Positions 1-64,000 of a stretch of 64,000 nucleotides of DNA are shown piece after piece. The stretch spans positions 160,001-224,000 of the forward strand of contig CAVPNL010000012.1 of the NCBI GenBank assembly GCA_963706575.1, read 5' to 3'. Positions within the stretch are counted from its first letter, which is position 1. Each line of letters opens with the position of its first letter. This DNA comes from an uncultured delta proteobacterium. GTDB lineage: Bacteria > Desulfobacterota > Desulfobacteria > Desulfobacterales > JAHEIW01. The position numbers and the translations under genes were made by a program. The notes beneath the pieces are model-generated. The model ran no database searches. It worked only from the letters and a program-made list of their open reading frames with translations, and was not told where the DNA came from.

Positions 1-596
1 TTATCCGCTGCTCCCTGTCGTCCTTTTGACCGGGACCGCAACGGACTATCCTTGGCGAAGGTGCTGCTGCCGTGCTGTTAATGAGCAAAGAGCGAGCGAA
101 GCAGGAAGCCCGACCCCATCTGGCAACTATTCTTGGCTGGGGTGCGGCCAACGATGCCAGCCATATTACCGCTCCGGACGAGATGGATGCGGTCTTCAAC
201 AGGCAATCATTCAGGCAATGGCAACGGCAAGATGCGAACCTGTTCGATATTGCCGCCATCAGTGCCCATGGAACCGGTACGATCTATAACGACCAGATGG
301 AATTGAGGGTCTTCAATCATATTTTTGCTGATCACCCAATACCCATTTACTCCATAAAAGGAGCCATCGGGCACACATTGGGGGCTGCCGGTGGGATTGA
401 GATCGTTGTTGGAATCCAAACACTTCTAGAGCAAACGGCTCCGCCAACAATCGGTTTTTCAAATCCGGAAAAAGGCGCGGAGGGAAGGGTTATGTCCGAG
501 CCGGTGAATATTTCCGGTGATTATTTGCTGACCACGAATTCCGGTTTTGGAGGTATTAACGCTGCGATAATTTTGAGTAAAGGAAGTGTGCCGTGA
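1..596 (+). CDS. beta-ketoacyl-ACP synthase (FabF-like), 5'-truncated, with apparent frameshifts
   Basis: Motifs CRPFD (pos 1-30), AHGTGT, KGAIGHTLGAAG and NSGFGG. The reading frame switches near 50 and about 185-240. Confidence 0.85.
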
Positions 597-1336
597 AGAG
601 CTGTCATTACTGGGTCTGGTTGGGTTACACCAATAACCATGGGGTGCGGAAGAAACCATGATTGTTTTGAAATGCGTGCGGGCAAATTGCCTGAAATCAC
701 GCGCAAAGCTGTCTTTGAAGAACCTTGCCCCATTTTGGTCGGCTGGATCGATATTCTCGTCTGGTGACTATCGGCGATTGCATTCGCACTTGAAGGACGC
801 GCGGCTACATCAGTGGACCCAAAACGTGCCAATCGGCATCATCGCTTCTACGCGTGAACGGTTGCCTGGAAACAGATATTAATATTTTAATACCGTGATG
901 ACTGATGGCGGGCGCATGGCAAGCCCTAATTTGTTTGCCTATACGCTGCCGAACAGTTTTTTAGGAGAAGCATCGATATTCGGTTTGGCCTGACCGGAAC
1001 AGCTTTGTTATCAGTGAGCCGTCTGCATCCGGACTTTGGTGCTTGCGGATGGCTTTAATCGGGATAGCAGACGGGCAATTCGAAAAGGTCGTTTGCGGCA
1101 TGTGTGATCTAGGTCATTTACCGCCTTTTACGAAAGCCAATAAAACGCCTTGCGGCGCATTGTTTTTTGTTATTGAAAAAACTCCCTGCCACATTCAATT
1201 GGTCTACGGGGATCTTTGCCTCGGCAGACACGGGGTTTTAATGTTCAACAATGAAGAAATAAAGAGTTTGCCCATATTGGCACAAAAATGTTTAACCGCT
1301 TTTGCGGCCAAAGATGATAAAACACCTGAAGTGTAA
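593..1336 (+). CDS. ketosynthase N-terminal / chain-length-factor-like protein, frameshifted
   Basis: GTG overlaps the upstream stop. AVITGSGWVTP and SPNLFAYTLPN are found across frames, and the ORF pieces 658-882 and 1043-1336 fit one gene. Confidence 0.65.
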
Positions 1337-1440
1337 AACTTAATTATCAATCACTTAATCTTAGCCATCCCAAAATAGTACAGCTTAAGGGAACGCTATC
1401 GCCGAAATTCAAAACGTCGACGAGCCCAAAGGACAGATTA

Positions 1441-2707
1441 ATGAAAATTAAATTAATTTTTCCAACCTGGTCCAAGTTGGAACATCAGACAGAGTTCCAT
1501 CTTCCCCCTCACGGACCGGTGGTATTCGCTGCCGAAGTGCCGGATGATGTCGAACTTGAATTTATCGACGCCAATTTGCAACCGATTAAATTTGACGATT
1601 CAGTCGACCTGGTTGCCCTCTCAGTATTGTTAACCTGCCAGCTGCCGCACGCATTTGAAATCGCAGACAATTATCGCAAAATGAACATACCGGTAATTTT
1701 CGGCGGGATAGCAACCTCGCTGCACGCCGAGGAAGTAAGTCAACATGCAGATAGTGTTTTCCTCGGTGAAGTGGAAGGCCGATTTATTTCTGTGATTGAG
1801 GATTTGAAAGCCGGGCAGATGAAAAGAAAATATGATTTTCTGAACGATCCTCCGGATATCCGTCTCGTCGGTCCGGCCAGGCGAGATATTCTCTGCCGTG
1901 AGTTATACAATTATCGGGGCGTTCAGATGTTTGATCTTATTCATGCATCGCGGGGTTGTAAGTTCGATTGTTTTCCCTGCTGTGTCGGATATCTGGGGGG
2001 TCGGAAATTTCGCCCCCGTCCGATCAAAAAGGTTATCGAAGAAATGGAATCGATTCCCAACAACCGGTTGTTCATCGTGGATAATTCTCTGGCGCAGGAT
2101 CGTCAATGGATAATGGCGCTTCTGAAAGCAATGATCCCGCTAAAAAAGAAATGGGTTTCTCATCCGGTAATATATGATGAAAAGGTCCTCGAACTGGCCG
2201 CCGAGGCAGGATGCTGGTATGTGTACCAGGCGATATTTGATACCTCAGACGTCATTCGCGACCGCATAAAAATGCTAAAAAGCCATGGTATCGGCATCGA
2301 AGGTACGATCATTCTCGGTACCGATGACCAAAATGAAGACGATATCAAGCGTCTGGTGGATTTTCTAATCGAAAACGAACTCGACATGGCTGAATTCACC
2401 ATACTGACCCCCTTCCCTCACACGCCGATTCGAGCCCAATTTGAAAAAGAGGGCCGCATCCTGAGTAATTCCTGGAGTGACTATACCTGTGACAAGGTTG
2501 TTTTTCAGCCCAAACATATGACGCCTCAAAAACTTCAGGAACTTTACCATTATGCCTGGCGCACATTTTATGCGGATAGCGGTAGAGCAGTTAAAAATGG
2601 CCGACCTTTTTTTGAAGGTGGTCAAAAAAGAAATGGAAGATGGAACTTATCGACGCTATAATCCTAGAAAACGCACAGGCTTTAACAAGAAGTTGTCAGT
2701 GGTATGA
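1441..2707 (+). CDS. B12-binding radical SAM protein (frameshift near 2584)
   Basis: SRGCKFDCFPC motif and N-terminal cobalamin domain. The alternative frame EQLKMADLFLKVVKKEMEDGTYRRY runs to TGA at 2707, overlapping the next ATG (ATGA). Confidence 0.85.
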
Positions 2708-4063
2708 GTAATTTTTTTCTACTTTCATCAAATGTGAATACCGATCCATATCCGGTCTATCCCCTGGGAATGGCAGTGGTGGCAGCGTCTCTTGATAACG
2801 CAGGTCATCAAGTATGGCAATATGACTACCTTGCCGCAGGCTGCTCAGATCATGGATTAAAGAAAGCACTGAAAGAAATTCGCTCCAGACTTTGTTGGCA
2901 TTTCACTTCGCAATATCGATAATGTCGATTCATTTTCAGCCGAGCAAGAGTGGTACCTGGCGAAAGTCAAAATGCTGGTTGAAATAATCCGGCAGGCAAC
3001 AGCCGTACCGATTATTGTGGGCGGACCCGGTTTTTCAATCTTACCGGAGGAAATTATAAATTACATTGACGCTGATTACGGCGTTGTGGGCGAAGGTGAG
3101 CGTACGCTCTGCGACCTCATTGCAGAATTAGAAGCGGGACACTTTGCACCGCGAATTATCGAAAGTAACAAGGATCTTCTCATCGGAGCGGAAATGGCAT
3201 CTCCGCGCTGGGATAAAAATCTGGTTAATTTTTATATTGAACGCAGCGGAATGGTTAATCTGCAGACCAAACGCGGCTGTCCCCATAATTGCAATTACTG
3301 CTCCTATCCGACATTGGAGGGGCGGCGCCTGCGGACAAAAGAACCTGAAAAGGTGGTAGAGGAAATTAAACAGGCACAGGAAATGTTCGGCATAGACACC
3401 ATCTTTTTTGCTGATTCGATTTTTAATGACAACTCCGACCACTACCTGATCGTTGCCGAAGAATTTCTGAAACAGGAGATAGATTTGCGCTGGTACGGTT
3501 TTTTCCGGCCCCAAGATATCCGTGCGAAAGAGTTGAACCTGCTAAAGCGTTCAGGGTTAAGCGCGATGGAGGTGGGTACAGATGCCGCATGCGATGCGAC
3601 GTTAGCCGGCCTTAACAAGAAGTTTACCTTTGCGGACGTCATCGAATTTAACAGAGCTTGCGTCAAAGAGGAGATTCCTACAGCCCATTTCATCATGTTC
3701 GGCGGTCCGGATGAAACAATCGCAACGGTCAAAGAAGGATTGAAAAATATACAAGGGCTTGAACGGTGTGTTGTTTTTGCGTTTGGTGGAATCCGGATCC
3801 ACCCCGGAACCCAGATACATGCCCGGGCCATACAAGAGGGGACTCTGAATCAAAAAGACTCTTTACTGAGACCTGTTTATTATTTTTCGCCAAATCTGGA
3901 TCAAGCAGTTATGAATGAGAACATCACATCCGCTTTTCATGGCCAACGCGATCGAATTTTCCCGCCTGCGGAGGGCCTGATCCGTATGGCCACCATGAAC
4001 CGCTTTGGTTACCGTGGGTTGCTGTGGGACAAGCTGGTATCTTTTGAAAAGTACCCAAAATAA
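2704..4063 (+). CDS. lipid-biosynthesis B12-binding radical SAM protein (frameshift near 2878)
   Basis: PYPVYPLGM N-terminus joins FAPDFVGISLRNIDNVDS after a 1-nt shift. KRGCPHNCNYC motif. Confidence 0.85.
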
Positions 4064-4107
4064 AAATCTAAGGAGACATCAGCAACAGGATTTAGAATAA
4101 ATTCGGG

Positions 4108-5562
4108 ATGAAAGCATTAAATCTTAACAATATCTTACTGGTTCACCCTTTAGGTTACCCCGTTGCCGAAGCAAAAAAGGATATTTCGCGCATGGCCAAC
4201 ATCATGCCGCCGCTGGGGCTGGCAAGCATGGCGGCCTACCTGCAGGGACAGGGCATCGATTGTGCGATTGTCGACTGTTTTGCAAAGCCGGGTTCAGACG
4301 AATTGATAAAAGACTATCTATTGACGCAACGGCCAGCCTTTATGGGCCTGAGTTGCACAACTTCGAGCTTTCTGGACGGTATAAGGATCGTCAAATTGGC
4401 CAAGTCGATTCTGCCGGATCTCCAGGCAGTTTTCGGCGGAGCGCATGTATCTGCTTTGGGAAAAAAGGTTCTCGACAGCTTTAAAGAAGTGGATTGCGCT
4501 GTGGTGGGTGAAGGGGAGCACACGCTTGCCGAACTGATTAAAAACGGATCCAGAGGCTATGATGCGATTAAGGGTATCGTCTATCGAAATAGCGATGGAG
4601 AAGCACAATTTACGGGCTACCGGGAGGGCATTGATCTCGACACCCTTCCCTTTCCGGCTTATGAGAAGCTTAACGGATACCCGAGGACTTATCGTTTACC
4701 GATATTCAACTATCCGAAATCACCCAATACCAGCTGCATATCCAGCCGGGGCTGCCCTTATAAATGCAGTTACTGTGATCGGTCGGTATTCCGTAGCTCG
4801 TATCGCTATAATTCCGCCGAATACCTTTATGAACATCTCCGTTATCTGAAGCGTCGTTTTGGGCTAAAACATATTAACTTCTACGATGATCATTTCACTC
4901 TGAACCGCGAGCGCGTTGAAGATTTTACGCAATTGATGATTGAAAAGCCCTTAGGAATGACCTTTAACTGTGCCGTCCGAGCAGAGCATATCGACCGCGA
5001 ACTGCTTCAGCAAATGAAAGCTGCCGGTTGTTGGATGATCAGTCTGGGTATCGAAACGGGAGATGAAAACCTTTTAGCCCAACATCGCCAAAACGCAAAT
5101 CTTGGATTGCTCGCAGAAAAAATACATCTGATCAAAGAAATCGGAATACGCACCAAAGGGCTCCTGATGATGGGATTACCCGGAGAGACGGCAGACAGCA
5201 TAAAAAAAAGCATGCAATATGTTTTTAGATTGCCGTTGGACGACTTCAACTTGTCTAAATTCACGCCTTTTCCGGGTTCTCCAATTTATGAAAATATTCG
5301 TCAGTTTGGTACGTTTGAAGAGGAATGGCCGAAGATGGATTGTATGCACTTTTTGTTCGTTCCCAATGGCATGACCCGAGTTCGTTTGGAACAACTCTTT
5401 AAAAACTTTTACAAGATACATTTTCTACGCCCGAAAGTTATTTGGCAATATGTGTCCATGCTGTGGAAATCGCCTGACAGCTGGATCCGTTTTGTGCTAA
5501 ACATTAGAGATTTTATCAGATTCGCAATGACTGATAAACGAAAAGGGAAGGTTTGCATTTAA
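4108..5562 (+). CDS. B12-binding radical SAM protein
   Basis: PPLGLASMAA, GGAH, GEGE and SRGCPYKCSYC motifs. Confidence 0.9.
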   Translation: MKALNLNNILLVHPLGYPVAEAKKDISRMANIMPPLGLASMAAYLQGQGIDCAIVDCFAKPGSDELIKDYLLTQRPAFMGLSCTTSSFLDGIRIVKLAKSILPDLQAVFGGAHVSALGKKVLDSFKEVDCAVVGEGEHTLAELIKNGSRGYDAIKGIVYRNSDGEAQFTGYREGIDLDTLPFPAYEKLNGYPRTYRLPIFNYPKSPNTSCISSRGCPYKCSYCDRSVFRSSYRYNSAEYLYEHLRYLKRRFGLKHINFYDDHFTLNRERVEDFTQLMIEKPLGMTFNCAVRAEHIDRELLQQMKAAGCWMISLGIETGDENLLAQHRQNANLGLLAEKIHLIKEIGIRTKGLLMMGLPGETADSIKKSMQYVFRLPLDDFNLSKFTPFPGSPIYENIRQFGTFEEEWPKMDCMHFLFVPNGMTRVRLEQLFKNFYKIHFLRPKVIWQYVSMLWKSPDSWIRFVLNIRDFIRFAMTDKRKGKVCI

Positions 5563-5594
5563 TTAAATGACCCCAAACAAAAGGAGCAGAAAAA

Positions 5595-6194
5595 ATGAAA
5601 CCACTTTTAGCTTTAGTTGCAGTCCTTACCTTAATGTTTGCATTCGGCTGTGCGGAGACTGGCAAGGACATACAAAAGAAAATCCAAGTTGAAGAAGCGC
5701 CCCCGGAGGTGCAGCAATATACGGCCTACAATATCTGGCGCCTGAGGTCCTGGAATATGAGATGTATCAACTATAAGTATGACAACAATTTCATACCTGC
5801 GGGAACGAAAGTCAGTGATGTAAAAATTTCAGATGACGCGAGTGGAATCACGAGGATTTCCTTTGAGACAGCTGATGACAACCGCAAATACGGCATCTAT
5901 TTCACAAGTAAATGGCATCCCGGTCATACCATCGAGGACTATAAAAATTACATGTTCACAACCAAAACTTTCGAAGAATTAACTGCAAATATGAGCGACA
6001 GGGAAATCGGTGCGATTAAAAGTGGCGTAATTGTAGATGGGATGAGTAAAGAGGCGGTACTCGTGGCCTATGGAAGGCCACCGGAGCACAGAACTTCCAG
6101 CCTTGAGAGAAATATATGGTACTATTGGCGGAATAAATTTAGGCATTTCGGGGTTTGCTTTGACAAAGAAGACAGGACCACTTTCTGCAAGTAA
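5595..6194 (+). CDS. lipoprotein with SmpA/OmlA-like C-terminal motif
   Basis: Lipobox FAFGC, GMSKEAVLVAYGRP, RBS AAGGAG. Confidence 0.7.
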   Translation: MKPLLALVAVLTLMFAFGCAETGKDIQKKIQVEEAPPEVQQYTAYNIWRLRSWNMRCINYKYDNNFIPAGTKVSDVKISDDASGITRISFETADDNRKYGIYFTSKWHPGHTIEDYKNYMFTTKTFEELTANMSDREIGAIKSGVIVDGMSKEAVLVAYGRPPEHRTSSLERNIWYYWRNKFRHFGVCFDKEDRTTFCK

Positions 6195-6405
6195 TCGTTC
6201 CGTTCAATCACGTCTAAAGGTTTTGTATCCCTTGGAACTTCAAGGGGAGATTACCGGTAAAGCACCCATTGAAATATTGGGCAAATAACCGACAGAAATA
6301 GAAAATGTTTGGCCACAATGACCCCCTTCTTCATGAACCAGAATCGGGTGTGTCTTGCATTCCCGTATGGTATAAAGATGAGATACCCTTCTGTACAGGC
6401 TGGAA

Positions 6406-7584
6406 ATGTCTGATAAGCAATTAGTAGAAGTCAAACTGATGGTCGTTATTCCGGTGTATAACCATTCTACTTCATTACGTGAAGTTGTCGTGAGCGCCCT
6501 TGAGGTCAATGATTTGGTAATGGTAGTAGATGACGGCAGCACGGATGGAGGCATTGATGTCTTAGCAGACCTGGATGTTCAAATTCTTCAGCACTCGCGC
6601 AACCGGGGTAAAGGCGCTGCAATTATGACAGCAGTTAAAGCCTGCCACCAACTGGAAATTACGCATATGCTGACAATCGATGCTGACGGACAACATGATC
6701 CTTTTGAAATCCAAAAATTCCTTCCCAAAATTCGTTCGGAGCCTTTTTCAATTATTGTAGGAAAGCGTAATTTCCAAACTGCTAACGTCCCCGGATTGAC
6801 AAAATTTGGCAGGCATTTTTCAAATTTCTGGTTTCGTATTCAAACGGGGCAATCCCTCAGCGATACGCAAAGTGGTTTTCGTGCATATCCGCTGGTCGTT
6901 TTGGAAAATTTAAAATTGCGTGAAAAGCGCTTTGCCTTTGAAGTTGAGGTTCTGGTTAAGGCCGCCTGGGCCGGGGTGAAACTCCAAGAGGTCGATATTA
7001 ACGTAATTTACCCGCCTGCCGATGAAAGAATTTCTCATTTTGAAGTCTTTAGGGACAACTGGCAAATTAGTCTACTTAACACCAAATTAACCCTGATGTC
7101 CTTGTTTCCGATACCTCACCGCCAGATTTTAGGTGAATACAAAAATGAAGAAAAAATCACTCTGCGACATCCTATTCGCTCTATAAAAAAATTACTAACT
7201 CAAAAAATGTCTCCTGGAAAATTGGCAGCCGCAGGCGCCTTAGGTGTATTACTGGGGACATTGCCGCTGATCGGCGTTCACACGATTACCATACTTATCG
7301 CTGCAGGTTTTTTTCGATTGAACAGGATGGTGGCTTTGAGTACCAGCCAAGTGTGCATGCCGCCATTGGTTCCGGCGTTGTGTATTGAGATAGGTTATTT
7401 TTTGCGGCACGGTAAATTTTTAACAGAGATTTCATTACAAACCCTTGGATATCAAGCATTGGAGCGTTGCTATGAATGGCTGATTGGATCGATATTGCTT
7501 GCGCCAGTACTTGCTGTTTTAATTGCGGGAGTCATTTACATAATGGCCTCTTTTATAAAAAGGACAGTCCGTGCAACAGGATAA
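6406..7584 (+). CDS. family 2 glycosyltransferase fused to DUF2062-like membrane domain
   Basis: VVIPVYN, VDDGSTD, NRGKGAA, DADGQH and DTQSGFRAY, followed by hydrophobic C-terminal helices. Confidence 0.9.
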   Translation: MSDKQLVEVKLMVVIPVYNHSTSLREVVVSALEVNDLVMVVDDGSTDGGIDVLADLDVQILQHSRNRGKGAAIMTAVKACHQLEITHMLTIDADGQHDPFEIQKFLPKIRSEPFSIIVGKRNFQTANVPGLTKFGRHFSNFWFRIQTGQSLSDTQSGFRAYPLVVLENLKLREKRFAFEVEVLVKAAWAGVKLQEVDINVIYPPADERISHFEVFRDNWQISLLNTKLTLMSLFPIPHRQILGEYKNEEKITLRHPIRSIKKLLTQKMSPGKLAAAGALGVLLGTLPLIGVHTITILIAAGFFRLNRMVALSTSQVCMPPLVPALCIEIGYFLRHGKFLTEISLQTLGYQALERCYEWLIGSILLAPVLAVLIAGVIYIMASFIKRTVRATG

Positions 7585-8521
7585 AAACACAGCGAAATCG
7601 ATGAATAGGCGGCAATGGTCCAGTCGCAGTGTGGGGACACGCCTTGGACGGCGCATTTTTTATGGCATGATCCGTATCGGGGGTAAACCACTGGCCTATT
7701 TCTCGCTCTATTGGGTCGTGTTGTATTATGTTTTTTGCAGACCGTCTATCCGCAGAAGGTCAGATTACTATCTAAGCCACAGATTCCCAAATAGCAGCTG
7801 GCTGAAGCGGTATATAGAATGCTATAAACTTTTTGTGCAAATGGGTAAAATCTTAATCGACCAGGCGATCGTAGGAATCCTGGGACCCGAAAAAATGAAA
7901 TTCACTTTCCTCGGGCGGCAGAAATTGCTGGATCTTGTGCACAAAGGCAGTGGCTTTGTCCTGTTGATGTCTCATGTGGGTTGCTGGCAGGTGGCTCTTT
8001 CAGCACTTCATTTTCTGAAGGTTCCGGTAAACCTGCTTTTAGAGCAGGAGGAAGGCAATATCGACCGACACTATTTTGAACAAGCCACAATTAACTTTCC
8101 ACTTGGGATTATTGATCCGACTGACAACCTTGGCGGTACCCTTGAGATGTTGAGTGCCCTGAGAAAAGGCGAAGTGCTTTGTATGATGGGAGATAGAATA
8201 TTAGGAAGCGAAAAAAATTATTTGACGGTGAAGTTTTTGGAAGAAGAGGCACCATTTCCTTATAGCGCCTTCATGATTGCATCTGCTGCAAGTGTCCCGA
8301 TTGTTATTTTTTTCTCGTACAAAACCGGATACAACACTTACGCCTTGGAGATTTCCAAGATCATCCGCCCCCCGAGTAATCTGGGAAGATCCGGGGAATC
8401 TTACCGCCCTTATGTTGAACAGTTTGTTAAAGAACTGGAAATATTTGCTCAGAATTATCCATATCAATTTTTTAATTTTTACAACATGTGGCATCAAATC
8501 GAATCTGGCCGGAACCGATAA
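7571..8521 (+). CDS. LpxL-like / lysophospholipid acyltransferase
   Basis: WSSRS start, SHVGCW, MMGDR and YPYQFFNFY, as seen in aryl-polyene-type clusters. Confidence 0.85.
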   Translation: MQQDKNTAKSMNRRQWSSRSVGTRLGRRIFYGMIRIGGKPLAYFSLYWVVLYYVFCRPSIRRRSDYYLSHRFPNSSWLKRYIECYKLFVQMGKILIDQAIVGILGPEKMKFTFLGRQKLLDLVHKGSGFVLLMSHVGCWQVALSALHFLKVPVNLLLEQEEGNIDRHYFEQATINFPLGIIDPTDNLGGTLEMLSALRKGEVLCMMGDRILGSEKNYLTVKFLEEEAPFPYSAFMIASAASVPIVIFFSYKTGYNTYALEISKIIRPPSNLGRSGESYRPYVEQFVKELEIFAQNYPYQFFNFYNMWHQIESGRNR

Positions 8522-8619
8522 AGCGATCTGACCATTCAGTTGCCTTGCATTCTCTAAAAAAAAATGTTTGGGAAACTCAAATACCGGCTTGAAAGAAGTG
8601 GTGAAAGGAATTAAGGATA

Positions 8620-8874
8620 ATGGTGCTGAATGAAAAGCTAAAAATCATAATTATTGAAGAATTGAATCTGGAAGATATAACCCCGGCAGATATCGATGAT
8701 GACGCCCCCTTGTTCGGCGAAGGATTGGGATTGGACTCCCTTGATGCCGTTGAGCTCGTCGTACAGGTTCAAAAATATTTTGGTGTGGAAATAAAAGATA
8801 TGGATGAGGGACGAGTAGCCTTTCAGTCCATAAATTCACTCAGTGATTTCATAGAGGAGCGCAGGAGCACATGA
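8620..8874 (+). CDS. acyl carrier protein
   Basis: LGLDSLDAVEL phosphopantetheine attachment motif. Confidence 0.95.
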   Translation: MVLNEKLKIIIIEELNLEDITPADIDDDAPLFGEGLGLDSLDAVELVVQVQKYFGVEIKDMDEGRVAFQSINSLSDFIEERRST

Positions 8875-10073
8875 GTTCCTTCCCTCCCGTTCCAGTAACC
8901 GGTATCGGCTGTTTGTGTGCTGCCGGTGCAAATCTGAACGAATGCATGGACTCCCTATTCGCCGGCAAGCGTAAACCGTTTCCACCCACCCGATTCTTCA
9001 AGCGACCATCAGGCAGCTTATCCAGTCTTTGAAATTTCCAACGCTTTTCCTGCCGGAAGCTCCAATCAAAGATCCGATATACTGTTTACCGCTGAACTGG
9101 CCCTCATCGCAGCAAAGGAGGCGATAGAAAATGCAGGATGGAACCGCGAAGCGCTCAAAACAAACAGAGTCGGTGTCTGTATCGGCACCACCGTCGGTAG
9201 TGCGATGAACAATGAAGAATTTTATCGTTCATACCGTAACGGAGAAAATCCGAACATGGAAGCCATTACCCGCTTTTTAAACAGCAATCCGGCTCAGGTT
9301 ATCGCCGCAGAATATTGGTTTGACCGGCCCCTGCCAAACAGTGGTTAATGCGTGTTCTTCTGGGACTGATGCCATCGGGTTAGGCGCATCCTGGATCCGT
9401 TCCGGTATGTGTGATGTCGTTCTGGCCGGAGGAGCGGATGAATTATGTCGGGTAACCTATAACGGTTTTATTTCTTTAATGATTACAGATGACTCTCCCT
9501 GCAAGCCATTTGATGCGAACCGCAAAGGTTTGAACCTGGGTGAAGGTTCGGCCGTTCTGGTTCTGGAGTCCTCAGATTTATGTCGCTCAAGAAACCAGCT
9601 CTGCACGGGCCTCGGTATTAAGTTTTGGCTCAGGGTGCGACGCCTATCATCTCACAGCCCCCGCACCGGATGGAAGAGGATTGAAGCAGGCTATTGCAGC
9701 GGCTATGGCTGCATGCGACAAAACCGCTGAACATGTTGCTTTTGTTAACGCCCATGGAACGGGCACACTCGATAATGACCGGGTTGAAAGTTTGGTTCTC
9801 AACGAATTGTTACCTCAAGTACCGTATCTGTCTACAAAAGGTTATACGGGTCATACCCTCGGTGCCGCCGGAGCAATAGAAGCCGCATTCACGATTGCCT
9901 GCCTGGAAGCGGGAAAGATTCCTGCCTCTGCCGGTTTTGAAACCCCGGATCCAGAACTGCCGACAACACCGGTTAAACATCAGACAGCTGTGAATGGCTC
10001 AATTGCTATTACACAATCACTTGCATTTGGCGGCAACAACGCAGTTGTTATTTTCGGAAAAGGTGATTCTTAA
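8871..10073 (+). CDS. beta-ketoacyl-ACP synthase (FabF-like), frameshifted (about 9000, 9318, 9600)
   Basis: VTGIGCLCAAG start, active site NACSSG, NAHGTGT, KGYTGHTLGAAG and SLAFGGNN spread over ORF pieces. Confidence 0.9.
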
Positions 10074-10074
10074 T

Positions 10075-11172
10075 ATGCGAACAGCTATCAGGGGTATCGG
10101 TATCGTGGGCGGATTCGGATGCGGAATTGAAGACCTTAAAAAAGCTCTCATTTCCGGCAAAAGGACACCAAAAATGACTTCGCTGTCAATTAAAAATCAG
10201 ACGATTGAGATGCCGGTTTATCTTTGCGATACATTCCCGTGGAGCGGTTCGTTAACAAAAGAGCCTTAAGACGGGTCGATCATTTTTCCAGGTTGGCTGT
10301 GCTGGGGTCTTTTCTGGCGTTAGAAGATGCGAACGGTGCTCCAAGACGATCATCAAAATTTGGCCGTTGTCATTGCCACCGGATACGGTGCAAGCCAGAC
10401 AACTTTCTCTTTTCTGGATACGGCCTTTGATGACGGGGATGCCTGCGCTTCGCCAACCCTTTTTTCCAACTCGGTTCATAATGCGGCCGCAGCCCACGTT
10501 TCAATTTTGCTCAACGCAAGAGGCCCAAATTTAACCGTCAGCCAATTTGAAATGTCGGTACCTTCAGCAATGCTGACTGCCTGCCAGTGGCTGGAGGATA
10601 AAATCGTTGATGCGGTGCTTTTTGGGGGAGTCGATGAATACTGCAGCGTGCTGGGTTACTGCTGGCAGCGCTTTTTCGGAGCCGGATCCCCAGTTCAGCA
10701 TGAAGCCATTGGAATGGAGTACCAAAGCGCCATCACCGGCGAAGGATCCGCCTTTTTTCTTTTAACCCGGGATGAAGGGGATAAACCCAAATATGGTTTT
10801 ATAACGAGATATTCAAATTGGCCATGTCAGAAAGTATAAGCCACAAGGTCCCAGAAGATGCCTTTTTGTTTTTGGGTGCCGATGGACAAAAATCCTCCGG
10901 TACTCACTATGCGCTGTGTTTCCGCAAGGTACACCCTCCGCGGTCTATACACCACTATTACGGCAGTTTTCCGGCCGGTTTTGCATTTGATATGGCGATC
11001 GCCGGCTTAAGCATCCAAGAACGCACGATTTATGCTACGCCTGAGCATGCCGGCGACAATTCCGGGCTGAAAATTGTTAGGGAGGAACAACGATCTCGTG
11101 TCTGAACAAATCTGTTGTCTTAAATTCAGCTGCGAAGGTGAATTCGCGATGATTACAATGAGCGTAACATAA
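10075..11172 (+). CDS. ketosynthase chain-length-factor-like protein, multiply frameshifted
   Basis: AIRGIGIVGG, LRRVDHFSRLA, SPTLFSNSVHNAAA and GEGSAFFLL across successive frames. No catalytic Cys motif seen. End coordinate approximate. Confidence 0.75.
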
Positions 11173-11213
11173 GACTGATAGATTACTACAAATATGGAGA
11201 AACCGAGAAGCCC

Positions 11214-11819
11214 ATGCAAATGAAAAAATCCATTGTTAAGTATATGTTACCAAATCTCTGGCCGCTTTTTCTATGTTTTCTCTGTCTGATGATTTTTCCG
11301 CAGGCGACATCCGCTGAAGATGACAATACAGAAAAAGTTCCTGATCGCTATGGGGCAGCCTCAATAATCGGGTACAATTACGACCCGTCCGAAAATATCG
11401 TTTTCGGATTGCTTTCAGGATTTGCCTTATATGACTACGACAAGATATGGCCACATGCCGCTCCCGAAGCGCTTCGCTTTAAAGTGGAAGTTAGTGCTGG
11501 AGCGACGTTGAAAAATGAAAAGGGCGTCATCCTATCCGCAGGATTTCTGGCTCTTTATTATCTGGACAGTTTGGCCGGACGCGGTCTGCGCCCCTATGTA
11601 GAAGGGGGTATCGGAGGCATTTTTACACAATGGCGGGTTGACGGCCAGGGGTCCAACGTCAATTTTAACCCGCAAATCGGAGTGGGAACGGAATTTTCCC
11701 TTGGATCCGGCCCACCGTTTCTGGCGGCACTGAGGCTTCATCATATATCCAACGCCGGCCTTGCCGATGACAACCGGGGTGTCAACTCAGTTGTATTCGT
11801 ACTTGGCCGTTTCTTTTAA
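11214..11819 (+). CDS. acyloxyacyl hydrolase / PagL-like outer-membrane beta-barrel deacylase
   Basis: Signal peptide, RLHHISNAG motif, terminal Phe. Confidence 0.85.
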   Translation: MQMKKSIVKYMLPNLWPLFLCFLCLMIFPQATSAEDDNTEKVPDRYGAASIIGYNYDPSENIVFGLLSGFALYDYDKIWPHAAPEALRFKVEVSAGATLKNEKGVILSAGFLALYYLDSLAGRGLRPYVEGGIGGIFTQWRVDGQGSNVNFNPQIGVGTEFSLGSGPPFLAALRLHHISNAGLADDNRGVNSVVFVLGRFF

Positions 11820-11946
11820 TGTTGCCGACAGCCGTCTGACAGCGACCGCAGGTCGGCTTTAAATTCGAATCTGATTTTTTGATTTTGCTTTTTGGTCGCC
11901 GACAAATTCTTATTTTCGGTTAAAACAGTTTACCCCCACCGAATCC

Positions 11947-12888
11947 TTAAATAAACAGATCAACCACTTCACGGATCATGTTATCTTTGTAATCCGATGA
12001 TGCTTTGACCGATTGGATGAAATCTATCGCCTCCGGCGTACCCAGGTCTCCGATAGCCTTTAATGCCATGGTTTTTTCGATATTTTCCTTGGTGTTATAA
12101 AGTTCCTTCAAATAATCAAACTGATCAACAGCACCTAAAACACCCAACGAGCAGGTTGCACAAACTCTCACCATGCTGTCTTGGTGATGGGTCAAAGCAA
12201 CCAAAGGCTCAATCGCTGCCGGATTATTGGTGTATCCCAACTCAAGAACTTTTAAAAAAGAAAACTCGTCAAACTGATTGTTTATATCATCTACCAATGA
12301 TTTGATTTTATCATCAGAGGCTTGTAAGCCAGAATAATAGCGGTTAATTTTTGAAGCGATTTCCTTAACCATCAAAGAAACAGGCACATTGTAACAGGGA
12401 TCTTCTACTTCTCTAAATGCCCAAACTGGAACTTTTCCTCTTTTAAAATAAAATACAACGCGATGCGAATCACCATTTTGTTTCAGTTCCCCCGCAAAAG
12501 TGGTAAATGTCCAGTAGGGGGAAAAACCTGATGTGCGAAGATTCCGAATTCGATATTTATCTACATCTAACACTAATCCTCCATCAGCATCGCTGGAATA
12601 ATGAAGGTTTATGCCCCGAGAAATTAGGGCCGCTTCAAGATTTGTTCCCAGAAAGAAAATTTCATTTTCCATATTTACCAGAACAACGGGCAATGTGCCT
12701 GTAGATAATTTTTTATCTTCCCCACTTCGTTGATCATTAATCCGTAGATTTAATTTTTCTTGAGATCCCTGGGAGTAAACCACGGAAGACGGCGACGGTT
12801 CCTTGATATAAAATGTTTTAGTACATCCGAAAGCAGTAACCAAGGCCAAAAAAATCCCCAAGTAGCTTAAATGCTTAAATTTAATCAT
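11947..12888 (-). CDS. lipoprotein with C-terminal HEAT repeats
   Basis: Lipobox AFGC; AIEPLVALT, VRVCATCSLG and ALKAIGDLG repeats. Confidence 0.75.
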   Translation of the reverse strand: MIKFKHLSYLGIFLALVTAFGCTKTFYIKEPSPSSVVYSQGSQEKLNLRINDQRSGEDKKLSTGTLPVVLVNMENEIFFLGTNLEAALISRGINLHYSSDADGGLVLDVDKYRIRNLRTSGFSPYWTFTTFAGELKQNGDSHRVVFYFKRGKVPVWAFREVEDPCYNVPVSLMVKEIASKINRYYSGLQASDDKIKSLVDDINNQFDEFSFLKVLELGYTNNPAAIEPLVALTHHQDSMVRVCATCSLGVLGAVDQFDYLKELYNTKENIEKTMALKAIGDLGTPEAIDFIQSVKASSDYKDNMIREVVDLFI

Positions 12889-13032
12889 AATGCCCTCCTT
12901 TCATTTGCCAAAGTTCAAAAGCGCCAATGGGGGGTGCGAACATCTGGGCATGATAATACCCCCCCTAATCGGTTCCCAAGAATTTTGTCTGATGCATACC
13001 CTAAAAAATCACGCACCCTGTTAAAAAAAATA

Positions 13033-14580
13033 TTAGAGGTGTGAAAGCCAAAATCCATGCAAACCAAGAGGCATGGAATGGTTGAGATAAGCTTCCGCAA
13101 CAGGGCCTTCAGAAACGTGATTGGCGCTAAAAATGGCCAATAATGTTTTCTGTTTGCCACTGTTGTAGACTTCGGTCAGTAACCAGCCTGGTTCAGCAGA
13201 AGCATCCGGAGGATAGATGTGGTTCGGTTTCGGAACAAAAACCGGTTCGCTGCAGAATACCCCTTTCCCAAAATTATAACTTTCCGACTTTAATGATTCC
13301 ATGTCGATTCTTGCAATTTCGGTAAAAAAAACCTGATCTTTATGCCGTTTCGCAAAATATCCTAAACGGTGTTTATGACAAACAAATTGAGGATTGACAA
13401 ACGGAAATTCATAGTCGCCTTTATCCAGAATTTCTAGCCGAATGTTTTTCTTTGCAGTATGAATCACATATCTTCGAATTTCACCCGGATAGTTGTATTG
13501 GCCTCTGTGACCCTCCATGATTGCGCAAAGAGCGGGATCCACTCCCAAGATATGATCCGGATTCTGATAGCCGATGTAATCTGCTATAATTTCATCACCC
13601 GCTTCATATGCATTTAAAACATGCCACATCCAACACGCATCTGCACCCAATTGAAAGGGCGCTTTTTCGCCCAATCTATCGAAAACCAGGATGAGGTTGC
13701 CGATTCCGGGTTTCCAACGCATTGTGCCCAGAAAACTCTTCTGGCCTGAGAGGTATTCAAAAAAATTTATATCCATGGATGGCAGATTAAAGATAATATG
13801 TCGGTTGGTTACAAAGAAATCGTGCATATAGACTGCACGAGGTAATTTGAATTTTTGATGTCTTTTTAGCTGACCATTTTTCTTAAAAATCGTAATATGC
13901 AATATTACCTTCATTCCAAATTCAAGACCAAAAAAGAGCCATTCTCCGGTCCTACCGTCAATTTTAGAGTGAGAATATAATATCGTTGTGTTATGCGGCA
14001 TACCCAAACTGGTTTTCCCCTTTGTGCTTAACGTGGCGGCGTCTAATTCGTAGGCAGGCATAGCATCATCAAAGGCATACAGTTTGCCATTTCGCGCTAC
14101 TGCTCTTACCCCGGCCTGGCTTTTAGGACTGCCCCCCAAGAAGTTTCCCAAAACCCCACCGGGTGCCTGGGTCGTCCAGGTTGGATATATAAACCTGCCG
14201 GCCTGAGATTCCTCGACATATTTTGCGGTTCGCACAAATTTGTTTTGAAAGTAAACTTTACCATCGGCGATTCGAAATGCCTGAATCATGCCGTCACCAT
14301 CTAATAGACAGCGTTTGCGGTATCCGGCCCTTTCGAAAAGTCCAGGGCCGTTTCGGTAAAGCGTGCCTCGCAATTCTGAAGGAATTCTACCCTCAACAAC
14401 AGCTTCATAATTATATTCGTTCGTAACGGAAGTTGCTAAAGCTAAGGCGGGAAACTGTTTATAATCCTGATTTCGAAAATCAGGTGATTTTAGGGGAAGA
14501 TTAGATGCCGCACACCCGGATAACATAGCGGCGCTGACACAGCCGCCGGTTAAAGTAAAAAACTCTCTGCGAGTAAGCAT
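13033..14580 (-). CDS. carotenoid oxygenase (RPE65/CCO) family protein, Tat lipoprotein
   Basis: GTLYRNGPG, DGDGMI, SHSKID, YMHDF, WHVLNAYE and GLHGFW motifs. TRREFF twin-arginine signal plus LSGC lipobox. Confidence 0.9.
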   Translation of the reverse strand: MLTRREFFTLTGGCVSAAMLSGCAASNLPLKSPDFRNQDYKQFPALALATSVTNEYNYEAVVEGRIPSELRGTLYRNGPGLFERAGYRKRCLLDGDGMIQAFRIADGKVYFQNKFVRTAKYVEESQAGRFIYPTWTTQAPGGVLGNFLGGSPKSQAGVRAVARNGKLYAFDDAMPAYELDAATLSTKGKTSLGMPHNTTILYSHSKIDGRTGEWLFFGLEFGMKVILHITIFKKNGQLKRHQKFKLPRAVYMHDFFVTNRHIIFNLPSMDINFFEYLSGQKSFLGTMRWKPGIGNLILVFDRLGEKAPFQLGADACWMWHVLNAYEAGDEIIADYIGYQNPDHILGVDPALCAIMEGHRGQYNYPGEIRRYVIHTAKKNIRLEILDKGDYEFPFVNPQFVCHKHRLGYFAKRHKDQVFFTEIARIDMESLKSESYNFGKGVFCSEPVFVPKPNHIYPPDASAEPGWLLTEVYNSGKQKTLLAIFSANHVSEGPVAEAYLNHSMPLGLHGFWLSHL

Positions 14581-14735
14581 AGATCTACCTGCATCTCATT
14601 ATTGCCGTAATTTATATTAATTAAAAACATCCAATCGCTATCGAATTTTCATTTTTCAGTGAATTAAAAATATGAATATCTTAAATTGCCTTAATTTGCT
14701 GGACAACAATTGCCAGCTGACTTATTAATTAAAAT

Positions 14736-15587
14736 ATGAATTCATATAGAACATATCCCAAAATTTGGCAAATGGGTTTAAAATACCTGTTAATCTTTAT
14801 GGCATTGTCTGCATTCGGTTGCAACGGGACCCGATTCATATTTAAAGGCAGCGATGATATAATTTCAACACCTGATAAGGTTGGTCTTGTTTATGAAGAC
14901 GTCTGGTTCACCACTCAAGACGATATAAAGCTTCATGCATGGTTGGTACCGGGAGAACCGAATAAGCCAATTGTGGTTTTTTTCCACGGCAATGCGGCGA
15001 ATATCTCACACCGTGTGGACATTCTCCAATATTTTAACGAAATGGGTTTCTCGGTATTTATTTTCGATTACAGAGGGTTCGGAAAAAGCAATGGCCAAGC
15101 GAATTCCGAAGAAGATCTATACATAGACTCGAGAGGCGCTCTGAATTATTTAAAATCCAGAGGTTGGTCAGCATCCCGCATGATTTATTACGGCCGTTCA
15201 ATGGGCGCTGCCGCTTCCCTTCAGATGGGGCTCGAATTTCCACCGGCTGTGGTGGTTATGGAGGCCCCTTTTACTTCTATGTCAGAGATTGCCTGGCACA
15301 CGGCACCTATCACCTATGCATTGATCGGCTGGTGGTCAATTCGTGCCCGATTTGATAATATTAATAAAATTGAAAAGCTTACAACACCTGTGGTTTTTTT
15401 TCAGGGAGACAAGGACCATATTGTTCCCGTGGATATGGCCCAGCGCCTTTATGCGCGCGCAAATGAGCCCAAGGCATTTTATTTGATTCCTGAAGGCGGG
15501 CATAGTAATCTTTACCAGGTCGGCGGTGAAAAATATCGCGAAATCTGGTTGAAATTAGCCGGTCATCATCTACCCATGAGAGGTTGA
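14736..15587 (+). CDS. alpha/beta hydrolase (ABHD-like), probable lipoprotein
   Basis: FHGNA, DYRGFGKS, GRSMG nucleophile, QGDKD, GGH. Confidence 0.9.
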   Translation: MNSYRTYPKIWQMGLKYLLIFMALSAFGCNGTRFIFKGSDDIISTPDKVGLVYEDVWFTTQDDIKLHAWLVPGEPNKPIVVFFHGNAANISHRVDILQYFNEMGFSVFIFDYRGFGKSNGQANSEEDLYIDSRGALNYLKSRGWSASRMIYYGRSMGAAASLQMGLEFPPAVVVMEAPFTSMSEIAWHTAPITYALIGWWSIRARFDNINKIEKLTTPVVFFQGDKDHIVPVDMAQRLYARANEPKAFYLIPEGGHSNLYQVGGEKYREIWLKLAGHHLPMRG

Positions 15588-15754
15588 ACCCCTTTTACAG
15601 ATACCTAAATTCAGACACCTTTTAAATTTTTAAACATACGTATGATGCCTTAAACCAAAGCAGACCGATCTTTGAGTTTTGACAGAAACTTTGATGGTTT
15701 TAATAATTGATACCAGCCTTCCAAGGAGGATTTTATCGAAGAAAAACGTAACTA

Positions 15755-15783
15755 TTGAAAATTTGGTCTGAGTGTTTTACAAT
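15755..15783 (+). promoter_or_regulatory. sigma70-like promoter
   Basis: TTGAAA-N17-TACAAT upstream of the PPIase gene. Confidence 0.5.
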
Positions 15784-15942
15784 AAAGGTTGGTTTAAACC
15801 TCATAATTCAGGGGTATTTGAAACTGAAGTGATCCGCAAAATCCAGAGTTAAATTTTTTTAAATAAAAACTTTTAATTTACTTAAAAGAAAGGGCTCTTT
15901 GGGGTCCTTTTTTTTTGACTTTAATTTAAAGGAGACCATTAA

Positions 15943-16926
15943 ATGAATTTTTCCCAGATCAGGCCGGTGATAAAATCACTTACGGTGTTGACCCTAATAC
16001 TGCTGTCAGCTTTGGCTTGGGCCGCAGAAACAAAAGCGCCCGGGGATAAGGTCGCCGTGGTCAACGGTGTTACGATCAGCAAAGATACGTATGACCGCGA
16101 ACTGGATTTTTTCGTCAGGCGGGCTGCGCCGGGTGGACAACAGATTCCCGATGTGCAAATGGCTCAGATGAAAAATGATGTGCTGGAAAGTCTTATTGAC
16201 CGCGAATTGCTCTTCCAGGAAAGCAAAAAAAAGGGGGTTCAGGTAAAATCTGAAGCTGTCTCAGATCAACTTCAGAAGATCCAACAAAGATATCCGAACA
16301 AAGAAGAATTTAATAAGCTGCTGAGCAATATGGGGCTCACCGAATCAGACGTACAAGCGCAGATAGAGCGCGGTATGGCCATCCAGGAACTCATTGACAA
16401 AGAAGTCACCGAAAAAATCAAGGTCAGCGATGAAGAAACCAAGTCCTTTTACGATAAGAATCCACAGCTTTTCCAGCAACCCGAGCAGGTAAAAGCCAGC
16501 CACATCTTAATCAAAGTAAAGAGTGATGCGCCTGATGACCAGAAGGCCGAAGCCCACAAAAAGATTGAAGCCGTTCAGCAAAAAGTGCAGAAAGGAGAGG
16601 ATTTTGCGACCCTCGCCAAAACCTATTCCGAGGGGCCCAGCGGCCCGAGAGGAGGAGACCTGGGCTACTTCAAGCGCGGCCAGATGGTCAAGCCTTTTGA
16701 AGAAGCGGCTTTTAGCTTAAAACCGAACGAGACCAGCGAAATCGTTGAAACTCAATTCGGGTACCACCTGATCAAAGTCAATGACATAAAGCCCGCAAAA
16801 AAGATGACCTATGCAGAGGTCAAAGATCGCCTTAACGAACACCTGAAGAAGCAGAAGACGGATTCAGAAACCAACGCTTACATTGAAACGCTTCGCAAAG
16901 ACGCAAAAATAGAAAAATTTATATAA
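15943..16926 (+). CDS. PpiC/SurA-type peptidyl-prolyl isomerase
   Basis: Signal peptide, VKASHILI, GGDLGYF, ETQFGYHLIK. Confidence 0.93.
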   Translation: MNFSQIRPVIKSLTVLTLILLSALAWAAETKAPGDKVAVVNGVTISKDTYDRELDFFVRRAAPGGQQIPDVQMAQMKNDVLESLIDRELLFQESKKKGVQVKSEAVSDQLQKIQQRYPNKEEFNKLLSNMGLTESDVQAQIERGMAIQELIDKEVTEKIKVSDEETKSFYDKNPQLFQQPEQVKASHILIKVKSDAPDDQKAEAHKKIEAVQQKVQKGEDFATLAKTYSEGPSGPRGGDLGYFKRGQMVKPFEEAAFSLKPNETSEIVETQFGYHLIKVNDIKPAKKMTYAEVKDRLNEHLKKQKTDSETNAYIETLRKDAKIEKFI

Positions 16927-16929
16927 TCC

Positions 16930-17100
16930 TTGATAATCTCGTAAAAAGTCAGAAAAGCAAGCCTTTTACGAGTGTGTTTTGTATTTGGTGTTTAGTGTTT
17001 AGTATTCTAACATGCCGATATAGCATCACCTATTTCATACCAAACACCAAACACGAAACACCAAACACTTGACGAATTCGACTTTTTACGAGTTCATCAA
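16930..17100. repeat. MITE-like palindromic element with internal heptamer arrays
   Basis: TTGATAATCTCGTAAAAAGTC and GACTTTTTACGAGTTCATCAA inverted repeats, with inner TGTTTAG/CCAAACA repeats. Confidence 0.75.
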
Positions 17101-17122
17101 CCTTTATTCAAAAAGGAGATGC

Positions 17123-17809
17123 ATGATGGCCATCAAAATAACCTGGTACAGTCACGCCTGTTTTCTAATCGAAACCGATCAAACCCGTTTGCTTACCGAC
17201 CCCTTCCTGACTGACAATCCGCTGGCACCCGTCAAGGCCGATGAGATTCAAACGGATTACATCCTGGTATCTCACGGACATGGTGATCATGTGGGAGACA
17301 CCGTAAGCATCGCCAATCGAACCCAGGCCACCGTTATCTCAAATTATGAAATCCAGACCTGGCTGGCAAACCAGGGAGTCGAAAATACGCATCCGCAGCA
17401 CATCGGCGGCGGCTTCGATTATCCCTGGGGAAGGGTCAAGCTGACCATCGCCCAGCACGGATCGGCGCTGCCGGACGGATCCTACGGTGGTAACCCCTGC
17501 GGGTTTTTGTTCTATATCGAAGGCAAAAAAATCTATCACGCCTGTGATACGGGTCTTTTCTATGACATGAAACTGATCGGTGAGGAAGGGATTGATCTGG
17601 CGATTTTACCCATCGGTGACAACTTCACCATGGGCCCCGAAGATGCCCTGCGGGCAGTCAAACTGATCGAACCCGCCCAGGTAATTCCGATTCACTACAA
17701 CACGTTTGACGTCATCAAACAGGATCCTAACGCCTGGGCCGAGCAGGTACAAAAGGAAACCGCCGCCAAAGCAACTGTAATGAACCCCGGGGAATCGCTG
17801 GAATTATAA
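17123..17809 (+). CDS. UPF0173-type metal-dependent hydrolase (MBL fold)
   Basis: SHGHGDH, PIGDNFTMG and PIHYNTF motifs. The RBS AAGGAG sits before ATG 17123. Confidence 0.9.
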   Translation: MMAIKITWYSHACFLIETDQTRLLTDPFLTDNPLAPVKADEIQTDYILVSHGHGDHVGDTVSIANRTQATVISNYEIQTWLANQGVENTHPQHIGGGFDYPWGRVKLTIAQHGSALPDGSYGGNPCGFLFYIEGKKIYHACDTGLFYDMKLIGEEGIDLAILPIGDNFTMGPEDALRAVKLIEPAQVIPIHYNTFDVIKQDPNAWAEQVQKETAAKATVMNPGESLEL

Positions 17810-17831
17810 ATCCCCTTAAATCCGAAAAAAG

Positions 17832-17879
17832 AAATGGGCCATTTTCCGGTTGATCAAACCCGAAACGGCCCATTTTTGT
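17832..17879 (+). terminator. intrinsic terminator
   Basis: AAATGGGCC...GGCCCATTT stem followed by a T-rich tail after the stop. Confidence 0.55.
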
Positions 17880-17960
17880 TATCTAATTCATTTTCAATTT
17901 AGAAATTTCTTGTTAAAGTATATTCAAATTTTATGCGGTATCCTTATTTGAGGAAGGAGA

Positions 17961-19190
17961 ATGAAATTGAAGATTGGAATTGGATATTCAAATGTTCAGG
18001 ACTCATTTAGGTTAGGCAAAAACGTTGCTGAAAATGCAATAAAAAACGGGAACATCGATGCGCCCGTTATGGTCATCACCTTTTGTGGTGGCCGGGTTGA
18101 TCATGATGCGTTTTTTAAAGGACTTCAGACGCTGGTCGGGAACAAAGTGCCCATAATCGGCGGTTCTGCCATTGGCATCATCACGAATGAACACCTTTCA
18201 TATGATGGTTTTCCGGCCGGTGCTGCCATCATCGAATCGGATACATTGCAGCATATTGAGGGTTCAGCAAATAATTTGCATAAAAATGAAAAGCTGGCCG
18301 GTCAGCGATTGGCCGAGAAGTTGTCAAACACCATCGATGGCAAATTATTGTTGATGTTTTATGATTCAATCAAAAATGCGCCCACAGAGAATTCCCCGCC
18401 CGAAATTAATGCCTCGCCGCCTTTAATTGAAGGCATTGAAGAAAAGCTTAAACTGAGGGTGCCGATTATAGGGGCCGGCCTGGTCGGGGATTATGAGTTT
18501 AACGCTACGAAACAATTTTGCGGCTCTTCTGTTGAAAGCCAGTGCGTTGTTGGATCATTGCTGGCAGGAAATTTTAAACCGTATTTTTCCATTATGCATG
18601 GTTGTGTACCCAAAGATGGAATCTATCATACGATTACCAGAGCGGAAGGGCCGGTTATTTATGAGGTAGATGGAAAACCGGTGATCGCTGTGATTGATGA
18701 GCAGTATGGCAGCAATGAGTGGCGTACCCAGCTACCGGTCAGACGCCTGACCATCGGCGTAAACTATGGGGGAAAATATGAAGAATTCAGGGAAAATAAA
18801 TTTGTAAACAGACTGATTGCGGGTGTTTTACCCGATCGGGAGGGCATTTTACTTTTTGAACCCGATCTGGCAGAAGGTAGCGAAATTCTCTTCATGTTGC
18901 GAAACAACAAAATGATGATGGAATCCGTACAAAAAAATTCAACGGAACTATTTGAAAAAATAATTACAAAAGGAGAAAAACCTGTTTTTGGGCTATATAT
19001 TGATTGCGCCGGTCGGACGGCAATCATATCAGAGACTTTAACCGAGGAGGCATCAGAGGTTCAGAATATATTTAACCGTTACAACGTTCCGTTGCTTGGA
19101 TTTTATTCTGGAGTTGAGGTGGCACCCTTGCTGGGAAGAAGTCGTGGCCTTGATTGGACGGGCGTTTTATTGGTCCTGGCAGAAAATTAG
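17961..19190 (+). CDS. FIST domain sensor protein
   Basis: PIIGGSAIG, DCAGR, GFYSGVE. Confidence 0.85.
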   Translation: MKLKIGIGYSNVQDSFRLGKNVAENAIKNGNIDAPVMVITFCGGRVDHDAFFKGLQTLVGNKVPIIGGSAIGIITNEHLSYDGFPAGAAIIESDTLQHIEGSANNLHKNEKLAGQRLAEKLSNTIDGKLLLMFYDSIKNAPTENSPPEINASPPLIEGIEEKLKLRVPIIGAGLVGDYEFNATKQFCGSSVESQCVVGSLLAGNFKPYFSIMHGCVPKDGIYHTITRAEGPVIYEVDGKPVIAVIDEQYGSNEWRTQLPVRRLTIGVNYGGKYEEFRENKFVNRLIAGVLPDREGILLFEPDLAEGSEILFMLRNNKMMMESVQKNSTELFEKIITKGEKPVFGLYIDCAGRTAIISETLTEEASEVQNIFNRYNVPLLGFYSGVEVAPLLGRSRGLDWTGVLLVLAEN

Positions 19191-19217
19191 AGCCCAAAAC
19201 AATTATTAGAGTGACAT

Positions 19218-20891
19218 ATGGAAACGGAATTAGAAAAGGCAAGAAAAGAAATTGAGTACTATAAAAAAATCGCAGAGAGAACCGGCAATCTTTATCTAAG
19301 AGAGACCGAAGAATTATCGAAAATAATTACCCGGCTCAAGCAGACTGAGACATCCTTAACGAAAAGCGAGCAGAAGCTTCGCAATATTATCGAACACAGC
19401 AATGAATTGTTTTATTTGCACGACACAGATCATAATTTAACCTATGTAAGTCCGCAATGTACAGATCTTTTTGGGTACACACCTGATGAGATGAAAGTTA
19501 AATGGATGCAACTGATGACCAGCAATCCGGTCAATCAGGCTGGATTTGAAACTACCCAAAAGGCAATTCAAACCGGAGAAAAGCAGAAACCCTATATGCT
19601 TGAAGGCCGCAGAAAAGACGGAAAAAATATTTTATTAGAAATCGAAGAATCCCCAATCCTAGATCAAAATGGGAAGACGGTATTAATAGCCGGTGCCGCC
19701 AGAGACATTACCGACCGTAAGCGCGCTGAGGAAGAAAACGAAAAACTGGAAGCCCAGCTGCGTCAATCTCAAAAAATGGAGGCCATCGGCACGATGGCCG
19801 GCGGCATTGCGCATGATTTTAATAATATATTATCCATTATTTTAGGCAATACGGAACTGGCAATCCGGGATGTTCCCGAATGGCACCCGGTCAAAGAAAG
19901 CCTCGATGAGGTGCGCCAAGCATGTCTGCGGGCCAAGGATGTCGTGCGCCAGCTTTTGAGTTTCGGCCGCAAATCCGAGATGCAGCTGAGACCTATAGAC
20001 ATCAGTGTTATTCTCAGGGAGTCTCTCAAGCTGATTCGTTCAACATTGCCGAGCAATATCGAAATTCGACAGGATTTTGATGAAGGCATCTGGACCATTT
20101 TGGGAGATCCGACACAGATCAACCAGATATTGATCAATTTGAGCACCAATGGGTCAGATGCCATCGGGAGTGCAGGGGGAATTCTGAGCGTGTCGCTGGA
20201 AAATGTTGAAATTGCCCGCCAGGATCCGGAACTGAATCTGGAGCCGGGTCGCTATGTAAAGATGTCGATCAGCGACACGGGGGTCGGAATTACGGCGGAA
20301 GATATGGAACGAATTTTCGATCCCTATTATACCACCAAGAAAGTCGGCAGGGGCACCGGTATGGGCCTGGCGGTAGTACATGGCATCGTGGAAACTCACA
20401 ATGGACGTATTAACGTAAACAGCACACCCGGAAAGGGTACTGCTTTTGAGATATTTTTCCGTTCCATTGATGCAGCGCCGGTGGTTGAGGTGCCGGCGAA
20501 TAATAGCCTGCCCCATGGCGGGGAAACAATCCTTTTTGTCGATGATGAAAAATCTATTGTAAAATTAAACAAAGCCCGACTGGAACGACTCGGGTATCAA
20601 GTCATCGGCACAGCCGACCCGCTTGAAGCGATCGATTTATTCCGTCACAAGTCAAATCAGTTTGATCTGGTCATTACCGATATGACAATGCCGAATATGA
20701 TGGGGGATGAATTGGCAGCAGAAATGATGAAAATTCGGCCGGACATTCCGATCATTCTATGCACCGGATTCAGCGGACGCATATCGGAAGAACAGGCCTT
20801 GGAAAAGGGCATCCGGGCATTTGTCATGAAACCGCTTGAAACAAAGGATTTAGCTGAAACCGTTCGCAAGGTACTGGATGCCGTTTTTTGA
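19218..20891 (+). CDS. PAS hybrid histidine kinase with receiver domain
   Basis: AHDFNN H-box, GTGMGL, VDDE and ITDMTMP motifs. Confidence 0.93.
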   Translation: METELEKARKEIEYYKKIAERTGNLYLRETEELSKIITRLKQTETSLTKSEQKLRNIIEHSNELFYLHDTDHNLTYVSPQCTDLFGYTPDEMKVKWMQLMTSNPVNQAGFETTQKAIQTGEKQKPYMLEGRRKDGKNILLEIEESPILDQNGKTVLIAGAARDITDRKRAEEENEKLEAQLRQSQKMEAIGTMAGGIAHDFNNILSIILGNTELAIRDVPEWHPVKESLDEVRQACLRAKDVVRQLLSFGRKSEMQLRPIDISVILRESLKLIRSTLPSNIEIRQDFDEGIWTILGDPTQINQILINLSTNGSDAIGSAGGILSVSLENVEIARQDPELNLEPGRYVKMSISDTGVGITAEDMERIFDPYYTTKKVGRGTGMGLAVVHGIVETHNGRINVNSTPGKGTAFEIFFRSIDAAPVVEVPANNSLPHGGETILFVDDEKSIVKLNKARLERLGYQVIGTADPLEAIDLFRHKSNQFDLVITDMTMPNMMGDELAAEMMKIRPDIPIILCTGFSGRISEEQALEKGIRAFVMKPLETKDLAETVRKVLDAVF

Positions 20892-20902
20892 AAACCGAAC
20901 AC

Positions 20903-22832
20903 TTAGGGATTAGAGCATGTCCAGTTAAGCGCCTTGCATACGTAATCATCGGGCATCGTCAGTATCAGCCAGCGTCTTTGCAGCAGCACATCCGTAAAAC
21001 TGATAGACGGGATATTTTCAGCGTGTCCGGCAAACCGGTCCTGCCACGCCTCAGTTTCAGCATTTGACCCGGCAACATCAATTAAAATTCCATCCAACTC
21101 GGTCAGTTGTAATAGATCGGTCATTTCCGGAAACCGATTTTTCTGCCACCACAACACCTGGCGCTCCATATCACGATTGAATCTCGGTTCGGCGTTCCGC
21201 GAAACCAGCGTAAACAAGACAGCTCGATTGCCTTGGCGCGCAAAGAGGTAGCGCAAATCCTGATCCAGAAAATGGGGGCGCTGCAGTTTGGCGGCCGACA
21301 GAAGCGATGGGGTATCCGGCACCTGTTTGGGTTCCAGGAACACAATCTCAAAGGGCGTGAACGGATTGGCTGCGGATAAAACCTTTATCGCCGGTTTGAT
21401 AAAGTCCGGATCGGGCAGACCGGGATGGACAAAAATCTGATAGGGCTGCGTCAGCCGTTTTGCCAGTAACGCCAGCTCAGAAAGCGGCCGCTACGGAATT
21501 CAGCTGGAGCTTGGCGATAAACCGCTCATTGCCGATTTTGACGGCGATATCTTGCGGAATTGCACCCGACTGTTTTTTGCCAAATGTCCAGGAAACATCC
21601 AGATCCGGCATGGGAAAAATAACAACATCAAAGCGGACTTCGGCATGATCAAAGGCCAGAAGCATATCATCGGCTGAAAACGTCGCGTTTTCGATCAGCG
21701 TATACGGTGGCGATTTGTCAAACCGCAAACCCAGTTCATGACTGTTTAAACGAAAATCGGTACCCGGCAGAACCGACAGCGGAAAAACCTGAACGTCATC
21801 CGTCAGATAGTTTTCAGCCAGAAATTGGACGGAACGGCTAAATCCCTGCAGGTCATCGCCGGGCAGCCCCACAATCAAATCAATTGCAGGTACGATGCCT
21901 CTTTGTTTTAGACGCTTTGCGCCCTGTGCAAATCGCTTTATGTCGGTCGGCCGGTTCATGATCTTGAGTGCACGGGGGTTGGTACTTTGCAGGCCGATTT
22001 CAAACCAGGAAAATCCCGCGGCTGCCAACAGATCGGCCAATTTTTCATCGATGGCTTCTGCCCGAATCTCACTGATAATTTTAAGATGCCGGTTTTTGTT
22101 TATCTTGCTGATTTTTCTTAATAGATCTTCAAGTCCGGGATGCGCATTAAGGGAAGGATCCAGCAGGTACAGCTCTTTGACCCGCTGATCGAGTGCCCAT
22201 TGAACGCCTTGCAGCAAATGGCCTTCATCGGCAAAGGAAAGACCGTCATGGGATTTATTATAGTAGCAGTATCCGCAGCGGTAAGGGCATCCCCGCTGGG
22301 TTTCGAGAAGCATCACATTTTCGATCTCGGGCTCCAGCAAATTCTGCAAATAGGGGCTCGGGCTTTTATTGAATAGCGCCCCGGCTGCTTCCATCGAACT
22401 TCCTTTTTCCCAGGTTGTTGGATCCTCAAGGAGTTTAAGAAAAATGGCTTCGCCTTCGCCATAGACATAAAAATCGACCGCCTCCGAAAGCATCGAAAGG
22501 TTGTCCGGGGTGATTTCAGATCCGCCAAAGATAATGCGCGGCGCATAGTGCGCTTTTAATTTTTCTGCGAAATAAAGTGAGCGTACCAGATTCCAGCAGT
22601 AAACCGTAAAACCCACGATATGCGGCTTACGGTCAAGGAGAATTTCCATTAAAGCGGCATCGCCAAGATAGGAAGCAACACTTTCCGGTAAAATTTCAAC
22701 CTGCACCTCAGGCAGGATAGCGGCAGTCTGTTTGAGGCAAGCTGCGCCCAGAGGAATATTGCCGGTCTGCACCCCGTAGTTCAAACGGGGTACCGGAAGC
22801 TGGAGTAATAAGACACGGGGTTTTAAAACCAT
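20903..22832 (-). CDS. B12-binding radical SAM protein (frameshift near 21493)
   Basis: RGCPYRCGYC motif. After a 1-nt shift the frame RPLSELALLAKRLTQPYQIF joins the 20903-21343 ORF. Confidence 0.85.
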
Positions 22833-22872
22833 TTTTTTCTCCCCGGACCGGGGAGCGGATAAACTAGATCCC

Positions 22873-23076
22873 TCAGCCGGAAGGTTTGCAGGCCGGGCCG
22901 CTGAAGCCGCCGGAACCGGTGGCAATTCCCTGAGGCCGCACACAACCCGCCGACATCAGTTTTTCGACATCTCCGCACTGGCATTCAGGACATTTGGGGT
23001 CCGCATCATTGGAAGACAGCACAAGCTCTTCAAAACAGTGGCAGCAGGCTTTGCATTGATATTCGTAAATCGGCAT
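22873..23076 (-). CDS. FmdB-family zinc-ribbon protein
   Basis: MPIYEYQC..C...FE and CPEC motifs. Confidence 0.9.
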   Translation of the reverse strand: MPIYEYQCKACCHCFEELVLSSNDADPKCPECQCGDVEKLMSAGCVRPQGIATGSGGFSGPACKPSG

Positions 23077-23237
23077 AACCGAAACCTCCGAAAACAGAAT
23101 TTTTTATATAATAGGTGTTGTCAGCCAAAAGTCAAGAATCTATCTTAACCCGCCTTCGGTGGACCAAAGCGGCCACTCGATCAATTTTCTTTGTGTGTAT
23201 TTAAATCTTGGCGGCTTTGCGTCTTTGGGTGAGAAAT

Positions 23238-23747
23238 TTAGGATACCACAAAAAAGATTAAGCAAAGCTCCCAGAAAATTACGGTGGAGAAGGCGCCGAT
23301 GATATAGGAGAAAAGATACCGGGCGTGAGTTACCGATCTCTTTCGCAACGCATTGCGAAATAACAACAGAATGACAACGCCCATACAGGTTAGAAAATAC
23401 TTTGCCCCCATGAAGACAAAGGGGCCGTATTTGAGGAAATAGGACATGACCGGGTTCAGCTCTGTTGAGCCCCTCTCGATCAGATACAGGGTTAGCAGCG
23501 CGTCGAGAACGCTTAGTAGCAGGATAAGGACAATGGCCCCAAAAATATTCGAGCTGTACCGATCAAAGTAAAATGTCCCCTCCCAATCTTCCTCGCGGCG
23601 GGCATGGGCACGCCTGCCGGCAAACAACAGATATCTCAGCTTCGGGAAGCGATGGGTGCGCCGATCTTTCCCGGAGCGCTTTTCACCAAAACCTGAGCGA
23701 TCTGATGTTGAACCGCAATTGTCCCCGCTGCGAATAAACTTGGCCAT
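23238..23747 (-). CDS. DUF5658-like membrane protein with Arg-rich N-terminus
   Basis: LSVLDALLT..LI..G..ELNPVM motif; N-terminal EKRSGKDRR. Confidence 0.75.
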   Translation of the reverse strand: MAKFIRSGDNCGSTSDRSGFGEKRSGKDRRTHRFPKLRYLLFAGRRAHARREEDWEGTFYFDRYSSNIFGAIVLILLLSVLDALLTLYLIERGSTELNPVMSYFLKYGPFVFMGAKYFLTCMGVVILLLFRNALRKRSVTHARYLFSYIIGAFSTVIFWELCLIFFVVS

Positions 23748-23804
23748 TCATACCTTCTGGAAATGAAAAAGATTCTCATCTATCTTCAAGCAAATTTCAG
23801 TTAC

Positions 23805-23950
23805 TAGAAGCCATCTCAAAAATAGGATTTTGGTTCAAGATCACGGCGGGGCCGAGTTTAAAACCGCAGGCATACTGTTGTATGTCGAGGATTTGAAACG
23901 AGGCACCAACAAAGATATTGGGCCAAAAGACATTTTTGAGATGGCTTCTA
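23805..23950. mobile_element. MITE-like element
   Basis: 19-bp terminal inverted repeats TAGAAGCCATCTCAAAAAT / ATTTTTGAGATGGCTTCTA. A related copy lies at 42001-42119. Confidence 0.8.
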
Positions 23951-23955
23951 ATAGA

Positions 23956-23982
23956 TTATCGGCAGATTGCCCCATAACTTTA
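23956..23982 (-). promoter_or_regulatory. sigma28 (FliA) promoter
   Basis: Minus strand reads TAAA-N15-GCCGATAA (TAAAGTTA-N11-GCCGATAA), matching the consensus. Confidence 0.7.
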
Positions 23983-24154
23983 GCCCCACATATCAGTGTA
24001 AATGCTATTTAATCACCGGGTTGCGGTGCGCATTCAGTTTTCGGCAAAACCGCTACGGTACTTTGACAGGGGTATCGATTTAATATAATATGAGGGACAT
24101 TTGGATCAGCGCCAGGCGCTTTGAGGCGCCATCCTGATTAAAAAGGGGCAAAAA

Positions 24155-24724
24155 ATGCAGGAAATCCGCTTTCATGGTCGCGGCGGTCAAGGAACTGTTG
24201 TCGCTTCTATCCTGCTGGCAAAGGCATTTTTCAAAGCCGGCTACGATGTTCAAACCTTCCCGCTGTTCGGTGTAGAAAGACGGGGGGCACCGGTTGAAGC
24301 GTATTTAAGACTCGGCAAACAAAAAATCCTGACGCGCAACAATGTGTACACCCCCGATCATGTGGTCGTCCAGGACGTCAAGCTGCTGCAAGGTGTGGAT
24401 GTAACCAAAGGACTTAAGCCGGGTGGATGGATTCTGTTAAACAGCCCCGAACCGCCCCAAAGGCTGGCCGCATTTTCAGGCTATCGGCTCGCTTTTGTCG
24501 ATGCAACGCAGATAGCGGTCAAATACGAGCTGGGGACCCGCACGCATCCTATCATTAACACGGCCATGATTGGCGCTTTTGCCCGCATGATGGGCATTCC
24601 GCCCTTGGATGCCATTTCAGAGGCCATTCAAGCGGAAATCACGACCAAACCCGATAAAAATATACAGGCTTCCAAAGAAGCCTTTGAGCAGGTTAATTTG
24701 GACGCTAAAGTAGTGCGAATATGA
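24155..24724 (+). CDS. 2-oxoacid:ferredoxin oxidoreductase gamma subunit
   Basis: EIRFHGRGGQG and FGVERRGAPV motifs. Confidence 0.92.
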   Translation: MQEIRFHGRGGQGTVVASILLAKAFFKAGYDVQTFPLFGVERRGAPVEAYLRLGKQKILTRNNVYTPDHVVVQDVKLLQGVDVTKGLKPGGWILLNSPEPPQRLAAFSGYRLAFVDATQIAVKYELGTRTHPIINTAMIGAFARMMGIPPLDAISEAIQAEITTKPDKNIQASKEAFEQVNLDAKVVRI

Positions 24725-26487
24725 CAGATTATCGGACGCCGCATAATAAAATTCCATTATTTTTGCCGCATTCATCGGCGTCGACAGCCATCAATAAAAC
24801 CGGTTCATGGCGCTATGTCCGGCCCGTTTATGATGAAAAGACGTCACCCTGCAGCGCAGCCTGCCCCGCGGGCGAGGATATCGGCCGAGTTGAAATGCTC
24901 GTATCCCGGAATTTGATTCAGCAAGCCTGGGAAACAATATTAGAAGAGAATCCATTCCCCGCCGTATGCGGCCGCGTCTGTTTTCATAACTGCGAAGGTG
25001 CCTGTAACCGCGGCCAAATGGATGATCCGGTAGCGATTCATCGCCTGGAAAGATTTATAGGAGACGCGGCGATCAGCAGCAAGGAGATCCCGCAAATTGA
25101 AACGCTACCCGACAATGGCAAAAAGGTGGCCATCGCCGGATCGGGCCCGGCAGGCCTGGGGGCGGCTTACTTTTTAACGCGCCTGGGATTCGCTTGTGAG
25201 GTATTCGAGGCACAGTCTGAGCCCGGCGGTATTTTGCGCTGGGGCATTCCGGCCTACCGATTACCCCGCAATGTCCTCCAGAAAGAAATCAGCCGTATTG
25301 AAAAACTGGGAGTAACCATACATTGTCGCACCCCCCTCACCGCTGAAACGCTGCAAGCCTTCAAAACCCGGTATGATGCTGTCTTCATTGGTTGCGGCCA
25401 CGGGCGTGCCATAGATCTGCAGATTGAGGGCGCGCAAAAAGCAATCAACGGTCTGCAATTCCTTTATAACATAAGGGCCCGGCAGGAAATGTCGCTAAAT
25501 GCAAAGCGCACGGCGGCTGTGATCGGCGGAGGCAATACCGCCATCGACGTGGCCCGCACCCTGGTAAGGCTCGAAATTGATCCCATCATCGTATACCGCC
25601 GGCGGCGTCAGGATATGCCGGCCTTCAGCCCTGAATTGCAAATGGCCTTGGATGAGGGCGTAAAACTAAAAACGCTTTTAACCCCGATAACCATTAAAGA
25701 TGCCGGCAGAAATTCGGCAGACCACCAGGCCTCATATGTAGTAACGCTGCAGAAAATGAAGGTCAGCGCCACCGAAATCGAAGGCCGGGCCCGGGTCATC
25801 CCGGACGGTGACAAAACAGAAACGCTTCGGGTTGACCATATCTTTTGCGCCATCGGAGCTGAGCCGGAAGCGCCCTGGTACCCGGTACCCACCGGCGAAT
25901 CCCCGTATCTGGACCTCAGCCACTGCAAATTGATGAATGATGATATACCGATCGCCTATGGCGGGGATCTGACCAATCGGGTTAAAAGCGTCGCCGATGC
26001 CATCGCTTCCGGGAAACAGGCCGCCATGGCCCTGGACACTTACTTCAAATCCGGATGGGATGCCGTAAACAAAGCAGTTGCAGGCTGTCAGGTCGGGCCC
26101 GGGCCGACTGTCTCCATGACGATATATCTGGGCAAAGAGCGCAAAGAGAGAAGTCCGCATATTGTGTCCTATAAGGAAATCAACACCCATTATTTTAAAC
26201 GCACTTCGCGGGTCAATGCGCCCGTATTACCACTTGAGGATCGAATTCAGTCATTTTTGCCGGTAGAATCCACGCTTGCGAAGGAAGCGGCCCTGGAGGA
26301 AGCCCGACGGTGCTTTAATTGCGGCATCTGCAATGCATGCGACTACTGCCGTCTGTATTGCCCGGAGATGTCGGTGATGGTGGAAGACGAGCGCCGACAC
26401 ATCAACCTGGATTACTGTAAAGGATGCGGCCTCTGTGTTGCAGAATGCCCCCGCAATGCCATGGCCTTGAAGGAGGAAAACATATGA
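24721..26487 (+). CDS. GltD-like FAD/NAD(P) oxidoreductase fused with delta-subunit 4Fe-4S domain
   Basis: KTGSWR, CGRVCFHNCE, GSGPAG, GGGNTAID, EARRCFNCG and YCKGCGLCVAECP motifs. Confidence 0.9.
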   Translation: MTDYRTPHNKIPLFLPHSSASTAINKTGSWRYVRPVYDEKTSPCSAACPAGEDIGRVEMLVSRNLIQQAWETILEENPFPAVCGRVCFHNCEGACNRGQMDDPVAIHRLERFIGDAAISSKEIPQIETLPDNGKKVAIAGSGPAGLGAAYFLTRLGFACEVFEAQSEPGGILRWGIPAYRLPRNVLQKEISRIEKLGVTIHCRTPLTAETLQAFKTRYDAVFIGCGHGRAIDLQIEGAQKAINGLQFLYNIRARQEMSLNAKRTAAVIGGGNTAIDVARTLVRLEIDPIIVYRRRRQDMPAFSPELQMALDEGVKLKTLLTPITIKDAGRNSADHQASYVVTLQKMKVSATEIEGRARVIPDGDKTETLRVDHIFCAIGAEPEAPWYPVPTGESPYLDLSHCKLMNDDIPIAYGGDLTNRVKSVADAIASGKQAAMALDTYFKSGWDAVNKAVAGCQVGPGPTVSMTIYLGKERKERSPHIVSYKEINTHYFKRTSRVNAPVLPLEDRIQSFLPVESTLAKEAALEEARRCFNCGICNACDYCRLYCPEMSVMVEDERRHINLDYCKGCGLCVAECPRNAMALKEENI

Positions 26488-27662
26488 AACAGGTGGCTGA
26501 GGGCAGCCAGGCCGTTTCCGAAGCGGTGCGGCTGGCAAAAGTTCAGGTGATCGCAGCCTATCCCATTACACCGCAAACTCATATTGTGGAGAATCTATCA
26601 GAGCACTGCGCCAACGGGACCCTCAACGCCCGTTTTATATGTGTCGAAAGCGAACACTCGGCGATGGCGGCAATCATCGGTGCCGCCAGCAGCGGTGTGC
26701 GAACCTTTACGGCTACTTCTTCCCATGGTCTGGCCTATATGCACGAAGTTTTGCACTGGGCATCGGGTGCCCGCCTGCCCATCGTCATAGCGGATGTCAA
26801 CCGCGCTCTGGGGCCGGGGTGGAACATATGGCTGGATCAAACCGACAGCCTCAGCCAGCGCGATACCGGCTGGATTCAGCTGTATTGCGAAGACAGTCAG
26901 GATGTCCTCGATACCACCCTGATGGCTTACCGGCTGGCCGAATCGGTCAACCTGCCGGTCATGATCGTTTTAGACGCCTTTTTCCTTTCGCACACCTATG
27001 AACCGGTGGATATCCCCGATCAGAAACCGGTTGATAGGTTTCTTCCGCCATTTTTACCCCGCTTTCAACTCGATACCGCCAATCCAGCTGCCTTTAATCA
27101 ATTTGTGGCCCCGCAGGCCTATATGGAAATGCGCTATAATATTCAAACCGCCATGGAACAGGTCCCGGAATATTATTCCCGCATTGCTGAAGAATTTGAG
27201 ATCATCTTTGACCGTCAACACGACCTTGCAGAGGCGGTGCAGTGCGAAGATGCCGAAATTATTTTCGTGGCTGCCGGGACGACCGTCAGCACCTGTCGCC
27301 AGGCGGTGGATCGTTTGCGCCATGCAGGCGAAAAGGCCGGTTTGCTGAAACTGAAAATGTTTCGCCCCTTTCCTATCGATTATTCGCGGCAGGTTCTCAG
27401 CGGCAAACAAAAAGTGGCGGTGGTCGATCGCAACTGCTCCTTCGGCGCCTCCGGCATATTTGCCCAGGAGCTCAGGGCCGCCCTGTATAATGCCGAAGCA
27501 CCGCCAAGAATCTTCGGCTATATCGCCGGCCTCGGCGGCCGGGATGTAACCCCGGAAACCATTGAAGATATTTACTGGCAAACCAAAAGTAATAATAGCC
27601 CGCAAACTGAAAATATATGGATCGGGCTCGATCAGGAGACGTTGAAATCATGGCGCAACTAA
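26484..27662 (+). CDS. 2-oxoacid:ferredoxin oxidoreductase alpha subunit
   Basis: AYPITPQT, ESEHSA and GLGGRD motifs. RBS AAGGAGG before ATG 26484. Confidence 0.93.
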   Translation: MKQVAEGSQAVSEAVRLAKVQVIAAYPITPQTHIVENLSEHCANGTLNARFICVESEHSAMAAIIGAASSGVRTFTATSSHGLAYMHEVLHWASGARLPIVIADVNRALGPGWNIWLDQTDSLSQRDTGWIQLYCEDSQDVLDTTLMAYRLAESVNLPVMIVLDAFFLSHTYEPVDIPDQKPVDRFLPPFLPRFQLDTANPAAFNQFVAPQAYMEMRYNIQTAMEQVPEYYSRIAEEFEIIFDRQHDLAEAVQCEDAEIIFVAAGTTVSTCRQAVDRLRHAGEKAGLLKLKMFRPFPIDYSRQVLSGKQKVAVVDRNCSFGASGIFAQELRAALYNAEAPPRIFGYIAGLGGRDVTPETIEDIYWQTKSNNSPQTENIWIGLDQETLKSWRN

Positions 27663-28537
27663 AAGGGACCGATCGAGACTATTTGAAACCGGGACATCTG
27701 GGGTGCCCCGGCTGCGGTGCCGCTATTGCGATTAAGTTTGCACTGAAGGCGTTGGGTGAAAAAATCATCCTGGTCATACCGGCCAGCTGTGCTTCTATTA
27801 TTGTGGGTCCATACCCGCTGTCTGCGGTAAACGTACCGATACTGCACACGGCCTTTGCAACAGCCGGTGCTGCGGCCAGCGGTGTCCGGGCGGCTTTAGA
27901 CATGAAAGGCGACACCGAAACGACGGTCGTATCATGGGCCGGGGATGGGGGCACATTTGACATCGGTTTTCAGTCCCTTAGCGGCGCAGTTGAACGCAAC
28001 GAAGATTGTATTTTTGTATGTTACGACAACGAGGCCTATATGAATACCGGTGTGCAGCGCAGCTCCTCAACCCCATTCGGCGTGCGCACAACCACCACCC
28101 CCGGGCAGGACTGGAAAAAGACCCGCAAAAAAAACATTATGGAAACCATGGCAGCGCATCGGATACCTTACGCCGCCACCGCCAGCATCGCCTTCCCAGA
28201 AGATCTGATTGCCAAATTTGAAAAAGCAAAAGAAAAAACAGGCGGCTCTCGATTTATCCACATTTTTGCCTCCTGTGCCACCGGATGGGGCGCCCCCTCT
28301 GACATGTCTGTTAAAATCGCGCGGCTGGCCGTGCAGACAAATATTTTTCCGCTTTATGAAATCGAAGACGGAACGCGTTATAAATTGAATTATAAAGGCG
28401 ACTGTCGGGTCGAAGACTATTTAGAAACCCAGGGGCGCTTTAAACACCTCAGCGAGGAAGATATTTCACAGATTCAAGGCATGGTGGCAGAAGACTGGAA
28501 CAACCTGGTTCACAAAGCCGCTGAAGTGCCGTCATGA
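27650..28537 (+). CDS. 2-oxoacid:ferredoxin oxidoreductase beta (TPP-binding) subunit
   Basis: GCPGCG, AGDGG and DNEAYMNTG motifs. Confidence 0.93.
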   Translation: MAQLKGTDRDYLKPGHLGCPGCGAAIAIKFALKALGEKIILVIPASCASIIVGPYPLSAVNVPILHTAFATAGAAASGVRAALDMKGDTETTVVSWAGDGGTFDIGFQSLSGAVERNEDCIFVCYDNEAYMNTGVQRSSSTPFGVRTTTTPGQDWKKTRKKNIMETMAAHRIPYAATASIAFPEDLIAKFEKAKEKTGGSRFIHIFASCATGWGAPSDMSVKIARLAVQTNIFPLYEIEDGTRYKLNYKGDCRVEDYLETQGRFKHLSEEDISQIQGMVAEDWNNLVHKAAEVPS

Positions 28538-28574
28538 CCATTGCCGCTTCAATAGAAGTAATAGCCAAAATATC

Positions 28575-29177
28575 ATGATAAAAATTAAAGGTTCCAGAAA
28601 GCTGACCGCCGAGAAGTGGTTAAATTTGTTCGAAGTCAGATATATCGACAGAACCGGAAATGAAAAATCCTGGCAAACGGCTTCGCGCCAAAATGAACCC
28701 AAATGCCTGACCGGCAGTTACCAAAAGCCGGACGCCGTGGTGATTGTGCCGTTTCACACCACAAGGAACAAAATGGTCATCACCCGGGAGTATCGGGTGC
28801 CGTTGGATGGTTATGAATACGGATTCCCGGCCGGGTTGGTCGATAACGGTGAATCCGTTGAGCAGGCCGCACGGCGCGAATTGATGGAAGAAACCGGGTT
28901 AACTGTCAGCCGTTTCATAAGGGTCAGTCCACCGATCTATTCCTCTGCCGGTATGACCGATGAGTCCGTGGTAATGGTTTATGTGGAATGTGAAGGTGAG
29001 CCGTCAAACAGCGCCAACAGCGATTCGGAACTGATTGAAATCCTTTTCATCTCGCCCGATGAGGCTTTGGATCTATTAAGCGATACAACGCTTAAATTTG
29101 ACGCCAAAGCCTGGCTGGCGATATCCCAATTTGCTGAAAATGATGCGCACGACAAACTTAAATCCAATCGACGATAA
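28575..29177 (+). CDS. NUDIX hydrolase
   Basis: Nudix box GLVDNGESVEQAARRELMEETG. Confidence 0.92.
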   Translation: MIKIKGSRKLTAEKWLNLFEVRYIDRTGNEKSWQTASRQNEPKCLTGSYQKPDAVVIVPFHTTRNKMVITREYRVPLDGYEYGFPAGLVDNGESVEQAARRELMEETGLTVSRFIRVSPPIYSSAGMTDESVVMVYVECEGEPSNSANSDSELIEILFISPDEALDLLSDTTLKFDAKAWLAISQFAENDAHDKLKSNRR

Positions 29178-29793
29178 GCCCATTCGCACTTCCGCAATTG
29201 TCGTTATTTCAGTATATATTGCCGCCCAACTGCTGTCTGACATCGGGAGCCTTAAAATTGCGTGGGTTGGCGGATTCAGCGTCGACGCCGGCACATTTAT
29301 TTATCCGCTCACCTTTACCATCCGGGACCTAATCCATAAACAACTGGGGAAAGCAGCCGCCCGCACAATAATTATTCTGGCAGCAGGGATTAATCTTTTT
29401 ATGGTGGTTTTCTTCCAATTTGCCGCCTGGCTGCCCCAGGATCCCTCCTGGGGACTGGGTAAAGAATTTGCAGCCATCCTCGGTCCGGTTTGGCGGATCG
29501 TCATCGCCAGCATAATGGCGGAAGTCATCAGCGAGCTGATTGACACCGAGGTATACCACTTTTGGGTCAGCCGAATCACGCGAAAACATCAGTGGGCGCG
29601 CGTGCTCAGCAGCAATGCAGTCAGCATTCCGATCGACAGTCTGATTTTTTGCTGGGGGGCATTTGGTTTGGCGCTGCCGCATTTGACTGTCTGGTCCATA
29701 TTTTTCGCGAACGTTTTTATCAAGGGGTTGGTCACCGTTGTCAGCCTGCCAGCTATTTATCTGGTTAAAGAAAAAGAAAATGATACCGATTAA
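29140..29793 (+). CDS. queuosine precursor transporter (VUT/YhhQ family)
   Basis: YPLTF..RD, RIVIAS and SIPIDSLIF motifs; multiple transmembrane helices. Confidence 0.85.
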   Translation: MMRTTNLNPIDDKPIRTSAIVVISVYIAAQLLSDIGSLKIAWVGGFSVDAGTFIYPLTFTIRDLIHKQLGKAAARTIIILAAGINLFMVVFFQFAAWLPQDPSWGLGKEFAAILGPVWRIVIASIMAEVISELIDTEVYHFWVSRITRKHQWARVLSSNAVSIPIDSLIFCWGAFGLALPHLTVWSIFFANVFIKGLVTVVSLPAIYLVKEKENDTD

Positions 29794-29866
29794 TTCAGGC
29801 GCCACCGGAATCCGCTGAGCACATTGAATGAAGACAGGGGGCCAATTGGGTGTTATATTTAATATA

Positions 29867-29948
29867 GTTAAATGGTTGATTAGTTGATTGGTCAATTCGT
29901 CAGAGGATTCAATCCATTCTAAACTATTTGACCATTCGACCCATTAAC
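29867..29948. repeat. octamer-array palindrome
   Basis: GTTAAATG/GTTGATTA units mirrored by TTTGACCA/TTCGACCC units. A similar element lies at 55757-55841. Confidence 0.5.
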
Positions 29949-30030
29949 AAATCGGCTAAAAAAGCCCAGAACCTCTGAACCTTGAAGCATGAAACCATCG
30001 TTATTGCGTTTTTAAGCCAAGGAGATAACA

Positions 30031-30933
30031 ATGAAGTTCACCTGTCCGGTATGCAAAACACCCGGCGATATCCCTGACCCGGAAGACATCACCAGTCAGC
30101 CGGCAATCCCAGCAACATGCCTGAATTGCGGAGCAGATCTGTCCGTGGAGCATAGTACCGGCAAGGTGCAACGGCTATCAGGCGGACAGGACCCGCAGAA
30201 AGACCGGAAGGTATCAAGCGGCCAGCCAAAGCATGCCGTATCATCTGTATTAGCTATGAGTTCGCAGGAAAAAGGCCGCAAAGATTATCTGGCCACAGGG
30301 GTATTTGCTGTCGTGTTATGCGCCCTGATCGCAATCGGGGTGTACTTTTCATTAAGCATTAAGATGGACGCCTTAAACCAGCCACTGAAAATGATCTCCG
30401 AACTGGTCGATGATGTTACCGAGTATGGCAAAGCTATTTTTGGTAAATTTCAAAAAGATCAGCAGCCCCGTCAGGCTAAAAGACACGTTCGAAAAGGGTA
30501 CGAACACTACAAGGACAACCGGCTAAAAGAAGCGCTGCAAGAACTGGGCCTGGCAATTGAAACTCATCCGGAAAACTCTGAAGCTTATTTCTGGCGAGCC
30601 CGAACGTTCATTCGACTGGAACAATATGACGATGCCATAGCAGATTTGAAAACGGTGGTGAATTTGAAACCGAGCTACAGCCCGGCTTATGATAACCTCG
30701 GCTGGCTGTTCATGCGCCGCAATGATTATGATGAAAGCCTTTCCAACCTGAACAAATCCATTGAATTGAAACCGGATAACGGCTGGGCCCATTACATGCG
30801 AGCGCGCGTCTTTTTTAACAAGGGAGACTTTCAAAAAGCCGTTGAAAATGCCGAAACCGCTTGTAAATTGGGTTATAAAGACGGCTGCCGCGATGCCAAA
30901 CGTTATGGCGCTAAATTGACCGAAAACGGTTGA
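30031..30933 (+). CDS. zinc-ribbon, single TM, TPR protein
   Basis: CPVC...CLNC, one TM helix, then TPR repeats. Confidence 0.85.
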   Translation: MKFTCPVCKTPGDIPDPEDITSQPAIPATCLNCGADLSVEHSTGKVQRLSGGQDPQKDRKVSSGQPKHAVSSVLAMSSQEKGRKDYLATGVFAVVLCALIAIGVYFSLSIKMDALNQPLKMISELVDDVTEYGKAIFGKFQKDQQPRQAKRHVRKGYEHYKDNRLKEALQELGLAIETHPENSEAYFWRARTFIRLEQYDDAIADLKTVVNLKPSYSPAYDNLGWLFMRRNDYDESLSNLNKSIELKPDNGWAHYMRARVFFNKGDFQKAVENAETACKLGYKDGCRDAKRYGAKLTENG

Positions 30934-30938
30934 CGTTA

Positions 30939-31022
30939 ATCACGAAAACACGAAATTGGAAAGCACGAAATATTTTCATTATTTGCTTTTTTCGTGTTTT
31001 CGATCTTTCGTGCTTTCGTGAT
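30939..31022. repeat. CACGAAA/TTTCGTG palindromic REP-like element
   Basis: Repeated CACGAAA units mirrored by TTTCGTG. A second copy lies at 31881-31990. Confidence 0.7.
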
Positions 31023-31067
31023 ATTTTTTTAATCCCAACTCATCCGGCAAAAGGATGAATCAACCGT

Positions 31068-31871
31068 ATGTCGCAAAATGATTATTATCAGATATTAGAA
31101 ATCGATCAAAAGGCAGGCCCCAGGCAGATCAAGGACACCTACCGCAAACTGGCCTTTGAATATCACCCGGATCGAAACCGTAAAAATCCGGAGGCTGCCG
31201 AAAAAATGAAACAGGTCAATGAGGCCTATGCGGTTCTGTCGGATCCGGCCAAGCGGCGTGAATATGACGCCATGAGGCAACAGTTCGGCTCATCGGCGTA
31301 CAGCCAGTTCCGGCAGAATTACTCCGAGCAGGATATTTTTAGCGGCTCGGATGTCAATCAAATTTTGGAACAAATGGCCCGGGCGTTTGGATTGAGGGGG
31401 TTTGATGAAATTTTCAAGGAATTTTACGGACAGGGATACCGCCATTATGAATTCCGAAAACCCGGATTTTTTGCAAAAAGCTATTATTTTACAGGCCCCC
31501 GCCAACGCCGGGGATTGAATGCTTCCGCCCCCCCTTTGCAGGGAAGCATCGGCAAACTCACCCGCTTTTTTCTAAAGCAATTCAGCGGTATTGAGCTGCC
31601 TGAAGGCGGCGCAGACCTCAAGGACACCATCCGGTTGAGCCCGGAACTTGCCCGCCAGGGTGGACCCTATGCCTACTATTTGCGAAAAAAAGATAAAAAA
31701 CTGGTTGTCAAAATCCCACCGGGTATCAAGCATCAGCAGCAGATCCGACTTGCCGGAATGGGTGGAGACGGTAAGGGCGGCGGAAAGGCCGGAGATCTTT
31801 ATCTGAAAGTGCGTATTCGAAAGCCGCTGCTGCAACGCTTAAAAGAGTTTCTTTCCAAGACGCGGATTTGA
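31068..31871 (+). CDS. DnaJ/CbpA-like J-domain protein
   Basis: DYYQIL, YHPDRN and GDLYL motifs. Confidence 0.92.
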   Translation: MSQNDYYQILEIDQKAGPRQIKDTYRKLAFEYHPDRNRKNPEAAEKMKQVNEAYAVLSDPAKRREYDAMRQQFGSSAYSQFRQNYSEQDIFSGSDVNQILEQMARAFGLRGFDEIFKEFYGQGYRHYEFRKPGFFAKSYYFTGPRQRRGLNASAPPLQGSIGKLTRFFLKQFSGIELPEGGADLKDTIRLSPELARQGGPYAYYLRKKDKKLVVKIPPGIKHQQQIRLAGMGGDGKGGGKAGDLYLKVRIRKPLLQRLKEFLSKTRI

Positions 31872-31880
31872 TTTAAAATA

Positions 31881-31990
31881 CCACGAAGACACGAAATCCG
31901 ATACGCGCAGCGCCGGCGGTTGCGCCGCGTGAGCACGAAATTTTATGCTAAATTCTTTTTCGTGATTTTAAACTTTCGTGATTTCGTTGT
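31881..31990. repeat. CACGAAA/TTTCGTG element carrying a 28-bp GC-rich insert
   Basis: Same units as 30939-31022, with an insert at 31904-31931. Confidence 0.65.
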
Positions 31991-32027
31991 AAAAAATTTT
32001 TGCGGTATGCCCTAACTGGAGGAGTAG

Positions 32028-32626
32028 ATGAAAACACTGGTGTGCCATGGGGATAGTCTGACGGCGCCTGACGAGCTGGAGCACAGGTCTATCTGGCCAT
32101 CGTTGGTTGAAAGCAGATTGAAAATAAACGTGATCAACAGCGGTATCGGCGGAGATAGCAGCGGTGGCCTGCTGAGCCGATTTTACCCGCAGTGGTTCAA
32201 CATCGCCCCGACGTTGTCCTGATTATGGGCGGCACCAATGACCTGTGGTGGGATCTTGACATAAAAATGATTCTCGCCAATATGTTTACCATGACCTGTC
32301 AGGCTGAGCATCATGACATTGTCCCGCTGGTGGGTCTTCCGACCCCCATGGTTATTGAAAAAGCTTGCCAGCAGGAATTTGCTGCACCGGAAGGCGGCTA
32401 TGACCGCTGCGTGGAAAAATTGGCTGCCCTGGCAAAGGCCTTAGCCCGAGCGGCGAAACAAAATGATATTGCCTGCCTGGATTTCTATCACCCTTTTTGT
32501 GATAAATCTGGCAATGCCAATGGGAAATACTTTCTGGATGATGGTCTTCATCCCAATAAGGCCGGGCACCGGCTGATGGCAGAAATAACGGTTAAAATGC
32601 TTAGAAACCGGTTCAATTTCGCTTGA
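32028..32626 (+). CDS. GDSL/SGNH hydrolase (frameshift near 32189)
   Basis: GDSLT, NSGIGG, GGTND and DGLHPN blocks split over two frames. Confidence 0.85.
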
Positions 32627-32641
32627 CTCCCCGGGTTTCCG

Positions 32642-32943
32642 CTATAAGCTATCGCAAAATTAGCAGTTCATCTTGGAAGACAGAGAAAAAAGTTCCAAAG
32701 GTGCTTGTAAGTTAGAAGTGCCTAAAGTGACTAAAATGAGCTAAAATGCCTAAAGTTGAGGAATTCTGTCATTTTTATAATTAAAGATAGAGCGCCACGC
32801 GGCGCAAGCGCCTGCGCTGCGCGAGCGAGGCCGTAATTTTAGGCATTTTAGATCATTTTTAATTTTAGCTCATTTGGTGTTATAAGAACTTTTTATAGAT
32901 TTAAAACGCTACCATCGCGTGTTAAATACTTTTTGAGAAGAGA
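32642..32943. mobile_element. about 300-bp composite MITE-like repeat, copy 1
   Basis: Collinear with 59678-59956 in the flanks; inner CTAAAATG arrays. Confidence 0.8.
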
Positions 32944-32954
32944 GGATCGGTTGT

Positions 32955-33551
32955 TTAAACCGGTAAATGACGGCTCCTTTGAAAATTTTGAACGAAACGG
33001 ATGAGGTCTGGAAAAAAGATTAAAAAATGGGCTTCCAGGCTCCCGTAATGAAGTTTAATTTCTTCGATTGCACCCAGCAGGCGATCGCCGTTCGTCACTC
33101 TTTTAGACAGGCGGCTCAGGGCCTTTTCAACTCCCATTAAATCCTGATAGGAACCCAGCCAATCTTCACGTATCATAACCGGAATCATGGTCGCCAGACG
33201 CGCCGGGAGCGCTGTCCTGTGGGCCATTAAAATATCATAAATGCGGGAGATAAATTGATCCAAGGCCACATCGCTAAACCCCGACCAGTGACGATATAAA
33301 AGATGATCGTAACAAAGGTCAACGATGATACCGGCAAAGCGTCGTCGAGCGGGACTGTAAAGATTGCGACTGGCGCGGGTCGTTGGGTGAGAATCAGTAT
33401 AGGCATCTATTTTGCGATGAAGCTCAATTCCCCTTTTGATCTTTAGCGGGTACCGATCTCCAATTGATCCTTTTACAAAATCGCCCATAATGCTTCCCAG
33501 CAAAGACTCAGTGGAATCTTCTGCCAGGTATAGATGTGCCAGATAATTCAT
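32955..33551 (-). CDS. acpH: ACP phosphodiesterase
   Basis: MNYLAHL, GDFVKG, HRKID.YTD.HP and DL.YDH motifs. Confidence 0.9.
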   Translation of the reverse strand: MNYLAHLYLAEDSTESLLGSIMGDFVKGSIGDRYPLKIKRGIELHRKIDAYTDSHPTTRASRNLYSPARRRFAGIIVDLCYDHLLYRHWSGFSDVALDQFISRIYDILMAHRTALPARLATMIPVMIREDWLGSYQDLMGVEKALSRLSKRVTNGDRLLGAIEEIKLHYGSLEAHFLIFFPDLIRFVQNFQRSRHLPV

Positions 33552-33637
33552 AAGGATCAAATTGACATGCGAAATTTGCGTGTTAATATAAGGACTATCT
33601 AAAAAGCGGGTTTTGATCAAGGGAAAGGATTTTTCAG

Positions 33638-34126
33638 ATGCGATGGTTGCACGCGAGCTTTCGAAAAAAGACGGCGATAGTCATCATCACGATTATGGTT
33701 CTGCCCATGCTTTGCGGAGCGGTGGATATTGAATTGCCGGGTCTTAATCTAAAATACGGCAAGCTGGAACGCAGCCGCGATGTCACCAAAACCTTTGAAA
33801 CACCCCGGGTTTTAGAAAACCATCAATACTATTCCAACGGCTGGGGATCCGTTCCGTATGCGATCATCGCCATTGATCGCAAATACAAACTGCGCCAAGG
33901 CTTGTGGAAAGCGGTTGAGGTTACCGTACCGCTTCTCAGAAGCTGGGTTCACCAGATGGATAGCATCTACGGATACCCGCCCTACGGGTTCCAAATTTTA
34001 GACCATAAGGGCAACCAGGTGGGGGTATGGTATTCAAGCAAGCAATGGACAACCATCGTTATCGAAGAAGGCAATCAGATTGCCGTCTTTGCGCCCGAAG
34101 TGCCGGGTTTTCGAGGAGGCAATTAA
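33638..34126 (+). CDS. conserved exported hypothetical protein
   Basis: Signal-like N-terminus; G..ILD..G..VG.WYS motif. Confidence 0.65.
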   Translation: MRWLHASFRKKTAIVIITIMVLPMLCGAVDIELPGLNLKYGKLERSRDVTKTFETPRVLENHQYYSNGWGSVPYAIIAIDRKYKLRQGLWKAVEVTVPLLRSWVHQMDSIYGYPPYGFQILDHKGNQVGVWYSSKQWTTIVIEEGNQIAVFAPEVPGFRGGN

Positions 34127-34169
34127 AGCGTTTCGATAGAACCCATTTCGAAAAGTCTATCACTCCCAA

Positions 34170-35150
34170 ATGGCTGTCGCAATGAAAGCCAGTCAATCAA
34201 AAACTGAAAAACGATATCGCTCTTTGCTTCAAAAGGCTGTTAGACGCGGTAATGTCGACTTGGTCCTCACCACCAGCGCCCTTCTTGAATCCCTCGGTTC
34301 TGCAGATAAAAATTGGTACCTCAATCAAACGGCCATCATTACCTTTGAAGAATGCTGGCCGCTGGGAACCGGATTAATTTTCAACAAAAAGTTCCACAGC
34401 AAAGTGGCGGCCTTAATCCGTGTGACCCGTGCCAGCAAGGCGCGGGATGCGACCGGGCTGGGATATTTAGCCTATGCATTGTCCCAGGGAGACACCAGCG
34501 TTCTGGATGACACCGCCGGCGATAAAGCCATTAAGATTGTGGCCAATGCCATCCGGCGGCCCGATGATTTCTGGCAGTGGGTCACCTGGCAAAAAACTGC
34601 TGCTGCTGAAAAAAATCTGATTGATAACGCCGTCCGATTCAAAAAGGTCGGCCTGCCGCATGATAACGCGGTTATTCAAGCAGCCGCTTATCTAGCGGTT
34701 ACCGGTCAATTATCCCGGATTGAAGCGGGCCAGCCGTCGGACCCAAAATTTTCCTACTGGATTGTCTTTGACAATCACACCCCTGAGGGCCGACGGGCGC
34801 TGCGGGACATTGCCCGGGACCTGCATATTTCTCTGGCGCAGCTGGAATGGACATATTTTTATTTTGAAGGCGCACTGGCAAATGGAGAGATTTCTTCAAA
34901 ATGGTGGGACCGGCACTGCCGCTGGCACTTTAAAAAAATAGAACTGCCCGCCAATGAAGCGCATCTGCTCTGGGATCCTGCCCGAGTCCAGTTGGAGGAG
35001 CGGCTGACGGCGGAAGGCCGCCAGTTAAAAAATGAGCTTTATCGCTGGAAATTGGCCAATCGAGAAGGCATTGAATCCCTAAAACGGCAGGTTCAATTGT
35101 ACCTGGATCATATGGAGGAGATCCAGCGGGACCAGGGGGGATTGTTTTAA
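34170..35150 (+). CDS. hypothetical protein
   Basis: 326-aa ORF with SLLQKAVRRG and D.HT..GR motifs. Confidence 0.75.
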   Translation: MAVAMKASQSKTEKRYRSLLQKAVRRGNVDLVLTTSALLESLGSADKNWYLNQTAIITFEECWPLGTGLIFNKKFHSKVAALIRVTRASKARDATGLGYLAYALSQGDTSVLDDTAGDKAIKIVANAIRRPDDFWQWVTWQKTAAAEKNLIDNAVRFKKVGLPHDNAVIQAAAYLAVTGQLSRIEAGQPSDPKFSYWIVFDNHTPEGRRALRDIARDLHISLAQLEWTYFYFEGALANGEISSKWWDRHCRWHFKKIELPANEAHLLWDPARVQLEERLTAEGRQLKNELYRWKLANREGIESLKRQVQLYLDHMEEIQRDQGGLF

Positions 35151-35226
35151 AAATGGCGCACGCCCTGCCGGCTTTCAGGCCAAAGGCCACCTTGACAATT
35201 CCCGATGCAAATGCCAAATTGGAAAA

Positions 35227-36093
35227 ATGAGCGCCAACGGTATCCAAATCCAGGAATTGCCCGATTTAAAAAATCCGCTGTTGATCGCCGGTTTCGACGG
35301 CTGGGGTAATGCGCTGAAAATATCCAGCGGCATGGCCGCCTATCTTATTCGCACTTTTAAAGCGCAACGATTCGCCGAACTCGATCCCGATGTATTTTTC
35401 CGCTATGATGAAAAACGGCCGGTGGTCCATATAGAAGACGGGAGGTTTAAAAGCCTTTCATCACCGGGAGGTACTTTCTATGCTGCACAGACAGCACCTG
35501 ACGGGCGCGACCTGGTAATTCTGAAAGCCGACGAGCCCAACCTGAGATGGTTTGGTTTTGTTGACGAATTATTGAATCTTTGCAGCCGACTCCACATTGA
35601 AACCATTATCACATTGGGCAGTATGTACGATCATGTCCTGCACACGGACCGAATCTTATCAGGGACCGCCTCCAATGCGGAGCTGTCTTCGATGTTGAAG
35701 CAAAAGGGTGTGAATTCAATTTCCTACCAGGGCCCCAGTGCCATTCACTCCACCATCCATTCAGAGGCCCTGAAAAGAGATATTGCCGGCATCAGCCTGT
35801 GGTGCCATTGCCCCTATTATCTTCAGGGTACCACCCACTTTGGGATTTTAGCCCATCTGGGGGAAATGCTGGCGGCTATCGGAGGCTTTGAGTTGAACAT
35901 CGAAGGTCTGGAAGCCAGCTGGCAAAAACTGAATATCCAGATTGAAAACCTGATTGAAAATAATACCGAACTTCAAGCGGTGATCAATGAATTGCGCAAA
36001 GCAAAGGTGCGAGGGGCAGCCGCCAAAATGACGGGTGCCATCAAATCCGACGAAAAAATTATTAATATTCAGGACTTCTTGCAGCCCAAATAA
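35227..36093 (+). CDS. PAC2 family (proteasome assembly chaperone-like) protein
   Basis: LIAGFDGWGNA, EPNLRW and PYYLQG motifs. Confidence 0.88.
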   Translation: MSANGIQIQELPDLKNPLLIAGFDGWGNALKISSGMAAYLIRTFKAQRFAELDPDVFFRYDEKRPVVHIEDGRFKSLSSPGGTFYAAQTAPDGRDLVILKADEPNLRWFGFVDELLNLCSRLHIETIITLGSMYDHVLHTDRILSGTASNAELSSMLKQKGVNSISYQGPSAIHSTIHSEALKRDIAGISLWCHCPYYLQGTTHFGILAHLGEMLAAIGGFELNIEGLEASWQKLNIQIENLIENNTELQAVINELRKAKVRGAAAKMTGAIKSDEKIINIQDFLQPK

Positions 36094-36203
36094 ATCCCCT
36101 CAAAATCTAAATTCCAAGCCCAAATCTCTGCCTCAAAACGTCCAATTTTAGTGAAGATTCCCAGATTCAAAGGTTCAGCGGTTGGGTATCGGCAGAAAAT
36201 TGC

Positions 36204-36288
36204 TCACCGCAGAGACGCAGAGTACGCAGAGATTATTATTTTTTAGCTTTGAGGGAATTTCTCTGCGCCCACTGCGTCTCTGCGGTGA
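36204..36288. repeat. CGCAGAG nonamer-array palindrome (REP-like)
   Basis: TCACCGCAGAGACGCAG / CTGCGTCTCTGCGGTGA. A second copy lies at 37267-37343. Confidence 0.8.
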
Positions 36289-36368
36289 AAGGCTTTTAGA
36301 ACCTCACTATATATAAGGTGGATCATCAGAATGCTGAAACAACTAAACCCTGAACTCATGAACTTCCA

Positions 36369-37016
36369 CTAAAAGAGGCCATGCCTCCCGCGAAATGCGG
36401 CCACCCGTGAGCGGTGAGTTGGATATCGCCCGCCAGTTAGGTAGTAATGACTTCTGACACCCTGATTTCGTTGGTAGCGGTTATGAAGGGGATGTTTAGC
36501 AGGGTGTTGCTTAGGGTGTATTTTTCGATATCGGTTGCCGTCGAAACGCTTGTGACCCTTTTTATGGTGGTGGGATCCGTACCCGTAATAGGGATAATAA
36601 TAACCATATCCGTAACTGCTGGAAGAACTGTAGTCAGCGTTTTCAGATGCGGCCTGCGCATCCTGCAGAATCCGGTCCGCTTCCCGCAGCGCCTCATCAG
36701 CCCTGGCATTGGCTGCTGCAATCCGCCGCTCGGCCGCCAGTTGCTGCTCCAGTATAAAGGCTTCCCTTTCGGCCAGCTCCTGTCTGGCAACCGCCAGGCG
36801 GTCTATCTCGCGGCGCTGGTTATCGGCTTCTTCATCATAAGGGATTTCAGGCGTTTTCATGAAAAGGGTTGCCTGTTTCGGGGGTGCATGATTGGTAAAA
36901 TATTTAACACCGTTTTCATCCGTCCAGGCGTAAATATCTGCGCCGGCGGTCGAAACCCCAAGACCGGCAAACCCCAAGAGCGCCAGTATCAGCACCCGTA
37001 TGTTCAAGCGTTTCAT
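36369..37016 (-). CDS. DUF4124 domain protein with coiled coil and His/Arg/Tyr-rich tail
   Basis: Signal peptide, ADIYAWTDENGVKYFTN. Confidence 0.8.
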   Translation of the reverse strand: MKRLNIRVLILALLGFAGLGVSTAGADIYAWTDENGVKYFTNHAPPKQATLFMKTPEIPYDEEADNQRREIDRLAVARQELAEREAFILEQQLAAERRIAAANARADEALREADRILQDAQAASENADYSSSSSYGYGYYYPYYGYGSHHHKKGHKRFDGNRYRKIHPKQHPAKHPLHNRYQRNQGVRSHYYLTGGRYPTHRSRVAAFRGRHGLF

Positions 37017-37266
37017 TGGTGCCTCCTCTCGAAATCCTTTCGGAAATCCTATTTTTGAGATGGACTCTATTAATATAACCATGGTTTTCTCACTGTAAAT
37101 GAAAAGACATGGATACAGCCCTTTAGCGGGGCCAGTCTTGTTTGTACCTATAGACGCATCAAACGTCAACCCGGTCGACATATTTTGGTGCGGATCAAAG
37201 TGCCCAAAGCTAAGGAATTCTGCCCGTCGAGAGCCTCAGGGTCGAACGACCATTTTTATTATGGAT

Positions 37267-37343
37267 TCACCGCAGAGACGCAGAGGGCGCAGAGAGAAAG
37301 TTTCTTTATAAAAAACTCTGCGCCCTCTGCGTCTCTGCGGTGA
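37267..37343. repeat. CGCAGAG nonamer-array palindrome (REP-like)
   Basis: Long inverted repeat just downstream of the acyl-CoA dehydrogenase stop. Confidence 0.8.
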
Positions 37344-37360
37344 GCGAAGTCAAGACAGCT

Positions 37361-39043
37361 CTAGTTGGCTTCGGCAGAGACACCGGATTCCAGCTCACTG
37401 AGGATCTCGGAGGTGATTTTCTGGTGAAGCCGTTCCTGGCGGGTGGAGAACACGGCCTGATTCAGCTTGCGTGTCTGACGGGCTTCTTCAAGGAAATAGG
37501 CCAAAATGTTAAGCTCGGCATTGATGGAACGCCCGGATTTACGGGCAGCTTCAAGTTTGGCCAGCACAGCGATGATTCCGTATGCATAAAGGCTTAAGGT
37601 GGTGATCCGTCTCAAAAAAAATTCCTTGCGGGTGATCGATTCGCCGTAAATTAAATATCCGATCAGGATCATCAGGCGCATGCGGCGCGCGCTCGCTTTG
37701 GCAAACCGCAGGGCACGATTCATCATTGTTGCATCAAATGTAATTGGCCAGCGGGTGCGGCGAAACATCTTTTTAACAAGTGCAAAAAACTGAGACAGTC
37801 GACCGGATGCTTCAGCCTGCAAACGTTTGTTTAAGGTCCGTAAGACGAACAGGGCCGGATAGATCGAGTGAATTTCAGTCGTACCTTCAAAAATAGTGGT
37901 GACCCGAAAATCCCGCATGCGTTTTTCATAGGGCTGGGTCGTTAGATAGCCTGCCCCCCCTGCGACCTGCAAGGCATCGTAAATCGTATCCCAGGCACGG
38001 GTGGTGCCAAATAACTTGCAATGCGAACTTTCAATTGCCACGGTCGCAGTGGGGTTGCTTTCGAGCATCCCGGCAGTAAAGGTTGTCATCGCCGAGGCCA
38101 CATACCCGTGAACCCTGGCTTTAACCATTTTTTCCTGGATGAGCTCAAATTGATTGATGGGAACCCCGAATTGAGTCCGGCTGGCAGCCCGATCGGACAT
38201 ATCCAACAACGACTGTTTCATCATCCCGGCCGAGGCGGCGCCCAGCGCCATTCTCCCGTAATTTAAAACGACCATGGCGATCTTAAACCCGTCACCGGGT
38301 TGGCCTAAGAGATTCTCTTTGGGAACTTTTACATCTTGAAATTGAATGGCGGCTGTAGAACTCGCCTTCAGGCCCATCTTTGGCATATCCTTACCGATTT
38401 TCACGCCATCCCATGCCGTTTCCACAATGAATGCCCCCATGAATCCGGGGTTATCCGCATCCAGCTGCGCAAATACAGTCAAGCCTCCGGCATAATTGGC
38501 ATTGGTAATATAGGTCTTGGTCCCATTTAAGATGAAATGGTTGCCGTCTTCTGAAACCGCGGCAACGGTCTGGATATTCCGGGCATCTGACCCGGTCTGC
38601 GGTTCTGTCAGCGCGTAGGAAAAAATCATTTCACCCGAGGCCGCCGGCACCAGATATTTGCGTTTCTGCTCCTTATTGCCAAACAGCACAATCCCCTTTA
38701 TACCGATGGAGAGGTGGGCCAGCGCAAGAATTCCCAGTGACATATTTTGGCTGGCCAGGGTTTCAACGATATGAAGATATTGCCTCAGGCTCAGCCCGAC
38801 CCCGCCGTATTCCCGGGGAATGGTGAGGCCGAAAAAATCATTGCGCCCGAGTTTTTCCATCAAATCAGCAGGCACCATCCCTTGTTCTTCTAAAAAAGAG
38901 GCGGGATATTCCGAATTGACTTCAAGGTATTTTTGAATGATCCCCCGGATCGTCTCATTGGTTTCAAATTCCCGGAAGCTATTAAACCGATCGGTATCAA
39001 GCGAGTCAAAATAAGTGTTTATCAAAAAGTTTTCATAAGACAT
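37361..39043 (-). CDS. acyl-CoA dehydrogenase (VLCAD/ACAD9-like)
   Basis: ALTEPQTGSDA, NGTKTYITN, RTQFG and IFEGTTEI motifs, with a C-terminal extension. Confidence 0.93.
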   Translation of the reverse strand: MSYENFLINTYFDSLDTDRFNSFREFETNETIRGIIQKYLEVNSEYPASFLEEQGMVPADLMEKLGRNDFFGLTIPREYGGVGLSLRQYLHIVETLASQNMSLGILALAHLSIGIKGIVLFGNKEQKRKYLVPAASGEMIFSYALTEPQTGSDARNIQTVAAVSEDGNHFILNGTKTYITNANYAGGLTVFAQLDADNPGFMGAFIVETAWDGVKIGKDMPKMGLKASSTAAIQFQDVKVPKENLLGQPGDGFKIAMVVLNYGRMALGAASAGMMKQSLLDMSDRAASRTQFGVPINQFELIQEKMVKARVHGYVASAMTTFTAGMLESNPTATVAIESSHCKLFGTTRAWDTIYDALQVAGGAGYLTTQPYEKRMRDFRVTTIFEGTTEIHSIYPALFVLRTLNKRLQAEASGRLSQFFALVKKMFRRTRWPITFDATMMNRALRFAKASARRMRLMILIGYLIYGESITRKEFFLRRITTLSLYAYGIIAVLAKLEAARKSGRSINAELNILAYFLEEARQTRKLNQAVFSTRQERLHQKITSEILSELESGVSAEAN

Positions 39044-39326
39044 TTTTTAACTCCTTTGCTTCGGCAAACACCGCCGATATTGAACCGCAGCAAAATTGCA
39101 TTTCGTCACCAATTATACAGTAATCATTACAAATTTTCGGTCAACTGAGCAACAGATCAACTGCCTTCAGAGCGCTGGCCAGGATACCGAACAACCCAAA
39201 AAAGCGTTTATTCTGTTAAGTGGCTTGTAAATTATTAAAAATTTTAGGATGATTGGACACCCTGGGTTCGAGAATGAACACCATATGCTTCAAGATAATA
39301 ATCAAAAAACAGAATGGACTGACAAA

Positions 39327-39638
39327 ATGAAAATAAAAGTGGAGAGTGAAAAAATCATCAAAGCGGTAAAAAAATTCGAGGGTATTGAGATTGTATTGGA
39401 AAACCTCAATGACGCCAAGGAAGCGATTCAACTGATCTTACATCGTAGCGGCTTATTTGAGAGACAAAAAGCGGATAAGTTTAAAGATGTAGCGGTCACC
39501 TCTTTTCAAAAATATGAAACCACCGCCGTCGATTACAAGATGATTTTTTTACTTGAATTTATCTTTGAGACGGATGTTTCCCTGGATGAAAAAGTCTCAA
39601 TTATCAAGGAACTTCAGGATTTCTTTAATAAAGTCTGA
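39327..39638 (+). CDS. hypothetical protein
   Basis: Protein-like ORF; start uncertain (39249 or 39327). Confidence 0.6.
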   Translation: MKIKVESEKIIKAVKKFEGIEIVLENLNDAKEAIQLILHRSGLFERQKADKFKDVAVTSFQKYETTAVDYKMIFLLEFIFETDVSLDEKVSIIKELQDFFNKV

Positions 39639-39711
39639 ACCGTTAGGCGCCCCATTTACGGGATTCAAACATTGAACCGGTTTAATTTCCTTTTGAAAGG
39701 AGATTATTCTG

Positions 39712-40317
39712 ATGGCGAAAAACAAAGGCCATTTGGAAGTAAAACGCTTTGTATCGGATCGGGGCAAAAACCAGTACCTGCTGATCAGCGGCAATGAGGC
39801 CGCGGTCATCGACGTATCCGATGCGTCCGACGAGGTCGGCAAGCTCATCGATGAAAGGGGCCTTACTCTGAAATATGTGCTGATCTCCCATGCCCATCCA
39901 TCTCACGTAGCAGCACTGCCCCGGCTGAAAGAAAAATTCGGCGCAGCCTTCTGCCTGCATGAATACGAATACCAGCATCTCAAAGAAACGGATGTTGCCA
40001 CGGAGCCGGATCAGATTCTGCAGGATAATAATATCCTGCAGCTGGGAGACATTGAAATAAAAATTTTGCTCACAGCCGGACACACAAAAGGTTCTGTTTG
40101 TTTTTGGGCCAAGGCGGCCAAGGCCCTTTTTAGCGGCAGCACGCTTTTAAAAAAAGGCTATGGTCGGATTTGGGGACCCAGCAGCATGTCCCTGATGCAT
40201 TTCAGCATGAAGCGCCTCGGTTCCACAATTCCGGCTGACACCACGATTTATACCGGCAGCGGCGAACTGACCAAAATGGCAAACGAAGGCTGGATTCACT
40301 GTATGCGCAGCGCGTAG
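39712..40317 (+). CDS. glyoxalase II-like MBL-fold protein with degenerate metal site
   Basis: SHAHPSH, TAGHTKGS, FSGSTL and YTGSG motifs. Confidence 0.85.
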   Translation: MAKNKGHLEVKRFVSDRGKNQYLLISGNEAAVIDVSDASDEVGKLIDERGLTLKYVLISHAHPSHVAALPRLKEKFGAAFCLHEYEYQHLKETDVATEPDQILQDNNILQLGDIEIKILLTAGHTKGSVCFWAKAAKALFSGSTLLKKGYGRIWGPSSMSLMHFSMKRLGSTIPADTTIYTGSGELTKMANEGWIHCMRSA

Positions 40318-40421
40318 CCAGTTGCGTCCACCGAAAGCGGATTAACGTGAAGATACCCCGGTCAACAGACGCTCAACGGGGGTAAACCAATATTGCCCAA
40401 AGCACATTCTGGGTCTTGGGT

Positions 40422-41300
40422 CTAGCGTCCATTGGTCTGAGAAATGATATTCCAGGCGTCTTCAGCGGTTTCAACAAATTGAAAAAGGTCCAAATCTTTG
40501 GCTGAAATCGTTCCCTCCTCTACCAGGGCGTCAAAGTTAATCACCCGCTCCCAGAATTCTCTGCCGAACAGCAGAATCGGTATCGCATTGACTTTTTGGG
40601 TCTGAACCAGGGTCAGCGTCTCAAAAAGCTCATCCAGGGTACCGTATCCCCCCGGAAATGCCACCAGCGCTTTGGCGCGCATCAACAAATGCATTTTGCG
40701 TACCGCAAAATAATGAAATTGAAAGGTTAACTCCGGGGTAATATACGGATTGGGAGCCTGTTCAAAGGGCAGCACAATGTTCATGCCGATGCTGGGGATG
40801 CCGGCTTCATGAGCGCCCCGGTTGGCAGCCTCCATAATGCCAGGGCCCCCGCCGGTAATCACGACCAGCATGTCTTTGCCGGTGTTGCTGGAAATGAGGC
40901 CGCCGAGTTTGCGGGCTTCTTCATAATATTTGCTGTTGGCCAGGGCCCGCCGGGCAATACTGACTTTTTGTTTAAGGGCGTCGTCGTTTTTGTTTTTGCG
41001 ATATTCGGCTTCGGCCGAAACGAGTCGGGCTTCAGCTGTTTGCGGCTCCGGAATGCGGGCGCTTCCAAAAATAACCACTGTGGATTCAATATGGTTTTCC
41101 TGCAAAATCAGCTCGGGTTTGAGCAACTCGAGCTGCAATCTTACCGGACGCAACTCATCCCGCAAAATAAATTCTTCATCCTGATATGCCAGCCGGTAAG
41201 AGGACGAGCGGGTGTGGGGAGAATCAACGTGCAGATGGGCCGATTGGGCATCGTCGAGAGCCGAGATGAAAAACTTTTTTTTGGGTTTCTTGGAAGACAT
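40422..41300 (-). CDS. LOG family (TIGR00730-type Rossmann fold) protein
   Basis: TGGGPGIMEAANRGA and PGGYGTLDE motifs. Confidence 0.92.
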   Translation of the reverse strand: MSSKKPKKKFFISALDDAQSAHLHVDSPHTRSSSYRLAYQDEEFILRDELRPVRLQLELLKPELILQENHIESTVVIFGSARIPEPQTAEARLVSAEAEYRKNKNDDALKQKVSIARRALANSKYYEEARKLGGLISSNTGKDMLVVITGGGPGIMEAANRGAHEAGIPSIGMNIVLPFEQAPNPYITPELTFQFHYFAVRKMHLLMRAKALVAFPGGYGTLDELFETLTLVQTQKVNAIPILLFGREFWERVINFDALVEEGTISAKDLDLFQFVETAEDAWNIISQTNGR

Positions 41301-41606
41301 GGATCACACTCCTTATTGTCGGTTTTTCTATCGATTTGCGAAACGTGCACAGGCCTTGGATCACAGAGAAAAATTCCGGATTATCTAATAAATCTATCAG
41401 GGGCCTCTGCGTCTAGCAAGCCTTTTACCTAAGTTGAGCGTTTCAAATCTTTAAAAAATGGGGTGAACTATTTTCTGAGGCAGGCGGGTCTGTGGCAAAA
41501 AAAATGCGCCTCACGAAAAGTCGCAAAGGCGCAAAGGTGCCAATAACTATTTAAATTTTTAACAGAAAGTTAAAACGGGTGAAAATCAAGCAAATTAGAT
41601 ACTCGC

Positions 41607-41960
41607 CTACCCAACTGTATCCAGCAATGAACCCAGCATTTCATCCTGGGTTTCAATGGTTTTCAGGTTTGCCTGGTAGGCTCGTTTGGTGACCATAAGA
41701 TTTGGAATCTCCTCCGTCAGATCCACATTGGAAGTCTCCTTTTCAACCGTTTTACCATTTTCGGTCACATCATATCGAAGGCCCGGGCTATCATCCCTTC
41801 TGATTTCGACCCGAACACCTCCATTCTGGTCTGTTTGAAATGTTGCCCGGTTTTTCTTGAAGCCATCCGTGTTGACATTGGCAATATTGTCGGCGGTAAC
41901 CCCCAGCTTCGTAACAAAAGCCCTCAAAGCAGATACCGTGCCGTTTAACGCTGAAATCAT
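41607..41960 (-). CDS. orphan flagellar basal-body rod (FlgC-like) protein
   Basis: ADNIANVNTDGFK, SNVDLTEE and AYQANLK motifs. Confidence 0.88.
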   Translation of the reverse strand: MISALNGTVSALRAFVTKLGVTADNIANVNTDGFKKNRATFQTDQNGGVRVEIRRDDSPGLRYDVTENGKTVEKETSNVDLTEEIPNLMVTKRAYQANLKTIETQDEMLGSLLDTVG

Positions 41961-42000
41961 TTTGCCCCCCGATAAGCGCTCTTATGCACTGCCGTTCTTC

Positions 42001-42119
42001 AAGAAGCCATCCCAAGCTGGAAAAACTGGGCTCCGCCGCGCCTGCCTCGGCGTAGCCACGCTTTTCGCGTGGCGAAGACGGGATCTTGAACCAAAATCCT
42101 ATTTTTGAGATGGCTTCTA
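42001..42119. mobile_element. MITE-like element of the 23805 family with internal GC hairpin
   Basis: 42082-42119 is the reverse complement of 23805-23842. Confidence 0.7.
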
Positions 42120-42252
42120 ATAAAAAACTTCCCAAAATGCCGTTATTCTAACCGGAACATACTCCATCATGTATAGTTGTGAGAGCCCGAATAAGAAGAT
42201 GCACGTGCATCTGAGAAGTTTTAAATGTTTAATTCACTTTGCTGGTCATTGT

Positions 42253-42268
42253 TACAATATCTATGCCA
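42253..42268 (-). promoter_or_regulatory. sigma54-like promoter upstream of the FlgC-like gene
   Basis: Minus strand TGGCAT-AGATA-TTGTA. A palindromic AAAATGACA...TGTCATTTT near 42341-42363 is a possible activator site. Confidence 0.45.
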
Positions 42269-42469
42269 ATACGCCTTTATCAATTAATATATATTAATAT
42301 CAAATACTTATACACTTTACAAAAACATGAAAAGTCTGCAAAATGACAAAATGTGTCATTTTTTTTGCCCTAAAATGTCAATTTAAGCAGTTTGAATTTC
42401 AGCCGGGAAGGTGGTAAGAAGCTTGAACCTATCTCAAAAATAGGAGATGGGTTCTTGATGTTGTGTCCA

Positions 42470-43639
42470 ATGGAACAGCAAAAAATGAGATTTCAATTTT
42501 CCACGGCCAATCAAATCTTTTTTGGTTCCGGTACCGTCAACCGTGTTGCCCCGCTGGCGGCTGAGAGGGGAAGCCGGCCCCTGGTGTTGACCGGTGGCAA
42601 CCCAGAAAGGGCGTCCAAGTTGATGGATGCCCTGATGACGGCGGGGATGAATATTACCGGGTACCCGATAACCACAGAACCCACCGTCGATACGGCCCTT
42701 GAGGCGGTGCACAGCGCCCGCCGCGCTGAATGTGACCTGGTCATCGGTATCGGCGGCGGCAGTGTGATTGACACGGGAAAAGTCGTTGCCGCCTTAATCA
42801 CCAATAGCGGCCGACTGGCGGATTACCTGGAGGTTATTGGCAAGGCCCGGCCACTTTTACATCCGTCTGCCCCGTACATCGCCATACCGACCACGGCCGG
42901 AACCGGATCAGAAGTGACCCGCAATGCCGTGCTGGGTTCACCACAGCACCGGGTCAAAGTCAGCATGCGCAGTCCGTTCATGCTGCCGGATCTGGCGGTG
43001 ATTGATCCCGATTTGACGCTTTCTTTACCGTCCGCAATCACGGCTGTAACCGGCCTGGATGCCTTCACCCAGCTCATGGAAGCATTTGTCTCCAATCAGT
43101 CCAATGCCCTAACCGACGGAATCTGCCGTGAAGGGCTGCAGCGCGTTGCCCATTCGCTGCAACGGGCCTATGCGGATGGAAGCGACCGCAGGGCCCGCGA
43201 AAATATGTGCCTGGCCAGTCTTTTTAGCGGAATGGCCCTGGCCAACGCAAAACTGGGAGCGGTCCACGGCATTGCCGGTCCACTGGGCGGTATGATTTCC
43301 GGCGCCCACGGGGCCATCTGCGCGGCATTGCTGCCCGATGTCATGGACACCAATATTAAGGCCCTGCGCAAACGCGCAGCGGATTCACCGTTGCTGGCGC
43401 GCTACAATGAACTCGCACACATTCTGACCCGACGCACTAAAGCCCGGGCTGAAGACGGCATATCGTGGGTAAGGGATCTATGTCAGACGCTTCAGGTCAA
43501 ATCACTGGCGCAATTAGGTCTGAGCAGCGCCGATTTTACGGACGTGGTGGCCAAGTCTCTGAAAGCCAGCAGCATGCAGGGCAATCCAATTCGCTTAACC
43601 GAAGAAGAATTACTGGAAATTCTGCAAATGGCCCTTTAG
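42470..43639 (+). CDS. iron-containing alcohol dehydrogenase
   Basis: GGGSVID, PTTAGTGSE, GAVHG and HGAIC motifs. Confidence 0.93.
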   Translation: MEQQKMRFQFSTANQIFFGSGTVNRVAPLAAERGSRPLVLTGGNPERASKLMDALMTAGMNITGYPITTEPTVDTALEAVHSARRAECDLVIGIGGGSVIDTGKVVAALITNSGRLADYLEVIGKARPLLHPSAPYIAIPTTAGTGSEVTRNAVLGSPQHRVKVSMRSPFMLPDLAVIDPDLTLSLPSAITAVTGLDAFTQLMEAFVSNQSNALTDGICREGLQRVAHSLQRAYADGSDRRARENMCLASLFSGMALANAKLGAVHGIAGPLGGMISGAHGAICAALLPDVMDTNIKALRKRAADSPLLARYNELAHILTRRTKARAEDGISWVRDLCQTLQVKSLAQLGLSSADFTDVVAKSLKASSMQGNPIRLTEEELLEILQMAL

Positions 43640-43775
43640 CACAACTGCAGAAACAGCCGGATGGCGGCAGAAATTGCCGGAGGCCAAACGCTTAAAGCGG
43701 TAACTTGAAGGCGGGAATTTGCCGGATTTTTGCCTTTACACCGTAAAATTTTATCGACACCAGGCGATAACCGGT

Positions 43776-44051
43776 TTACCTGAAGACAAACGGTGGTGAG
43801 TCGTCGTCCATGGTTACATGTTTTTTTGCGCGGTTGGGAGGCTTCATATCTTTTTTGATCTTGGGGCGGCCAGCACCTGCGAATAATCCTGAAAGGGTAT
43901 AATGGACAAACCGATACAGCAACCGTAAGAAATTCAATACCAAATAAAACAGGCCCATACCGAACGCCACCTGCACGAAGGTGGGCTGCGTTGAAGTCCA
44001 AAGGCTGAATGCGTTCCAAACTTCTGCCAGCCAATTTAAGGTAAGATCCAT
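43776..44051 (-). CDS. small membrane protein
   Basis: One TM helix; upstream TTGACT-N17-TATCAG promoter on the minus strand. Confidence 0.65.
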   Translation of the reverse strand: MDLTLNWLAEVWNAFSLWTSTQPTFVQVAFGMGLFYLVLNFLRLLYRFVHYTLSGLFAGAGRPKIKKDMKPPNRAKKHVTMDDDSPPFVFR

Positions 44052-44367
44052 CTTTTAATTCTTTCCTGTATGCTCTTCTGATACCGTCGTCCTGATTTAA
44101 AGTCAATATTTAATGCGTTTGCAAGTATCGGTAATTACATAAGTTATTGTTTTCATTAGAACCGACTGTATAAACGATGGAATTTATGAACCTAAAATAA
44201 ATAGTTCATGTCAGTTATGTCAGTTCTCGGTGATCATAGTTGATTTAACAATCACCACTGTTAAGATTCACTTGACTTGACAACTACCAATTATGGTATC
44301 TGTACTTTTATGAGAATTGGGATATCATCTACGTATCTGTATTTTAGCGATTTTGCATGTATTCTCA

Positions 44368-44475
44368 GAGACTGTCGAAAAACCCAAAATCCGTAAAATT
44401 GGTGTTTGTAAATTATTGATTTCATTGCATGCGAAATTACTAAAATCACCATTTTGGGACTTTTTCGACAGTCTC
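44368..44475. mobile_element. MITE with 15-bp terminal inverted repeats and TCA target duplication
   Basis: GAGACTGTCGAAAAA / TTTTTCGACAGTCTC, flanked by TCA on both sides. Confidence 0.8.
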
Positions 44476-44787
44476 TCAATATATCACCAGTGGCATTAGG
44501 CTGAAAATGAACAAATTAATTAACAAGTTTTTGCAATTAATATCTACCACAAAGTATCGCTTTCCTATTGACAAGAGTATAGTTATCAAATATCAGAGGG
44601 TCACATGTGTTCTTTTTTAAGCTTGATTTCAGTTGAAATTGTTTTCCAAATTTAATTCTCTATGCAAATCATATTTACCTGTTGAGCGACCCTTCAAACT
44701 CTATTTTTCCATTCCCGCTAAAGTTGAGAGCGCCTTCTATTTAAATTTTATCATTGGCTATTTAACCGTTCCAAAAAGGAGGAGATT

Positions 44788-45855
44788 ATGGAAATGGACG
44801 TTTACAAAAAATTGGCCGACCATCTTGATAACCTCCCAGGTGGTTTTACACCCAGCGATACTGGAGTAGAACTTCGCTTGCTTAAAAGGCTGTTCACGCC
44901 CGAAGAAGCCGAATTATCAGTACATCTGACTCTGGAACAAGAGGAAGCCAGTGCTATAGCTAACCGAGCCGGAATATCCATAGACGAAACAGAACAGAGA
45001 CTGAAAGTGATGGCTCGTAAGGGGCTCATTTTTTCTATAGAGACTGACGACAGTTCAGCGCTGTACCAAGCTGTTCCATGGATTATTGGTATCTACGAAT
45101 TCCAGGTGAACAAGTTGGATAAAGAATTTGTTGAGGATCTAAACGAATATAGAAACACAATGCGCAAAGACCCTCGACCGCAGCCATTACCACAGATGCG
45201 AACGATTCCAGTGGGTCAAAGTATTGAAGGCAATTTGGAAGTGCTCCCCTATGAACGTGCTGAAGAGCTGGTGAAAGCCCACGAAAAATATGCAGTAGCG
45301 CCTTGTATCTGTCGTCGAAAAGCCAAGCTAATGGGTTCGGGATGTGAAGCACCAGAGGAATCTTGCCTCTATTTTGGTGACTGGGCGGACTATTACGTTC
45401 GAAACGGTCTGGGACGGTACGTTGACAGGGACAATCTACTGGATATTTTGGCTAAAGCTGACAAGTCCAACTTGGTGTTGCAACCCAGCAATTCCAAGGA
45501 AATCTCTTTGCTTTGTACTTGCTGCGGCTGCTGTTGTGGTGGGCTGTTACGTCTCAAGCAGCTTCCCAAACCCTCTGAAGCAGTTGCCAGCTCTTTTGTT
45601 GCAACGGCCACACCTGAAACTTGCGATGGCTGTGGGACTTGTCTGGACCGATGCCAGATGGAAGCTCTGACTCTTGAGGATGAGCAAGTGGTCTTGAATT
45701 CGGATCGCTGTATTGGTTGTGGATTATGTGTATCAACATGCCCTACGAGCTCATTGATTTTGAAGCGTAAATCTGTGAGTAAACATGTTCCCTTGAATAT
45801 GGAAACTACTTGGAAAGAATTAAGCTTGGCACGAGCAGAAAAACAACAAGAATGA
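44788..45855 (+). CDS. 4Fe-4S binding protein with N-terminal HTH-like domain
   Basis: CICR, CTCCGCCC, CDGCGTCLDRC and CIGCGLCVSTCP motifs. Confidence 0.9.
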   Translation: MEMDVYKKLADHLDNLPGGFTPSDTGVELRLLKRLFTPEEAELSVHLTLEQEEASAIANRAGISIDETEQRLKVMARKGLIFSIETDDSSALYQAVPWIIGIYEFQVNKLDKEFVEDLNEYRNTMRKDPRPQPLPQMRTIPVGQSIEGNLEVLPYERAEELVKAHEKYAVAPCICRRKAKLMGSGCEAPEESCLYFGDWADYYVRNGLGRYVDRDNLLDILAKADKSNLVLQPSNSKEISLLCTCCGCCCGGLLRLKQLPKPSEAVASSFVATATPETCDGCGTCLDRCQMEALTLEDEQVVLNSDRCIGCGLCVSTCPTSSLILKRKSVSKHVPLNMETTWKELSLARAEKQQE

Positions 45856-46277
45856 TCAATAACTTCATGTGTCGATCTTAACCAATTACCATTATTGATT
45901 TGTGTCGAAGGGATTCCTAATTAAACCTCTGATTACTCTCCAACATATCGGCGAAATTGACCGGCCTCCAGAAGTTGTGATATTTTCGCATATCTGTAAA
46001 ATTGAGATAGTTGGGTTTCTCTCAATGTATCGGTAGTTGGCTGATAATTGGTTTTTTGGTAAGGTATCACCACATGTCGGAACTCCCAATATTGATTGAA
46101 AAACCCCGTCGATTCGTTTATAAATTCTATTATACAATTTCTGATGCACCACTCCAGCTAACCGGAAGCTGTTCTCCTTTTCCTGAATCGAATCTTGCTG
46201 CTGATCTGATGCTACGCTTCACTGATTGATCTACATACTTAGTTCTTTAGTTTGAAACCTTAACGAAGGGGTTTCCT

Positions 46278-48171
46278 ATGGCAGATGAAGGTTTTAAGCG
46301 CAAGCTAACCGCAATTCTCAGCGCCGATGCAGTTGGGTACAGCCGTCTCATGGCAGAAGATGAGGCTGCCACTGTAAAAACTATCGCTATCTACCGTGAA
46401 ATCATGTCATCTCTGATCAAACAGCACAGGGGTCGAGTCGTTGATTCACCAGGGGATAATGTGCTGGCCGAGTTTTCCAGTGTGGTCGACGCCAGTGCAG
46501 TGTGCTGTGGCTGTGCAAAAGGAAATTCAGGCCCGAAACGCAGAGTTGGCCGAGAACCGTAGAATGGAGTTTCGCATTGGAATCAACCTTGGGGATGTCA
46601 TTGATGAAGAAGGTCGCCTCTACGGCGATGGAGTCAACATCTCGGCCCGGCTGGAGGCACTGGCAGACCCTGGGGGTATATGCGTTTCAAAGACGGTTTT
46701 TGATCAAATCGAGACCAAACTACCGCTGGGCTATGAATATTTAGGAGAACAGTCAGTTAAAAATATACCCAAGCCGGTTGGTGCTTATCGGGTCTTGATG
46801 AAGCCTGATGATGCTGGCAAAGTGATTGGTGAAAAAAAATTTTTAGGTCGGTATTCACGCAGGACAGCGATGGCCACCATTATAATTCTGATCGTAGTAG
46901 CAGTAGGTTTAGTTAGCTGGAATATTTATCTTCAGCAATCTAAACGAGTAGAGCCAGCATCTTTAGATAGAATGGCCTATCCATTGCCAGATAAACCATC
47001 GATCGCAGTATTGCCATTTGTTAACATGAGCGACGACCCTGAGCAGGCGTATTTCAGTGACGGGATCACGGAGGATATCATCACGACCCTGTCCAAAGTC
47101 CCCAAGCTGTTCATCATCGCACGGAACTCGACATTTACATACAAGAATAGATCGGTCAAGGTTCAGCAGGTGGCAGAGGAACTGGGTGTGCGGTACGTGC
47201 TTGAAGGCAGCGTAAGGAAGGCGGGAGAAAAGATCCGTATTACGGCCCAGCTGATCGACGCCGTTAATGGCCATCACCTCTGGGCGGAACGATTTGACAG
47301 GGATCTGAAAGACATCTTCGCCCTTCAGGACGAGATCGCCATGAAGGTCCTAACCGCGCTGGAAGTTAAGTTGGTCGGGGGACATACTTCCCTTTTAATC
47401 TCAAGAGGGACCGATAACTTGGAGGCGTACCTGACTGTCTTACAGGGTCGCGAGTTTCATGAGCGCTCGAACAGGGAAAACAATTTCATGGCTCGACAAA
47501 AATTCGAGGAAGCTCTGGCCTTGGATCCCAACTATGCCGCCGCCTTCAACCTGCTTGCCCGAACCCACTTCATGGACGTCTGGCTCGGATCCAGTAAATC
47601 CCCCAAGGCGTCGCTCATAACGGCCATTGATCTAACACAGAAAGCTATTGTCTTGGACGATTCACTTGCGGATTCGCACGCACTCCTCGGCTACCTCTAT
47701 ACCCTGACGCGGCAGCACGACAAGGCGATTGCGCAGGGGGAGCGGGCCGTGGAGCTCGATCCCAACTCCAGTTTAGCTTATCTTTGGCTGGGAACCAGCC
47801 TCAATTATATTGGAAGAACTGAGGAGGCCGTGGCCATGATTGAAAAGGCGATCCGCCATAACCCAATGCCCCCCAGTTCGTGGTACGTTTTCTTAGGCTC
47901 GGCCCTGTCAAACGCAGGGCGGTATGACGAGGCGGTAACCGCGTCCCGGAAGGCCGTAGAACTGTCACCAAACAACATTTTCGCACAACTCGCACTGGTG
48001 TTGTCTTGCAATCTGGGCAGCCGCGATGAGGAGGCCCGTTCCGCAGCGGCCGAGGTCCTCCGGATACAGCCGAATTTCTCAGTAGATAATTTCGCTAAGA
48101 GAATGCCCTATAAAGACCCGGCGGACATGCAACGGATAGTGAAAGCGTGGCGCAAGGCGGGGCTGAAGTGA
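46278..48171 (+). CDS. class III adenylate/guanylate cyclase-TolB-like-TPR protein (frameshift near 46492)
   Basis: RKLTAILSADAVGYS, GDNVLAEF, FRIGINLGDV, YGDGVN..ARLE, PSIAVLPF, then TPR repeats. Confidence 0.9.
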
Positions 48172-48365
48172 GGGAAAGCAAGGCACTACATGTTATGGCT
48201 TGGCTTATTTTCTTTAGATTGCATATATCATTAAAAATCACAGCCGTTTTGGGATTGTTAAAAACTGTGATTTCTCCAACCTGTACGACATAAAATGATA
48301 ATTGACTAAACAGTCGATCGAGGTCATTATCTACCTGTTTTTTCTGCAAAAAGCGAAAGGAGGTA

Positions 48366-49448
48366 GTGATGAACCTCGAGCATGTGTCTGCAGGAAAAAG
48401 CACATACAGCCCCACAGCGATCCAGCCCAAAGCGATTCAACTTTCAATTTTTCCCAAAATATCTCTTCGCCCCGCCTATCATGTATCTAATGAACAGATC
48501 GAGCGCACCCTGCGGCGAATATCCGCTGAAGGGTTGTGTGGCAGCGATATGGTGCGCGATTACCTTTGCCGGCAGCTACGGCACAACTGCCGGCCCAGCA
48601 CCATTCGCAGCAGCGGAACCACTATCGTGCTATTTTTAGAGTTTTTTAAGCAAAGCGGCGGTCAGCAGTTGGCGGCAGCAGGTCCAGAGCATATCAGCGC
48701 TTTTGTTGAACATGAGCAAGATCGTGGTATGGCGCCAAACTCGGTGGATGGACGGCTAAAGGGATTGTATGCGTTTTTAAATTTTTTAGTTGAGCACGAG
48801 GTTATCAGCGCGGATGTGATCAAGCGTAAGCTTCGCATCAGGGTGCCCCAGGCCCTGCCGCGGGCCATTGATCCGGAGGATATTAAGCAGCTGTTGGCGG
48901 CAATAGAAAAGCCTCGGGATCGGGCGCTGATACTAACGCTTCTTCGCACCGGCATGCGTATCGGCGAGCTTTTAAGCACCAGGGTTAAGGATATCAATCT
49001 GCGCGAGCAACTGGTTCAGATCTTTGAAGCACATAAAAATCGGGTGGGCCGGGTGGTCTATCTTAGCGCTGATGCGGTGGGCACCTTGGAAAAATGGTTA
49101 AAGACAAGAAAATATCAGAGCAAATTTATCTTTTATGGCTATGATGTTGGACCGCTTTGCTACCAAGCGGCCCGTGCGATGTTCAAACGCTATATAGACA
49201 AAACCGGTCTGGCCCACAAGGGCTACACGCTTCACTGCCTGCGTCACACATACGCCAGTGAGCTGTTAAATGCCGGTATGCCGCTGCAATGTCTGCAGGA
49301 GCTTTTGGGTCACAAAAGCATTGAGATGACGCGCCGATATGCGCGGCTAACCGACAACACGCGTCGCAAGGCTTATTACCAGGCGATGACCATCATTGAA
49401 GCAGGAGAGATCAATGGGCATTACCGACTCGATTATCAACTACCGTAG
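48366..49448 (+). CDS. tyrosine recombinase A
   Basis: TGMRIGE, HKNR, HCLRH, LGH and TRRY catalytic motifs. RBS AAGGAGG. Confidence 0.95.
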   Translation: MMNLEHVSAGKSTYSPTAIQPKAIQLSIFPKISLRPAYHVSNEQIERTLRRISAEGLCGSDMVRDYLCRQLRHNCRPSTIRSSGTTIVLFLEFFKQSGGQQLAAAGPEHISAFVEHEQDRGMAPNSVDGRLKGLYAFLNFLVEHEVISADVIKRKLRIRVPQALPRAIDPEDIKQLLAAIEKPRDRALILTLLRTGMRIGELLSTRVKDINLREQLVQIFEAHKNRVGRVVYLSADAVGTLEKWLKTRKYQSKFIFYGYDVGPLCYQAARAMFKRYIDKTGLAHKGYTLHCLRHTYASELLNAGMPLQCLQELLGHKSIEMTRRYARLTDNTRRKAYYQAMTIIEAGEINGHYRLDYQLP

Positions 49449-50334
49449 ATCGTTAAAAAGGCGCAACTTCTCTAAATACACCATCAGAAATTACATGAGC
49501 ACACTGAAGCAGTTTGTCATTTGGCTGGATGTGCCCATCGATAAGGTAACCCACCAAAAGCTGGTGGGCTTTATCGATGATCTGTTGGCCAAGCGCCTGA
49601 AACCCAAGACCATCAACTGCTACCTGGACAGCATCCGCGGCTTCTATGACTACCTGATCTGTGAGGAGCAACTTAAGATGCAAAATCCGGTGAAACTCGG
49701 AGATACACTGCGCATGTCCAAGCCACTGCCGCGCTTTTTGCGAGATGAGCAGGTGCGGACGCTTTTTGCACAGATCGATGATCCAAGGGATTTGGCCATC
49801 TTCAAGCTGATGCTGCGCTGCGGCCTTAGGGTGCAAGAGGTGGCCAAGTTGACTCTTGCCTCTGTGGATTTAAAACGCGCCCAGGTGTTTGTCTACCATG
49901 GCAAGGGCGCCAAAGAACGGATGGTTTATTTAAGCAAAGATGCCTATCAGGCGCTTTTGGCCTATCTGAAGGTCAGGCCTTTCTCCCGGGCCAAAAGGCT
50001 TTTTTTGGTCAACAAGGGCCGCTTTAGAGGCCAACCGCTCAACGTTCGCGGCATCCAGCACCGTATCAAATACTACTCGAAAAAGGCGGGCTTTAAGGTC
50101 AGCTGCCACCAGCTGCGCCACACCATGGCCACCCAGATGCTCAATGCCGATGCGGATTTAGTGACCATCCAGGACCTTTTGGGCCACGCCTACATCACAA
50201 CAACCGAGCGGTATTGCCGTGTGTCGAACCAGAAAGTGCGAAGGGATTACTACCGGGCAATGGATAAAGTAATCGAGCGCCACAGCCCGGTCGGAAACAA
50301 AAGACTTGACAAAGAAGAAATTTTGATTAATTAA
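49414..50334 (+). CDS. tyrosine recombinase B
   Basis: CGLRVQE, GKGAKER, HQLRH, LGH and TERY motifs. Overlaps gene A by 35 bp. Confidence 0.95.
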   Translation: MGITDSIINYRRSLKRRNFSKYTIRNYMSTLKQFVIWLDVPIDKVTHQKLVGFIDDLLAKRLKPKTINCYLDSIRGFYDYLICEEQLKMQNPVKLGDTLRMSKPLPRFLRDEQVRTLFAQIDDPRDLAIFKLMLRCGLRVQEVAKLTLASVDLKRAQVFVYHGKGAKERMVYLSKDAYQALLAYLKVRPFSRAKRLFLVNKGRFRGQPLNVRGIQHRIKYYSKKAGFKVSCHQLRHTMATQMLNADADLVTIQDLLGHAYITTTERYCRVSNQKVRRDYYRAMDKVIERHSPVGNKRLDKEEILIN

Positions 50335-50459
50335 AATGGAAGCTAACTAATTAATATTAATAGAAATAACAGGGTTTATGTCGTACAGCTCCAACATATC
50401 GGCACTTTTGAACCCCTCGCAAAAGTTGTGATACTCGTTTTATATCTGCAATCATAAGG

Positions 50460-50547
50460 GCCAAGACAGTTCCGACCATTCTAATCTAATCGAACTATTT
50501 TTCCTCTACCAACCTCCGTCCTTGAAAGCTACACTTAGCTCTGATAT
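50460..50547 (+). repeat. about 88-bp promoter-containing direct repeat, copy A
   Basis: Aligns to 51492-51580; contains TTGAAA-N17-TATCAA. Confidence 0.8.
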
Positions 50548-50591
50548 CAATTATGTATAAAGTTGACCTTTAGAAATACAGGAGCTGCGAA

Positions 50592-51479
50592 ATGCCACTT
50601 TACAAAATCCTTCCAGACGGACAAACACTTGAAATTGTTAAGAGAAAAGAATTCTCATATGAAAAAGACCTTCATATTCTTATAGACAGGAATCTCCTCA
50701 GTTTATTGGGAATAAGGTTAATTGCGAGTGAGTACCCAATTCCAAATGGAAGAATCGACACTCTTGGACTTGATGAAGATGATATTCCTGTAATAATAGA
50801 ATATAAAAAAAAGAAGGATTTAAGCGCAATCGTTCAAGGCTTATTTTACCTTGATTGGATTATGCAGAACAAAAAGCCCTTTGGGTCGATAGTTAAAGAT
50901 AAGCTAGGCAAAAGCGTGGATGTCAACTGGTCAAAGCAGCCTCGCCTTCTCATCATTGCACAAGATTTCGATGTCAAAGAATTAACGGCTATTAATCAAA
51001 TGGGTCCAAGAATTGAGTTGGTCAAATATTCATTCTACGAAGGATTATTCAATATTGACGGTGTGAATATCGTTGAGGCCAAATCACCACCCAAAAAAGA
51101 TGAGGGCGAAAAGCCTTCTGAAGATTATACGGTTGAGCAATTGGTTAAGAAAGCAACCCCAGAAATTCAATCCCTATATATGGAATTGCGAGAGAAAATA
51201 ACCGCTATTTCTGAATCTGTGTGGGAGAAAGTTCATTCATATTATTGCGATTTCCGCACTACCTCAACTTTTACCACTGTAAATGTGCAAAAGACTCAAC
51301 TTAAGATCTTTTTAAAGATGGGTGAACGCGAGGTTGATGATCCTAAAGGTCTTACTAAACCAGTCCCTTCAAGTTGGGGCTATGGTCACTTAAATACTCA
51401 GTTCCTTATTTCAAAAACTGATGAAATTGATGACGCAATGCATTTGATAATGCAGGCTTATGATTATGTTTCAGGATAA
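50592..51479 (+). CDS. PD-(D/E)XK (NucS-like) endonuclease domain plus DUF5655-like domain
   Basis: EKDL, GRIDTLGLD...VIIEYKK; C-terminal WGYG...I...DEIDDAM.LI.QAY. Confidence 0.8.
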   Translation: MPLYKILPDGQTLEIVKRKEFSYEKDLHILIDRNLLSLLGIRLIASEYPIPNGRIDTLGLDEDDIPVIIEYKKKKDLSAIVQGLFYLDWIMQNKKPFGSIVKDKLGKSVDVNWSKQPRLLIIAQDFDVKELTAINQMGPRIELVKYSFYEGLFNIDGVNIVEAKSPPKKDEGEKPSEDYTVEQLVKKATPEIQSLYMELREKITAISESVWEKVHSYYCDFRTTSTFTTVNVQKTQLKIFLKMGEREVDDPKGLTKPVPSSWGYGHLNTQFLISKTDEIDDAMHLIMQAYDYVSG

Positions 51480-51491
51480 TTTTTAATTCGC

Positions 51492-51580
51492 GCCAAGTCA
51501 GTTCCGACCATTTTGATCTAATCAAACTTTATTACCTCATCGAACCTCAGTCCCTTGAAAGCCGCACGCACCTTTGATAT
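51492..51580 (+). repeat. about 88-bp promoter-containing direct repeat, copy B
   Basis: GCCAAG.CAGTTCCGACCATT.T.ATCTAATC.AACT ... CCTTGAAAGC ... TGATAT shared with copy A. Confidence 0.8.
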
Positions 51581-51722
51581 AGATGCATATCAAATAGTTC
51601 CCGCATTCTGATGTTCTCTATATATTAACATTGCTTGGTAATAAAAATGCTTAGGTTTATACAGATCCTTTTAGGGGTCACTATCCCGGCGCCGGCCAAT
51701 ATTGTTCAATTCATATTTCAAC

Positions 51723-51762
51723 AAAAAAGCCGAGTCACCCACTAATCGGGCAATCTCGGCTT
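51723..51762 (-). terminator. intrinsic terminator of the 52889-51829 operon
   Basis: AAGCCGAG...CTCGGCTT stem with an A-run on the + strand. Confidence 0.55.
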
Positions 51763-51828
51763 GCTGGCTACTTTGGCCAATACCATAAGGTCTGGCCGTT
51801 TTGCTGGCTTGGTAATATGTGTAATTGA

Positions 51829-52023
51829 TTACCTTAGCTGCAATTTTCTGTTTTTAGTATGTTGCAGCTCGTAAACTCTCTCCAATTGGTCTCCCTTTAG
51901 CAACAGGGGAAATAGTCCGTCGAAGTCCTCAATGTGAAATACGAAACGCTCAGAGACTGAATCGTAATAGATCTCATAGGGCTTTCTGAATTTGCTTTTT
52001 TTAAAAACTATAGGTTTTTTCAA
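51829..52023 (-). CDS. small hypothetical protein
   Basis: TTG start overlaps the upstream stop; RBS AAGGAG. Confidence 0.55.
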   Translation of the reverse strand: MKKPIVFKKSKFRKPYEIYYDSVSERFVFHIEDFDGLFPLLLKGDQLERVYELQHTKNRKLQLR

Positions 52024-52889
52024 CTTGGCTCCTTGTCTAACAATTTATATAGATCCACTGATACGGGAGACTTTGACAAAAATTTTTCAAGCTTTTTATC
52101 TGTTTTCAACTTTTGTTGTTTTTCCGTGTAAGTGCGTTCAAATTCAGATTGATAAGCGTCTAGGGCATTTTCTATAAAGGAAAGGTCGTCAAGCACCTGT
52201 CTGTGTTCCTCCGAGCTAAATGTTCTCTTTGATTCGACAATATCCCTGATCGCTCCGACCCTTTTTCTTGCGAAGATGGGCGGTGTCACTATCATTTCCC
52301 GAGTTTCACGGTATTTAAGCATGTTAAACAGGAGTATTGCTAATGCTGATTTTTTATCAAACTCATCACCATCAACCTTTTCCAATTTCCTTTGCAATGT
52401 GATAACAAATCTTAGGAGTAGAAAAAAAACAGCCTCGCTGTAATGGTTTGCCTCAAACAGCATCTTTTGGTAATCATCCGATGGAATGCCAGGATCAATC
52501 TCGTAGGGATTCCAAGCGGGCAGTGTGGTTTTTGTCCGTTTAATAATTTCAGACGCAAACTCGATGGCGTGAGCATAAGAAGACTCATAAAATTCGGGGT
52601 CAGTCCTCCATTTCCGCAACAGACCGTATGAAACATCACAACTTTTTGCGATATCCTTTAGCGTCCAGTTTGTTATACCAGCCAGCATAGCAGCATAATA
52701 TTTTTTCCGTGAAAAACCGATTTTCTCGCCTTTGGAGGTGCCTGCTCTTGTCGGTTGCTCGTAATCGTGGAGATGATATAGAACATATTCACCAATGAGC
52801 GCAGAGATATTGCTCTCGGGTTTCTGGGTAAGCCGTCTGATCTCCTCCCATAAACGATCTGATTCTGTCATTTTGTTAGATTGTGCCAT
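52020..52889 (-). CDS. HTH-containing phage/island-type protein
   Basis: TLKDIAKSCDVSYGLLRKWRTDPEF helix-turn-helix. Confidence 0.75.
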   Translation of the reverse strand: MAQSNKMTESDRLWEEIRRLTQKPESNISALIGEYVLYHLHDYEQPTRAGTSKGEKIGFSRKKYYAAMLAGITNWTLKDIAKSCDVSYGLLRKWRTDPEFYESSYAHAIEFASEIIKRTKTTLPAWNPYEIDPGIPSDDYQKMLFEANHYSEAVFFLLLRFVITLQRKLEKVDGDEFDKKSALAILLFNMLKYRETREMIVTPPIFARKRVGAIRDIVESKRTFSSEEHRQVLDDLSFIENALDAYQSEFERTYTEKQQKLKTDKKLEKFLSKSPVSVDLYKLLDKEPS

Positions 52890-52936
52890 TTCGCTCCCTA
52901 CTGATTGAATCCAGTGTGATAATCAAAAAACAATAT

Positions 52937-52971
52937 AAGTAACATATATAAAAAAATGTTACTTTTGTCAA
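52937..52971 (-). promoter_or_regulatory. operator palindrome overlapping a -35 TTGACA promoter
   Basis: AAGTAACAT-N10-ATGTTACTT next to TGTCAA (52966-52971). Confidence 0.5.
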
Positions 52972-53169
52972 ATGTTTTTTTCATCAAATTGAATTTTGGG
53001 CAAAAGCTATTGGAATGATTCGATTTTTATACAATTAAGGAAGGGATATTAGAAAACAAAAACCCGCTGCCGAAACTGCGGGTCGTGAGATTCAAAATAT
53101 AATAGTATGGTAAGCAGGGATATAAAATCCAGCCATAAACTGGGCGTAAATTATTATTCGAAAAATTTA

Positions 53170-53580
53170 TTAACCGACTTCATCGGGTTTTTTTATCGCA
53201 AAATTTTTTTCGTTTTTGCTTTTTTCATCATCATTAATTAAAGTTATTAATTTATAATTCCCCTCTTCCTTTGCTGTCACTGGGGAAATAATCATATGAA
53301 ATTGAAATCTAGTATATCCCTTGATGTGTTCTGGGGGGCCACCCTTTACTTTTTTCCCAATCCGATTCCCAGAAGGATCTAAGAGTTCAGCTGAAAAAAT
53401 ATCGCCTCCTTTAATGTTTTCATAATTTATTACAAAACAGAGCTTGGGGAAGGTAAAGGGAAATTTTGGAACAAAGATATCTTTGGCATAAACGCCCATC
53501 ATCGAAATTTTATTTCCCACCTCTTCCCTTATATCATCACAGATTAGTGTGAAATTACATTTCGGTTTTTTCGCTGGCAT
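53170..53580 (-). CDS. DUF6941-like protein
   Basis: ICDDIREEVGNKISMMGVY motif. Likely start ATG 53580 overlaps the antitoxin 3' end. Confidence 0.7.
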   Translation of the reverse strand: MPAKKPKCNFTLICDDIREEVGNKISMMGVYAKDIFVPKFPFTFPKLCFVINYENIKGGDIFSAELLDPSGNRIGKKVKGGPPEHIKGYTRFQFHMIISPVTAKEEGNYKLITLINDDEKSKNEKNFAIKKPDEVG

Positions 53581-54244
53581 ACCATCCCTCTGAAGAAGCA
53601 TCTGAATTGGAGGAAAACACTTGTTCTGTATCCATCTGCGAAACCCCTGATGAAAATAAACTATCCTCCGCGTATGTCGATTGTGGGTCTCTCACACCCA
53701 AAAAAACCGTCTTAGGTCTCTGTGTGCAAGGATTAGAGATTTGCTGCAACCTGACTTTGTAATCGTCTTGATAAAACTCAGCAATAATTTGATAGAACAT
53801 CTTTGTTTCTTGAAGACGTATCTCAGATAGATTTTTCAGTATTTTTTGCGAATCTTCAATCTTTATTCCCTTATAAATCATATAGGTAGCTCTAATTAAT
53901 CGGTCATTTGTCTCGCTGTGATTTTGAAGGTCATTTTCCCATTTTGAATAAGTTGTGCTCCCTACCCCCAAAGCAGATGCAAATTTTTTTGATGGAAAAT
54001 GCATATTTTTTCTTAAAAATTTAATTTCGCTACCATTTAGCAAAGAATGTTTTTCCAAAAGAACCGACGCAATTAAATCGCTCAGATATCCCACTCGAAA
54101 AATTGAAGGGTACATTATGCCGCAATTGCACTCATAAACGGGAATATTATGGATATTTACGTTGTATAGACCAGATTCTCTATACCAATAATCCCCTATT
54201 TTCGGCTGAATTAATTTGCCACAACCGGGACATTTATTTTTCAT
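53555..54244 (-). CDS. YgiT/MqsA-type zinc-finger-HTH antitoxin with C-terminal extension
   Basis: CPGC...YECNCG zinc finger; EIKFLRK...FASALGV..TTYSKWEN Xre-type HTH. Confidence 0.85.
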   Translation of the reverse strand: MKNKCPGCGKLIQPKIGDYWYRESGLYNVNIHNIPVYECNCGIMYPSIFRVGYLSDLIASVLLEKHSLLNGSEIKFLRKNMHFPSKKFASALGVGSTTYSKWENDLQNHSETNDRLIRATYMIYKGIKIEDSQKILKNLSEIRLQETKMFYQIIAEFYQDDYKVRLQQISNPCTQRPKTVFLGVRDPQSTYAEDSLFSSGVSQMDTEQVFSSNSDASSEGWYASEKTEM

Positions 54245-54253
54245 TATACAGTC

Positions 54254-54562
54254 CTATTTGTCCATGATTGTTATACAAGCCACTTCTCGATGACCAACTA
54301 TTACTGTTACTACAGTTGCCTTATCACCATCAATTGCATAACCGGTGGCCTTATATTTCCAATCATCATGCTTTTTATCATATTCTGGGGCTTCGGTAAC
54401 CATGCAATTCGAAAGCAGGTATTCTAGATCCTGCATATCGAATCCCCTTTCTTTCATTCTTTCCTGGCAATGAGATCTTGGTGTAATCCATCCCAATTTA
54501 GCAATCTCCCTGATTTTTTGCTGGGCCTTTTGTGGTGAAAGTCTATATTTATTATCGGTCAT
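54254..54562 (-). CDS. DUF4258 family (RelE/MqsR-fold) toxin
   Basis: SHCQERMKERG..MQD, WKYKATG and CITI motifs; lies upstream of the antitoxin. Confidence 0.8.
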   Translation of the reverse strand: MTDNKYRLSPQKAQQKIREIAKLGWITPRSHCQERMKERGFDMQDLEYLLSNCMVTEAPEYDKKHDDWKYKATGYAIDGDKATVVTVIVGHREVACITIMDK

Positions 54563-54583
54563 AACAACAAAAAGTCAAGAGAA

Positions 54584-54606
54584 AAAGTTGGTTTTAAACC
54601 AACTTT
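54584..54606. promoter_or_regulatory. perfect 11-1-11 palindrome, probable antitoxin operator
   Basis: AAAGTTGGTTT-T-AAACCAACTTT immediately upstream of the toxin gene. Confidence 0.65.
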
Positions 54607-55044
54607 ACAAAAACTCACGGGTTCATATTTCATCATGGGGATATCTATTTTAAATTTTTAAAACCGTTCTGTGCAAGAAAAAAATAAAAACCCCGACCGA
54701 AATCGAGGCTTAAAAAAATGACATAAAAATGACAATCACACAAAATACTGACAATCAATTTAAAGCCCTATTCCAAATTGGAACTTTAAAAACGGCATGA
54801 AAATATTCCATGTCAGTTAATGTCAGTTCTGATGGTTTTCAGTTTAATTCTAATCCCCCAACTTATTGTATTCCTATATAAAATAAATTTTTGGCCTCCT
54901 GATTTAAAGTCAAGCGAACATTCAACTGCTTGAGCGGTCAAAATTTTGACAACCACCGGTTGCTCCCAATTGATTTTCTCTCCCAATCATAGCGCAGCGC
55001 TTAAGCTCTCAATTATTTCGCAGGGTAGTATGCCGGTATAATAT

Positions 55045-55060
55045 TGGCATGGAAATTGAA
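55045..55060 (+). promoter_or_regulatory. sigma54-like promoter
   Basis: TGGCAT-GGAAA-TTGAA. Confidence 0.45.
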
Positions 55061-55248
55061 TTAAAAATTATCGAGTGCCCATGGACGTTCAAACAGCTTT
55101 AACCCGTGCGGCATTTGTCTCAAGGGTCTTAACGCCCAGGAAGACGCTCCTCCTTTCACCGCCCCCGGGGCCTAGCTCACCCCGGGGGCCAACATGATAT
55201 CAGCGTTATGGATTAAAAAGTCCTATAAAATGAAAGGTTTAACAAATC

Positions 55249-55440
55249 ATGATTTGCGTGGTGGAATACGGCGAACACATCGGAACCCTGAGAAACCTTT
55301 TTCCCGACAGCCAGCAGGCGCTTGTTTTTGCGAAATGGATTATTGCTTTATCCGATGGTGAATATCGATGTATCGGACCGCATCAGTGGTACTGTCAGGA
55401 GAAAAAGGAATATGTCAAAATCGAAGGCATGGGGAATTGA
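55249..55440 (+). CDS. small hypothetical protein
   Basis: 63-aa ORF with upstream AAAGG. Confidence 0.55.
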   Translation: MICVVEYGEHIGTLRNLFPDSQQALVFAKWIIALSDGEYRCIGPHQWYCQEKKEYVKIEGMGN

Positions 55441-55566
55441 AATTTCATCTAACCCGGATTTCGGATAATGGATGAATTTTTCAGTTAAAGTTTTCTCTAA
55501 AAGGACCGATCATTAGAACAACAGTGTGCAGGCGGGCACGCTGTTTGATATAATTCCTTAGGGAGG

Positions 55567-55600
55567 GGGTGGCTCGTAATGGGCCACCCCTATTTTTTTG
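55567..55600 (+). terminator. intrinsic terminator
   Basis: GGGGTGGCTC-GTAAT-GGGCCACCCC followed by a T-run. Confidence 0.65.
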
Positions 55601-55880
55601 CTTTTTCTCGCCGATCCATAAAAAAACCACCTCTTGACCGCATAGGCTTCCCGAAAACATGAATGATATCGCATTCAGTACCGCAGCGCATAGGGTTGAC
55701 CCGTTCAAAATGAAATCCTATAGTACCATCAGCACATTGGACAGAAAACTCGTAAATTTGTCAAATGGTTGACTGGTTAAATAGTCAAAATTGAAAATGT
55801 CCACATACGAATTAACCATTCAACGATTTAACTATTTAACTAAAGCCTAGCGCTTATTTCATGGACAAAAAGGGATCCAA

Positions 55881-56303
55881 ATGATCATGCGAAATCCTGT
55901 TGCTGCGGCCGTTTTGATCACGGCACTGATGGCTGGCAATCATTTTGGCCCGTTGGCGGCTTCAGCAGCTTCAATTGAAGTGCCCCGCATTTCCATTGAA
56001 CGCACCAAACAGATGCTTGCCAACCCGGATGTGGTTATCATCGATGTGCGTACGGTAAAAACCTGGTGGCGCAGTCCCACCAAAATCGAAAATGCGGTAA
56101 GAGAAGAGCCCGGCTCGCTGGAGCGCTGGGCGGAAAAGTACCCCAAAGATAAAACCCTGATTTTTTATTGCACCTGAAAAAATGAGAGAACCAGTGCCCG
56201 GGCGGCACGGCATTTCATAAAAAAAGGCTATCCGAATGTATACGCCCTTAAAGGCGGCTGGTATGCCTGGAAAAAGGCGGGGTACCCGGTAGAAAAAAAA
56301 TAA
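55881..56303 (+). CDS. exported rhodanese-domain selenoprotein (in-frame TGA at 56175-56177)
   Basis: IIDVR...IFYCT-TGA-KNERTSARAA...VYALKGGWYAWKKAGYPVEKK completes the rhodanese domain in the same frame. Confidence 0.85.
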
Positions 56304-56420
56304 GCTTGAAAAATAATTTCTCAGGATATATGTTTTTGGCGGCCACCCCCCTTTTTGAATTCAGAAAAGCAAAAACTCCGGATTATTGTTTACAGCTGGT
56401 ATTTTTCGGGAGAATCATCC

Positions 56421-56621
56421 ATGAGTGGTTTGGATAACTTAATCGCCTTCATCGATAACGGCGGCACCCGCTCGGGCTCTGAGAGACGGCGTTTTTTTGA
56501 AAACGAGTATATGCCCGAAAGACGAATGCGGTATGATCGCAGAAGCGGTGCCGATCGCAGAAGGTCCCTCAACAAAAAAAGAAAGCAGGGTAAAGAGCGC
56601 CGCACCATATTTGTTGACTGA
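56421..56621 (+). CDS. small Arg-rich [DE]RR-repeat protein
   Basis: DNGGTRSGSERR...PERR..YDRRSGADRR; RBS GGGAGA. Confidence 0.7.
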   Translation: MSGLDNLIAFIDNGGTRSGSERRRFFENEYMPERRMRYDRRSGADRRRSLNKKRKQGKERRTIFVD

Positions 56622-57206
56622 CACGCTTGCCTGAAAACCAAACACCCGGCAAAACGCTGCCCGCATACCCCCTCTCGCAATCCTCAGGCTGTTAAATCAA
56701 ACTGCCCAGCCATCCCTCGCATCTGATCGCCCGATCGCCCGTGACCATTTTGGACGGAACCGATGGCACCGCTGCTGGCCATATTGATTTCAGGCTTTTG
56801 TAACTTCAACCCTACATTTGGCTCTTCACATATACCCACAAAGGAGTTGGTGCACGTATTCAACAGTTAAGAATACCCTCCATAAATTTTTCCTAACAAA
56901 GCGAATTCGATAAAATCGGCTTATATTAACCAAGGTGCGTCGTTCGGGACGGCCTACAAACCCCGGCCCCAAATGACGAGCTGCCGGTTTGTCAACGATT
57001 TTGGAATTTAAATCGTCCATTGATTTAGATCAAACAGCCCAACCTGGCAAAGTGATAAATAGGCCGCTAAGATTCGTTCGAAGCGTTTTTGTCCCGGCAT
57101 CTGAAAAGAGATACCGGCATTTATTGATTTTTGAAGGAGGATTCATGGCGGACGCGAAATTTGGAACCGGATCACCGGAATCCGCGCCGTCTGGATCGGC
57201 AATAAC

Positions 57207-57485
57207 ATGGCTAAATGCATAGCGGATGAGAAAAACAGTTGTCTGCTCCGTAAAGATGATTACGAAGTCCGGCTGGAGTGCGCAAACTACTGCGTGGCAG
57301 GCTTGATGTCGCGTTGCAGCGCCGGCACGGTCTGGAAAGATCAGAATAGATGCAAATTCGCTGAAAAATCAACCGTTAGCAATCGATGCATGCATTATAT
57401 TGAAGCCATCGGCGGTCACTGTGACTGCGAGCAAGCCCAGAGAGAGCTCAGATGTATCCTGCATGCCAAAGACGATAAGCTTTAG
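57207..57485 (+). CDS. small Cys-rich protein
   Basis: Ten Cys in 92 aa. The strongest RBS precedes an out-of-frame ATG at 57145, so the start is uncertain. Confidence 0.6.
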   Translation: MAKCIADEKNSCLLRKDDYEVRLECANYCVAGLMSRCSAGTVWKDQNRCKFAEKSTVSNRCMHYIEAIGGHCDCEQAQRELRCILHAKDDKL

Positions 57486-57525
57486 CGCTTTGTATCGATC
57501 TGCTGAATCGCAACGATCTGGCATT

Positions 57526-57562
57526 AAAAAACCCCCGGGCAGCCCTCACACCACCCGGGGGT
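57526..57562 (-). terminator. intrinsic terminator (minus strand, possibly bidirectional)
   Basis: ACCCCCGGG/CCCGGGGGT stem with A6 on the + strand. Confidence 0.65.
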
Positions 57563-57742
57563 GATTTAATTGTGGCCACAGTGAAACATGATCAAAATCC
57601 GAATTCAACTCGTTTAACGATGCCCCGTCGCTGTTCACTATGACCGATGTGGGCAAAACCACTAAGGGGGCTTGCCCTGCCTGCCCTCAAATGATTATTA
57701 CCAATGGCCAGCAACAATCATCTTTGTGCTGTAATATTTTTA

Positions 57743-57788
57743 TCACAATATATTGATAAATGTCAAGAAAAAATACTATATGTTGTAT
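57743..57788. promoter_or_regulatory. tandem NrdR-like boxes flanking a minus-strand TTGACA
   Basis: CAATATATTG (57746-57755) and CTATATGTTG (57776-57785); TGTCAA at 57761-57766. Confidence 0.55.
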
Positions 57789-57838
57789 ATCTATGCGCTT
57801 ATCGACAACCGTAAATTGCGCTAAAATCAAACTTTAAT

Positions 57839-58085
57839 TAGAGGTGGTTTCAAAACCTCAGATTAGGTTCAAGGGTCCCGCTGCAGCGGGATTACATATC
57901 TTATCTTAAAAATATTAATGTATGCATCAAGCGCAGGCCGATCGGGAAAGCGCAGTCCGCCTGAGGCGGATGAGCATTTACCGGAGGCCTGTGCTGCACC
58001 CTAATCTAAAACAATCAGATGCGAATCCCGCTTAGCGGGGCAACGCAGCCATTGGGCCTTAGATGGGGTTTTGAAACCACTTCTA
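57839..58085. mobile_element. MITE-like element with three nested mini-palindromes
   Basis: TAGAGGTGGTTTCAAAACC / GGTTTTGAAACCACTTCTA ends; hairpins at 57876, 57956 and 58027. Confidence 0.75.
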
Positions 58086-58212
58086 TTAAATATGAGCATC
58101 TATTGACGAATTATCCAGAAATAGGGCAATATGGCTTTATTCGTTTAATTTTATGTTTATTATTGAACTTTAAAGCCTTTTTCAGGGACTTTTTTAGACT
58201 TTTAGGAGCAAA

Positions 58213-59661
58213 ATGCTGATAAAAATAAAAACACGAATGATTCTTTGGGTGGTTCTGATAGTCGCGATTTCCTCACCGGTCACGGCAGTCACCGATTTGA
58301 CCGAGCTGGTAAAATCCATCCAGCCGGCGGTAGCCACTGTCGTTGTCTATGATGTGAATCGCAATGTCGCCAATCTGGGTACCGGATTCTTCATTGATAA
58401 AACCGGAATTTTAGTAACGAATCATCATGTGCTTCTGGGAAAATTCAGCGCTGAAATCAGAACAGCCGACGGCAGCACCTACCCCGTAAAAACAGTGATT
58501 GCCGAGGATCAAGCAACCGATTTGATAAAAGTCAGGGTCGATATCCCACCCGAAAAGGTCCACTGGTTACCCGTGAGCGCTGAGCCGCCCCTGGTGGCCC
58601 AACACGTGGTTGTCGTAGGCAGCCCGATGGGACTCGAGCAATCTGTCAGTGACGGGATTGTTTCTTCGGTGCGGGAGATACCGGGCCTGGGGACCTTTTA
58701 CCAGATGTCCGCCCCGATATCCCCCGGTTCCAGCGGCAGTCCGGTTGTCAATCTGAAGGGAAACGTTGTCGGTGTGGCAACCTTTCAATTTTTACAGGGT
58801 CAAAATCTAAACTTTGCCATAGCGGGCAATTCCATCCTTGACCTGAAAACCGATAAACCCGGGCAATCACTCTCGGAATGGACCTTCAAACAAAGCAATA
58901 AAAAGTCCCGATTGGCGGAGGAGATGTGCCGCAAAGGATTCAGTTTTTCGATAGGCGGGCAGGATCAGAAAGCCCTCGAATATTTTAAGATGGCAACCGA
59001 AAATGACCCGAACAGTACGACGGCATGGTACGGTCTCGGATATTGTTACGCCGGTAAAGATTCCCACACGGATGCCATCGAAGCGTATAAACAGGCCATT
59101 CGAACAGATCCGACAAACGAGACCTCCCATTTCCATCTGGGAAATTACTACTTCAAAATCGGTCGCTACGAGGACGCGATCGAAACATTCAAACAGGTGG
59201 TTTTGATAAATCCTGAATTCGAAGCCGCGTATTTTAACATCGGATTGATTTACAACAGGGTGGGCCGCGATGAGGAGGCAAAAAAAGCATTCGAAAATGT
59301 GGTTCGCCTCAATCCGCAATCCAAAACAGCCTATTATAATATCGGGGTGGCTTCCACCAAACTGGGCCAATATGAACAGGCTGCCGTCGCTTACCAAAAA
59401 GCAATCGACATCCAGCCGGAATTTGCCGAGGCGCTTTTTAATCTGGGTTTTGTTTACGGCGAGCTGGGCAATACTCAGGATGAAATGGAAGCATATAAAA
59501 AAACCATCCGGGTTGATCCGGATTTTGCGCCCGCTCATTATGCCATCGGGCAGGCCTATTTAGATCAGGGAGATAAGGCCTCCGCACTGGATCAATATAA
59601 AATCCTTAAAAAACTCGATAGCGATATGGCCGATAAATTATTTGAAAAGATTTATCGCTGA
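58213..59661 (+). CDS. exported trypsin-like serine protease with TPR repeats
   Basis: GTGFFI, TNHHV, TDL and PGSSGSPV motifs, then many TPRs. Confidence 0.92.
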   Translation: MLIKIKTRMILWVVLIVAISSPVTAVTDLTELVKSIQPAVATVVVYDVNRNVANLGTGFFIDKTGILVTNHHVLLGKFSAEIRTADGSTYPVKTVIAEDQATDLIKVRVDIPPEKVHWLPVSAEPPLVAQHVVVVGSPMGLEQSVSDGIVSSVREIPGLGTFYQMSAPISPGSSGSPVVNLKGNVVGVATFQFLQGQNLNFAIAGNSILDLKTDKPGQSLSEWTFKQSNKKSRLAEEMCRKGFSFSIGGQDQKALEYFKMATENDPNSTTAWYGLGYCYAGKDSHTDAIEAYKQAIRTDPTNETSHFHLGNYYFKIGRYEDAIETFKQVVLINPEFEAAYFNIGLIYNRVGRDEEAKKAFENVVRLNPQSKTAYYNIGVASTKLGQYEQAAVAYQKAIDIQPEFAEALFNLGFVYGELGNTQDEMEAYKKTIRVDPDFAPAHYAIGQAYLDQGDKASALDQYKILKKLDSDMADKLFEKIYR

Positions 59662-59677
59662 GACACAATTTATGGTA

Positions 59678-59956
59678 CTATAAGCTATCTCAAAATTAGC
59701 AGTTCATCTTGGAAGACCGAGAAAAACAAGTTCCAAAGGTGCTCTAAAATTAGAAGTGCCTAAAATGACTAAAATGAATTAAAATGCCTAAAATTATGGT
59801 TTCGCTGCGCTCCATCTTTGATTTAATATGATAGAATTCCTCAACTTTAGGCATTTTAGATCATTTCAAATTTTAGTGCATTTGTTGTTATAAGCACTTT
59901 TTTTAGGTTTAAAACTTTAGCATCCGATGTTAAATGCATTTTTGAAATAGGTACTA
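59678..59956. mobile_element. about 280-bp composite MITE-like repeat, copy 2
   Basis: Flanks collinear with 32642-32943; central core in the opposite orientation. Confidence 0.8.
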
Positions 59957-60451
59957 ATGAACGAAGAATACATCCAGCTGCCAAATCGGGTTGATCACAA
60001 TTGTTTCGGCTGCAGTCCGGTGAACACATCCGGTCTGCGGATGACCTTTTATACAAACGAAACAGCGGTATACTCAAAAGTAACGGTACCTGAACATCTC
60101 AGCGGCTGGAATAACCTGGTTCACGGTGGCGTCCTGACCACGATTCTGGACGAAATCATGAGCTGGTCCGCGATCTATTTGCTCAAACGGGTAACCATGA
60201 CAAAATCCATGACCGTTGATTTCCTCAAGCCGGTTTACGTTGGCAATCCATTAAAAGCCGAAGGCCTGGTTTTGGAAAAAAAAGGCAAACACGAGGCTTT
60301 AATGCAAGGGCGGATTTATAATAAAGAGGATGTTTGCTGTGCCAGTGCCACCGGAACCTTTGCCGTTTTTTCGCCGGCCGTGGCCAAACGGCTGAGTATC
60401 ACCGATGACGAATCGTCGAAATGGTTTGAGCGAATTTTCAACCTCACTTGA
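59957..60451 (+). CDS. PaaI family thioesterase
   Basis: CFGC...N..GL and VHGG...ILDE motifs. Confidence 0.9.
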   Translation: MNEEYIQLPNRVDHNCFGCSPVNTSGLRMTFYTNETAVYSKVTVPEHLSGWNNLVHGGVLTTILDEIMSWSAIYLLKRVTMTKSMTVDFLKPVYVGNPLKAEGLVLEKKGKHEALMQGRIYNKEDVCCASATGTFAVFSPAVAKRLSITDDESSKWFERIFNLT

Positions 60452-60460
60452 GGTTGAAAA

Positions 60461-60678
60461 AGGTGTCAGAAAAAATAAGAACTGAGGACTGAGCAAAAAA
60501 GCCTGCTTGGTGGCTGACCATTTCAACATGACGTGTCGGTTTCCGTCATGAATCGTCCTCCTGGGGCCATGAGTTGTCATTTTCCGTCCGTGAGCTGGCA
60601 CGGCCATTTTGTGCCCCTTTCTATTTCGATACACCTCAGACCTCAGCACTCAGTCCTCAGTCCTATTTTTTGACACCT
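60461..60678. repeat. heptamer-array inverted repeat between convergent genes
   Basis: AGGTGTCA...ACTGAGGACTGAG mirrored by CTCAGTCCTCAGT...TGACACCT. Confidence 0.65.
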
Positions 60679-60683
60679 GTAAC

Positions 60684-62468
60684 CTACTTGCGGTTGGCTT
60701 CCGCCAGAGCTGCCAGGCCCAGAACGGTTTCGAGCTGGGATTTTAGCGGATTTTGATTTAAGGCATTCAAATGATCAAGCTGGCCTTTTAACTTCTCAAA
60801 GGCCTTGCCGCTGATCCGTTCGCTGGAGGCGGCCACCCGGATGCACAGCTGCAGGATGAAAAAACTTAAAAACAGGATCAGGCCGATAGCCCAGAAGGCG
60901 TGCATAAAAAAATCACCCGAAAGATAACTGCCGCTAAAGAAAGTCTGCAGGGTTAACCAGCCACAGTAGCCCAGGAATGCGACGGCGGGCAGGTTAAAAA
61001 GGGCTTGCAGGATCAGACCGCTGAGCTTGGCGGTTAAGCGTTCGAGTTCGGCGTCTAAAGCGTCCGTCCAGATGGCCGCGAGCTTGTGCTCGAAATCTTC
61101 CGTGCCGCTCAATGCATCTTCCACTTTGCGAATCGAGCTGTCAAAGCCGCCCTGGACCATCGATCTGGCAATCTCCGGCCAGTTTTCCAGGACCACAAGC
61201 CGGTAATTCCTGAAAGCCGCTGTCATCTGTCGATCCTTTTGGGGATCTTCAATTACCGCTTGGGTTTCCTTCGAGCGCTTTAGCGCCGAGAGCGTGCTCA
61301 ATACCTGGCGCACCGGGCGGCCGTGTCGAAAAACAGCCATGATGCCGCTGCTAAAAATCAACAGCCGCGCCCAGATGGCAATCATCCATCCCATGGGGCC
61401 CAGCCACCGCTGGGCCAGCTTCTGGTAAACCAGGACATTCAGCCCGAGCAAGGGCTGCACTCCGCTTGCCTGCATGCCGCAAACAGCGCTGCCCAGTGCC
61501 TTCTTTTCGGTATCGATAATCGCGCCGGCCGCATCAGCCAAAACAGCTTTATTTTTCAGCACTTCGACACCGGCTTCCTCAAAGACAAAGTCCCGCAGGC
61601 GTTGAGCGTTTTCAATTCGGCGGTCGATGACATATCCGGCCCGGTTGATGGTGTTTACCACCAGTTGTTTCAGATCCTCAAATTCATCAAAATCATGTCG
61701 GGGACCGGCGTCGGCGTCCCAGTCTGGATCTTGCAGGTTCCGTCGGGCGGATATACAAAACACCCGATCGGCCGGCATTTGCCAGCCCATCCGGATGTGC
61801 TCGAGAAAATCCGGCACAATTTGATTTTTGAGTTCGGGTTCATCCAACCGGTCGCATTTGTTCAGGACGCAAACCAGAGATTCTCCGCTGAATTTTCGGA
61901 TGAATGGCGCCAAAAAATCCAGGTGATCGCGTCTCTTGGGGTTTTCGGCGTCAAACACACAGATCAGCATATCGGATTTGGCAATGGCCCGTTCAACCAG
62001 AGGGATATGTTTCTTAAACGCCCGGCTGTCCGTATCGGGGGTATCGATCAAAAGCACATGCTCGAAATCTTCGGCTGCCGGGGTTGAACGCGTTTCGACG
62101 ATTTCGCTGTCAAGGGCCTCGATGAGTTGCATGCCATCGTCTGGATTCCCGCTAAAAATGATGAGATGATCGGTGGTCGGCCGCCGATGGCCGATCTCTG
62201 AAAGATCATCCACACCGGCCAATGCATTTAAGAGGGTGGATTTACCCGAACCGCTGGGCCCGACAAGCGTGACCACCAGCTTGCGGTCGAAGCGCTCGGC
62301 GATGCCTTCGATCATGCCAATCGCCTGGCTGCATTGTTTTTCAAGCCGGCGGCCCGGAAGCCACAGGGGCGCATCGCTGAGTTCGGAATTCAGCCGGTGC
62401 AAATCATTTTTAAATCCCTCTATTCTGCCCATGGCCTTTAAGAGAGCTTTCTGGCGATCTAAATTCAT
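60684..62468 (-). CDS. dynamin-like/TRAFAC GTPase with C-terminal TM helices
   Basis: GPSGSGKS, RPTT, DTPD and NKCD G-motifs. Confidence 0.85.
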   Translation of the reverse strand: MNLDRQKALLKAMGRIEGFKNDLHRLNSELSDAPLWLPGRRLEKQCSQAIGMIEGIAERFDRKLVVTLVGPSGSGKSTLLNALAGVDDLSEIGHRRPTTDHLIIFSGNPDDGMQLIEALDSEIVETRSTPAAEDFEHVLLIDTPDTDSRAFKKHIPLVERAIAKSDMLICVFDAENPKRRDHLDFLAPFIRKFSGESLVCVLNKCDRLDEPELKNQIVPDFLEHIRMGWQMPADRVFCISARRNLQDPDWDADAGPRHDFDEFEDLKQLVVNTINRAGYVIDRRIENAQRLRDFVFEEAGVEVLKNKAVLADAAGAIIDTEKKALGSAVCGMQASGVQPLLGLNVLVYQKLAQRWLGPMGWMIAIWARLLIFSSGIMAVFRHGRPVRQVLSTLSALKRSKETQAVIEDPQKDRQMTAAFRNYRLVVLENWPEIARSMVQGGFDSSIRKVEDALSGTEDFEHKLAAIWTDALDAELERLTAKLSGLILQALFNLPAVAFLGYCGWLTLQTFFSGSYLSGDFFMHAFWAIGLILFLSFFILQLCIRVAASSERISGKAFEKLKGQLDHLNALNQNPLKSQLETVLGLAALAEANRK

Positions 62469-62471
62469 TTT

Positions 62472-64000
62472 TTAGTTTATTTCCTCCGCGCAGATATTCA
62501 TGCTGCTTTGGATGTCGGAAACCATGGTGGCTGCCTGCTCAATGGTCTCGTTGGCGTTGCGGATCGTACCGGCGGTAATCGTTTCTTCAAAAAGCTGCTG
62601 CACTTTTTTTAATTTGTGATTAAACCAGGCCTGGGCAATGGGCTTCAGCATGGTTTTGAGCTGCTGTTGATCGGCCTTTTTCAACTGGGTCGTCACCGGT
62701 ATGGCAACCAGTGCGTAAAGGTCTTTGGCACCGAAAAGGCCGGTCAATTTCACTTTGATCCCGGCAGCACCGACCGGGTCACCGGTGGACAGGACATAGG
62801 TAACTGCCGCGGTGGCCGGCAGCACGTTCAGCGAGGCCCAAAAGGTCTGACTGATTTTGGACCAGATCCCCATTTTGCTGCGAAAATGGTCGGCCAGCTT
62901 TTTTAGATCCGCCAGCATGTCTTTGGGAATGTCCACCAGTTCTTCCTTTTGGGAAAGGATTGTTTGCAGCATGGACCGAAAATCCTGATCCCGCAACCGC
63001 TCCTGTTCCGCAAAAACCGACGGATGGGTATCAACAAAAATACGCAGAATCTGATCTTGCTCGGCGGATTCCGCCCGGGGGTTTTGCGCAGCGGGATTCT
63101 CCCGTTGCACGCGAATGCGATCCACCAGATCAGACATCCGCTTGACAACCGGATCGTTTAACGATCCGGTAACGGTAATCTGGGGGCCGATGGCCTGGGC
63201 ATGCAAACTGGTTACCGCGGTGACCAGATCTTCTTCCAGCTTTTTGTTAAAATCTCCGGAATCCGCCGGCGCGGCTTTGCCGGAGGCGAGGCGGTCTTTG
63301 GCCCAGCCGGCGGCTCCGAACAGTACTTTCAGTGGAAACTCGATCACATTGCCGGTTTTGCGCATAAGCTTGATGTGGGGCGGATCGGTTTTGGCCCAGA
63401 TTTTGGCAAAGCGCTTCATGACGCGGTCCATCGGGAAATGTTTGAGGGCCTCATGCACGTATTGGCTCTGGACGGTCTGAAAGGCATCCAAATAAAGTTG
63501 CAGCTCATCCAGGGAGCATTGCGCATCGGCAAGGAGGTTTTCGGCTTTTTTCAGTGTATCTTTTAATATCGAAGCGTGCAGTTCAAGTCGCAATTCGGGT
63601 GCGTCAACGGCTGTCAGGGCAGAAAGAAATTCGAGGCCATCGTCCGGAACGGGCCGCAGCTTCATGAAACTTTTTTCAGCTGCCACCCGGTTGTCTTCGT
63701 CGGCACGGTAAATCCCCAGAAGGTTATTTTCGGCATCATCACCGTAAATACCACCGGCCACGGTCATGGCATGCTCGCGCACCTCCTGGTCGGTAAAGCT
63801 GGGATAAACGCGATAGATCAGGAAACACTTGCGGGTACCGATGCCGGTGAGCATCTGGGACATAAAATCGGTGTTGTCCCGGTTGTTGTAATTGGAATTG
63901 GTAAAAATATAAATAAACATATCCGAGGCTTCCAGGGCCAGACGGGTCACGTCCCGGTTGACGTACGCACCTCCGGCACCGGTGTCAAAGTCAGGCGTAT
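62472..64000 (-). CDS. dynamin-like GTPase-family protein, 5' end outside the window
   Basis: Open frame to the window edge, reading TPDFDTG (G3-like) at about 63980-64000; helical C-terminus. Confidence 0.7.
   Translation of the reverse strand, partial: TPDFDTGAGGAYVNRDVTRLALEASDMFIYIFTNSNYNNRDNTDFMSQMLTGIGTRKCFLIYRVYPSFTDQEVREHAMTVAGGIYGDDAENNLLGIYRADEDNRVAAEKSFMKLRPVPDDGLEFLSALTAVDAPELRLELHASILKDTLKKAENLLADAQCSLDELQLYLDAFQTVQSQYVHEALKHFPMDRVMKRFAKIWAKTDPPHIKLMRKTGNVIEFPLKVLFGAAGWAKDRLASGKAAPADSGDFNKKLEEDLVTAVTSLHAQAIGPQITVTGSLNDPVVKRMSDLVDRIRVQRENPAAQNPRAESAEQDQILRIFVDTHPSVFAEQERLRDQDFRSMLQTILSQKEELVDIPKDMLADLKKLADHFRSKMGIWSKISQTFWASLNVLPATAAVTYVLSTGDPVGAAGIKVKLTGLFGAKDLYALVAIPVTTQLKKADQQQLKTMLKPIAQAWFNHKLKKVQQLFEETITAGTIRNANETIEQAATMVSDIQSSMNICAEEIN

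Follow-up and report, generated by a model that had tools for sequence, protein, structure and literature searches.

Results

A variable island that carries a two-recombinase element

The window, a 64,000-nucleotide stretch of DNA from an uncultured delta proteobacterium, contains a 10.8-kb island bounded by a 17-bp direct repeat, TCCTGATTTAAAGTCAA (Table 1); the island is missing in all five relatives (5/5), where its flanks lie 150-330 bp apart. Its cargo includes the gene of a 4Fe-4S cluster protein, a cyclase gene with a sigma-70-like promoter (46092-46125) and a conserved leader ahead of it, and a NucS-like gene flanked by ~90-bp direct repeats (50460-50547 and 51492-51580, 79-82% alike), whose 3' side carries a sequence resembling box B (51575-51592) and then one resembling box C (51615-51626) of the junction described below. 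A PHROGs search with the island's minus-strand genes gave nothing useful, and no Rfam family was found in positions 43500-55500 at E up to 0.01.

Table 1. Features of the island and of its junctions (window coordinates)
Feature	Position	Strand	Basis or detail
Left copy of 17-bp direct repeat	44090..44106	+	
Junction unit 1	44284..44488	+	weak profile match (E=7)
Unit 1 boxes	44284-44296; 44319-44339	+	degenerate A-like; B-like; box C split TCTCA|AT by MITE
MITE, 108 bp	44368..44475	.	inverted ends GAGACTGTCGAAAAA; inside box C core, TCA on both sides
4Fe-4S cluster protein, cargo	44788..45855	+	Pfam Fer4 families
Intact junction unit 2	45931..46040	+	profile E=2e-21
Unit 2 box A	45938-45944	+	core CTCCAAC, right arm ATATC; direct reading
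Unit 2 box B	45977-45996	+	GTGATAT-N6-ATATCTG; direct reading
Unit 2 box C	46020-46026	+	core TCTCAAT; direct reading
Adenylate/guanylate cyclase with TPR repeats, cargo	46278..48171	+	two frames: 46278-46562, 46441-48171
Left half of interrupted box A (attL side)	48266..48280	+	arm TGTGATTT and core CTCCAAC
Integrative element, 2,108 bp	48281..50388	+	IR-L 48281-48294; IR-R 50375-50388
Recombinase 1, within element	48366-49448	+	ORF list, PF00589
Recombinase 2, within element	49396 (ATG 49414)-50334	+	ORF list, PF00589
Right half of interrupted site	50389..50452	+	core CTCCAAC 50389-50395, arm ATATC, N19, box B 50428-50448
Segment with NucS-like/DUF5655 gene	50460..51626	+	gene 50592-51479; Pfam and direct repeats
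Right copy of 17-bp direct repeat	54897..54913	+	

Direct reading and a script place CTCCAAC on both sides of the element (48274-48280 and 50389-50395), whose ends are perfect 14-bp inverted repeats (CTGTACGACATAAA on the left and its reverse complement on the right) and whose only content is two intact ORFs for Xer-like tyrosine recombinases. As the first-pass annotation had claimed, in silico removal of the element together with one CTCCAAC restores TCTCCAACATATCGGC-N19-AAGTTGTGATA-N8-ATATCTG, and an uninterrupted site has the same 16-mer (45937-45952), N19, the same 11-mer (45972-45982) and N7-ATATCTG ending at 45996. Its placement of these sites 80-100 bp past cargo genes agrees with stop-codon distances of 82 bp (45855 to 45937) and 102 bp (48171 to 48273). 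A second copy of the element in the genome (C1:17-2124, 99.6% identical) likewise lies inside a box A (GATTA-CTCCAAC-ATATC).

Both ORFs match PF00589 in Pfam (2.7e-39 and 2.6e-36) and contain the SAM-like N-domain PF02899, weakly in recombinase 1 (3e-4), and the R..K..HxxRH..GH..Y motifs are present in both (positions read by eye). With the catalytic residues R-K-H-R-H-Y and a SAM-like core-binding domain, and without an arm-binding domain, they belong to the simple Xer-like tyrosine recombinases, and the closest solved structures are XerA and XerD (4A8E, 5HXY, 1A0P). Their scores lie below the NCBIfam equivalog cut-offs for XerC (153.7 and 202.7 bits versus 335) and XerD (137.4 and 177.1 bits versus 330), and the genome carries separate XerD- and XerC-like genes on C3. 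Membership of the RIT (recombinase-in-trio) elements was rejected, as three tyrosine recombinase genes are required there and the element has two.

A three-box junction between genes

The site repeat proposed in the first-pass annotation is real; its unit, however, comprises three boxes rather than two, the A-B site being part of a ~105-bp junction A-B-C. The supposed weaker variants at about 46015 and 44362 exist as well, and both are box C, a third box with the core TCTCAAT. At the interrupted site, box B is present without a box C directly after it. Boxes A and C have variable left arms and asymmetric 7-bp centres as their conserved parts, and the two boxes are direct and not inverted repeats of each other, whereas box B and some copies of box C are good palindromes.

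The 16-mer alone is weak evidence of a repeat, with two matches at up to 3 mismatches versus 0.52 expected and 10 of 100 shuffles reaching two. The composite site stands far above chance, at E=2e-21 (45938-46040) and E=6e-11 (50389-50452) in a search of the entire 5.67-Mb genome with the unit profile. Matching of the boxes by fuzzy regular expressions (box B, 837 matches versus 828 in shuffled DNA; box A, 43 versus 21) was too unspecific, and a profile was therefore used instead, which found about 62 junction copies in the genome and junctions in 17 of the 18 other genomes of the genus. The site is thus repeated in the island, as first described, but its arrays are genome- and genus-wide and not confined to it.

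Almost all junction copies are intergenic (59/62), and 43 of the 62 fall into seven clusters that make up 1.08% of the genome. About 90% of the neighbouring genes are co-oriented with the junction (54/61 upstream, 55/60 downstream), and 39 of 40 adjacent junction pairs lie on the same strand, the co-oriented arrangement of integron and CALIN cassette arrays; the cargo is diverse according to Pfam. The junctions are found inside arrays, separating accessory genes of one orientation, and do not mark ordinary promoters throughout the genome. Split junctions also exist, in which A-B is followed by a gene and then by C (the NucS-like gene and an 83-aa ORF).

That the boxes are operators for a dimeric protein (GTGATAT-N6/7-ATATCAC palindromes), joined to terminator or promoter parts and spreading with the genes they control, seems to us very unlikely. 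The palindromic form of box B and of some box C copies would suit such a role, as would the terminator-like hairpin held by long versions of the junction, the sigma-70-like promoters that follow some units and the location of the units 22-770 bp (median 196) upstream of the next start codon. These gene distances are not fixed, however; the left arms are variable, the conserved centres of A and C are asymmetric and the part that a dimeric regulator contacts least, recombinase elements with matching cores integrate at the boxes, and no regulator was identified. A sigma-70 promoter inside box C was rejected by eye, as neither TATATC nor TGTATC makes a good -10 element.

It is more improbable still, to the point of being hardly credible, that the arrays are ordinary integron remnants, namely attC clusters without an integrase (CALIN). 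They resemble such clusters as one-way arrays of diverse single genes between a repeated site, and CTCCAAC fits at 6/7 positions the sequence RYYYAAC, which we take to be the integron inverse core consensus. None of 15 matches to the IntI model TIGR02249 in this genome (91.8% complete) lies above the cut-off, however, the best reaching 85.2 bits versus 265, and end-to-end pairing (at least 5 pairs) occurs in only 1 of 34 folds (17 full-length units, both strands), with mean fold z-scores of -0.96 for the top and -0.74 for the bottom strand. On these two results we rejected attC identity, bearing out the first impression that the sites are unlike attC; in addition, the direct orientation of A and C and breakpoints in TCTCAAT, not at G|TT of an R' box, argue against integron remnants.

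Lineage-specific 7-bp cores of the elements

Of 401 genomes of the order, 32 contain the element family, which is represented in 25 of 174 sampled genera. An element or relative was found in 7 of the 18 genomes of the genus, which are mostly fragmented MAGs, so that its absence from the other 11 is no proof that it is missing there. Among 12 copies with both ends located by the inverted repeats alone (11 from the family search and one from this genome), the 7-bp flanking repeat is perfect in 10, matches at 6/7 positions in one and is mismatched in one (G021); a separate de novo end search demanded a near-perfect 7-bp repeat, and its copies therefore lend the repeat no independent support.

The 7-bp core differs from one element lineage to the next, and the insertions of a lineage lie in targets that bear its core. 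CTCCAAC is found with copies in G000 (twice), G015 and G217 and with one end in G012, GCTGTCA at different sites in G301 and G213, and CGGCTAT in G293 and G046; CTTGCCA, CATGCAG and TGCCATA are the cores of further lineages. Overlap identity is thus seen in that the independent insertions of one lineage share a core and have a fixed orientation: all five CTCCAAC-lineage copies or ends abut CTCCAAC in one orientation to it, as expected of the site-specific element recognized at the outset. In a sister lineage, which has the ends TAAAACGTAACAAAAT, the flanking repeat is TCTCAAT, and its copies in G028 and G241 lie inside typical box C sites, the one in G028 upstream of a cyclase gene. Two element lineages therefore match exactly the core of box A and that of box C. 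An exact 14-mer scan of the genome collection gave at least 119 stretches, nearly all of them single matches in unrelated taxa and taken as chance; only L141 had two inverted copies at element distance.

Mobile DNA and cassette breakpoints at the cores

Other mobile DNA occupies the same positions. All five MITE copies in the genome (5/5) lie at the same position of box C, IS left ends lie at GATAn-CTCCA in 3/3 cases, and a group II intron is inserted at CTCCAA|C. On C18, a single recombinase gene with a frameshift stands between the half sites GTGATAT-CATCAAT and TCTCAAT-ATACATG. Short or truncated recombinases near arrays form no consistent family (18-37% identical); one of them, in G007:C9, adjoins an array in divergent orientation.

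The genes between junctions vary. Among five duplicated segments with 10 ends, about 8 ends have a box A or C core no more than ~12 bp away, one is ambiguous and one is off-box; the view of the sites as cassette boundaries holds in that duplicated segments break at the cores, but these are mostly those of box C, with box A in one pair. The clearest case is a Zn-ribbon cassette that is 98.7% identical in two arrays, where unrelated flanks are joined on both sides exactly at TCTCAAT and the two upstream box arms belong to different subfamilies. A segment from A to C around the 83-aa ORF is duplicated at 94%, and three species share, in different contexts, an NYN-domain cassette at 94-95% identity, with flanking core genes at 74-78%; G004 has an unrelated gene at the locus of this cassette. 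Together with the absence of the island from the relatives, the NYN-domain cassette and its locus in G004 show that the cargo differs between species. A copy of the 4Fe-4S gene (90-91% identical) lies in G014:C209 within an operon without boxes, showing that genes can also move, or be resident, where no junction is present. Contigs from public runs, of which none contained more than 0.34 of the sampled words, were short unitigs that bridged no element, cassette or circle junction and are uninformative on excision.

Two further explanations bear on these breakpoints. According to one, which we consider unlikely but worth keeping in mind, the boxes are only landing pads exploited by selfish elements, and the arrays were built otherwise, their breakpoints arising where repeated junctions exchanged DNA by homologous or microhomology-mediated means. 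The insertion of three unrelated types of mobile DNA at the same cores (recombinase pair, IS/MITE and group II intron) and the boxless 4Fe-4S gene in G014 are in line with this, and a box-by-box event was not seen directly in the short public-run unitigs. However, the upstream junctions of the Zn-ribbon cassettes share little beyond the 7-bp core and the adjacent arm, too short a stretch for ordinary homologous recombination; breakpoints concentrate at the cores and are not spread over the ~100 bp of homology; and strict one-way arrays of unrelated genes would be left unexplained.

The other, for which we see little likelihood, regards the junctions as small-transposon relics in which A-B and C are the ends of a mobile unit and gene-less 105-bp copies are its miniature derivatives between genes. 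A-B and C are indeed separable and can bracket a gene, as in the NucS-like segment and the duplicated 83-aa ORF segment, and the C18 gene lies between half sites in a comparable way. The cores of A and C differ, however, and are therefore not a target duplication; a single-recombinase unit with A-B and C ends was rejected, since the alignment of the C18 gene with single-recombinase loci from four relatives showed no common ends of this kind; the Zn-ribbon cassette with its different upstream arms fits exchange at the core, not transposition of a whole unit; and no empty and filled site pair was found for the whole unit.

Discussion

In this report, we describe a genus-wide junction repeat and a site-specific element that inserts into it; among the papers listed by our literature searches, none describes such a junction or a two-recombinase element with inverted ends. 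The best reading, judged from sequence, is an attC-independent, integron-like cassette system, in which exchange at the cores and the enzyme that performs it are what we infer. Stated in full, and with what we regard as an even chance of being right, the A-B site is part of the genus-wide junction, CTCCAAC is the integration point, and the centres of A and C are likely points at which cassettes are cut and rejoined, with recombinases of the element family that probably act in trans.

Under this model, the excised circle would join IR-R, core and IR-L into a 14-7-14 site of the loxP, FRT or dif type, and the circle would recombine with a box in which arms near GATAT and ATATC surround the same asymmetric 7-bp overlap, the asymmetry of which would fix orientation. 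The two recombinases may divide the task, one recognizing the ends of the element and the other the arms of the boxes, although this is speculative. Two boxes with the same core could recombine to excise a gene circle, which might then re-enter any box with that core. Some observations count against this account: the public-run contigs showed no recombination event; the left arms of boxes A and C are variable; an element or relative was found in fewer genomes of the genus (7 of 18) than the junction (17 of 18); the box arms (GATAT and ATATC) are unlike the element's own ends, so that binding of the boxes by the element recombinases is only putative; split junctions are an outcome that a simple one-boundary cassette model fails to predict; breakpoints at short conserved boxes are also compatible with microhomology-mediated or homologous exchange; and the boxless 4Fe-4S gene speaks for movement or residence outside the junction.

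More tentatively, and with somewhat less than even confidence, we propose that this is a second, integron-independent cassette system, based on exchange at two heterospecific cores and on portable Xer-like recombinase pairs addressed by the core. To our knowledge, among systems in which single-gene cassettes are assembled and shuffled through site-specific recombination, only integrons are well understood, and integrase-less arrays are common and unexplained. The present case offers a cassette-like array on a different site architecture and, in the two-gene recombinase element, a concrete enzyme candidate; the rule that the element core equals the target core is simple and usable to find further systems. 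If the proposal is true, the genus-wide junction repeat would be a shared docking and shuffling platform, and the lineage-specific 7-bp cores would make a natural set of orthogonal recombination sites.

Several known systems share parts of this design. The sites of simple tyrosine recombinases, such as loxP, FRT and dif, have a similar geometry, in that the joined element ends would also form inverted arms around an asymmetric 7-bp overlap. As in Xer-dependent integrating elements, the target needs the same overlap, orientation is fixed (5/5) and the proteins are Xer-like, but the element has two recombinases of its own that fall below the XerC/XerD cut-offs; and unlike dif, the target has arms that differ from those of the element and is a multicopy junction repeat, not a single chromosomal site. 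Acinetobacter pdif modules are similarly gene modules bounded by short Xer-type sites in varied contexts. They are plasmid-borne, lie between XerC/D sites of opposite orientation and depend on host Xer, whereas the sites described here are co-oriented and chromosomal, each junction has two types of core, and the recombinases are dedicated and portable. Integron attC sites harbour IS1111-attC and group IIC-attC elements, much as the IS/MITE family and the group II intron occupy fixed positions in the junction cores, although the target site family is different. Tn554 presumably has neither inverted ends nor a 7-bp flanking repeat, both of which are present in this element. As outlined in the available descriptions, Tn554 carries two tandem tyrosine recombinases, TnpA and TnpB (PMC3414803, PMC8138268), and is likewise a site-specific transposable element with a tandem recombinase pair; unlike Tn554 so described, our element is 2.1 kb long with two ORFs, and its 2,108 bp leave no room for a third gene (TnpC). 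BIM elements, considered as recombinase pairs, were set aside, their summary description giving one recombinase and an unrelated protein.

A further comparison is with integrons and CALINs, outlined by Cury et al. 2016 (PMC4889954) as IntI, attI and arrays of attC cassettes. As far as that outline goes, the arrays agree with them in being one-way successions of unrelated, mostly single accessory genes between a repeated site, in varying in content among relatives, in holding the same cassette in several arrays and in having other mobile elements nested in their sites. Unlike integrons in the same outline, they come with no IntI above the cut-off, and their sites do not take the form of folded palindromes in which R and L boxes pair; instead, each junction combines two unlike 7-bp cores (A and C), oriented as direct repeats, with a palindrome B of variable spacer, the gaps between genes are long, with promoters in some of them, and the candidate recombinases are paired on their own 2.1-kb element rather than placed at the array head.

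An integrating element in the box A core

The element in the island encodes two recombinases and ends in perfectly matching 14-bp inverted repeats. Deleting it with one flanking CTCCAAC restores TCTCCAACATATCGGC-N19-AAGTTGTGATA-N8-ATATCTG, to the base the site described in the first-pass annotation, and the uninterrupted copy described there indeed carries identical boxes around a divergent spacer. The two 'weaker variants' also listed there are genuine and represent a third box, whose core is TCTCAAT. Both element proteins contain a Phage_integrase domain, a SAM-like N-domain and the catalytic motifs; by score they are Xer-like, yet they fall under the XerC and XerD equivalog cut-offs, and their best structure matches are XerA and XerD. 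A second copy, 99.6% identical and also CTCCAAC-flanked, occupies the site GATTA-CTCCAAC-ATATC.

Among the genomes sampled from the order, 32 of 401 encode homologues of recombinase 2 (E <= 1e-70), spread over 25 of 174 genera; some genomes carry several identical copies. In 12 element copies whose two ends were located by the inverted repeat alone, the 7-bp flanking repeat is perfect in 10, matches at 6/7 positions in one and is mismatched in one (G021). An extra end search, biased with respect to flanking repeats because it demanded a near-perfect repeat, recovered a lineage whose ends are TAAAACGTAACAAAAT and which has TCTCAAT on its flanks in G028 and G241; the sites it occupies are typical of box C (GGTTAT-TCTCAAT-ATATCGGTATTTGG; GGATAT-TCTCAAT-GAATCACC), and a cyclase gene lies downstream of the site in G028. 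The 7-bp cores are common to different sites within a lineage and differ between lineages, and across lineages, read by eye, left target arms tend to resemble GAT(A/T)T and right target arms nTATC. Orientation to the core is uniform in 5/5 copies or ends of the CTCCAAC lineage, and with the lineage-shared cores this bears out the earlier proposal that a site-specific element exploits the site. Together, these features are the mark of integration by a tyrosine recombinase using an asymmetric overlap identical in element and target, and not of a random target duplication. It is well supported that the element entered the box A core by site-specific recombination, and equally so that two lineages of a single element family use boxes A and C as their attachment sites.

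Remnants of a further lineage, with core ATAGCCG, were seen in two contigs. One copy in G021 (C86, locus L211) has unlike flanks, box C-like TCTCAAT on the left and box A-like CTACAAC on the right, which could reflect recombination between two insertions or a mismatched overlap.

Positions of features and make-up of boxes and cores (bare coordinates, window; C-numbers, contigs of the genome under study)
Feature	Position	Remark
Island	44107-54913	44090-54913 (10.8 kb) with left repeat copy
Second direct repeat	44204-44227; 54807-54830	CATGTCAGTTA(A)TGTCAGTTCT; inward of the island ends by about 100 and 67 bp
Element	48281-50388	2,108 bp
CTCCAAC copies	48274-48280; 50389-50395	bracket element
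Element ORFs	48366-49448; 49396/49414-50334	overlapping
Second element copy	C1:17-2124
Uninterrupted site	45937-45996
Box C core, unsplit	46020-46026	TCTCAAT
108-bp MITE, splitting box C	44368-44475	ends GAGACTGTCGAAAAA
Other MITE copies	C4:215094-215201; 292134-292241; 304760-304867; 360469-360576
Parent IS	C1:180717-182626; C6; C8	~1.9 kb
Group II intron	C4:301232-303093	locus L208
Cyclase-TPR gene	46278-48171	frames 46278-46562, 46441-48171
Promoter-leader	46092-46270; C1:177.3 kb; C4:306.3 kb; C1:10.9 kb
Zn-ribbon cassettes	C1:3920-4291; C1:174119-174490
~90-bp repeat	50460-50547; 51492-51580; C12:3802-3904
ATAGCCG remnants	C18:89.3 kb; C12:228.1 kb
Junction unit		~105 bp: box A, ~19 variable bases, box B, box C
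Box A		core CTCCAAC between a variable left arm and nTATC
Box B		GTGATAT-N6/7-ATATCTG or ATATCAC
Box C		core TCTCAAT between a variable left arm and nTATC
Element cores by lineage		CTCCAAC; GCTGTCA (G301, G213); CGGCTAT (G293, G046); CTTGCCA; CATGCAG; TGCCATA

A family of junction units

An iterated profile search of the 5.67-Mb genome found 62 junction copies, of which 59 are intergenic, against a non-coding share of ~15% estimated from crudely called ORFs. Junctions are co-oriented with the upstream gene in 54/61 cases and with the downstream gene in 55/60, neighbouring copies share a strand in 39/40, and seven clusters amounting to 1.08% of the genome hold 43 of the copies. This intergenic, co-oriented and clustered distribution is not that of a genome-wide motif at ordinary promoters, the pattern that the first-pass annotation had set against its own reading. 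We consider a regulatory nature of the junctions very unlikely. The unit occurs in 17/18 other genomes of the genus versus 1/12 sampled genomes of other families. Array cargo is diverse, comprising beta-lactamase-fold hydrolases, a thioesterase, kinases and receivers, cyclases, a globin, PilZ, a sulfur oxygenase reductase and many unknowns. Contigs C8, C12 and C14 terminate within units, so the junction repeats limit the assembly, and the true length of some arrays probably exceeds what the contigs show. At G007:C9:356-5495 (L188), five co-oriented units end ~250 bp from a divergent 174-aa tyrosine recombinase ORF that is truncated at its N-terminus, a layout that resembles an integron.

Other mobile DNA also lies in or beside the cores. 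All five MITE copies interrupt a box C at TCTCA|AT and are bounded by a TCA duplication, and the left end of the parent DDE-transposase IS adjoins GATAn-CTCCA in 3/3 copies. One box A is split between CTCCAA and C by a group II intron that encodes a reverse transcriptase/maturase and matches the Rfam D1-D4 and domain V/VI models. That the junctions themselves are relics of a small transposon we regard as distinctly improbable.

Boxes as borders of exchanged segments

We analysed five duplicated segments, leaving out copies of the element, IS, MITE and bare units; by our reading, about eight of their ten ends lie no more than ~12 bp from the core of a box A or C, leaving one ambiguous end and one away from any box. 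The two Zn-ribbon cassettes are 98.7% identical, this identity is bounded by TCTCAAT at both edges, and their upstream arms belong to different subfamilies. When the genus was searched with the promoter-leader-cyclase module, match starts clustered at query 2338 and 2418-2423, where box A begins and the box C core lies. At another locus, boxes B and C precede an NYN-domain cassette that G000 (the genome under study), G015 and G004 share at 94-95% identity; its context differs in each of the three, and neighbouring core genes are 74-78% identical. The orthologous place in G004 is occupied by an unrelated gene. The earlier suggestion that the sites delimit cassettes is partly supported, fitting most duplicate ends but not a strict model: genes (NucS-like; an 83-aa ORF) part A-B from C, and the 4Fe-4S gene recurs, 90-91% identical, in a box-less operon of G014. 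From breakpoints and array structure, we infer that the box A and C cores may mediate cassette exchange, with the element recombinases as candidate enzymes. Alternatively, the boxes could be landing pads only, attachment sites that do not imply exchange through their cores, which we consider unlikely.

Copies of a ~90-bp repeat stand on both sides of the NucS-like/DUF5655 gene, and another lies beside a different junction unit, which suggests a further insertion point between boxes B and C. At C18:107480-108760 (L039), GTGATAT-CATCAAT and TCTCAAT-ATACATG half sites enclose a small, frameshifted tyrosine recombinase gene, as if this gene were itself a cassette inserted in a box C.

The island and its cyclase gene

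The island is inserted DNA, framed by perfect 17-bp direct repeats, TCCTGATTTAAAGTCAA; 5/5 relatives lack it, and their conserved flanks lie 150-330 bp apart. Except for the nested two-recombinase element it carries no integrase of its own, and a second direct repeat lies inside its ends. Two overlapping frames are needed to read the cyclase-TPR gene, owing to a frameshift or an assembly error; public-run contigs carry single-base deletions at 46492-46495. A sigma-70-like promoter (TTGAnn-N17-TATAAA) and a ~100-nt leader are conserved before cyclase paralogues and Zn-ribbon genes; the leader matched no Rfam family and may be an undescribed cis-regulatory leader.

Comparison with integrons

For attC and CALIN we relied on the defining features given in PMC4889954. 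A serine recombinase was searched for in the genome and none was found. The integron reading was rejected, the best IntI-model score being 85 bits against a cut-off of 265 and the units not folding as attC does: just 1 of 34 single-strand folds pairs the two ends, with weak z-scores. The junctions are thus unlike attC, as first proposed; in contrast to attC, their boxes A and C are direct and not inverted repeats.

What the first reader, a model, noticed from the sequence alone, without database searches (positions are those of the whole stretch)
48274..50395. Minimal mobile element of two overlapping tyrosine recombinases with 14-bp inverted ends and a 7-bp core
Seen: CTCCAAC-[CTGTACGACATAAA ... 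recombinase A, recombinase B ... TTTATGTCGTACAG]-CTCCAAC, 2108 bp with no other gene. Both proteins keep the R-K-H-R-H-Y residues. Excision would give a perfect 14-7-14 palindrome TTTATGTCGTACAG-CTCCAAC-CTGTACGACATAAA, resembling a loxP-type core site, while the target shares only the 7-mer. Known: RIT elements have three recombinases and Tn554 has TnpA/B plus TnpC. I do not recognise a characterised two-gene form with these ends, though related duos may be catalogued. Inferred: a heteromeric, site-specific recombinase duo in which one subunit may read the element ends and the other the target. This is the best candidate for an undescribed system here.
Basis: partly seen in the sequence, partly recalled or inferred. 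Interest (0 to 1): 0.88.

Follow-up and report, generated by a model that had tools for sequence, protein, structure and literature searches.

The report
Tiny two-recombinase jumping element
This 2.1-kb stretch is an intact copy of a widespread but apparently undescribed kind of small mobile DNA that carries only two tyrosine recombinase genes and inserts at a matching 7-base word inside a short palindromic repeat of its host.

Summary
A 2,108-bp unit (48281-50388) has perfect 14-bp inverted ends and CTCCAAC on both sides. It holds only two overlapping Xer-like tyrosine recombinase genes, both with R-K-H-R-H-Y.

It is mobile DNA:
- A second copy (8 differences) lies elsewhere in the genome, again between two CTCCAAC.
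- In 77 of 80 related loci from other genomes, gene B follows gene A.
- Of 44 insertions with both ends readable, 31 have a perfect 7-bp repeat and 3 more match 6 of 7. The word is kept within a lineage.

Targets have palindromic arms (GATWN-7-NWATC). Here the target is a 70-130-bp repeat specific to the genus, built of arm-7-arm sites and lying after genes in co-oriented arrays.

Also new here: a conserved promoter-like motif and a hairpin, supported by covariation, that covers the ribosome site and start codon of gene A.

Not shown: no circle junction or empty site was found, and binding between the two proteins is untested.

Five literature searches found no description; the nearest precedent is Helicobacter TnPZ/XerT. 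This scan had already noted the same family in three other genomes. I rate it a new variant of a known kind, of moderately high interest.

The parts
48234..48273 (+). Host repeat left of the insertion. It holds an inverted pair (AAATCACAG ... CTGTGATTT). The arm nearest the element, AAAAACTGTGATTT (48260-48273), is the left arm of the target site.
   Evidence: sequence; unoccupied copies of the repeat have AAAAnCTGyGATAy before the 7-mer; the same arm type flanks copies in two sister genomes.
48274..48280 (+). Left copy of the 7-bp word CTCCAAC, the inferred strand-exchange (overlap) region.
48281..48294 (+). Left terminal inverted repeat, CTGTACGACATAAA.
   Evidence: The end type is conserved in relatives.
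48302..48330 (+). Promoter-like site, TTGACT - 17 nt - CATTAT.
   Evidence: a single match, with 2.8 expected in shuffles, so weak on its own. TTGACT is identical in 9 of 9 close relatives aligned. More distant lineages have TTGACn or a TGGTATAAT-type motif at the same place.
48318..48379 (+). Hairpin in the mRNA leader. It pairs the region around the -10 motif with the ribosome-binding site (GGAGG, 48359-48363) and the start codon (ATG, 48369).
   Evidence: pair I1; 20 predicted pairs, 4 with changes on both sides; 24 sequences, 14 pairs, 6 with changes on both sides (for example A-U in 9 and G-C in 8 at one pair).
48334..48346 (+). Inner inverted repeat, left copy (CCTGTTTTTTCTG). Possibly a second protein-binding site.
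   Evidence: the script picked this inner pair in about ten relatives; nearly invariant.
48369..49448 (+). Recombinase A, 359 aa. Xer-like tyrosine recombinase with about 70 extra N-terminal residues.
49414..50334 (+). Recombinase B, 306 aa. Xer-like tyrosine recombinase that overlaps A by 35 nt.
50361..50373 (-). Inner inverted repeat, right copy. It matches 11 of 13 to the left copy and abuts the terminal repeat.
50375..50388 (-). Right terminal inverted repeat.
50389..50395 (+). Right copy of CTCCAAC.
50389..50460 (+). Host repeat right of the insertion. It holds the right arm ATATCGGCACTTTT and then a second arm-7-arm site, TGTGATAC-TCGTTTT-ATATCTGC.
45924..46060 (+). Unoccupied copy of the same repeat family (CTCCAAC at 45938-45944).

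Best explanation
This is an intact copy, probably recently active, of an insertion-sequence-sized mobile element. Its only genes are two Xer-like tyrosine recombinases.

Inferred mechanism:
- The element excises as a circle. The joined ends form a symmetric site: a 14-bp arm, the 7-bp word CTCCAAC, and a 14-bp arm.
- The recombinases pair this site with a chromosomal site that has the same 7-bp word between weaker palindromic arms (GATWN ... NWATC).
- They exchange strands at the two edges of the 7 bp, as lambda, Cre and Xer do. This leaves the word on both sides of the inserted element.
- The 7-bp word travels with the element, so it sets which sites a lineage can use.
- In this genus the matching sites lie in a 70-130-bp repeat made of two or three such arm-7-arm units, so the element lands between genes.

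Expression is guarded. The element has its own promoter-like site. A conserved leader hairpin would hide the ribosome site and start codon of gene A in transcripts that read in from outside.

Shown: the anatomy, the copies, the family-wide architecture, the target pattern and the covariation in the hairpin.
Inferred: the circle, the order of events, which protein binds what, and the role of the hairpin.
For: Two copies at different loci:
- They differ at 8 positions, all between 50067 and 50374.
- The C1 copy, with a different left flank, also has CTCCAAC on both sides.

Conserved gene pair:
- In 77 of 80 related loci a B homologue follows A. In the 21 loci examined the overlap was 3-85 nt in 20; in the other (L077) the A frame did not reconstruct.
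- The other 3 loci end at a contig edge just after A.

Ends and repeats:
- Of 44 insertions with both ends readable, 31 have a perfect 7-bp repeat and 3 have 6 of 7.
- Left and right ends paired between different loci gave 9 perfect repeats in 271 pairings. I think most of these pair related elements, but I did not check.

The word is a lineage trait:
- CTCCAAC flanks the two copies here, copies in two sister genomes (L143, left junction only; L144, 60% identity in A) and L035 (79% identity).
- Other lineages keep CTTGCCA, GCTGTCA, CTGCTAT, TCTCAAT, ATCGTAA or TCAGGAA.

The target is more than the word:
- The logo over 34 sites (counts out of 32, since 2 sites lack the flank) is G17 A16 T23 W29 at -5 to -2, and W30 A23 T23 C17 at +2 to +5.
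- Of 396 CTCCAAC in the genome, 24 have NWATC after them, and 18 of those lie in repeat hits. All insertions of this lineage use such sites.

Other points:
- Both proteins have all six catalytic residues, invariant in their alignments.
- Relatives occur in only 4 of 21 other genomes of the genus.
- About 100 of the 120 best A relatives sit on contigs under 5 kb, as expected of a repeat that breaks assemblies (my own count of that table).
- The leader hairpin has compensatory changes.
Against: - No circle junction was seen. None of the 21 metagenome matches to the end-7-end pattern belongs to the element. None was found in 85 related loci or in the contigs of 4 sequencing runs.
- No empty site of this locus was found. 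The left-flank gene is missing from all 21 other genomes of the genus.
- Ten of the 44 insertions lack a good repeat. In one lineage (L092, L094, L098, L099, L112) the right word is nearly constant (AGACTGT or AGACTGA) while the left varies, matching 3-5 of 7. Identity of the 7 bp is therefore not always required.
- The 8 differences between the two copies cluster in the last 330 bp. In a genome assembled from a metagenome this could be an assembly mix of strains.
- There is no biochemical evidence for this family.
Confidence: 0.75

Rival explanations
1. The pair is a resident site-specific recombination module, not a transposable element. It could be a paralogous XerC/XerD-like resolvase or an invertase pair acting on the host repeats. 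On this reading the inverted ends and the 7-mers belong to the repeat landscape.
For: The best family matches are Xer-type, though all are below cut-off. The unit sits inside a repeat made of arm-7-arm sites. No circle or empty site was seen.
Against: - There is a second copy with a different left flank.
- There are 44 insertions in other genomes with their own flanks and lineage-specific words.
- Distribution in the genus is patchy, 4 of 21.
- The ends are unrelated in sequence to the host repeat arms.
- The genome has two other Xer-like genes on contig C3.
Confidence: 0.08
2. The 7-bp repeats are true target-site duplications made at insertion by staggered cuts at a strongly preferred word. 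They are not a pre-existing overlap carried by the element.
For: Flanking direct repeats are the classic mark of transposition. No junction sequence is available to show that the circle carries one copy of the word.
Against: - To my knowledge, tyrosine recombinases have not been shown to duplicate targets.
- The word is constant within a lineage across different flanks and across 60-79% protein identity.
- In one lineage the right word stays constant while the left varies. That is what carry-over of an element-borne overlap predicts, not duplication.
Confidence: 0.07
3. The copy is a dead relic, or the second copy is an assembly artefact. In that case nothing moves in this organism today.
For: The genome is assembled from a metagenome (91.8% complete, 6.4% contamination). 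The C1 copy lies at a contig end. Decayed relatives exist at C18:89256-89556 and C12:228086-228343.
Against: Both ORFs are open, all catalytic residues are present, the ends and repeats are perfect, and the two copies are 99.6% identical. The left flank of the C1 copy is unique sequence.
Confidence: 0.1

Closest known systems
Helicobacter pylori TnPZ transposons with XerT (Kersulyte et al. 2009, PMC2731543; abstract and matched passages read)
   Same: A Xer-related tyrosine recombinase is proposed as the transposase. The element is flanked by direct repeats of a 7-bp word (AAGAATG) that occurs once at empty sites. There are many insertion sites, and end sequences are co-adapted with the recombinase type.
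   Different: TnPZ has one recombinase and is a large conjugative element carrying type IV secretion and other genes. The element here is 2.1 kb, has two recombinases and no cargo, and its word differs between lineages.
Recombinase-in-trio (RIT) elements (Van Houdt et al. 2012, PMC3414803; matched passages read)
   Same: Adjacent tyrosine recombinase genes with short overlaps, with no other gene, and presumed mobile.
   Different: RIT has three distinct recombinases (A, B, C). Per that paper it predominates in alpha- and beta-proteobacteria, and its mobility had not been shown. Here there are two genes, with clear repeats and multiple insertions.
Tn554 and its actinobacterial relatives (Van Houdt et al. 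2012 passages; details of Tn554 itself recalled)
   Same: Two tyrosine recombinases are both needed for transposition. As I recall, a short core of 6-7 bp is carried from site to site.
   Different: As I recall, Tn554 also needs TnpC, has no inverted ends, makes no repeat and carries resistance genes. In the actinobacterial pairs one protein has an N-terminal extension of over 400 aa. Here A has only about 70 extra residues.
XerC/XerD at dif and Cre at loxP (recalled; solved relatives)
   Same: The site geometry is two inverted arms around a 6-8-bp overlap. The proteins are Xer-like, and two paralogous recombinases work together in Xer.
   Different: dif has two different arms, one per protein. 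Here both the element site and the target are symmetric. Neither protein reaches the XerC or XerD cut-offs.
Strand-biased circularizing integrative elements and GInts (PMC10214605, PMC5385486; search listing and start of abstracts only)
   Same: Integrative elements driven by several tyrosine recombinases.
   Different: These have four core genes (three recombinases plus one other, as I recall) and cargo, and occur in Gammaproteobacteria. I did not read beyond the start of the abstracts.
Insertion sequences that target repetitive extragenic palindromes (for example IS1397 and ISKpn1; recalled, not checked here)
   Same: A small element that inserts inside short intergenic palindromic repeats and so avoids genes.
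   Different: As I recall, those use DDE transposases and make target duplications by staggered cuts.

Membership tests
RIT (recombinase in trio) | Three consecutive, distinct tyrosine recombinase genes | tested here: not met
   There are two genes in 2,108 bp and no room for a third. In relatives with both ends found the unit is 2.1-2.5 kb.
Tn554 family | TnpA and TnpB plus a third gene tnpC; no inverted ends and no flanking repeat (these features are recalled) | tested here: not met
   There is no third ORF. The unit has perfect 14-bp inverted ends and a 7-bp repeat.
XerC / XerD chromosome dimer resolvases | Score above the NCBIfam equivalog cut-off | tested here: not met
   A scored 153.7 (XerC) and 137.4 (XerD). 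B scored 202.8 and 177.2. The cut-offs are 335 and 330. Two other Xer-like genes lie on contig C3.
Integron integrase (IntI) | Score above the TIGR02249 cut-off, which includes the IntI-specific insertion | tested here: not met
   Scores were 75.3 and 111.5 against a cut-off of 265, each match split into two stretches. No match in the genome is above the cut-off.
Tyrosine recombinase superfamily | PF00589 catalytic domain with R-K-H-R-H-Y | tested here: met
TnPZ / XerT-type heptanucleotide transposons | A single XerT, a 7-bp direct repeat present once at empty sites, and large conjugative cargo | tested here: not met
   The 7-bp repeat is met. One copy of the word at an empty site of this locus could not be tested. 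The single recombinase and the cargo are not met.
Insertion sequence (operational definition, recalled: under about 2.5 kb, only mobility genes, inverted ends, flanking repeat, several copies) | All of the listed features | tested here: met
   As I recall, the enzyme class is not among those of the recognised IS families. ISfinder and TnCentral could not be consulted.
Integron attC site (considered for the host repeat) | A single-strand hairpin with paired R''/R' and L''/L' boxes, and an integron integrase in the genome | tested here: not met
   As single-stranded DNA, 7 of 8 copies fold no better than shuffles (z from -0.73 to +0.95); one gave z -4.1. No IntI is present. No attC covariance model was available.

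The most novel reading that the evidence does not exclude
The host repeats (two or three arm-7-arm sites each, lying after accessory genes in co-oriented arrays) may be the exchange sites of a double-stranded, dif-like gene-cassette system. The recombinase pair of this element would then act on them in trans as well as on its own ends. The mobile element would double as the 'integrase' of an integron-like array, with different 7-bp words (CTCCAAC, TCGTTTT, TCTCAAT) served by different element lineages.
Probability: 0.1. Interest if true: 0.9.

Novelty: new variant of a known kind. Interest (0 to 1): 0.68.

Why it matters
If the mechanism holds, this would be the smallest self-contained mobile element run by tyrosine recombinases. 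As far as I recall, it would be a class missing from the standard lists of insertion sequences. It is also abundant: 403 confirmed relatives turned up in one scan of species-representative genomes, mostly sulfate-reducer-type bacteria of sediments.

Target choice appears to rest largely on a 7-bp word that the element carries, plus loose palindromic arms. That makes an old question directly testable: how far does the overlap sequence alone direct a tyrosine recombinase? It also suggests a compact, retargetable integrase pair.

The pairing of two paralogous enzymes with two symmetric sites (element and target) is an arrangement I do not know from studied systems.

Tried and rejected
- Circle junction in metagenome contigs. 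The pattern end-N7-end gave 21 matches. None had the rest of the ends or any similarity to the element. The pattern covers only this sub-lineage's exact ends.
- Circle junction or terminal overlap in 85 related loci: none.
- Public runs. All 20 holders were kept as contigs, not raw reads.
- Four runs laid on the stretch showed no joint across the element and none from end to end.
  - Contigs stop at 48280 and near 50400.
  - In run X3 two contigs follow the left flank (one listed piece, 188 bp, has 18 differences) up to 48280. They then continue with unrelated sequence, neither the element nor the present right flank.
- Empty site in relatives. The left-flank gene was not found in 21 other genomes of the genus.
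- Predicted A-B complex: no verdict (score 0.28 against a mark of 0.32; controls were not run). This counts neither for nor against binding.
- PLSDB plasmids: no relative of A at E <= 1e-30.
- Rfam: no family matches inside or beside the element.
- Host repeat as attC or a classic hairpin repeat: rejected on folding and on the lack of IntI.
- Bipartite-module (BIM) elements as a precedent: rejected. BIM is one recombinase plus an unrelated protein.
- My first script for finding ends often picked the inner inverted pair. A motif-anchored version replaced it. Its motif misses the TACGACAT-type and L086 ends, so I added those by hand.
- Comparing cassette neighbours between genomes. One hydrolase gene, 89% identical, has different neighbours in another genome. 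I could not tie the breakpoints to the repeat sites.
- ISfinder and TnCentral could not be consulted.
Full report
**What is there**

- CTCCAAC at 48274-48280.
- A 14-bp end at 48281-48294.
- Its perfect reverse complement at 50375-50388.
- CTCCAAC again at 50389-50395.

Between the ends lie two same-strand genes and nothing else of size. Recombinase A runs 48369-49448 (359 aa). Recombinase B runs 49414-50334 (306 aa) and overlaps A by 35 nt.

Both have the Pfam tyrosine recombinase domain (E 2.7e-39 and 2.5e-36). B has a clear SAM-like N-terminal domain; in A that domain is weak and sits behind about 70 extra residues. The nearest curated families are archaeal XerA, XerC and XerD, all well below their cut-offs. 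The integron-integrase model is also missed. The closest solved structures are Pyrococcus XerA (4a8e), E. coli XerD (1a0p) and Thermoplasma XerA (5hxy).

The six catalytic residues are present in both proteins and are invariant in alignments of 14 A and 21 B relatives:
- A: R197, K223, H289, R292, H315, Y324.
- B: R139, K164, H232, R235, H258, Y267.

**It is a mobile element**

The window is G000:C12:160001-224000.

*A second copy.* It lies at G000:C1:10-2131 on the other strand, at a contig end. It differs at 8 positions, all between 50067 and 50374. It has a different left flank and again has CTCCAAC on both sides. The exact 14-mer occurs four times in the 5.67-Mb genome, and these are the four ends of the two copies.

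*Decayed relatives.* They lie at C18:89256-89556 and C12:228086-228343. At C4:350450 a sequence like the right end abuts CTCCAAC in a copy of the host repeat.

*Relatives elsewhere.*
- A has thousands of relatives. The best 120 are 58-100% identical, and by my count about 100 of them sit on contigs under 5 kb. That is expected of a repeat that breaks assemblies.
- A scan of one genome per species confirmed 403 relatives. The best 80 loci were kept. Most come from Desulfobacterota genomes assembled from metagenomes, and two from cultured strains.
- In 77 of the 80 loci a B homologue (45-84% identical) follows A. In the 21 loci examined the overlap was 3-85 nt in 20; in the other (L077) the A frame did not reconstruct. 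The other 3 loci stop at a contig edge.
- A and B are only about 30% identical to each other.

**Ends and the 7-bp word across the family**

The ends are conserved in type: three bases, then TACGTAAYAAA or TACGACATAAA.

I could read both ends of 44 insertions, counting the two copies here:
- 31 have a perfect 7-bp repeat.
- 3 have 6 of 7.
- 10 have fewer.

Some rows are not independent. For example, L043 and L044 come from one genome and have nearly the same flanks.

As a control, I paired left and right ends from different loci. This gave 9 perfect repeats in 271 pairings. I think most of these pair copies of related elements, but I did not check.

The word is a trait of the lineage, not of the locus:
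- CTCCAAC flanks both copies here, L143 (left junction only; A 84% identical over residues 1-296), L144 (A 60% identical) and L035 (79%).
- Other lineages keep CTTGCCA, GCTGTCA, CTGCTAT, CTGCAAT, TCTCAAT, ATCGTAA or TCAGGAA.
- In one lineage (L092, L094, L098, L099, L112) the right word is nearly constant (AGACTGT or AGACTGA) while the left varies and matches it at 3-5 of 7 positions.

That last pattern is what carry-over of an element-borne overlap into a partly mismatched target would leave. It also shows that full identity is not always needed.

**The target is more than the word**

It does not.

The right flank of the element belongs to a repeat family. A profile built from 15 copies found 33 hits at E < 1e-3, and 63 at E <= 1, in this genome. 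Each copy reads AAAAnCTGyGATAy - CTCCAAC - ATATCrGCAnTTTT. A short spacer follows, then a second unit TGTGATAy - 7 nt - ATATCACA. In one subfamily there is a third unit around TCTCAAT. The repeat is therefore a row of arm-7-arm sites.

The element sits in the first unit, and its own joined ends would have the same 14-7-14 geometry.

Across 34 insertions with good repeats, the target reads GATWN - 7 - NWATC (counts are out of 32, since 2 sites lack the flank):

| Position | -5 | -4 | -3 | -2 | +2 | +3 | +4 | +5 |
|---|---|---|---|---|---|---|---|---|
| Base | G | A | T | A or T | A or T | A | T | C |
| Count of 32 | 17 | 16 | 23 | 29 | 30 | 23 | 23 | 17 |

Many single sites are visibly palindromic.

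In this genome there are 396 CTCCAAC words. Only 24 are followed by NWATC, and 18 of those lie in repeat hits. TCTCAAT, the third-unit word, is the repeat word of another lineage (L080, L081, L148) in similar flanks.

Its GAT lies two bases further from the word than in the occupied sites.

**What the host repeat is**

- It is specific to the genus. It was found in 16 of 18 sister genomes and in 1 of 12 genomes from other families of the order.
- In this genome it forms co-oriented arrays on contigs C4, C1, C8 and C12. Where checked, each copy lies roughly 10-110 bp after the stop codon of a same-strand gene.
- The genes between copies are a mix of accessory enzymes and small proteins.
- It is not a standard attC or a hairpin repeat. 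As single-stranded DNA, 7 of 8 copies fold no better than shuffled sequence. The genome has no integron integrase.
- Some copies share several hundred bases beyond the core, partly because neighbouring small genes are duplicated.
- What binds these sites natively is unknown.

**Control region of the element**

Just inside the left end is a promoter-like site, TTGACT - 17 nt - CATTAT. This is one match where shuffles give 2.8, so it is weak alone. However, TTGACT is identical in 9 of 9 close relatives aligned, and more distant lineages have a comparable motif at the same position.

A hairpin (48318-48379) pairs the region around the -10 motif with the ribosome-binding site and the ATG of gene A.
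- In 9 close relatives the consensus fold has 20 pairs, 4 with changes on both sides.
- In 24 sequences across the family it has 14 pairs, 6 with changes on both sides. One pair is A-U in 9 sequences and G-C in 8.

My reading, by analogy with what I recall of IS10, is as follows. Transcripts entering from outside contain both arms and hide the start of gene A. Transcripts from the element's own promoter begin inside the left arm and leave the start open. This fits the position of the element, about 100 bp behind a co-oriented host gene. It is an inference.

A second, inner inverted repeat (CCTGTTTTTTCT) lies 39 bp inside the left end and directly against the right end. It may be an accessory binding site.

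**How it most likely works**

The element probably excises as a circle whose joined ends form arm-CTCCAAC-arm. The recombinases pair this with a chromosomal arm-CTCCAAC-arm site and exchange strands at the two edges of the 7 bp. The word then remains on both sides.

Both the element site and the target are symmetric but differ from each other in their arms, and there are two enzymes. A simple model is that one protein occupies both arms of one site and the other protein occupies both arms of the other site. Nothing here tests it.

No circle junction and no empty site were found. The structure-based test of A-B binding gave no verdict.

**Comparison with what is known**

| Known system | How this element compares | Source |
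|---|---|---|
| RIT | RIT has three recombinases | |
| BIM | BIM is one recombinase plus an unrelated protein | |
| Tn554 | Tn554 needs a third gene and, as I recall, has neither inverted ends nor a repeat | recalled |
| Actinobacterial Tn554-like pairs | One protein has an N-terminal extension of over 400 aa | |
| Helicobacter TnPZ | Nearest precedent for the target logic: one XerT, AAGAATG on both sides and once at empty sites, but a large conjugative element | |

Five full-text searches found no description of a two-recombinase element of insertion-sequence size. I could not consult ISfinder or TnCentral. No relative is on PLSDB plasmids at E <= 1e-30.

Earlier notes of this scan describe the same family in three other genomes. 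I re-derived their main points independently and added four things:
- the identity of the target repeat here;
- the arm logo of the target;
- the link between repeat units and lineage words;
- the leader hairpin.

**Verdict**

This is a real, intact and probably recently active member of a large and apparently undescribed family of minimal tyrosine-recombinase transposable elements. I rate it a new variant of a known kind, with interest 0.68.

Noticed in passing
window 45924-46060 and 48234-48280 plus 50389-50460; G000 contigs C4:266-309k, C4:350-362k, C4:542-545k, C1:4-11k, C1:176-184k, C8:357-360k, C12:2-8k: A genus-specific repeat of 70-130 bp built of two or three arm-7-arm sites. It has 33 hits at E < 1e-3 and lies after stop codons in co-oriented arrays of assorted accessory genes. 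It resembles a cassette array, but there is no integron integrase and no strong single-strand hairpin. Its native function is unknown.
   Followed up: partly
L137 (G000:C4:300001-312000), about 1232-3060, minus strand: A group II intron. Rfam matches domains 1-4 and domains 5-6, and the ORF has reverse transcriptase and maturase domains. Its 3' end abuts a copy of the host repeat. Its 5' end follows a terminator-like hairpin about 27 nt after a CTCCAAG word.
   Followed up: partly
L136:1041-1115, L137:11823-11897, L138:6680-6754 (all minus strand, contig C4): Three c-di-GMP-I-GGC riboswitch aptamers score above the Rfam gathering threshold inside or beside the repeat arrays.
   Followed up: no
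window 46250-48171: The adenylate-cyclase/TPR gene upstream of the element seems broken near its start. The N-terminal part of the cyclase domain reads in another frame (about 46251-46559) from the long ORF 46441-48171. This is either a frameshift or an assembly error. The gene has no counterpart in 21 other genomes of the genus.
   Followed up: partly
G000:C6:34722 and G000:C9:10068: Two identical stretches in which AAAAACTGTGCTAC-GAATCGC is followed by CTGTATGAAATAAAAGTG, a sequence like an end of this element family. These may be ends of another related element.
   Followed up: no
G000:C18:89256-89556, G000:C12:228086-228343, G000:C4:350450: Decayed pieces of related elements. They include C-terminal fragments of recombinase B with a worn right end, and a sequence like the right end next to CTCCAAC in a repeat copy.
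   Followed up: partly
G000:C4:306457 and G000:C1:177264 (about 280-470 nt after the repeat start): Paralogous small ORFs of about 60 aa with two CxxC pairs (zinc-ribbon type) follow two copies of the repeat. This explains similarity of more than 400 bp between those copies.
   Followed up: no
L149 (G018:C178) 3256-3569, with more than 20 matches on G000 contigs C1, C4, C5, C6, C9, C12-C16 and C25: A separate dispersed repeat of about 165-310 bp at 74-93% identity, unrelated to the element or to the arm-7-arm repeat.
   Followed up: no
window 50592-51479: The gene just downstream of the insertion encodes a protein with a NucS-like nuclease domain and DUF5655.
   Followed up: no
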